Assembly (NCBI GenBank): GCA_002633005.1
Contig: NMRA01000016.1
Location: 524,300-588,299, forward strand
Length of the DNA stretch: 64,000 nucleotides
Source of the DNA: Phoronis australis
Taxonomy: Eukaryota > Animalia > Phoronida
Direction: 5' to 3'
Shown here: positions 1 through 64,000 of the stretch, in pieces
How the letters are laid out: every line of letters begins with the position of its first letter
Numbering within the stretch: position 1 is the stretch's first letter
Program-made: the position numbers and the translations under genes
The notes under the pieces: generated by a model
The model's database searches: none
The model's input: the letters and a program-made list of their open reading frames with translations, nothing else
What the model was told of the DNA's origin: nothing

Positions 1-459
1 AAGCAAAGCACTTCGATGCCTTAATTTTGGCACCAACACCGACCCCATCCTCCTGTGAAAAATAGTTTAAAATGGTGGAAGTTGCAAAATTCCTCTCTTT
101 CCATGCATGACTAAAGATTCATAAGTTCATAAGCACTTTTAACTCACACAGTCTCTTGAATTGATGACAACCAAAACTGTGGGGAGGCGCGTTCCCATCA
201 CCGTAAAACAATTCTCCACCCAAGAGGCCCAGGCACCTTCCCCTTAGGCAAGCAATCACCCTATCACCCTAAGTTATTTTCTAACAATTTACAATTTATT
301 TTTTGCTAATTTCCCTCACAATCCCTGCTTTATCTCTGATAAAATTTTATGATGTTTTAGTTAAAAAACTATTGTGCACGGAAGCAGCATGTTCCTTTGA
401 CCAAATGCAGAACACAGACGACCATTTAACAGCATTGTGAGTACTACAGTAGAGCTCAC

Positions 460-2719
460 CTCCAGGATGGCTGGATGCTTGAGACGTGAGTGGATCTTCA
501 CTTCATCCTCTACTCTGGACACCATACCTGCCTGCTGCATCAATTTCTTGTCAATCTGAAAGGTCAAGAGGTCAAGTTAAGCGTACGTAGTTCATTGATG
601 AAACCTAATGTAAATGATAAAAAAACAGTTCATTTGACCAAGTGCAGGAATGACGCAACTGCCAAATTTCTACACACAACAGATAACTATAAAAGACAGT
701 GACAAAACAAATTACTGAGGCATTAACACATGTATATAAGATGCCTTAGCAGTCATTTGCTATATTCACACATGTAGAGTGGCATATTAGTGATACCACC
801 AGACAATTTCTCGAGCACGTCAGTCATGACCAAATGCCTTGCCTTTCAAAGTAAATATTATCAAAATCTTAAAATTTTTTAATGAAAAATGATCAAATTT
901 AGAGGCTCTTAAGTGAAAGTATACATTTATCAAGTCCTACCCAACCAATTTTTGTTTTCATCAACAATAAAAAGGCTATGCGCAGTTGAAGAAAGTGTGT
1001 GGTACAAACGTTGTTGCAAGTGAAGTAATGCAATGTAGAGAAACATGGTGCAACAGTACAGACCATTTTGATCGCCACTTCCTGCCCTGTGCCGATACAT
1101 TTTGCTCTGTACACGCAAGCGAATCCTCCGCGACCCAGGAGGTTCAAAACCTGGTAACCCTGCAAGCAACAAATCGTTAAACAACTGTCATCGCACGTTT
1201 CAAAATTTAGTGTGTGAGTACCAGAAGCCAGTCTCACACGAAAGAAATTTCTGATTTTCAACACACTGTAAAATGTGTCGTCCCCAGCATTTTTGTACTA
1301 GTATTCTTCTTACCTCCCATTTACCATTTTTTACAAATAATTCAAAACATGTAACTCGCAAACATTGCATCTTAACCACTTACAGTCAAGTTACCTGAAT
1401 ATCAGACGTTTTGGCAAATTTTGCATTATACTTAATTGGAAATACTACGGGTTGTTGTAAATTCTTTACTGAAATAAAGAATTACCTTTACGGAATTGTT
1501 CTGTTACTATATCTAGTCTCCTAAAGCCATATTTAATTTCTGACTGATCTTTATAAACAGCACAACTAGTAAATCCTCAGGGATCCCAAATATCGGAGAC
1601 CATGTTTCTGAATACACCACATTGTGGAAAACTGATAAACCAAGTAATTGGTTTAGGTCACCTTGTTGCCAATTTGCAGCTTATGTTTTAATATATTTGT
1701 TGCTAGAATACAGCTCTGTTCCCAACAAAATTATCCATAAAATGTAATATGATGACAGCACTGCATTGTTTCGATGAATCAGTGCAAATGACTAACGCAT
1801 ATGCAATCTCACTGCAGTTCTTAGTGTCTCTTTGTCTTCTTGATATGGCACACGCGTGTGTAGGGCCAGGGTTTGACTTGAGTTAAAAACAAATGAAAAA
1901 ATGAAACAGTGGAGCCTGTCAGTTAATTGAGATGATTTCATTGTGGAGAAAGATTTCGATTTCAACTTTCATAACCGTTTCATGCGATCATCCGTTTTGG
2001 ACCGACTTGGGGGTCTAAAGTGCACCTTCTCTTGTTGAAATCAAAACGAGACAAAGCTATAAAAATGAAAAGGTGCCGGACATTGAATGGATTACAGCAG
2101 AACGGAAATTGTTGTATTTTATTTCTCAGATTATACTTCAGGTAAGATTTTATAAAAATGTCCTATATTTAGGTCCGTCCGGTATTTAGGTACACTATCA
2201 ATGAGCTATTTTCCCAGGGCAGTGATTAAGAAAGGTCTTATACTTTTCTCGCATGCCTCCTAATCTTATAGGAACAGTGGTGCCACCTGGTATAGATTTT
2301 AATACCTTTGGCACACAATTTTACAGTATATTTCGTGAAATCGGTACATTTGCTATTGTCGCTCTGTCGGCAGTAAACACAAACACACACACTTAAATTA
2401 CAACAGGACGGTTTTGCTTAAGTTTCAGTGACCTCAGATTCCATACTGATTTTTTGTGCCCAACCTTTATGTTTCATCACAGTGAGTTGTGTCAGTGGTG
2501 ATCGAGGAATAGATAGACACAAGGGCCTGATGTCCAGATGAGGTTCAAAAAAAACTCCAAGTCAAAATCATCAAAAGTCAAAGAGCAAACAAAAGTCAAA
2601 ACGGATTCACTTCCTTTAAATTAGCAAATCCAGCATCTCTGAGAGCGTCAAAAAATTTAATTTTGAAATAATCCAATTCTTTGCTGTTCTCTTACCTCAA
2701 TAGAGTCCTTCATTTGCAT
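460..2719 (-). CDS. PLK4: Polo-like kinase 4 (PLK4/SAK), first three coding exons; gene continues beyond the window start
   Basis: Exons 2719-2696 (MQMKDSIE), 1159-1064 ([32 protein letters not shown]) and 555-460 ([32 protein letters not shown]). All junctions are GT-AG, phase 0. Matches the PLK4 kinase N-lobe as I recall it (human [24 protein letters not shown]...[37 protein letters not shown]). Confidence 0.93.
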
Positions 2720-20282
<17,563 letters not shown>

Positions 20283-23200
20283 TATGCTGGGACAATGAAG
20301 AACTATAGATATTTATGAGTAGCCATCATTGGATGACAGGCCAGGCAGAGATAATAATGTCTTATTGATGCTGTCATTATTGTTGTTTGGGGAATCGCAC
20401 AGACTGATGGACAGTATGAGGACTGAGTATTAGGCGTGAAAACTATCACGAAAGATTGGTGTCTGATAAAGTTGAGGTATCACTTGGTGCCATTAAGTTT
20501 ACAGGGAGTCTTGGGAAAGTGTCTATAGGAAGCCTGCACGTTTGGGAATGTTCTTTTTATGGAGTGAAGGGTAGTCCTGCAGTATTTAGCATTCGGGTTT
20601 GGTGTGGAGGTAAGTGGCACCACAGGAGCCTTGATCACTCATATTTGAAGCCGAATATCAGCCTTATTCTCATCTTAACACATTAAAATATCACACGAAG
20701 CTCACCTCAACAGGTCTGACTACTCCCCCAAATAACAAATCTTCCTCTCCAGGTTACATTCAGTTTCTGCCAAACCTCAGAAACTGCAAGTGACGAATCT
20801 CGTGCCTAGAATGTGCGTTCTGAAATGGGGTATGAACTAGATGTTGACAAGAGCAGGGGTGATTGCACAGCTTTGATTTAGGAGAGGGGGAGGGGTTTAG
20901 AATAAAGGGTGAGCTTGGGGGATATTGGCGGCTTTCCCACACTGGAAAAAATTCCCCTATCAGAGGGTACAGAACCTGCTCCCAAAAGTGATCAACAAAT
21001 CAACAACCCCGTTAGGAGTTGTCATTCTTTCAATGTGGCTATTGCTGTTGTTACGTGCAATTTCCTAAAGATACTCTGGCTCATCCTGGTGAGATTTCTT
21101 GTCGGCTTTTTTCTACAATACTGGAGACTTTCAAGAAAATTTTGCTATGAATAGTTGAGATTATGTGTTCGTTATCGACTAAAAATTCCAGTTTGAAGGA
21201 GGCACATACTAAAACCTTAAGTCTATGATACCTCATACATCAATGTGAGATTGAAGGTAATGCACTGTTCATGAGATTGTGCGATTCAGATTCTTTGCTC
21301 TGTCATGTGTTATCCGAAGTATAGAGCAAGAGTTGGGTAATGTCTGTCCTTAATTTCGGTTTGCCTTGTGTTGAACACCACATGTGAATCTGCACCTTGC
21401 CTGCTATGGTTACTGCCATGTCTTGTGTACCTATTTTCAGGCTTTGTTCCTAAGGGTCATATTTAAACATTTTTGGCTAGTATGCACCAACCAATCAACA
21501 ACAATTGTATTTTTCTACACATACATGTACATGTGGGTTATGGACAGCACCAATACTGAATAGGGGAGGTTACCTTTGACTACAAACATACTACGAAATC
21601 GCAACAGATTTTGGCATTGTCTTATTTTGGAATTTCTAATGTGCATGTTTGTATTTGCCTATAGGTAAGCTTTACGGAAAACTTTTGCAGAATGCACGTT
21701 ATAAGTTAATGTTTTACTTGTCAAACATTTTTGTAGTTGCTTGTGTATATAAGATGGACATGTATATAATTTCTGATTTACACCTAGTCTCTAATTAAGA
21801 AATGTTAAATGCCGAATGTTACAGCCAGTGTTTTGTTGCACTGTAAATGACACTGCTTGATAGGTAGCAGCAATTCATAGGCTATGTTTAGCGTCAGAGT
21901 TTAGTATTTAATGTTCATTGTTTTGTTCATTGTTGTCCTGTTCTGTCAGACAAGCCAAAATATCGGTGTTGTTTAAATGCAAAGTGACTGTCAGTTAGAT
22001 TCTGAGTACACAGGGAAAATGTACTTGTGATAAACTTACTTCCAAACATTTTGGTTCAAAACTTCCCTTTAGAAATTCTCTTTTTCGCTCTATTTAATTT
22101 AGAAATGTCATAGAACAAATTGCACAGCAATTGTTCCCTTATAGTGGTCTTTGAACGTGACTTCATTTTTTCAAAATAAATACTTATATATCATTTGTCA
22201 GTTTAGTTTTCGTGGGCATTATACAGTCACCCCTGTCTGACGTCCGTTCGGCCTCTACTGTTCCCATTAGAGATCAGCGTCACAAGTGAATTTTTGAATG
22301 GATTCGACTACCACTGTTGGCCTTTTATGCAATTTTAGTTTTTATGCATTCTATAACCACCAAGTTGCTTGAGGGATTTTCATGCAATTTGGAAAATAGG
22401 TTGCTATTGTGTAGACCACATCTTCTCATTTTCTAATGGTCACATTCATTACTTTTGCGTGTTTTTTTTTCGTGTCTGCCTCTCTCTCCGACAACCACTT
22501 CAAGGTTAATTATGAAATATCACAGAGGTTCCCGCTAACATTATCACGACTGGCGTTGATTTTCGGACGAGTCGGTCTACTGTGGCGCCCCCTAGTAGCA
22601 ATTTAGCTTATCTTAGGGTCTGTCACTATATCTACATAGTCCCTTGGTGGATTTTTATGAAACAAGGCGATACAGTCTCTAGTTAGTCTCCTGCACAGAC
22701 CCACGAGATTGATTGGGGTCTGCTTCCGTTTTAGGGTTAGTGCTGCGCCCCTAGTGGCAATTTTTGCGTATTTCAACCATTTGCGCTGCTTATGTTGAAT
22801 TTGAGGTGGTACACAAACATAATCGCCACCAAAGTGAATGACCCTGAAATTCAAATTTTTGTTATTGAAAAAATACATGCTTACATTGATGTACGAAATG
22901 TTGCTTTCTAATGATGAGAGATGTTCTCATGGAGTCTGCATTGGAGACCGACAATGACGGGAAGACGTAAACCACTGATGTTGGACGCCGCGTTTTGTAG
23001 ACTAAGACTTTATCTAGTGGTTAAAAATCTTGGTCAATTTTCTGAATAATGTTTCACAAATCCTTGAAGTGAACACAGATCGCACTAAACACTGACCCAT
23101 CTAGCCTGTGTCGCGAGGAGGAACCGACTCCAAGGACCCAAGGACAAACTTTGAGGTAGCCCTAATGGAGGTGTGCCGTCACTGCTTTTCCTCGTGGTGG

Positions 23201-25001
23201 GCTCTCTCACCAAAAATCCGCCAACGAATAGCTACGTTGCACCGCACATCTTAAAACAAAGGAAATTGCCAACAAGAGGAAAACAGTGATAACAATTTGG
23301 AAGTAAACATACGTCAGGAGGCAGAAGAAACAAATTTTAAACAGTCAATTTGGCGGATATCGGACCTGTAGCGGATTTTTGTATCACCAATAATTTCCTA
23401 ATAATTCGCCCACTTTCAGGAAAACAGTGTGATTGTGAGTTTTTATAGTGCAAAGATAAAACCCGATGTGGTTCGTAGAGAAAAATACTTGTGTTCAGTA
23501 TGATGTATTAAAAGCTTCTGGTGTGAAAGTATAAAAATGGTACATATAACTTGCAAGTGAACCTATTCGACCAATCAGAATGTGCGCCAAATACAAAACT
23601 AACCAATGGGGAAGAATAGCTTGGGCTGGGATGATTTGTAAATATATGTCAAGAGTTAACAATAATAAGTCTTAACTTAACATGTACAGGAAATACCTAA
23701 ACTAATAAACCATGAAAAAAGGTCACAAACACATTCCAATAGTGATCTACAACATGTAACTCTCTCACCTTTTTCTTGTGGTGATGGGGTATAGTAGCTT
23801 TCAACGCTTAGATGTTTGTATCCCCATTTGGAAATTGCTAATGCAGTGTCTAAAATATTTAAAATGATAACAGTATATTTCGAAGGATTCTACGTAAAAG
23901 ATTCCCCTCTACAAAACTTTTCTTTTTTCAATTATATTTAAAATATAAATATATTATTCACAGAAGCATATTCCACTAAAAATTTTTATTAGAAGCATTT
24001 GTTTGCTTACCGCTGCGTCCTTTTATCAGTGAAGGCTACGTCTCAGTTTGAAGGGTAAAATTTTGACTATTAAGTAAAAATCATTACCTCACATTAAAGA
24101 AACGGCTGAAGTTCATTTTTGACTTAAGTTTAAGATCTGTCTTAATTTCCAATCTTTGAAACTTCCAAATTCGGTAAGTAAGTCAAAATTAAGACAAAAC
24201 TTATGTCAAACACTTAACTCAAACTTAAGATCTCTTTTTTGAATTGGTCTTGAGACAAATTTAACTTTTATTTTAAAATTTGCAAAAAAATTAAGATTTG
24301 TCTTGGCTAAGACAGTTTTGTTGGAACGGGCCCATGGGCTCCATGTGCCATCGCCATCGTCTTCGTCGTAACAACTCAAAAATCGACCTATTCACGACAA
24401 AAATATTTTTTTTACATTCACATGACTGATGGTAAGAAAATTTCATGGGTTTCACATTGATAAGTTATTCCCTGCCTCAGCATTTGGAAAGGTGTTTGCA
24501 CTTAGCACGAACCTGTAAGTTTATTTCAAGTTAATCTGCACCCCTTTGTGAACACGCCTATAAGCGCCTTGGAACAATGGTCATTATGTGCCGTCCAAGT
24601 CGTTGACTGTATTCATTGAAGGCGTTCTTTAATTGCAAAACTCCAGGCGCCACGCCGCTCACCACATGTTTTAATCCGACTTCGCTTCGTTTCGTTCGTG
24701 TGTTCAGCCACGCTGAGATGCAAAAGGCGGCGCATTTATTGAATCCTTTGAGTTAGCAATAGGCTTTGTAACATGGTCAGTTTCACGGTACGCCAAATTA
24801 ATGATCCCTTGAATGGATGTTACGTAACTGTCGAAGCATCACGGACAGTTGCATTCTGGGCTGGGCGTGAGCCAATCATAACAAAGTTTATTCGAATTTC
24901 GCGTTTCGCTCACGTGGTCTTGCTTGTGATTGTTGTCTGCAGAAAGTTTGCATCGGAATTCGTGTCCTGCTGTATTCTCGCCGAAATAAACTTGCAGAAG
25001 T

Positions 25002-28000
25002 ATGAACAAGTCTCCTGTCATGCAAGGCGTTAAGAGTTGCTCTGGTGTATCGGGGAATGTTTCATTCTCGGCTTGTGGTAGAGGAAAGGCATTAACCATG
25101 GCACTAACTAAATCTCCCAGCTGTACCGATGCGACGAAAACGCAAGTGAGCGTGGGAACCCCAAGTCCTGTTTCCGTTTCGCCTGTCTCGGAGAAATCAT
25201 TCACATTCGATGCTGAGTTTAGTGTGAGTATCTGTCAACTTCTATTCTACAATACTTGCTCCCCAATAATCTGCCGCTCTAGGATCGACGACAAACGGTT
25301 CCATGATTTCTGATGTTTATACTTTTTCAGAATTTGTCACGTGGAACTTTGAATTGCAGTGATAAGGTAAGACATGACAATCACAATTTTATATCTTTAC
25401 TCAATCAGTCGGTCTGAGCACACTCTTTATCAAGTAGCATATAAAGAGATTTTTTTAAATAATTGCAACTTGCTGTATGTTGTCGGCTTGTAATCTTCGC
25501 AGGCCTACTCCGCCCTACTCGTTACTTGGTTCTTTTGTCAGGTCAACATTTAGTTTATTTTCCGAGGCCAAAGCCAGTTAAAATTAGGACAGTAGGCCTA
25601 AGTGCACATCTTTACTTTGAGACTTGATTTAATAAAAAATTCATTGCCAGTACGTGGAATTCGAAAAGACATTTATCAGGGCTTGGAATGTTCATCTTTT
25701 AAGAGGATTTCCACTTTTCATTTCCTGTTATTTGATTTCCTCTTTTTTGATTTCCAGTTTTCTCTTTTTTCGTCTCTTTTTATTTGACTTTATTCATGCA
25801 AAAACGTTTCTTTCAGTTAAACTTTTCTACATAAGCCACCTGGAAAGTTTTTCTATTTTTTTCATTGGTCATTCCAAGGCCTGGTTTATTTGGTTGACTT
25901 TTCGTGCAAGAAGTTCCAAGTTGAAGTACCAGTCACATGGGGGAATCATTGTTCACTGAAATATTAGCATGTGGCATTCCTTTTGGTACACCACAGCAGG
26001 TGACATGTATCACTGTCTCCATCTTGTTAATCATGTTGTTGACCACTACAATCAAATTTCACTGTTGTAAACCAGACCAGGCAGTAATTGACCTGTGTAT
26101 GGTCAGGCCTCACACACACAGGTTATTATGTAATATTGGAGCACTTTCAATCTGCTTGATTTATTTGGCCTAAAGTGTGTCCAAGCAGATGACTATAGAA
26201 AGCCAAAGTGGAAAGGAATCCAGAACACCAAATTTGTGGTTCTGCTAAATCTTTCGCTACATGAATACATTTCGTATTTGAAGTTCCCCGAGAATGAAGA
26301 TAAAGTATTTTGGTAGGCATGTGTGAAATATTGCAAAAATGGTCAATTTTTGTGAATAAGGTTTGAGATATCGTGAAATGTCTCCCATAAGTCCCATTGG
26401 TTTAGATAACCAGTCATCAGCAAAACTGAAACTTAAATGAACCCCACAAATTTTGACTGTAAATCTTAAGTTTTGAAGCATCTACCTTTTACAAATCAAG
26501 ACAATTAGTTGGAACCATTGAGTGTGCTTCTTACTTTAAAGTTTGAAAACAAAATTGGCAAAAGCATTGGCATTTTGCTATCCATCTGATGTCAAAAGCT
26601 ACTAAGTAGTCTACCAACAAATATGTAGAAAAATAAATGTCTTAATGTGGAAATATCGTAAATTCTGTTTGCTCTAACCCGTACTAAGTAATAAAATTTT
26701 CTGAAAGGTGAATAAATGTTCTAGCATAATTCATTGTTCTTATTTACTTGTTTTTATTTTTTTTCATGAGATATGCATTTTTTGGTAAATTTTGAACAGA
26801 GATTTTAAAAATTGTTCTTCCAATCATATTGGTCTTTTGTCGACATGTTGATATCGGCATTTTTGAGGTAGTCGTGTCTCATATTTTTGAAATCAAGGTC
26901 TAGTTTTTCGGAACAAAGTCTTCAAATATCAAGAGTGTGGCCGTTTTTTGCTCAAAATGCTCTAAAAAGTCGATAATTAAAAAATTTAAGACCTAGTGGT
27001 GTTGTTATGGCGTCTTCTTTAACCTGTTGAAAGAGTTTTGTGAAATCTGGCAGATTTGTTGCTGTGGAAGTGACGTCAGCTGATAACAAGTTTCGGACTA
27101 ATCAAAATGTTGCCGTGCCCCTAGAGGCAATTTTGTATGTTTGTTAATTTTGTATTGAGGAGAGGACGTTTTACGTTTTTCTTATTGGGTCCACGTATTC
27201 TTTGCCATATAGTGGAAATTTTTATGACACAATTTAACACCCCTAGAATCTTGCCATTTGCATGCATAATAAGCTTCACATCACTCCCATTTAAGTTTGT
27301 GGACTTTAAAATGGCCCTTTTTGTGCATAAGTGGCCATTTCTTGTTGACATGTGATGCTTAATATGTTAAATGGCACCAAAACAACTGACAAAATTTATA
27401 ATCGTACAGATTTTTTTTGCCTATGTGCCAGTGTTACTGCATTTTCTTGTCACCATGCCGTACACAAAATTGGGCCCCTGTTCCTAACTAGAATGATGAA
27501 AACATTCCACTGTGGTTAGCTGGCACATGACCCAGTATCTTTGTACTACTTTGGTATCAACTGCAGCAACAGTGGAACTATCAAGATTATTATTTGGTTC
27601 AGTTTCATAGTCTAGGTTTTGCTCAACGTTTGGTTGCCATTCTCTTTGGAAATGGGTAGCAACTTCGAACTTCTGAATTGCTCTAAAAATCGAACATTTG
27701 TCAAAGAAAAACTACATACATTATAGTAATCATTACTGTGACATGTGCTCATCGACAGGTTTTAGGTCATTTCAAAGACGCTGGTTTGCGTCATAACTAT
27801 TGGAAAATCAAGTTTCCAAAAAAGCACCCATTCTCAAAAAAGCACCCTTTGTGCTTTTTTGGAAATCCCTGGTGCATTTGTTTCAAATGAATCCAAGTTA
27901 TTTTCAGGATCAAGGGATAAAATGATAAATTATCCAAATACTCCATGTACAATGGCCAGTCTGAAAAAATGTTCAGATGTCATTGTTTACTTGACTTGCA

Positions 28001-29095
28001 ACACTCTCAAGGTTTCAGCTGCACCTTTACAAGTGTTATATACAACACTGTCCAACAAAAGGTTACTCTGCTCAAATTGTACCACCCTGTTGCACTTGGT
28101 GTTTATTGATGGATCACTCATGTAGGTGATGTAACTGTTTTGATGTATTGTTTCTGTTGTGCCCTAAGTGATGTTAAATTTTACTCCCTGTCCAACTGCA
28201 TTTAATTGTAACATTTTCACTTGAACTCCAATTGTTCTCAAGATGCTAGTTCTTCATTATTGCGCCGCATTTTTTCACCAACCCTTTTTGTTTTACTCTG
28301 ATATAAGACATAGGAAGGCATCTGGAGTTATGGAGATGCAATGTATCAGAGTGCCTGTACTGCAAACTATTGGTGATGTGGGCGAGGGCTTGTGAAGATT
28401 AGTTTGGTGGTGGTGATGGAGTTGTGTCCATGTCAATGTTTTGATAATGCCCATATGTGTGGTTTGTGAGGGAGGGAATAGTTACAGGCTACAGTTGTTA
28501 CCCTGATAAGATGTCGTGAATGTCATTTTTTCACTTCTAAACCAGTCCATATGGCTGACAAGTGAAAGTCTATTTTGTCCAATTTCTCCACAGAAATAAC
28601 AATTGAACATTTTTGTCTATTACTAGCATGGTTTGTAATGTACTGTGTATATGGTAGTTTTTCTAATGATTTGCAGTTGTCATCAGCCTGTGAAAATGGA
28701 AAAATGATGACTGGTAATTATTTTTGTGCGAAATAATCGAAGCATTACTGTAAGAGGTACACCTGAAGTATCAAGTCATGCGTCTCACTTCGCGGTAATT
28801 GAATCAGTGACTTTTAGTGTTACTCTACGTATCACCTGGCTTCTTCTGTTTTTACAGGTGCAAGTGTCTCGGGACATTGTCTCACCTGCTTTGTGTCTTG
28901 CTGTTTCAGATGTACGAAGACTATTTAGAACAGTGTGTGTGTAACAGGAAGCCTGTGATGGTGCTGTGCCGAGCGTGTGGCTACACGTTTGCAGGACGTG
29001 TACGCAAGACCTGCCCATGTCACCCAAAGGTCATCCTGCTCATGGACAACACCACCTGCCCCATGTGCAAGGCAGTAACGCTGCAGGAGTTCTGA
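25002..29095 (+). CDS. Small uncharacterised Cys/His zinc-finger-like protein, about 147 aa (resembles the Drosophila CG13380 family), paralogue 1
   Basis: Proposed exons 25002-25223, 25331-25366 and 28910-29095, all phase 0 and GT-AG. Ser/Thr/Pro-rich N-terminus. C-terminal CVCNRKPVMVLCRACGYTFAGRVRKTCPCHPKVILLMDNTTCPMC. Candidate AATAAA near 30703. The last exon is firm, the 5' exons less so, and the family name is from memory. Confidence 0.7.
25677..25883 (+). mobile_element. Short copy of the CAGGGCTTGGAAT TIR family
   Basis: CAGGGCTTGGAAT...ATTCCAAGGCCTG, flanked by ATTTAT and GTTTAT (5/6 match). Confidence 0.8.
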
Positions 29096-32000
29096 GATTG
29101 ATGTCTCTCTCTATGATGTTGCAGATGGCAGTGGACAGTTTTAACTTATTGACTGTATGTTGTCCTGTGCTCATGTTGTGCTTTGCTGCTCTGGTGACTA
29201 TTGCGGCCCTCTGCTTTGCCAGGAATCGGTCCAAGATGCGACTTCTCAGTTGACCTGCTGTGAAACTGATAAACTGGTATTCGTTTCTGTAAAGTAACCA
29301 AAACATTTTTGAAGTACTTCGTTGACAATTTGACTGTTCCCATCATCATTTCTCACTGTCCACCTCCAGGTGGCACTCTTTTTCATGATTTGGAAAGCAG
29401 TACCTTCCCTTGTTTTAGCCCATGAGACCTTTTTATGCACCCTATGTATACTTATGTAGGTGCATGTTGCTGTCATTTCTGTCTATGCGTCCAGTTGCTG
29501 TATCTCCTGTACCATGCAGGACAAGTGATACAGCTGATGCTTTCCTATGAAGCTGACAACAGGTGGCGTTTTTCACACTATTCCAACTACCACTCCGTCA
29601 TCTTATTTTTTATGTTTGCCTCTGTTCTGTACCCTTGGAGTTCCAGAATGTATGTTCCTGGAATTTAGCAAACAAGTTTCTATTCAGAAGATGGCAATGC
29701 CTTCCCATCAGTGGTTCATCCAGGATTTGAAAAATAGGGCCTTCAAAATTGGTTTCACTATTTCTCAGGCATCCATGATAATAATCATCATGACAGTGTT
29801 TTTATGATCCCGAGTCATATTGCTGTTCTCTTTTGGAAATTTGCTACTATATTCCTATTAACCTCACAACACATGGTCTGATCTGACTACTGCTTCGCCT
29901 CTTTAAGGGCAATTTTGTTTTTTCATGTTTGCATCTGTGTCATTGGGGCTCCTTGAGGGATTTTGATGAAATTTGGCTAGTAGTCTTCTGTTTCGGAGGC
30001 AGCCACAGGTTCCCATTTTTTCGATGGGTTTGACCTTTTGTGTGCCATATAAGGACCTAGATGCATACTGTTTGCTGTACAGTCGTGAGTGCATTTCGAG
30101 GCTCAAGCCTCGCTCGATCTTGTTGTTTTCTTGACCTCTTTCTTTTTGGCATGAACAGAACCTGTTTCAGGGACATGAGCATCGAAATAAAGTCAGTCAT
30201 CCACAAAGCCTTCCTAAGCTCCTGTCCTGTATTCTATCCACCAGAGGGCGCTCCATCGTACCAGAAATTCATGAACTCACCTTTCTCCTTTTATTGGTAA
30301 ATCTTTTAGAGCCAAATTCATTGCTTTCTATAGTTTATAAGTAAGTTTTAACATCTGACTTGTTGTTATGGAATATGTCCGTTTTTCCCTGCAAATGTTT
30401 GGGCATTTCCTTGTATGCCAACTGGCAGGAGGTAAGTTGTGGTAGGGTACTAGCGAGGCAAAAATTACATATTCCCAGTGTTTCAGCCTGAAGCGTACTG
30501 GATGTGGTTGTTGGGAGTAGTCAAATTGTTAAATATCCTTTAGATGTTGACACTCATTGCTAAAAGTTATCCCAGTTGAACTTTGTGTGTTTTTATCTCA
30601 TCTTGTCTGTGAATGTGAAAATTAAGGTTTCCTTTCCAATCTAATTGATGTCATCCGAATTGAGGACCTGAGGTCAAATGGTTGCACTACAAATCGGAAT
30701 GAAATAAAAAATTTTTGCCATTCCCCTTCCTGGTTTTGAGTGATCTCAAGATAAGTATTGCATTATTCTCTGTTCTAGCACATTATAGTTTTAAGTGCAT
30801 GGGTTTATGATGACCTCTCCGTTAGGGCTCCAAACTCCTGTGAAAACTCGGAAGTTTCGAGTGAGTCCCCCACTTTTTCCAGTGCTGTGTAGCCCACGGT
30901 CTATAGGCGATGCACCACAGAAGAGCCAGGGGGCTTTCGCGCCTCCACTTTTTTCAATGCTGCACCCCGGCCCCCATGAATGTGCAAACTAGAATTGTAT
31001 ATACGATTTAGCTCAACAGCAGAACGGAAAATGGCGAACATTACTTTGAGTTGGATACAGACATTGGGCCCTGGATTTTTTAAGCAACTGCATAAATTAC
31101 GCCAGTATGAGAAATTCAGCAGTGGGTATGCAAGTTTTCAATTTCTGGATTGCATTTTCAGTTTTGCAATATCAAAATTTCATAATCCTATTTTTTTACT
31201 TTTGGCATTTACTTCTGTTCACACGAGAGCTGGTTTTTGCAAATGCCCTCTATTTTGGATTAATTCAAGCACTGGTGAAGGGAATTGGCTATAGAATTTA
31301 CACATTCTAGAGAAGGTGAGATGATCGATTTTGGTGACAATTGAAAACTGAGTGCGCTTGTCTCCATGTTTCAACCTGGTTGTGTTGTTTTGTTGTACAG
31401 ATTTGATATGACCTCACGATGTGATTTTTTTATTTAAATAAAAACCGTTTGATATAAGCATCCCAATATGTGTGCAAGTTGTTCCCATTGGAAATCCGTT
31501 TCTCACCGAGTGATCTACGTCTCGAGTTGGGATGGTGGAATGAGACACCGATGAAAAAATTGGTCACGTGTATTTCCTGTTGGAATTGTCTTGGGGGGAG
31601 GGTGTTGTTATACGGTACATTGCATAAGCAAGCAACGTGGTTCGTATCGAAGCGCCTGTAAACCGCGTTCCGTCCAAAAAGCGAACTTTTGACTTAGACC
31701 ACTGATGCACCGCTATGAAATGACGCGAGACCTCGCTACGCCCTCTCATAGGATCCCTGAGTACTATTTAGCCTGTGGTGAAGAGAAATTGGTATCGACT
31801 CGTCCTCTGATGAGAAACGATTTCTAGGTCTGGAAATAGCTGACAATTTGTTATGATTTGACACCGTCGTCTGCATAAAAATGACACGCCGTGACACGAC
31901 AGCTTGCAGTTGCAGAGCCTGTTCTTCAGTTCTCTGGAAGCCCTGATATTACTTAGAATTTGACTATTAAGCAATAATCCGAGAACAGTTTCCCAACGAT

Positions 32001-33088
32001 AAATGATCTGAACCAAATTGTTTTGTGACGGAATTAGGCAGTTTTATAGCCGGTTCGATGAGCGCAAAAATAGCGGCACATCCTTTCTTCAAAACGACAA
32101 TGTAACTGATTGCAAGGTGAATCAAGTTACTTACAAACTACTTGGCAGTCCATTATTGTGGACTTGATGTGTCGTGTTGAAGAGTGCGACGTAGCGCAGC
32201 TCAAACCAGCCAGCTCATCGCTTGGGTGTTGGTCGCTATGTACAACGTATCGCAGCCACCGCCAATTCATTCAGTTGAAGATTTGAATTATTAATCCCAT
32301 CACAGGGTTTCCCCTGCAGTATCCGCCCTTTGGTAATTTATTGTCTGGCCATCTTATCAGGATACTAAACCCTGATTTAGCCAATGAGGGGTTCTAACTT
32401 CACCCAGACAATTTAAACAAAGTAGTGGACTATAACAACCACCCTAAAAAATTGTGAGAAGTACCGGTATGATAAATCTGCAAGCGTGACTAATGATTTT
32501 GGAAACATAGCTCGACTGATTCGCTTTGCGACGCGGTGAGGACGTTTTTTCAGGAATAACGCATTGTTGCTCAGAGAAGGTATGAATTGTATAATATTCC
32601 AGGTACGAAAGCAAGTTTTATGGTGAAGTCGGCAAAATATGGTTCTGTATCCCGTTTTGGTGTTTTCATTGGACCATCCGAAACACCGGCTTTTCGTAGA
32701 CCCGGAATTTCCCTCTTATGTGAACGTTGTCCGAGCATGTGTGGACTTGTCATTCGGCCAATCATTCTTTTGTTTGAAAATCGCATGACTTGCAATAACA
32801 CTGAAGTCCGCACATCCGCAGGTAATGTTCACCTCTGGTAAGACATTTGAGGCTACAAAAGCACCCGAGGTGTTCCGGAAGGAGTTGGACCACAGCGTAG
32901 TCTTCTCGCTCAGTTAACTACACATTCTTGTGTGTAGTTCTATAAGTTTATAGATTGACGTTTAATTGGAAACAATGCATCCCTTGAAAATAGTCCTGGC
33001 GACCGTTGCGAGATCTCGCTTCTCGTGATACCGAATGGCCCATGCACGTGCTAAGCGCAGGAAATAAGTGTTTCTGTTACTATTTTAG

Positions 33089-33310
33089 AGTGTCCGTTCG
33101 TACAGATGTTACACGCCGTGTTTCTGCAACCGTCAAGTACGCAACATCGTTTGCCGCTCGTGTGGTCACACCTTTCAGGGCCGAGTGCGCAAGTCTTGTC
33201 CCGCCCATCCGAACGTCATTCACTTGATGGACAATGATTCGTGCCCCAACTGTCGGACAGGAATTCTGAGGGAGTTTCACCACGGCACACTGGGTCGGCG
33301 AATTTTATGA
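33089..33310 (+). CDS. Terminal coding exon of a second Cys/His zinc-finger-like paralogue (not in the ORF track)
   Basis: After acceptor TATTTTAG (33088): SVRSYRCYTPCFCNRQVRNIVCRSCGHTFQGRVRKSCPAHPNVIHLMDNDSCPNCRTGILREFHHGTLGRRIL*. It aligns without gaps to the domain in 28910-29095. Upstream exon(s) probably lie in 32550-32910 but are not resolved. Confidence 0.8.
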   Translation, partial: SVRSYRCYTPCFCNRQVRNIVCRSCGHTFQGRVRKSCPAHPNVIHLMDNDSCPNCRTGILREFHHGTLGRRIL

Positions 33311-33865
33311 AGTCGGTTGTGGGCCGTGTTTTGAACTCGTTCGTTTCTCGTCGATAGCTCTACATCCGACTTGATCGCTTTTTTGTGAGTGTTCCACTCA
33401 GCCACGCACTACACACACACGCGCAGACACGCACGCTCACTGTTATGGAAGATATTTGATATAGGAGTATTTCGGATTAACTTTTTACACGAATCTCTGT
33501 ATATCAGTGTTAGAAGAATATTTAATCTTTGACCTTTTACACACGGGGCAACGTATTTTTGTGTGGCTCCTTAGAAAACATGAAATAAATATACTTTGTT
33601 GGTCTTTGGTCGTTTCCTTCGTGACTTGGTGGAACGTTTATGCGTAAAATGCCCAATAGATCGTGATTTGAGAAAGCAACGGGAAAAATACAAGTCATTT
33701 AAGGTATGCATTTTTATAGTGAAATGTAAGTAGAATCTCCAGGATACTTTTAATCCTGCCAGCATCTTCACTTTAGGGTTTTACCTTGCCGACTAAGAGG
33801 GCGGGGATCCGAATTCCTCACTGTTACCGTCAAAATACAGCGAGTACCCTCCGGATGATTGATTG

Positions 33866-34102
33866 CATGCGCGCACCCAGGGGGGCTCGAAGGAACCCCC
33901 CATTTGGCGAAGTGGACAGAAAGGTCCGCCCCTGAGAGACAAAAAGTCCTAGAAAATGGGACATAAATCCAATAAATAAGCGCAAACGCGCAATTCACAG
34001 GTGGTACTCCAGTTTTTTTAGTCCGCCCGCTCTTATGTTGGCAAAAGGTACACAACGTCAGGAATTCGAGCCCCCCCATATTGAAGGCTGGGTGCGCGCA
34101 TG
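33866..34102. mobile_element. MITE with CATGCGCGCACCCAG TIRs; family also at 45623-45867, 55392-55640, 57784-58026 and a partial copy at 63964-64000
   Basis: CATGCGCGCACCCAG...CTGGGTGCGCGCATG with GATTG on both sides. The copies share G/C-run subterminal motifs and internal similarity. Confidence 0.8.
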
Positions 34103-34717
34103 GATTGCTAGATTTCGGTATAGGTATTAAAAGGAATGGAAATTCAGTATTTTTGCGGAAGTGTTGTGCCGCTGAGAAGTAAATATATTCTTCACGACGT
34201 AGACTCTTCGTTGAAGAACGATATCCCAATTGAAAGGGACCCCTTTAAGGAGGTCGTGTGAACTTGATAAAGAGTGTCATTTCCTGAACAACTAACTGGG
34301 TGCCCACAGCTGTTACATTATAATTCAATGAGCAATCCTTCAGAGTGAAGTCCATGAAAATTTTAGTAGAAGACATCCACGGGCCGAGACAGGCACGGCT
34401 GCATGAGAGGTCTCTTTAGGTCGATCAAAGCAAGTTTGAGGAACTCATCAACTAGTGACGCTTTGTACCCGCCTTCGTAAGATCAGGGACGCGCACTCCG
34501 AAAGCCGGACAGGGCGGTAAGAAGATGAACATCTTAGAGAAAAGCCGCTGCGGAGCGTAGGCTACAAGGACGATCAAGAAAAGTCTGGATAGTTGTATCC
34601 AACAAAGCGAGACGGACACGCGTTGAACACGATCGACCTGCATGGTGGACGCACAGGCAGTTGGCTTCATGGTGAACTGGTTATCCGAGCGAGATTGGCA
34701 CGCAATGATGGAAACCG

Positions 34718-35117
34718 GGGCCCGGTCTCTAATCTTTGTACTCGAAACGAACTCGAAACTACTTTTGGCAATTTCTCTGCTCCCTTTGTGCGAACTTAAG
34801 ATAATTGGTTATCAAACTGTGCTCGAATACATTATAGTTTATGCATAGAAGTTTCTAGTTCAAGTTTGCCCTTGAAGACCCTTATATTCGTGCTACAAAC
34901 TTGAGTAAAAACTGGAAATTTCGAGTTCAAACTCGAACTTATTGCTTTAATATTGGGTTTACCAACTGAACTAAGGGCAATAAATTATCTACGTAAGTTA
35001 TTGTGTACTCGAGCATAGAATAATAGACACTTATCTTGAGTTCGCCCAAAAGTAGAGTAGAAAATGCCAAACCTAATTTCGAGTTCCATTTCGAGTAAAA
35101 GATTGGAGACCGGGCCC
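34718..35117. mobile_element. Palindromic MITE with GGGCCCGGTCTC ends (PIF/Harbinger-like termini)
   Basis: GGGCCCGGTCTCTAATCTTTGTACTCGAAA... matches the reverse complement of ...TTTCGAGTAAAAGATTGGAGACCGGGCCC. The imperfect arms exceed 120 bp. Confidence 0.75.
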
Positions 35118-36704
35118 GGGTCTCTCTATTCCACGTCCTCACTTCGTAATATATAACGATAGAAAGCCACGACCACTGCTTATAACTGTAATAAAAATTT
35201 TATCATATGGTATATCGAACTTTATGTTTGACATAGTTGTCAGAAAATCCGTTTTAAGATGAAACTTGCATCGATGCAGCAAATTCAATAAAATTAATAT
35301 TCAAACTCATTTTCCTGAATTTTTATTCTAAGCTAGAATGATTTGAAAATTTCACGATCGAGAAAGCTTGCTTATTCTAATATCGCTTGATGAAATGAAA
35401 TTCAAACAAGTATGTTGCTCTGTCGTGAAGTGAGTTTGCTTGTTTTTTACTTGGCTACAAGAAATTTCTCTAAGATGTCGCTTGGTCATGAAATTTTGTT
35501 TTTACACAAGTAGGCAGGTCATATTTTCATCCCGATCGACGTAACGTAAACATGTGATAGGCCTTATGAGCGAAATCGGGCTAAGGGCTGTGACGATCCG
35601 GCAACTTTCTCTTCGCGGGCACCAAATATCTCTTTATGGCCGTGTTGTCCAGTGTGCTACATTATATTTTTTGATTGGTGTCGCCTGCTATACTAAACAC
35701 AGTACATCAAGATTTTAATTTATTGTTAAAGTCACTGTTTCCTATTTTCAAGACTTGGGCTCATGAGATTGTCAGAAAGTGAATTTGGTTGTCTCAAGGG
35801 TATTGTAGTCTGTAGTTTGTGTTACCTTCACTTCAATCATCAAGCTTTTGATAGTTAGCCAGGTGTGAAGGATAAAAAGGACTGACCCAAGTAAAATAAA
35901 CCTGATACAGAATTGTATGTATACTGTCTAACGTTTATACCTTGACACTCTATAGCATATACATGCGCAATTCGTAATTAAAACAATTAGAATATAATTA
36001 TTATCATGAAGTAGCCTTCGTATTCCCAACGAATACAATGAAATATGCAGCAATTCGTCACTTACAGCATATAATCACAGATTTGGCAGTTTGAAACCTT
36101 GACAGTTGTCATTCTGAAATGTACTTCTTATCTTGTTGGCGGCGCATGAAGGTAAGACCACTTGATTCGACTTCCCCAGAAACCTGAAGCACCATCATGT
36201 TACTTGCCTGTAGGCTACATGCACGTGTAGGTATTTTCTAAAAAAAATAAGTGGCATTAGAAGAAGACAGCTCGATTAATTGGTCGAACAGTATTTATCT
36301 GTGGAACTACATTTATAGAAACATGTTTGTACATGCAGTATAGGCCTAACGTGAAAGTACATGAACTGTTGTGAATGAGAAATTTGTCAACACACCTGTT
36401 TAGATGCCCCCTTCACTTGAAAAGTCCGCGGGTGTCTCGTCGCCAGGTAATAGTTTCATGTCTAAACAAACTAAATTTTGAATTCTGAACAACTGCATCC
36501 AACAAATTGCATCTCACGTCCACACCGTTGTCATGTTGGTTCCCAAGTTTATTTGACTCTCGTGTGCATTTATTGGTATACGTCATACGCGTATGGTCAG
36601 GCTCGAAACATGAATCTGTTGTCCCCCACATTACCGGTGTGGGCATGTGGTGGTCCTCACTCTTGGATAACGCCGTTAACCGTTACATATCCAACAGTAA
36701 AAAA

Positions 36705-37712
36705 CTTGCTCGTGCTGGGTATTCTCTGTCAATACTCCGTACTGTTGACGGTAGGTCAGGAATGCCGCTCGCCCGGGTATACTAATACAGCCGACATTTA
36801 ATATGCCCTCACATATCTGTCATACGGCTCTCTTCTCCGCAGCACAGGCATTCCGTTGGTGTCCGCATTGCATCACAAAAGCAGCAAATGCACCTAAAAT
36901 TACACAAACTAACGTTACACACTTTCATGAATAATGTAATGAACATGTCCTGGGCATTGAAATTAACTCGAGTCCGATGAAACACGCGCGTGCACGAAGA
37001 AGGTCTGACTTAATGGTCTCGACCCCCTCCACGTAATTCGGCAATAGTTCAAAATGGATATCAAATCAAAAAATGAAATTTTGTTTAATTCATAAATTGC
37101 TTGCAACCAAACTTTATCACAGTTTGGTTTCCACCCCCGCAAGCACAGAAACGGAGGACGATACGACAAATTTGGTATGTAAGAACTTTATTTTACACCG
37201 GCACAGGAAAATACAAAACAAGAAACTTTCATAGTAAAAGTGCTGGTCAACGGTAAAATGTGACGAGTATATACCAAGATGCAGTATATAAGGTATGTAC
37301 AATGAAACATATACAATGACAATGACATTTTAATTCAATTCTCAAAAGACATAATTGTACAGGTACATATTTCCGTCTAGGCATTTAAGTACCTGCGTTT
37401 GCCTAATATTCGTTCACAGACTCGTGGCAATGTTTTTGCTCTTCCACTTACTATGGTGAAACATTTGAAGTGATACGGTCATCGTCATCGACTTCAGGAT
37501 CTGCCGCTGTATTCCGCTATTCACTCGAAGTCGCGCCAACCGGCGCACCTGCACCCACTGTTTCGCACCTACAGTATAAGGCTCAAGAACCCCTTCACGA
37601 AGGCCTTCAATGAGAATATCTACTGTGCTCGATGCTTTTTCGTCACATTCGAGTAAAAAATTATCTAAATTTTCCTCTTCGTTGGAAGATTTATCGCTAA
37701 AACTCTGGCATC
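36705..37712 (-). pseudogene. Degenerate P2X7-ballast-like (KolX/nanor-type Zn-cysteine domain) gene relic
   Basis: Minus strand. Acidic exon at ~37712-37450 (..EGVLEPY.., ..DPEVDDDDRITSNVSP). Then acceptor TTTTAG and an exon from 36893 reading CICCFCDAMRTPTECLCCGE, an in-frame TGA at 36811-36809, and a frameshifted AAFLTYRQQYG (36768-36736). Confidence 0.6.
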
Positions 37713-37991
37713 AACAAAAATTCAGAATCTTTACGAGCAGAAACCATAGAAGTTATCTAGAGAACACGTTGATTTTTGTTTCAGGGTCAGAGACGCACTT
37801 TGAACACAACAATTTAGTCTCTGTCTTTCGCGTTCCAGGCTTCTTTAAAGTAAAAGACAATCATTGTTTAGAGGGGACAAATCTATGACTTTTTGGGAGG
37901 GCCCCGAACCTTCGTTTCTATGTTACTCGACGTCACTTTTATGACCCAATTGTGACCCGACCAGAATACATCGACGTCGTCTAGTTTGCAA

Positions 37992-38119
37992 CAGTGCTGT
38001 AGTGGTAAAATTTGAGGTAAGTAGGCGCCTAAGGTCCACAGTATCACCTTGAGCACTTACAGTGCGTAGTCGCTACGTTCAAATGCCAAAAGGTGGTTGG
38101 CTGCCCCACTACAGCACTG
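37992..38119. mobile_element. Short hAT-type MITE with 8-bp TSD; inverted sister copy at 48144-48300
   Basis: CAGTGCTGTAGTGG...CCACTACAGCACTG with GTTTGCAA on both sides (37984-37991, 38120-38127). Confidence 0.85.
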
Positions 38120-38891
38120 GTTTGCAAAGAACTAGTCTAATAGATGTGATAGAATACTGGATGTACCGACCACTTGATTATTGAAGGTAAAATAAAAATG
38201 CAAACGTGTTGATAAAATGAATCAAAATCAAGCAAATTGAACATAGTTATATGTCGGCCAGAGATGCAACGTTACTAATGCCCCGGCAGAGAGAGATTAC
38301 TGAATCACAAAAGTCAGCCAGACTAAACTGACACCACTCAAGATTTTCATGCCTAAAACCCACATTTTACTAAATTTCTTCTCCAAACTTCAGAGGGACA
38401 TGCAATATATATGCAATGAAGGGACTTCCACTGCTCTCGATCTGTACACTCTCCCTGTCAGCGTTAGTCGGCCGGACGTCGTGCGAGCGTCTCAAACTCG
38501 TCCCTGCGAAGGCTTTGGAGGTAAGCTACCTTTATTGCATATGCGTGGTGTATGAAATGCATGGTCTAAAAAGATCGAGATAATCTCCCGTGCATTTAAT
38601 GTGCCGCTTACCTAATGTCGAAAATATTATCAAAACGTGTACTGAAAGCTATCTGCAAACTGAACAACTTACGTTTATCTGTGTATACACTTGAGATAAC
38701 TCCTATTTTATCATATGTCGCGTTCAAGACGAAAGTTGAACCTGGATTAAGAAAGCTGTATCTCGTCCCGATTATTGTTGCCGAGTTTCCAGTGAATCGC
38801 CTCCCGTATTTAATTTAATTCAATTTACGTCAACACTGCATTAGCGGAAGAAGATAACCCGTCGGGATTTTCTCCCAGATAGACCGCCGAA

Positions 38892-41800
38892 ATGGCAACC
38901 GATCTTCACTGGGCTGATTTCTTAACGCTAGCTCTGTATTTTGTCGTTGTGTTGTGTGTCGGATTGTGGGTAAGTATATGAGTAGAGCATTTAGTCGGCA
39001 ACTGAGACATCTACAAAAGTTTACTTGAAACTGGAGATCAACTGTTCCTCAATGTAAGTGATAACGAACCACCAGAAAACTAATATCCGATACCCTATAA
39101 CACTATATCTGCACTGTACTTATATGTTCGCGCCCATAAAACATTTGTTGTCGTACAGGAGGGCATTTCGTCCGTCGTCGGACGTCGTTACCTCACCTTT
39201 ATAAATTTTCTCATGCAAGGATGACCCGGCGTTTGACGGATTCTGAAAAAAATGACTCTGGGGTATCGGGCAAATCTCTTGTTTCTCAATGTTCGCCAAA
39301 ACAACATGACGCAAAGGTATATATGTGTGGTGGAAATGGACCGGCACCAGTCGATTTTTCGGACGGAGTCGCCGTGGCGCCTTGTTGCCCCGACTAATTA
39401 ATGTGAAACTTGCCACCCGTTCCAAACGCCGTAACACCATTCAAGAGTCCATTAAATGCAAGCCGTTACATGCTTGCAGCTCACTGTAATATTACTACAA
39501 ACATTATATACCGTAACACTCTTCAACGAGTCCTACATGTGTGTGGTGCGCTCCAGGATCAAGTCGATGTTTACTCTCGCTGCCAAGATATGGCGACGAT
39601 GTGAATATGAAGTACGTTGAAAATTACGAAATGTTTTTACGAAAGAGTTTTGTGTTGAAAATTATCCCGCCGTAAATCACTCAACCACGTCCAGTAATTA
39701 TCGTGATGTGGTGTTACAAAAGGAATAACACTGCATGATGTGGGCTGCCTGAACTTCCAAGGTAGTACATCATTAGTGCAAAGGAGGTCACATATTTGCA
39801 TGATTTTTGTTTTCAAGTTGCTCAGACCTTTTACACATGCTAACTGAACAACGCCGTTTCACACATGAACACTGCTCCTTAATTTAGGCCAACTTCCGAG
39901 CAAGGCTAACGGGCGTTTAAACTCATTTCACTGATATCTCTCTAAACTCATCTTACTGCACCCATTAAAAAGGTTATGGTCTGATATAACGATCCCAAAT
40001 CTTGAGAACCAGTTTTCTCCTCTGAATAACAGGCATCAAAGTGGTTCTCAAAATACGGGCACGTTATATCCGACTATTACCCCAAAAAGAACTGCTCATG
40101 GACCTGTCCTGTAAACACGGCCAGTGGACCAAAGATACTATATGAACGGACTCAAAACTGCTTATCCGTGTATTTAGTAATAGTGGAGGTCGATCCGTGA
40201 AACGTTAATTCCTTTGGGGTTCGTATGCCGCGGCCGTGCTATGTGGGTGTAGATAAGAGCTAGTGAGACCGTGAGCTAAGAGAACCGTGAGCTGAGTTCT
40301 GTTAGTTTCACTAAGGAGTTTACTATCGTACTATACTCCTTGGTTTCACTTCGTGGTTAGACGACTTTAATTTTTTTGTTTGCAGTCGACGTTCCGTGCA
40401 AGCCGATCGAGCACGTCTGGCTACTTTTTGGCGGGGAAGAACATGACTTGGATACCGGTAAGTGACTGGGTAATTTGACGTGTTTTTTGAGACTTTGCCT
40501 TATTTTTCAAACTGAAAATAAATTGTAGCCTACCAACCTCTGCTTTAAGCAGGCCATTTTCGTACTTCAGTGCTCCAAGTCTCTTTCAAAGTCAAAGCAC
40601 ATTATTTTATTGACAGCTGAATGTTTCAAATTACCTTTCAGATTGGGGCATCCATCTTTGCCAGTAATGTCGGTGCTCCTATGTTCGTCGGATTGGCCGG
40701 AAGTGCCGCCGCGTCCGGTTTCGCGGTGGTGACATACGAATGGCATGTATGTAAACTCATCGCGACATTTATGCAAAGTAGACCAAAAATGTACCCATTC
40801 ATTCAATGACGCTTGTGCATGAAGTACATTTTAACAAAACTAAGAGACATCGTGCTGTTGCCGATGAAAACATTGCACGAGGTAGGCCTTGGTTTAGAGT
40901 TTAAAGACACATTTTTTTCGATATCGTTGTTGCACAGTATATCAAATTTCTCGTAGTCTAGCAATGATACGATCGTTATCCTACAGAATGTCTACTCTGC
41001 GTCAGGCAAAATGAAGGCCAGCGACGTCATTGGTTCTTGTTTCATAACAGCCTCAGTGCTATTGTGTCGCGTAAAGCATCAAACAACGACAACAACACAA
41101 GCAAGAACAACAACAACAACAACAACAACAACAGCAACAACAACAACACTTGGTTCACTTTGGAGGACCCTGATGCTACATGACCCTGTGACACTAACCG
41201 GTGTATTTCAGTGTCGTGGCCATTGATTTGTGACAGATGTCACACTGACAGTTGATGTGGGCTCAGAGATTTAATTACTAAAGCTATGAAAGAAACTTAA
41301 AAAGTTTGATTCAGCGGGACTCGCCTTTTATTCTTTGCATTTTCAGGCCGTCTTTATGATCCTAATGCTCGGCTGGGTGTATGTGCCCGTATACATTGCG
41401 TCAGGGGTAAGTTAACACGAGTTACGATGAGGTTCAACTCGCGCTTACCAACTACTTCTAAATCTAGCAGTCGTTTTGTGAGGGTACGCGTAGGCACAAT
41501 AAGCAGGCCGGGCGGTAATTTCTCCTGCCAGGTCACTGCTGTCTGCATGAAAAGCACTCTATCTTTCTATGCATAACGAGTTTTCTTTACCTTTCGTGTC
41601 AAATTCTTTCATTGTTATGAAGTTACGTATGACAACAATCCACCTCACCTTCCCGTCTGTTACGGTCGGTTCGTAGTTAAACAATGCCGTTAGTGTCGTA
41701 ATGCGGCCTTACCCAGACGAAATTAGTTTCATTTTAATCCACTTATTTCTGGCGCTCGAAATATTTCATTTTCACGACTCTGTATATTTTGTAAGGTTTG

Positions 41801-44800
41801 AATTTGTCGTGTTTCAAATATATTTTCAGTTGAATGTATTTATGTATACTATAGGCTTATACGATGCCAGAATATCTGAAGAAACGTTTCGGCGGTCACC
41901 GTCTTCAAGTCTACATCTCGTTATTGGGCGTGGCGTTGTACATTCTCACCAAAATATCTGTAAGATCAAGGTTTCGTTTTATTTTTACTTGAAACATGAT
42001 AGTCAAAGTTGCTCCATTATCATAACAGAATTAATCGAAATTCTAGTAAGCAGTTCTGAGCATTGCTCCTCCAGTATATGTCAACTTGATCCCGGTGGAA
42101 ACGTTTTCTTTCGATTTTCAGATCGAAATGTACGCCGGTGCTCTTTTTATTCAACAAGTGCTGGATTGGGATCTATATCTATCGGTGGTACTCATCTTGG
42201 GCGTCACTGCTGTCTATACGGTGGTGGGTGAGTATTCACAAGCTGCAGCCACGTGTGCTACGTCCATGAATCACATCGGTGAAAAAAACTCCGTCCGGCA
42301 AAAAATCACACTAAGATGTCAGGGGCAGCAAATATTCCGTAGGCTGTATGCGTGTATTTAGTGTGCGCCCACTCATATATCCGAATTAAGGCACATGCGC
42401 TTTTACGCGAACCACATGAGTAAAAACATATGAAGAGCGTGTTCCAAGTGACGTGCCTCATGGTGGTCCGGTTCCGATGTGTAAGCCTACCTGACTATGA
42501 ATACCTATTTAATTCGTAACTTAATTAAGTTCTTAGGTTGTTTTCCGTTGAAATCCGTTGGTATTTTCACTAGCTTTACAAGGAAAGTTAAATAAATTGT
42601 TTAACGAAGTCATGATCAACAAAATTTCCTTTCTTTAAAAATTTTAACCATGCACTGTAAGTATGGTTCGAACCACACTGTATTAGTTTTATTTATAATT
42701 TGTAAATTAATTACGAAATCATTTAACTAAATTTGCGATCTTTCATGACAGATAGCCTTTGAACTATTATTCCTGCAACATGGGTCCCGTTCATAAAATT
42801 GACTTTGGTCTTACACTTTACACAACTATTGCTGAACAATAATTGAATATCACTGGAGCAGAAGATTAGCCTGAGATAGAGATAGAGTAACAGGCGATGA
42901 ATCAGATACTAAATCTTTCGAGATCACAAACAATATTTAGAAATGCTTGAACTAATTGATCTTTGTCGATTAGAGAATTGCATGTGAACCTGTTGGCTGT
43001 AAAATATCCCGCCATCAAATATTATACAAATGTAGTTGAATAACGAGGGGGTTTGTCGCCAGCTGAAGTCCCCCGATCCAGAGATTGATCTCCCAGTATC
43101 ATATTTCGTCCTCAACAGGTGGATTGGTTGCAGTCATATATACGGACACGCTACAAACTGCGATGCTGCTCATTGGTTGCACATTTCTTGCCATCAAAAG
43201 TCTAGTTGACGTAGGCGGCTTCGAAAGTCTGATGTCACGCTACAAGGACGCTGTCTCCAACGAGACTCTCAAAGACTTCCAACTATATAAAAACCACAGC
43301 TGCGGCATGCCCGATCCAGACTACGAACATATATTCAGAGACCCAGTGGAATCCAACTTTCCGTGGCCAGGAATGACGATAGGACTGACCCCTATCGCTA
43401 TGTGGGTTTGGTGTAACGACCAGGTTGGCACACAGTAGTGGACGCGGGCGAGTCAAAACGATATAGTTAGCTGATCTGTCCCATGGGATATGCAACAACC
43501 CCTCGAATATCTTATTTATGTTGTCCGTTTCTCGGCGCTGAAGTTCTTCAATAGTAAATATATAGCATGGGCGGCGCACCATAGGGGGTGGGGGGGGGGC
43601 TATAGCCCCCACTTTTTTCAGTGCTACGCCGCCCATGATAGCACCGGAGTCTAGCTATTTCATGAAAAGCGACTTAAGACGCCTTAAGTCAGAAAGTTGG
43701 CCTTCACTCCACATAACCATTTCTCAGTGAAAAAATGATCAAAACTCACTTTGGCAAAATTACAAAATATCTGAGAATATAGGCTACTCACAACTGTTAT
43801 TTTCTGAGATACTTTCTATAAATTATTTCTAGGCAATGGTTTTTTAGCAATAACATGAATGAACCTTTATTCAAGAACTGACTTTTAAAATCACTTTTCA
43901 TGAAACACGCCCAGATGAATAACCCTCTTAAAGTGTGCTAAGGTGTTAGTCTTTGGTGTCTGTCATGGGCGATAGGCGGTTTAGCCCGACAATTCATACC
44001 GGTGAAACTCCACGTGGTGTTCGCTCTATCTGCAGTTTTCAGGTCGTTTTTTAACGAAGTCATTGCAGAGTCAAGCTCTTGCTCTGCTATTAGAAAACTG
44101 AAAGGGTTACTAAAAAGTTGTTAGATGTGTTAAACAAAAGTTGTACTTTGTATGATGACGCAGACTAACTAAGAAAGATACACTGTAAGCAGCAAACTAT
44201 AGAATATCACATTCTTGGTTACTTGGGTAGTCCATAGGCCTACACCGAGGGCTAAGCGAACTGAAGTAACCACATGATGTTTTTTCTTTAGGTGATGGTT
44301 CAGCGTTGCCTGTCAGCCAAGACAGTGTGTCACGCCAAAGGTGGCGCCATACTGGGTAGTCTCCTAAAGTTGTACCCTTTCCTCCTGTTTATCCTACCCG
44401 GAATGATCAGTCGAGTCTTATACCCAAATGAGATCGCCTGCTCGTCACCGGAAGCGTGTCTAGACGCGTGTCAGAACCCGGCTGGATGCACGAACATCGC
44501 GTACCCTTTGTTGGTTATTCGCAACATGCCTGTAGGTAAGCAGTTGGGGAAATTCACCCTATGTTCGCATCGAAACGTTTCCTACTGTAACAGACAATTT
44601 GGAGTTAAGAATAAGTAGTACCCTGAAAAATCTCCAAATGTGGCTAACTTCGGAAAATATCTCAGAAATGGCTGGTTGGATTCATTCAGATACTTCAGTT
44701 GTGCACAGTTCTCTAACAGTCTCAGGAATTATTTTTAAAATATTATAATTTTGCACGATGGTCTATCAAAATGATATAAGAAACTGTTCCATGAACGCGG

Positions 44801-47502
44801 GAACGCAAAATGATAATTTAGGAAATTGTAACGTTTTGAGATGTTGCCTTGAATACGCCAAACGAAATGTGGTCACGTGGTTGATTCAGTTTTGCTATAG
44901 CCACACCTTTCCTTAGTTTTTGCTAAATATTAATAAAAGGAAATTAATTAATGAGAGCTAATTGGCATAAAGTCAAAAATCAAATTCTACAGGCTTTCTC
45001 AGTGCTTTCAGTGAAGTATGTAATATTATTGAGTTAAACTTAATTCGTTTGCAGATTTTTGACCGAATTCACCGATAAGGTCCTAGGTAACCGTACAGCT
45101 TCTAAATAGCCCGAGTTCCGTCGTTGATCATTTCAGGTCTGCGTGGACTGATGTTGGCTGCCTTGTTAGCAGCTCTAATGAGTTCACTCACGTCCATATT
45201 CAATAGTGCCAGCAGCCTTGTCACTGTTGATTTATGGAAAAAGTGTCGGCCACAGGCAACAGAGGGCGAACTAATGATCGTCGGCAGGGTATTTGTCATT
45301 CTGCTCGTCGGCATCAGTATTGCATGGTTGCCGATACTGCAAGCGGCTGGTGGCGGCACTCTGTGGGACTATATGCAATCCGTTTCGTCATACATTGCTC
45401 CGCCGTGGTGTATATGCTTCGTTATGGGTGTATTCTGGACTAGAACGACAGAGCCAGTAAGTACCACTCGATATACTTGCCGATGTATTCGACTCCCCAC
45501 ACAGAAATTGTTTTCGACAGTTTCTAAATTAGTGTGTATATATGCATGCACTATGATCAATGAAACAATTTTAACAAATGCAGCAACAGGCATGCACATT
45601 ATTAAGCTACCTGCTTCATAGTCATGCGCGCACCCAGCCCGCTAAAACATAAAGGGGGGGGGGGGGCTCAAATTTTTCAGTATGAGGACCTTTTACTGAA
45701 AAAAAAACCTGGACTAAAAAACGAGGTACTACGTTTATACCTATGAATTGTGCATTCTTGCCGACTAGATTTCTGTGGACTTTTGTCTCGTTTTCTCGGA
45801 CTTCTTGTTTCTCGATCGAGGGGAACATTTTGCACACTGCATTCGAGCCCCCCTGGATACGCGCATGTTCACAGTGTAAACATAAGTAAGACAAAAATTC
45901 TTATTTACATTTACGTAAACAACTGTGCTCACTTTTCTGACTCACTCATGATGAGGAGCGCATTCACTCAAAAAAAGGGACAACTTGCACTGTGGAGGCA
46001 CAACGGGGCCATGGCCCCTGTTCATTGCAAAAAGCCCTCTCCTCTGTCGAAAACATTTTTCAGTATTGCGTTTGTCCCCTTCCTGATTGCTATGTGCCCT
46101 CATGTTGTACTGAATATCTGAATACATTGGTACTCATGTACCTCACTCGCTATGATCAATTGCAGGGAGCGTTCTGGGGTCTCATGGCCGGTCTGGTAAC
46201 GGGCGTTGTTCGTATGGTGCTAGACTTTGCCTACCCAGCCCCGCTGTGCGGCAGTCATGATGTTGACACGAGGCCGGATGTATTGTCTAAAGTTCACTAT
46301 CTCTACTTCTCCATTTTGTTATCGGCCATTTGTCTGTTGGTGACCACTGTTGTCAGCCTGCTCACGCAACAAAGAACTACAGAACAGGTAGGTGGACATT
46401 CCCATCGATTGCAACGAAGTGTGTGTATCTGACATCAATGAACATTGGTTTTGGCTGAACGCGGGCAAGAACAATAAAACTTTCACTATATTTAAAGTAA
46501 ACAGTGGTCCAGCAAGCCACCAGAAAGTGACAAATTAGGTTTAAACGCAGAAGAACTAAACGTCTCATTTCTAAGAAATGAACCCGCTGAATTACGATAG
46601 TCCTACATTGAATTGTAAATTTATTAGTTCAATTGGAGTAGATTTTTTTTGAATGATTACATTTCGGGCAAGTGCGGTTTTACTCAGTACAGATACAACG
46701 CTCATAACAAAAAATCTACTACTAACTTTGCCACAATTTGGAGCCGTTATTCTTTGAGAATGATCGCTTGTGGCGTTCACTTGATTTGATCATGGCGATT
46801 ATGACATTCCTCGCTTCAGCTACGTAAGGTCACTTGGTGGACTCGTCATGCGGATGAAGAACCTATCCTGACTGACGATGAAGATGACGACAGCGATAAT
46901 GATGGATACGTGGAGCAACTGGAGGTCGACAAGACGTCAGTCACATTACCAAGTATGTTCAATCATCACTGATTAATTGGTGAAATGCAAGAACGCCACT
47001 AAAACATAATAATTTATGAATTCACAATTTTCAAGGTTCAAACGATATATGCTCGTTCACAAAAACTGAAAGCACAATATTCCAGCAGACATGACAAATG
47101 CAATGAAAACAACAACGCATTTCGAAATTACTACAATAGGTCTATGGAGTGCGAATTTACACAAAAGACAGACGGAGTGGCTCATCCTAAACGTGTGTAG
47201 TACGTTTTCCATATTTATTAAGCGGTATACAGCAGAGGCATGTTCCATGAAAATTGACTCAAAGCTTAGTAAAAATTTGGTCTTATACTCCAGAGCGGCA
47301 AAACACTATAGGTGGCAAATGCCTGAAGTGGGCGTGTGGCCTGGCAGACGATCGGACGACTCACCGAACCAAAGCGGAGATAGCCGAAATGAGGAAGAGG
47401 CTGACTTCCATCGAAGAGAAACCGTTCTGGAAATCTGTTCTCAACGTCACGGCCATAATAGTTTTAACAGTTACGGTGTTCTTGTTTGGGTTCTTCGGTT
47501 GA
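38892..47502 (+). CDS. SLC5A sodium/sugar (SGLT/SMIT-like) cotransporter, about 652 aa, 12 coding exons
   Basis: Exons 38892-38969, 40386-40457, 40642-40746, 41347-41406, 41855-41959, 42122-42227, 43119-43423, 44292-44535, 45137-45456, 46166-46387, 46820-46952, 47294-47502. They total 1959 nt in frame. Family motifs: [90 protein letters not shown] possible non-coding first exon ends at 38520. AATAAA near 48345 and 48364. Confidence 0.93.
41082..41148. repeat. (ACA)n microsatellite in an SLC5 intron
   Basis: Imperfect run of ACA/AAC triplets. Confidence 0.9.
43566..43637. mobile_element. 72-bp mini-MITE (CATGGGCGGCG TIRs); degenerate relatives near 30905-30978 and 63067-63125
   Basis: CATGGGCGGCG...CGCCGCCCATG with internal GGGGGCTATAGCCCCCAC motif. 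Confidence 0.65.
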
Positions 47503-48143
47503 CAGAGTATAAGTTACAGCTTACTCAACGTTGGTACAATGTGCTTTCAGATACACGGACTGTAATTGAACACATTTTTTTACCAAAGGTAACATTTCTG
47601 CAGTAACTTTTCAAACTTCTTGGTATTATGAAACTGTTTTTCAACTACTTGGTGACCAAAGAAGCGTGTCACACGCGCGGAAATGTGATTTAAACATGAA
47701 AAAATTCCATATTACAACAAGCCGTGGCACCAGCATTTTTTCGAGCAGATGAAACGTCTCTGTGGTCATCTTGGATTTCAAAAATGCAGGCGTACATTTT
47801 GATGGTGCATTTTAATACGTTTTTAAAAGATGTTTGAAAAATCACAACCCTTAGTTTAGCGAAAATTTCCACATGGAGGCGCAAGATCGAAAATTACGTG
47901 AAAAAGAGCACAGGACATGTCGTTCCTATGTCTTAAGAAATGTTTGATTTCAATTTTTTATATCAGGACTGTTTTGTAACGTTGTTTATTTTTCATGTTC
48001 GATTGCTTTTTCTTGGGGGAGAAACCTTTAGGTTTTAATTGCAGTCTGCCCAAACTAGTAATTCAATTTCGTCAGTTCGTGTACGGGCGACCTCCCCAAG
48101 TCTAAAGATCGGATAATTTACACAATTTTGATATTTTTTTTGA

Positions 48144-48300
48144 CAGTGCTGTAGTGGGACGTAGGCGCACGTAGGCGCAGCCAACCACCTTTTGGCATTT
48201 GAACGTATAGCCTACGCACCGTAAGTTTCGTTCAGTGCTCAGAGGTAATACGGTGAGCTTTGGGCGCCTACTTACCTCTTATTTTACCACTGCAGCACTG
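48144..48300. mobile_element. hAT-type MITE, same family as 37992-38119, opposite orientation
   Basis: CAGTGCTGTAGTGG...CCACTGCAGCACTG. The interior is the approximate reverse complement of the upstream copy, and T-rich TTTTTTGA occurs on both flanks. Confidence 0.8.
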
Positions 48301-50898
48301 TTTTTTTTGAGTTTTCAAGTTCAGATAATTAGGTTTGAGTTTTCAATAAAGTATTGATTCAACAATAAATGTATTTTCCTTTTCGCCCTATCCCTAGAAA
48401 CTGTATTCCTTAAGTTACCACGTCTACAGTTTATCGATGATTGACAGGTAAGTAGAGAACCTCACGAAAACGAAAGGCTTCGCCATGCATTACAAGCGCA
48501 GCACGTAATCGCACTACGGTTACTCGCGAAATAAGAAGCAAGGCGGGTTTTTGTCCCACTTCCGTTGACGTCAGAGTGCTAACCTGTTACCGCACAACAG
48601 GAAATCTCCAGAGGTTACGTGCTGTTTTACCACGTGCAGCGCTATAGACCAAAGGGGAGGTTATGAAACAAGATTGCGATTTTCTCCCACTTTTCTGCCA
48701 AGTAATTTATTCTTGCGTCTACAAAACAAAGACAACGCCAAATCCTCTGAGAGTGTCATCGCGCACGTCGCCAGTCTGCACAACCTTTTCATCAACCCTA
48801 TTCGCGAAATGTTGTAGTAGTTTTTTTGCGCACTCCCAGATACTGATAAGGGTCAGTTTCCGCTAGGATTCAGAATACGTTGTACCCGTCTCCGTCTCAT
48901 GATATCCAACTCTCACTGACGGCTTGTGTAGATTGTATGTCCACGCTCCTTAGCGCTGTCAATCAAAAGACTCCAATGAAAATAACCATTTCCGTCTTCG
49001 TAACGCATTATCCATTGAAAATAAGTACACAAACAGTGTGCACGAGAAACAGACGCTGGGGACGGTTTTAACATAAGGTAGAACTATACCCACAATCCCC
49101 AGTGTCGTTACGAACTTAGTTCATTTCCCTGCCAGCCGTTTTATAAATAACCGCGTGAAAAAGATTTCGAAAAAAAAGAATGAACACAGCGAAAGCTAAA
49201 TAGGCCAACAATATTGTCTTGTGGACTTATTGACCTTTTACAGAGTCTAAAGTAAGAGAACCCCTAAGTGAAAACGAGCTAAGCCTAGTGCAGCCTCCCT
49301 CCCTCCTTCATCAATTGAACAAATGTTCACATCGTTCATTTGCCCTTTGTACATCTTCACTGGGACAGGGTAATTAGAGTACAAGACGGGCAATGCGCCA
49401 AAGATGCCTGTTTTTCAAACGGGCAAGTGCTTACAAAGAAACTACAAGAAACATCCGTGAAAATTTCTTCCCACAACTGGCAATTAGCAACTACCGTTTA
49501 AAACTTGGCAAGACGAAATAAAAAGTGCGGCAGATTTTACCGAGTATTTTTCCTGTTAAACGTGCGTTTTCTGCCTCTGGTATGAAACTGGGTTAAACCA
49601 GACGGAAAAACCCAATTGCCCCGAGTGCATTTTCGGAAATTAGGACCAATTCCTTATAATGAATCACAGCTACAGTTCATCGTGAAGTGAATATTAAGTG
49701 CATTAGGTATGCAGAATTCCAGTGACAACTGCCTGTTGACCGGTATTACGATCCATTTGTGTACTAAACTGGCTTAAAGACGCCAGGTCTCATTAAAACA
49801 GTGAATATTTAAATTTATAGCAAGCGCCACCTTGTGACTTCCTGGAGAACTATGTGTACAAGTATAACGAGTAAAAGAACAATTTGTAAATAAAATGCGG
49901 TTTTTAAGAAAACACCACCAGCGATACACTTAAAAATTAAGTGTGAACATCCTCCAAATATTAGGCGATCGTTATTTGATAGTGAAATGAACAAATAATA
50001 AAATTGTGCCTTATTTCACTAAAGTAAAGATGACATATTACCATACTAATTTACAAAAAAAACAATCTCGCAAAATGAGACTTTTGCGAGATTGTAATGG
50101 TACCTGGTTCTCGGATGGTTTCCAGCACACCAGAAGACCATAGGTTGTTTGTAAACTAACTTTAATTTGCATATTCACAATTAAATGAGACATAGCATCT
50201 TTAATGTTCTGTAGTTAATTGTGATTTTGCTACTTTGCATGTTACTATTTTGCAAACTTACAAGCACATATGAGAGATTTACTTCAGATGTAAAGCATCT
50301 TCTAAGTGTAAAAATTATGAGTTCAATAAGGCAAGACTTTTTTGCAGATTTTAATTAAATCTAACAATTTATGTACACATTATGGTAAAGACAATGGTTA
50401 GCTAACAACAAGACACCTTCAAAAATGAGACCACCTACCAAGTGCCTACTTGTTTTTTAAGACAGGACACTTCCAACTCGTACGATAGGTGGCAGCACCA
50501 TACATGTTGATCCTGAGGAACTGGTATTGCATACGAACTGTATTCATGTGCATTACCAGTCTCTCCCAGAAGGGACATACATGGGGCTAAGTAACAAACA
50601 CTTGCATTTGATGTCAAACACCAAGGCACTCCGACTACAGCCATTTTCAAGCTTGATTTCGAAATACAGAAAACGTGTGCACTGAAACAAGTGGGCACAT
50701 CATCGATACCTACCTACACAAGATGAAAAATGTTTAAGTTCAGCGACCACGATGATCAATAGACATTAACACATAACCAAGGTTTGTGCGTGTCCCAAAA
50801 CTCACAACAGAAAGTCCGACTAATCGCTGATAGACAAACTTCTATCAGACACCTGATTACGTAACAGCGAGGTAACAAATTTTCCCGCCAGACAACTG

Positions 50899-53800
50899 CT
50901 AGGTTTTGAAGCCGAGCGAAAACGCCACCTTGGGCCGGGCATTCTTCTTATTGAGTATAACCTCCTGCTCTTTTCTAACTTTCTTTTTCTCTTCATCCTC
51001 CAGCTTTTGTCGTTCCTCAAGCATTTTCCTTTGTTCTTCAACCAGTTTCAATTGCTCCTCAGCCTGCAAAAACAAAGACAGAAAATGTATTAAGCAAACA
51101 TAGCAGGCAATTCATTGATAATGAGACTTTAAGGACAGCATAAAACGAGACTTAAAAGGACAGTATAGAACCAGACTTTTCTGGGATTTATCAGTGAATA
51201 AATTCATATACTGGGTAACTGGCAACTAGGGCTTGGAATGACCAACGACAAAAAGAGGAAAATTTTCAGGTGTGTATCATTCCACACATAAGAAGGATTG
51301 TGTGATAGAAATATTTTTTGTATAGTAAAAACTGACTGACGTAAATGTTTGTGCATGAGTAATGTCAAAGTAATGATAAAGAAGCCATGAAAAAGAGAAA
51401 ACCAGAACTCGAATACGAGGAAATTGAAACCAAAAAGAGGACATCATCTACAAAGAGGAAAATTCCAAGTCCTGGACAATGAGATCCCCGCTGTTACCGT
51501 CAATTCAGTATGCTCATGTCAGACAAGCTGCTGACATCAGAAAACAGACTAAGCTGAAGACAGTGCATACAAGACATTTTGACGAATACGAGGCACTTGT
51601 TGGCTAACACTGGGTCTTCAGGTAACTCAAAAAAAGGAAAAGGACCGATTGTAGTGACTACTGCCACAGACGCACATCCGACAATAGGAGTTGTAGTCTG
51701 ATGATGTCTAGAAATCCAATACGAGGAAATTGAAACCAAAAAAGAGGACATCCTATACAAAGAAGAAAATTCCAAGTCCTGGGCAATGAGATCCCGGCTG
51801 TTACTGTCAATTCAGTATGCTCATGTCAGACAAGCTGCTGACATCAGAAAACAGATTAAGCTGAAGACAGTACATACAAGTCATTTTGACGAATACAAGG
51901 CACTTGTTGGCTAACACTGGGTCTTCAGGTAACTCAAAAAAGGGAAAAGGACCGATTGCCACAAACATACATGTACACCCGACAATAGGAGTTGTTGTCT
52001 GATGTCACAAATCTACCAGGTTGTGTGTTTATAGAATACGTTGTTGGTGACCTATAGCATTGCTCTGAGGTGTGTATCAAACATTCAACATCATCATTTA
52101 AGGATATTAAACTTAGTGTCTATCTCAAACCCAGATGACCGTGCACCAAGTGCTTGCATAGGGGACCAGTTGATTCTTTAACCTGCTAACAGCCACACTG
52201 CTTTCAACACATGTAGTGACCAGTTTCTTAGTTTAGTTCTCAGCAATAACAAAATATCAGTTTTCCAAAGACCAGAAATCACTTCTAACCATGGTAAAGA
52301 ATAAGCCGAGACAAATTTAAGACAGGCAAGCACTCATCTTTCTAAAGACTTGACGTTTTTCCATGACAAATAGCCCAAAACAGTGTTTTGCGACACCTCT
52401 CAACGTGCAATGAACACAATTTTTGAAGAATGTGCCTGTTTACAGCAATTCAACTGGTAACTAGAAATTCTGATTTTTATGACTGAATAAACATGGAAGC
52501 AAAACAGAGTACCATGTTCAAAATAAACGGACAGCACAGTATCAAATTGTATTACTGAATATACGCTTAACTTCATGATGTGACCATGGTCAAACTTTCA
52601 AGATACATCAGATAATGTCAATGATTAAAAAGAAATTTAAACAAGTGTTATTAGGAACACCAACTCACAGTAATAAAAAACGAAAGGTTCTGCCACAGAA
52701 CAATGGTTTTAAAAAATGACAAATGCACAGGGATTTCAAACCTCTTGGTGCACACGCATCTTTCAAGTCGTGACCTAAAACGATCTTTTCTTTTGGCTAA
52801 AAGATCAGTTCAAAGTGATTCAATCAAAAATCACCAATTGGAATAGTTCAAACACTGAAAACTATCGACACAAAAAAGTAAAATAAAAAGCCTCAAGCTA
52901 AACATGCCAATGTCAGTTTAAAAGCATCTCAGCACAAGCAACTGAAAATTATCAGTCGTTTGCTGGCGAAAAGGAATAAACTTACAAGCTTCCTTTGAGC
53001 TTCTTCAATTTTTCGATTATTTTCCTCCATGATCTTTTGCAGTTCCTCATGTTTTTTGCGCTCTTCCTCCTACAAAACATGTGACTCAGATAACCAATGC
53101 CGACCAGCGGTTTAATAGGGAACCCCCAGTAGAACAAGACTAGTCTTAACGAGCGGTTAATTAAATTTGGGAATCTCAACGTTACCACACACACTAAGTC
53201 TTTACTGAACGAGACTCTTTTGCTCAGGTTCAATCACCACTGACCACATGAGCACTCCGTGAACGTTTGATTGAATTGACGTCTAACACTGCGTAACTTT
53301 TTACTTTGTAACCTCTAGCCATACCAAGGACTGGTGTAAATGGTAAAAACTAATGAAGTTAAGACAAACTTGAGGGAACCTGAGCATAGTGTGTCCTTAC
53401 TCGACTAACGCATTTGTCACAAATACGAAATGAATAAAAAAATCCCCCCCAGAATGTAGTAACAAAGAGGACATAGCAAAACACCTGTAATTACACTAGC
53501 AGAGGCCACAATACAAATAGAAATACCTGCGTCGGCAACTTACTACACAGACGTAGCCTGCTATGTAGTGTCTTCTTTGCTTCGAGCTGTTGTGTTTTAG
53601 GAAACAAGTAACAGATTAGCCCCCTAGGGTCGCCTGGCGCCAACACATGGCCAGATTAACAGGCATAAATCAGTTGGCTTACCTTACAGAGACTGCTCAG
53701 TGAGAAAAACTGATCCGCACAGACTATAGCTCACGTTATGCCACATATACAAAATAGCAAACAAAGGATTAATATTTTGACAAAACTACACTATATTATC

Positions 53801-56800
53801 AAGGAGACATCTATTACTGCTGTAAATTACTAAATTACAGCGACAAAAAAAACAAAAAAAAAAACGGCATCTCACTGGACACAATCCGAATTGTCGTATT
53901 AGTGGATAACAGACTAAAAAAATGTCCTGTAATACAACACCAACATCGAGACTTTATGACATCACTTATATCGGACGTAACTGCAAAGGAAAGAGTCTGC
54001 ACATAGTAATCACACGGGTATCTGCTTGCGAACTGGGCAAACGGGAACAGGCAGAACAGACCAGCATTTTATCCGCAACTTGGCTGTCTGCACCAATACA
54101 GACCGCCAACAAAACAAAATCAGCGAAGCAATACATGGACGTGTAGGCAGCAAGGCAGCTAAGACATTGGTCTGTTTATTTGTGGTCTGCATTGATGCAA
54201 AATTGCGAAGAAAACAATGCCGTGTCGCAATGTTCCCTGCATTAATTCAACCTGAGCACCCATTTGGGGCACACGTAACATAATGAAGTGTGGTGGCAAG
54301 GGGGGCGGGGGCGGGGTGGGGGCGGGCAAGGAAGTAAAAGAAGTTGACTTAAGATGTAGCAATGGACAGGTGTAAATAAAAAGGAGTCGAATGAGACTAC
54401 TAAGCCTTCCTATAAAGACGACTCAGTGATTAAAGCCAACAGCCCAATGCATGCGAAATGCAACTGTTTGTTCTCAACTTAGGACTTCATTAGATAAGCA
54501 GGCATGACAACTGAACACTCCAGGTGATGCAGTTACATAGGCAGTGATCCCACCACACTTCATCAGCAGCAGCAGCAGCAGTAACGCAATAGAAAGCATG
54601 GACCACTACCTCCTTCAGCTTCTGCTCTGCCAGTTCCGCCTCCCTTTTCCTCTCCATCTCTTCCATTAGCTGCGTCTCCATCACGCGCTTGGCCTCCTCT
54701 ACCCGTCGTTTCACCTCCGCCTCGATCTCGTCCTTTCGCTTCTCTAATTCCTCCTCCACTCTCTGAGCCACTAACTCTTCCACTCTCCTCGCAACTTCCT
54801 CTTCTATCAACTTCTGCTCCATTTCCTTCTGCCGTCTACAATACCAAACAAACCTGGGTCACAGACTGTAAGCATGGGTGGGACTAAACAATTAAGCCCT
54901 GGACTCGACAATAATTCGACTGGCTCTCTCAGTGAACAATGACTAGACTCCCTCAACATTGTGACAAGAGGTCAGTACTGTGCTTACACCCACTGTGGGC
55001 TGAACCACAAAGTCAAACAGTCCAGCTCCCTCTCTGAGATCACAACTAGAAAAAGGATATGATGGGCTTGGACTGAGTTGTAAACCTCAGTTGACTGAAG
55101 ACAGAACGTTGGAGATTGACTGCTCAACTGCACTTCCACCATAATAAAACTACTGTAGAAACACTTCAGATCTAGCACACTCACAATAGCCTTTGTCTCT
55201 CAATCTCCAAAAGCTTGTCTTCTTCCTCTTCTTTCCCATCCTCAGATTTCTGTGCTAGACTTGGGGCGCGGCCAAATATGTCCGTGTCACTGTCAGAACT
55301 GCTGGATACTGAACGCTTCCTGTAAATAGACAAAGACGAGCATAACAACCAAGTCTCATCAACCATATGAGTGTGTACTGAAAAAGACTGTACATGGGCA
55401 TACTCGGGGGGGGGGGGGAAGTCTCGGGGGGCTTGAACGAGCCCCCCAATTTGCCGAAGTGGGCAAAAAGGTCTGCCTCAGTGAAAAAAATCCAAGTAAA
55501 CGACACAAAAGTCCACAAAGTACACAGGAAATAGGCGCAGGTGCACAATTCGTAGGCCTCAACGTAGTGGCCCCGTTATTTTTTAATCCCCATATCGAGA
55601 AATTTGAACCCCCCTATGTTGTAGGCTGGGTGCGTGCATGCTGCATCATGTACTCCAGTAGTCAGAGTCTGCAGTTACTAAACCTAAAACTACAGTCATA
55701 GTTCAGAGTATTTGGTAATGAGTATTACTGACATGAACACTTAAGTTGGCAATAGATTAACTGCTAATTTTCCCTCCATTTCTGCTTTCGCCACTGAACA
55801 AAGCATGCTGTGAAGATCAAACCAGGAGTGCATTACCTAGAGACGCAATAAACTTGCTACACAAAATCGCACCAATGAAAGGCAAGAGTTTTGAGTGTGT
55901 GGTAATAACCTTACTTGCAAAATGACGGCCACTTAAGTGATTGGTCAGTGAGGTTAGAATGCTCAATTACAAAATGAAATTCATTATTTAAGAACTGTGA
56001 GCAAGATTTCTCGCCACACATGCATCGTGCCTTGAGTCTATGGAGTGCAGCCCCTGAAGAAACACATTTTTCACCATCACTATCATCAAAAGAATATTGC
56101 CTGCCAAGTAGACAGTGACACCGTCTCTAGCTGACTATAGACGGTGTAGCTCCCATAGGAGCTTTATACGCCGGAAGCTTTTCGGCAAGTTATGCCTCAC
56201 AGTCACACTCACTAAAACATCAAAGTCGTGTAGATATAAATACCTTTTGCGCATACAGGGACACCTTAGGAGGCCGTTGATGTATGCAATTCCTTCCAAC
56301 TCAATGAAATACTTCTGTGGGAAGCTTCCGGCGTATGACGTTCCAGTATAGGAGTTACCACCGTCTCTAGTTAGCTAGAGACGGTGGTCACTGTCTACAA
56401 GTCGAGTTCAGGCAACCAGGTACCAAGTCCAATTAAATACGATCTTCATATGCAGTGGAAAACTTTATTAATGGCATCTAAAGACCAATTCTCACACTTG
56501 CAAAATTTGGCGGCAATGGACTGGTGAACCACGTTAAAACTATATCGAAGACGCCTGAAAGAAACCACACTCGAGACTAATCAAAGGAAGGGAAGTTGCG
56601 CTTAATTTGCCAGATGTTCACTATTAGCCAAGGAGACATGATAAACACGTTTACACGATCTGCGTGTCGTTTTTTCTTGATACCATTGTAATGTGCACAC
56701 ACTAGACTAATTTTAAGGTAGGCCTAAGCTAAAATCAGAAAACCACCAAACCTGCTGCGTTTCTCTCGCGACCGCGATCTATGTCTGGTTTTACGTTTAT

Positions 56801-56894
56801 TGTTTCGGTCTCGGGATCTTGATCTGCGTTTCTTGTGTTTGCTTTTATGTCTAGAACGACTGTGTGACCTGCTGCGACTTCTTGAGCGACCCAT
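50899..56894 (-). CDS. ARGLU1: Arginine- and glutamate-rich protein 1, about 250 aa, 5 coding exons
   Basis: Exons 56894-56752, 55319-55185, 54835-54610, 53069-52986, 51063-50899, totalling 753 nt. RS-rich N-terminus [10 protein letters not shown], Glu-rich coiled coil [44 protein letters not shown]-terminus [19 protein letters not shown]. Confidence 0.95.
51227..51474 (-). mobile_element. Reverse copy of the CAGGGCTTGGAAT TIR family
   Basis: TAGGGCTTGGAATGACC...ATTCCAAGTCCTG, flanked by GGCAAC and GACAAT (GGCAAT in the duplicated copy). Confidence 0.75.
51412..52005. repeat. ~300-bp tandem duplication in the last ARGLU1 intron
   Basis: 51412-51717 is repeated with high identity at 51718-52005 and includes one end of the MITE. 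Confidence 0.9.
53527..53586 (-). other. Candidate alternative/poison exon of ARGLU1
   Basis: Sense strand: branch-like GGCTAAT, pyrimidine tract, ...CACAACAG|CTCGAAGCAAAGAAGACAC.... Donors GTAAGT (after 53544) and GTATTT (after 53527). An extra strong donor AAG|GTAAGC lies at 53682. Confidence 0.6.
56108..56398. mobile_element. MITE with ~75-bp TIRs containing internal hairpins; related fragment at ~4427-4630
   Basis: GTAGACAGTGAC...GTCACTGTCTAC. Each end carries an ACCGTCT(N)AGACGGT hairpin. The internal sequence (GCCGGAAG..AGTTATGCCTC..GACACCTTAGGAG) recurs in HSP110 intron 1. Confidence 0.8.
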
Positions 56895-56949
56895 TCCTCA
56901 CTTTTTTAACAGTTAACAATGAAAGACTCGGTATACGCTCATCGATGTC

Positions 56950-56975
56950 TCAAAATGGCGGCACTTGCATGACGT
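56950..56975. promoter_or_regulatory. YY1-type motif and CRE-like site at the ARGLU1 5' end
   Basis: CAAAATGGCGG (YY1 consensus) and TGACGTC, about 60-80 bp upstream of the ARGLU1 ATG. Confidence 0.45.
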
Positions 56976-59900
56976 CGGAAACGCAAGATGTCACTGCGGT
57001 CTTTCACCCACACTCTGCTACCCGTGGTACATTGTGCCACCTATTGAGTCCCGGCCACCAAGGCACGGGCTCACCCAGCCTAAAAAATAGGGGGGAGGGG
57101 GTTGAGCGTTTTCCCGTTCAGTGACTTTACCAGACATAGGGGGTTCTGAGCGTGTGATAAGTCTAGCTTCTTTGTTAACTGCCAAGCACACTCTTTTGTC
57201 CGTTATGACAACAGGCAGGCCAATCATCTACCAGGCTTATTACAGACCACGCGTGAGCACAGTCAAACACAGTCGAGTGAATTGGTGGCCTATTCGGAAA
57301 GAATAGATTGTCGTAACTTCGGTTGCAGTTGGGCGTTTTTGGCGATTCAAAAACTAAACATGATCACCATTTGACGAACATTTCAGAAATTCTATTGGTT
57401 TATGTTCAAATATATTATAACCTAACTTTTATTTTAAACAGCACAGTCCAGTAGATATCCGATCTTATTTGGAGAAGAGAACAATTATCGAACAAAAGAG
57501 AGCTGGCCCTCCAACCCATGAATGCCACAATGGAGTTAATCAGTTGTGTAAGATATTGGCTACAGGGGTAAACTTCCCAACCTGTTGTTGAGCTATAGAA
57601 TCAAAAAAGTTGGGAGCAACGGGAAAACGCCGTAATTTTATCTGAGGCGGACCTGTACAATGTATGTCCACTTCGCCAAAGGCCGTGGGTGTCTCCTTGG
57701 AGCCCACGAACACCTCCTTGGTGCGCGCATGCTTGGTCCTAGTACGTAGGTTCCAGCGAAGCGGGCATTTGAACAGTGTGCTGCATGCGCGCAGGCAGCC
57801 TTTAATATGGGGGGTCGAATTTCTGACAAGCGGACCTTTTTAATTGCTAATCATAAAGCGGGAGGACTAGCACCTTCAGGTCTGTGAACTGCACATCTGC
57901 GCCTTTTAGTGGACTTTTGTCTCGTTTTCTCGGAGTTTTTGTTTCTCTGAGGCGGACCTTTTTACCTCCTTCGCTCGAACGAGCCCACCCCCCCGAGCCC
58001 CCCCCCCGCCCTGGGTGCGCGCAACGCGCTGGGACAAGAGGCAAGACCAGCCTCCAGTTCAGTAACGCTAGGGTCTCGCTAAAAAGCAAGACATCGCGAG
58101 ATAACGTGAGTATTGCCGTGCATTTTAAATAGGAACACGTGACTTTCTGCGTTTTAGCTAGGTCCTAGCGTCTACTGAACGCACGCCAGCTCAGTGTCTG
58201 CCAGTAAATGGCCGCCAACCAACAGAATAATTGTTTAAACTTTGAGTTATTTTAGCACATGTTGCTATCGAGAGCAGAGTAAACTTATTGAACAAGAAGA
58301 TTTTTAAATTAAAATTGTTTACACAGTCTTAGAAAAAGCTCCATTTTGCCTTGCCTTAGCAGCCCAAAAACGAAAATAGAGTTAGACCAATTCATTTTTA
58401 TCCGTGTCATGGTATTCCTACCGTGATAGTATTCTACTGATTTCAGTTCCAAACTCACAAGCCACAATTTTGCAATCGCTGACAGAGGGGCTGAGCTTGG
58501 GATAAACTTTAGCCCCCGCCCTTTTATTTCAGAGTGCTGACTGAAGATGAACCTTTCTCAATATCGCATTCAGGGCAAAACTTAAAAGTATTTGGAAACG
58601 GTAGAGTCCCGTGTTTGGACTAAAGTTTTTTTGTTACACTCGAGAAGTGTCGTTTATTATTTCAGTAGCAAGGGATCAGCTCGCCTAAGGACCGGAGAGT
58701 CTACCAGAAGCTCAGCTGCGCCCTGAGTGGTCAACATTGCAGTTAAATCCTTTACACTGATTTTAATATGAAAAACACACTATACTATACACGACTGGAC
58801 AATAGGCTCAATAGCATACCAGGAGTTGCATGAGATATTCAGGTCACATACTGTCGTTGTTCACAATTAACCTGCTTTATATAGACCTCCAACTATTGTG
58901 AATGTCTGCCTACGCTTAACAAAAAAATCGGTGACTGAAATAGCTTGCGGAAATTTTACACTTGTTATAACTGTAAGTGTTAACCGCACACACACACTCA
59001 CAGCTTCATCGGATACAGTGTAAGGACGGAACAAGGATAGTTTCTGTTCAGATGTTCAGGTAAGTGAGAATCTCACCCGTCTCTGTGTGTGACCTCGTCT
59101 AAGCACACCTCTCAATAACAACCGAAATTAATCTCATTTGCGATGCAAGTTATCGAAGACCTTCCACATGATGTCCTCGTGCTGGGATTGCAGGCCACGT
59201 TCGGATCGAGTTACAGTTTATTCCGGGACTCGGTGGACCAGATGAACAGGTCCTTGGTTGGGAATAAATGGAATTACACAGAAGAACACAGTTTCTGCCT
59301 GTCTAAAGTTATTTCTGCAATGGAGTCGCGTACAACCAACTGACCAATTTGTGCAAAGCCACTCAGTCACGGTTAAAACGTTCAATTGTTCACTGCTTTA
59401 CTATTGTCATTTTTTGTCATTCATAAAATGCAGGGTAAGGTAAGTTTCATCTCCAAAATCATTTAGCAATGGGCAAACATAAAACTTGAAACAGATGGGT
59501 TAACAATTATGACAAGGCTTACCACGTCCGGGAGACTGAAATGGTTCTACTCTTAGTGCCGGGAGATAACGTCACAATGTCGATTTAATGTCAGTAAATT
59601 ATAACAAACTTTCTTTTACAATAAAATTTGACTAACAAGGGAATTCAGTTGAAACCAGAGAAAACGAGAAAGCTGCTGATCATGACTGACCTAAGATACA
59701 TAGCAACAACAACTAAAACGGGACAAAATCATCGCTTTTTGTCAAAAACAATAAGTTTTGATTCAGATCAGCTATAAAATCGGCCTCATTTGGCCTCATT
59801 TTCATCCTGACTCAAATAAGAAACGATTCCTAGGATCGAGAAGAACTTGCAGCTCGTATTGTTGCTTCAGATAAGACACATTGCATTATTGCTCGATAAT

Positions 59901-60843
59901 GCGGAATGTCCATCAACGATTCCAGTCGTTGTGTTAAATGTCTTTAAAAAAACGACGGTAACGCCATGACGCCGCTTTTGAAAAACAAATAGGCCAGTGG
60001 TGGACGTATTTGACATGAGCACTTGGTGATATTCAATGTTGTGTTTTGGAATTTGGGATCATTATCAGTATTTTAAACGAGGCTTCCCCTCGTTTCTGGA
60101 ACAAACTGTTTCATTGGAGAGTAAGCGTTATTGGGAAGGGGTGGGGCGTTAAGGCGTGGCACAAGCTAATTCGACTACACCAAACATTCAACCCTCCTCG
60201 TGGTCACAATTTTCAGATTACTCCTCTAGCGCCACAACACTTCGCCATTGGTCATCGCCAATTTGGTACCCCTCCCGCCTTTAGTGTGCTGACTGTTTGG
60301 GGGCAATGGGTGGGGGGGGGGAGCAACTCCCTGCGGAGGAGTCCACTAGAAACCTAAGAATCTATGTTTCAACAAAACTTCAAACCTGAACGCCCTACGT
60401 GCATTACGCATTTAGAGTAAAATTTAATGGCCTTTTAGAAAGTATTTGTGAAGATTTCTTTTAGGGTTCCAAAAGATGTACTGCCTAAATCATTCTTTAG
60501 GGGTACCAAAGTGACGTAAGAAATTCCTATCGCGGGGTTCGAAATTTGTGGAAATACGAGGAGAAATAATGTCATCTTGGAGAGCAGAAAGAAAGTCGTG
60601 TTCGAAATTTCCGTTAGTTGCTACAATTTTGGAGAGTAAAAATGACACTTATGGTCAAAAGTCACTTCATTATGGTCATTAGTTTATTTAGGTGATGCTT
60701 TGATGGCACACATTGAAATGGCGTGGTTCCAGCTTCCCTGGTACAGTCTCTTAATTGTTGTGACACCGTCTCATCCGAGTATCTGGTAGTTGTCCCCCAG
60801 AGTAGAGGGGGTGGGTGGGTGGCAAATGGCCGAATTTCATTTA

Positions 60844-61197
60844 CAAAGTACCTAAACTACACGGTCAACGGACTCATAAACACGGCACGGACGCATGAAC
60901 ACGGCTCACGGACTTGCAAACACTGTCCACTGACTCACAAACACGGTAAAGGACTCACAAAACACGATCCACGCACCCTATACACGGGACACGGATTCAT
61001 CATTCACGAGGAAACACGGTTAACGGACCGCCAAACACAGTTTAGGGACACAATGAAGATGTCAGCTGACCCAGGAAGCCGATAAGTCCTTTCCCGTGTT
61101 TGTGAGTCATTGGACGGTGTTTGCAGATCCGTGAGTCGTGTTCATGCTTCCGTGCCCGTGTTTATGAGTCCGTTGACCGTGTAGTTTAGGTACCTTG
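60844..61197. mobile_element. Foldback MITE with ~110-bp TIRs built from CACGG subrepeats
   Basis: GTACCTAAACTACACGGTCAACGGACTCATAAACACGG... is mirrored by ...CCGTGTTTATGAGTCCGTTGACCGTGTAGTTTAGGTAC. No clear TSD. Confidence 0.8.
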
Positions 61198-63706
61198 ATT
61201 AACCTACATTTAACTTCACGGAAACATCAATTTCTTGCAGGGTTATTTCAGATTGGCAAAAATCATCTAGTACTATGCTGCTTGGGAGTAGGATGAATAG
61301 AAAATTTCCCGCGTTTCAGTCTGCACCACTTTCTTTTCTTCTGCAGTCGATAGTTTCGTCGATACATAAACATGCAAATTGGAACCAATGAACCCTGTCG
61401 GGTATCTAGACAGGAGAAAATAATCTTGATATATTAGACCGTCACATGGCCACACAATGCAGAAAATATGCAGGCACGCATAGCCCGCCGTTCGAGTTAA
61501 CTGCAGAACGTTAAATTTCAAAAAATTTTTGAAATCCATTATCTACTGTATGTAATTATTTAGCGATTCCGGGGGGCATGCACACCGGTATTTGCAATTG
61601 ATGGGTAACCGGAAGAGCACGGGAGACGGGGCGGGGCATTACACTGGGGTTGGAGCCCTCTCCAAAGAAATGTTCGGGATTTACTGTGACTCAACTCGAC
61701 GCTCATTCCTTTGGTAGCTTGTTACAGTTTAAAAATTAACCTGGTTCTGCTGCAATTAAAATATTCTGTTTACGTGTCTGAGTATTAAAAAACAATCCTC
61801 AGTTTCTGTCATTTTTAAAGATATTAGAAAGATAATTTATATTCAAAGAAGAACTTTATTACTGAAATAATGGTAATTTAGATTAATACCAGGCAACCTA
61901 GAAAAACTGGCTTACCATAACTTTTTACTCACAACATCCTAACCATAGCGGGTGGGTTTGTTGAGGGGAAATATGTGTGTGGGTGCGTGCGTTTGCGCGT
62001 GTGCGCGTGTGTATGTATGTGTATATACCAATGAAAAATTAAAACCGGTTTCCCAAAACTCACGATTGCCCATAAAATACTTTGAGCACGTTAATCAGTT
62101 AAACATGTACTATGTACAATGTACAAGGTTATTAAAACTCATATTCTAGACAGTCTCATCCAGATGAGCGAGTTTCCTACGAATAACTGCCACCTCATCA
62201 ACAATTCGTTCTTAATAACGACCTAACTATGGGAAATATTGTTTTTGTGCAATTCACAAATAGTGGGGGGGGGGGGAGGGGGCAAACAAAAACTTTCTGG
62301 CCAGAGCCACAAAGACTAACCGAATATGCTCCTATTTTTTTCGTCTACCTGTTTCACAACTATCTCTTTTCTCGACTGACCGCTGTACTCGGCAGACGCT
62401 TTTGCCGCCGGGTCGTTACGGTTTCCCCGACGCCTGCCGAATGATGGGGGTGGGGGGAAACGTTCCCCAGCGGCTAATTTCTTCAGCCTCGTGTTTACAA
62501 ATACAAGGAAATAAAAATATTTGCCAATAAAAATATTTTACCTTAGTATGAATATAATCGAGGGAAAGTACCTGACAAAGAGCGCAGTCTGCTTTCATCG
62601 TGACCGTTGGCGGTAGACAATAGACCGATTCTAAAGTAAGTCGCTTTCATTTCCGCTATTCTTTCAGTCGAAAGTTTATAGCCGAAATAATTTAACTCAG
62701 TAGTTTCGATCTGAGTTTCGTAGCCATTCATTGAATTTCACAAACGATTAGCTCTGAATGGGGCTTTAATCCATTCAACTGGCTACAACAACAATCCTGT
62801 GCAACAGTCTGCATGCCGTCAAATACAAAAATAGTCGCTATGTGTTGCTAAAAATACTTGCACTGGCAGACATTCCTGAAGATAGTATAATGTAGTAAGA
62901 GGAAGACGAACGAGGACAGTTAGGACAAAACAGAACTTTTAATAAATAGTTAATTAGAGACCTGACATCGTATTATCACTGAAAAATTAAGGTGAGTGGG
63001 AACCAGGGACAACATTTTGTAATTGCCTTGTCAAAGTTTCAAATATTTTTTGTGAAGTTGTTCAATCCACCATAAGGGATGAGGGAACTATAGCCCCCAC
63101 TTATTTCAGTGCTGCGCCGCCCACGCATAAGTCAACCACGTGAGAGCTTCTCCATTTATTAGCAACGTTTCACAAAACCTGTCACTCATCTGTCAGTGAA
63201 CGTTTGCGTGTCGGCGAAAAATCGAGGCCCAGTGTTCTACCAGGACTTCTTTTACAACCTGTTGTTTGGCAGTTCTTGATGAACCGATTCGTGGTCGCGC
63301 CGGTCTTGGTCCCAGGTGGCTATGTTGCATAACGTCAATCCACAGCTAAGTCATCTTTTTTCACAACAGATTCGATCGATGTACACCCAGCTTACTCGTC
63401 TCAGGATGGCCACCCTTTCTTATTAGAGTCGACATCGAAATTTTAAACTCACTAGCCCAGGTGTCGACGAGTTCCGTCGTTGCTATATCGAATTTTATTT
63501 TACTCCGTTCATGCGAGTCTTCGGGAAATTTCTCAGCTAGTCTCGTTCTTAAAGATTCATAGTCATTGCAGTGAACGTTGTGCTATGAAAATAAAATGGA
63601 ACTAAAAGTTTGTAATAAGACCTTCACAAATAAGATTGGAGATGTAAAAACTTAATGTTCTCATTCATAATTCCAGGTTATCAATCCCACAACCACCATT
63701 GACGCG

Positions 63707-63841
63707 ATGTCGTTCACCCTTTTGATAATAGCAGTTTTCAGCCTGTATTTATCTCCAAGCGCACAATTGTCTCTGGATGGACAAACGATGGCCAAGAGAC
63801 TCGACCAGTTCGCTGCCGACATGGGCAAAGATTTTTTGCAG
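63707..63841 (+). CDS. First coding exon of a secreted/membrane protein, probably VWA-and-Cache-domain (CACHD1/alpha2delta-like); gene continues beyond the window
   Basis: Signal peptide MSFTLLIIAVFSLYLSPSA, then LDGQTMAKRLDQFAADMGKDFLQ|gttagg. This resembles the CACHD1 N-terminal helix (LDEAQVLASQMRRLAAEELGVVTMQ, from memory). Acceptor TTCCAG at 63676. Likely 5' UTR exon ends at 59059 (CAG|GTAAGT), with a TATA-like TTTATATAG near 58876. Confidence 0.5.
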
Positions 63842-64000
63842 GTTAGGGATAAGAATAGATGGGCCTTTCAATCAAAACACATCTTGACAATAAAGCTCAC
63901 ATAAATTGCATAACTAGATATGACCAGCAAACTGGTCTCAAAATTACATGTCCTTACCCGTAGCATGTGCGCACTCAATCTAAAAATGGGGGGGGGGTCT

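Follow-up and report, generated by a model that had tools for sequence, protein, structure and literature searches.

Strong retention of the ARGLU1 intron at the position of vertebrate intron 2, and a variant-poor cluster of cryptic splice sites within it, in Phoronis australis

The stretch of DNA analyzed here (the window) comprises 64,000 nucleotides of Phoronis australis contig NMRA01000016.1. It contains, on the minus strand, an ARGLU1 gene of five exons with a predicted product of 250 amino acid residues. The exons and the intron of interest are as follows.

56752..56894, minus strand: ARGLU1 exon 1, coding part, with the RS-rich start; the RNA extends to about 56958
55185..55319, minus strand: ARGLU1 exon 2, 135 nt, from read joints
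54610..54835, minus strand: ARGLU1 exon 3, 226 nt, equivalent to vertebrate exon 2; profile match to PF15346 positions 1-71
53070..54609, minus strand: retained intron, 1540 nt, between the 226-nt and 84-nt exons, from reads
52986..53069, minus strand: ARGLU1 exon 4, 84 nt, equivalent to vertebrate exon 3, from a profile match and read joints
50899..51063, minus strand: ARGLU1 last exon, coding part, from a profile match and read joints

Three of the exons tile positions 1-149 of the Pfam model PF15346 (ARGLU), the 28-residue exon by itself scoring slightly below the cut-off (26.4 versus 27 bits). The product thus combines the RS-rich N-terminus and the PF15346 C-terminal domain by which the ARGLU1 family is recognized. 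Named matches to the 226-nt exon are ARGLU1, with identity up to about 80%, and all four junctions of the gene are supported by RNA-seq reads. A low-resolution tree of this exon (75 columns) places it outside the supported vertebrate group and leaves it otherwise unplaced.

A previous sequence-only reading had put the intron following the 226-nt exon at the position equivalent to vertebrate ARGLU1 intron 2, and human exon-end mutagenesis primers bear this out: the boundary of intron 53070-54609 is the codon boundary between human exons 2 and 3, in phase 0. Read-through proteins of many animals diverge from the alignment at the same residue as the end of the 226-nt exon, and a GT is present at this exon end in the fetched loci. 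Human intron 2 is intron 3 here because this gene has an extra intron upstream. As a vertebrate copy we used locus L005, since its exon peptide is identical to named amniote proteins and its full intron matches, on visual comparison, the human sequence of Figure S4 in PMC5389617. The human primers, L005 and the window agree in placing the intron that holds the ultraconserved element (UCE) in vertebrates between the 226-nt and 84-nt exons. Judged from the coding sequence on either side, intron 53070-54609 is the positional orthologue of vertebrate ARGLU1 intron 2.

Elsewhere in the window there is an HSP110/HSPA4 exon at 17643-17915 (plus strand), with no match above 68% among those listed. Exons at 45106-46432 (plus) and 899-1297 (minus) probably encode parts of a sodium-solute symporter and of a protein kinase. 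Rfam returned nothing apart from a sub-threshold match to mir-5681 on both strands of a palindromic stretch in ARGLU1 intron 1 (56346-56398; 35 versus 88 bits), which we take as likely due to chance.

Splicing of the gene was followed in three stranded raw-read runs from one study, 18-19% of each being used, and in one contig run (X1) from another study. Only intron 53070-54609 is strongly retained, on the sense strand, and the remaining introns are removed. Its junction is covered by 22, 18 and 4 spliced reads in the three raw-read runs, and the other three junctions by 154/157/73, 146/126/116 and 264/202/110 reads; the retained-intron junction thus reaches 0.12, 0.11 and 0.04 of the mean of the others. 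Depth in the intron amounts to 87, 87 and 92% of exon depth at the 3' boundary and to 61, 80 and 81% at the 5' boundary. Sense-strand coverage spans the whole intron, at about 33-290 in its 3' two thirds and 5-105 in its 5' third, and is lowest at a skipped repeat, while repeat-free bins of the neighboring ARGLU1 introns have a depth of 0-2.5. This is retention within otherwise spliced RNA, one of the features of a detained intron. In X1 the relation is reversed, with a depth of 453 at the spliced joint and of 123 for the intron contig; contig depths are an unreliable guide, and retention may vary by sample or library.

Some features of the coverage deserve mention in their own right. At 54174-54574, in the 5' third of the intron, depth is 2-4 times below that of the 3' part, and no joint or start site explains the drop; the low values in this third might stem from 3' bias or from poor mapping at repeats and indels. 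Repeat elements at 51228-51780 (intron 4) and 55440-55620 (intron 1) attract reads from both strands, with many loose ends.

The prediction that retention of the 5' part of the intron meets a stop at 54490 proved correct when the frame was recalculated: the read-through of the retained form ends there, 1504 nt before the remaining junction. Since the retained RNA is abundant despite this stop, nuclear detention or escape from nonsense-mediated decay (NMD) would be indicated.

The terminal donor of the retained intron, GAG/GTAGTG (the slash marks the splice point), has 5/9 consensus letters and is the weakest in the gene. Well inside the intron lies a cluster of splice-site-like sequences.

53677..53685, minus strand: strongest donor-like site of the gene, AAG/GTAAGC, 8/9, with the GT at 53682; from sequence, no reads
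53587..53620, minus strand: branch-like GCTAAT (53620) and weak acceptor with 11/20 pyrimidines; from sequence, no reads
53544..53586, minus strand: predicted 43-nt frameshifting cassette, with NMD geometry if spliced; unseen in reads
53527..53586, minus strand: predicted 60-nt in-frame cassette; unseen in reads
53544..53633, minus strand: second predicted cassette, of 90 or 107 nt, following an acceptor at 53634 and carrying an in-frame stop itself; unseen in reads

The putative mini-intron 53682-53587 measures 96 nt and ends in the acceptor CACAACAG/53586; the candidate downstream donors are GTA/GTAAGT at 53543 and CAG/GTATTT at 53526, and CACTGAGCAGTCTC is found at 53702. On the minus strand the 7-mer branch motif has five copies, and every other motif named for this cluster, including CACTGAGCAGTCTC and the acceptor, occurs once. 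The 43-nt form would reach a TGA 61 nt ahead of the last junction, and the 60-nt form would stay in frame and give 270 rather than 250 residues. All of these motifs, positions and frames had been described correctly in the sequence-only reading; the acceptor at 53634 with its 90- and 107-nt exons is an additional candidate. Several competing cryptic sites of the kind found in decoy exons are therefore present at the level of sequence.

The individual elements of the cluster are common. Among 2000 dinucleotide shuffles of the intron, 497 contained an 8/9 donor by the U1 consensus and 545 a simple cassette. A branch, an acceptor and two downstream donors were found together in 50/2000, and in 8/2000 when the upstream donor was added; both of the latter figures are flattering, the layout rule having been drawn up after the layout was known. 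By the same rule, the other three ARGLU1 introns have no comparable cassette. Donor-like sites of 7/9 are present in other introns of the gene too.

Splicing at these sites was not seen in the reads. No joint or loose end was recorded at 53683, 53586, 53544 or 53527 in any of the four runs, where depth was 110-200 and joints with 3 or more reads were listed, and focused read mapping of the intron found the canonical joint only. The junctions by which the cassette would be joined (54610>53586, 53683>53586 and 53544/53527>53069) likewise did not appear with at least 3 reads in these runs, in which NMD was not blocked. Steady-state use of the cryptic sites is thereby bounded at roughly 1.5-3% per run, for runs with no recorded NMD inhibition. 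According to PMC5389617, the human ARGLU1 exon is barely visible unless NMD is blocked with emetine, and thus the missing reads are compatible with a poison exon here.

Variation among the reads singles out the same part of the intron.

53404..53894, minus strand: variant-poor block of 491 nt with 2 listed substitutions, from read variants

Within the best-supported 40 of 90 variants, this is the longest stretch with at most 2 listed substitutions (scan p 0.0015), and the 261-nt block 53460-53720 carries 1 of 37 intronic substitutions versus 6.3 expected (p 0.009; p 0.010 when the comparison is restricted to the well-covered part of the intron). These statistics come from 40 of the 90 variants and from few, linked haplotypes, which weakens them. 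The variant-poor block coincides with the cryptic splice-site cluster. Special folding of the block was considered and rejected (whole block z 0.02). A sliding scan with 25 shuffles predicted stems at 53449-53370 (minus strand, z -5.0), adjoining the variant-poor block, and at 54209-54080 (minus strand, z -2.9), also within the retained intron.

The sequence-only reading had further proposed conservation of this block at the nucleotide level between vertebrates and an invertebrate. Alignment over the whole element proved borderline to non-significant and did not uphold this proposal. BLASTN of the intron against L005 gave no match better than E 1.4, and where a UCE would show at least 200 nt at 95% identity with vertebrates, the best ungapped match to L005 is 19/25.

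53518..53542, minus strand: best match to the mammalian element, 19/25 nt to L005 intron 1802-1826, spanning the second cryptic donor; from alignment

The differences in this match are mostly transitions, and 53542-53518 is the best place for the matched 25-mer in 128 kb (both strands of the window), the 25-mer itself having been chosen from about 480 possible ones. Its HOXD70 score was equalled by 7/300 shuffles and 32/636 natural windows, and 19/25 was reached by 10/160 windows; under other scorings, 22-120 of 300 shuffles equalled the match. With L005 as the one vertebrate copy, the p value for homology lies at about 0.02-0.06 with the most favorable scoring and at 0.07-0.4 with the others. 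The window ranked 11th of 29 whole introns against the UCE, and L005 ranked 9th of 29 against the block of the window. Among the motifs that had been proposed to match the vertebrate element, the CAG/GTAT donor occurs in the L005 intron with 1 mismatch, in two places. The others did not stand: CACTGAGCAGTCTC has no match in that intron within 3 mismatches and CAGCTCGAAG none within 2, and AAGAAGACAC has only 2-mismatch matches, all outside the element.

An alignment with cheap gaps recovered four collinear anchors at similar spacing, namely the start of the UCE, a CACT branch-like motif, CAG/CTC and the GCAG/GTATT donor context. An alternative alignment pairs the cassette with the 58-nt exon and the same donor with human SS5. 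The two registers are incompatible, which suggests that consensus splice signals make up much of the resemblance. In L005 the matched stretch forms one arm of a hairpin (z -3.6), and this hairpin before the cassette is not formed in the window (equivalent z -0.6). With one vertebrate copy, power is limited, so that descent is unproven but not excluded. As far as these sequences go, the likeness is more likely to reflect shared splice signals than nucleotide-level conservation, and it is doubtful that block 53783-53518 and the vertebrate ARGLU1 UCE share one ancestral element. If they did, one could follow a feedback circuit based on a decoy exon through the sequences of vertebrates and an invertebrate, and the event as such through all animals.

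To place the intron in a wider context, we collected 80 further loci. Five were dropped (the exon match ended early), and in 26 of the remaining 75 one of the two introns could not be scored. Eight divergent loci (L067-L071, L075, L077 and L080), which we take to be plant-like, were set aside; they show 44-45% identity, and in them, too, this position is occupied by an intron, 85-524 nt in length. The intron position, judged by these sequences, may predate animals. This left 41 animal-type metagenome contigs that allowed scoring of this intron as well as the next one: 23 keep both, 8 neither, 10 only this intron and none only the next. The 10 contigs keeping only this intron form four similarity groups. 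Genomic loss of the next intron could account for such contigs; this is less likely for L025-L030, since their relative L023 has the next intron, and retained-intron transcripts are favored there over intron loss. A G at +5 of the donor of this intron is found in 3/19 selected animal loci versus 19/19 at the next donor, counts that are not independent because kin share such traits. Weakness of this donor may in itself be ancient.

Other lineages have conserved blocks inside this intron that are unlike the block of the window. Compared by BLASTN with 64 ARGLU1 introns from other loci, the intron gave low-complexity or short matches only, and profiles built from the blocks of L008/L012/L014/L017 and of L046-L060 had no match to the window or to L005 at E up to 10. 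The 25-nt match between the window and L005 does not recur in the other invertebrate introns examined. A match of the block to L041 (z 3.8) was one of 29 comparisons and lies in a T-rich branch-like stretch; we did not accept it as homology. The top words of a k-mer enrichment over 20 lineages fit multiple testing and dinucleotide bias, and a search with exon 2 found no relative.

There is also some resemblance among these loci at a pair of vertebrate donors, SS5/SS6. In the conserved block of L008/L012/L014/L017 there are two donors at a spacing of about 12-14 nt, ending GGTGAGA, which resemble this pair (L005 intron 1960-1985, L008 1430-1470, L012 1155-1195, L014 1380-1420), and L008 and L005 share 11 identical letters at the site. 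The L046-L060 group has a GGTGAGA site within its conserved block; the window has none. A broad profile did not match L005.

We lean, with moderate confidence, towards a detained intron under decoy control, in which the variant-poor cluster of unused sites stalls removal of the intron, likely as part of ARGLU1 feedback. The observed starting point is that most ARGLU1 transcripts in the three raw-read runs keep this intron, on the sense strand, and have lost all the others. The genuine donor of the intron is weak, and the sequence 390-620 nt before its acceptor offers a donor of greater strength, a branch site followed by a weak acceptor, and a further pair of donors. U1 and U2 would assemble on these cryptic sites and compete with the real ends, leaving splicing uncompleted. 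The retained RNA would be kept in the nucleus, as its being the main form despite a stop 1504 nt before a junction suggests, and rare inclusion of the 43-, 90- or 107-nt cassette would be cleared by NMD. By analogy with the human gene alone, more ARGLU1 protein would lead to more retention. The retention event is likely old in animals, and the sequence carrying it is probably lineage-specific.

In an alternative explanation, the weak terminal donor alone would suffice for retention, with the internal sites incidental and the block constrained otherwise (by protein-binding sites or structure) or by chance. Its rank as the weakest donor of the gene, the rarity of a +5 G here compared with the next donor in the animal loci, the 7/9 donor-like sites in other introns and the lack of cryptic junction reads all suit this explanation. 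We nevertheless consider it unlikely: the donors of introns 1 and 2 have only 6/9 and yet are cleanly spliced, the variant-poor block overlaps the splice-site cluster, and in the human gene retention persisted when the exon 2 donor was strengthened and was relieved when the element was deleted (PMC5389617). More improbable again is a cassette that serves mainly as a poison exon, often spliced in, removed by NMD and invisible at steady state, with retention as a by-product. The NMD geometry of the 43-, 90- and 107-nt forms, the identical frame shift given by 43 nt and the human 58 nt, and the need for emetine to see the human exon well (PMC5389617) speak for such an exon. At a depth of 110-200, however, there are fewer than 3 reads per run and no half-spliced intermediates, and the 60-nt in-frame form, which would escape NMD, is likewise unseen.

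A much smaller chance attaches to an unregulated origin of the intron signal, from unprocessed pre-mRNA, genomic DNA or a transcript of its own. In favor of such an origin, library selection is unspecified, X1 is only presumed to be RNA, and depth in the 5' third of the intron is 2-4 times below that in the 3' part. Against this, the reads are from the sense strand only, the other introns, including the last one, are near zero, exon-exon reads are depleted about tenfold at this junction, and no pile-ups of starts or ends were found.

The decoy-controlled reading has close counterparts in the literature. Vertebrate ARGLU1 intron 2 holds an ultraconserved element, a detained intron and a 58-nt NMD exon, and splicing of the human gene responds to the level of ARGLU1 protein (Pirnie et al., PMC5389617). 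Multiple competing sites are described in the human retained intron (PMC5389617, PMC6097662). The window shares with it the gene, the intron boundary and strong retention in otherwise spliced RNA, and the two introns have in common a cluster 400-600 nt before the acceptor, a GCTAA branch, a weak acceptor, a frameshifting cassette length (1 mod 3) and several donors. They differ in that sequence similarity is not significant, the hairpin is missing (z -0.6 versus -3.6 in L005), the intron is the third in a gene of five exons, no cassette reads are seen, and feedback and nuclear detention are putative for the window. On the favored reading, the intron works like that of vertebrate ARGLU1 at the level of the event; the sequence definition of the UCE does not cover it.

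Decoy exons in retained introns have been described for SF3B1 (E4e), OGT, DDX39B and ARGLU1 (Parra et al., PMC6097662). The intron described here resembles them in having a cryptic cassette, competing sites, a retained intron of more than 1 kb and an RNA-processing gene as host. Evidence for those cases comes from junction reads obtained with NMD inhibited, from U2AF binding and from minigenes, whereas this one is known from sequence and retention. Pan-animal elements have been reported as well, namely a pseudo-5' splice site in ENOX1/Enox (PMC13100119) and a branch-hiding stem-loop with a poison exon in SF3B3 (PMC11162794). They provide a precedent for short splice-signal-like motifs kept in a homologous intron from vertebrates to invertebrates; their motifs were traced through many species, whereas here there is one borderline 25-nt match. 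ARGLU1 was not found in the supplement text of PMC13100119, and in the available supplement of PMC11162794 it appears 4 times, two of these being human rows for the terminal acceptor. PMC5389617 describes the ARGLU1 element as vertebrate-only, and the ARGLU1 detained intron is a standard case of decoy-exon control. In the literature searched, we found no paper on retention of the ARGLU1 intron in an invertebrate.

Retention of the same intron in an invertebrate, with signs of it in other animals, suggests that this control point is far older than the vertebrate sequence, and that the controlling sequence has been rebuilt or eroded in each lineage. The ARGLU1 intron thus offers a cross-species test of what a decoy needs.
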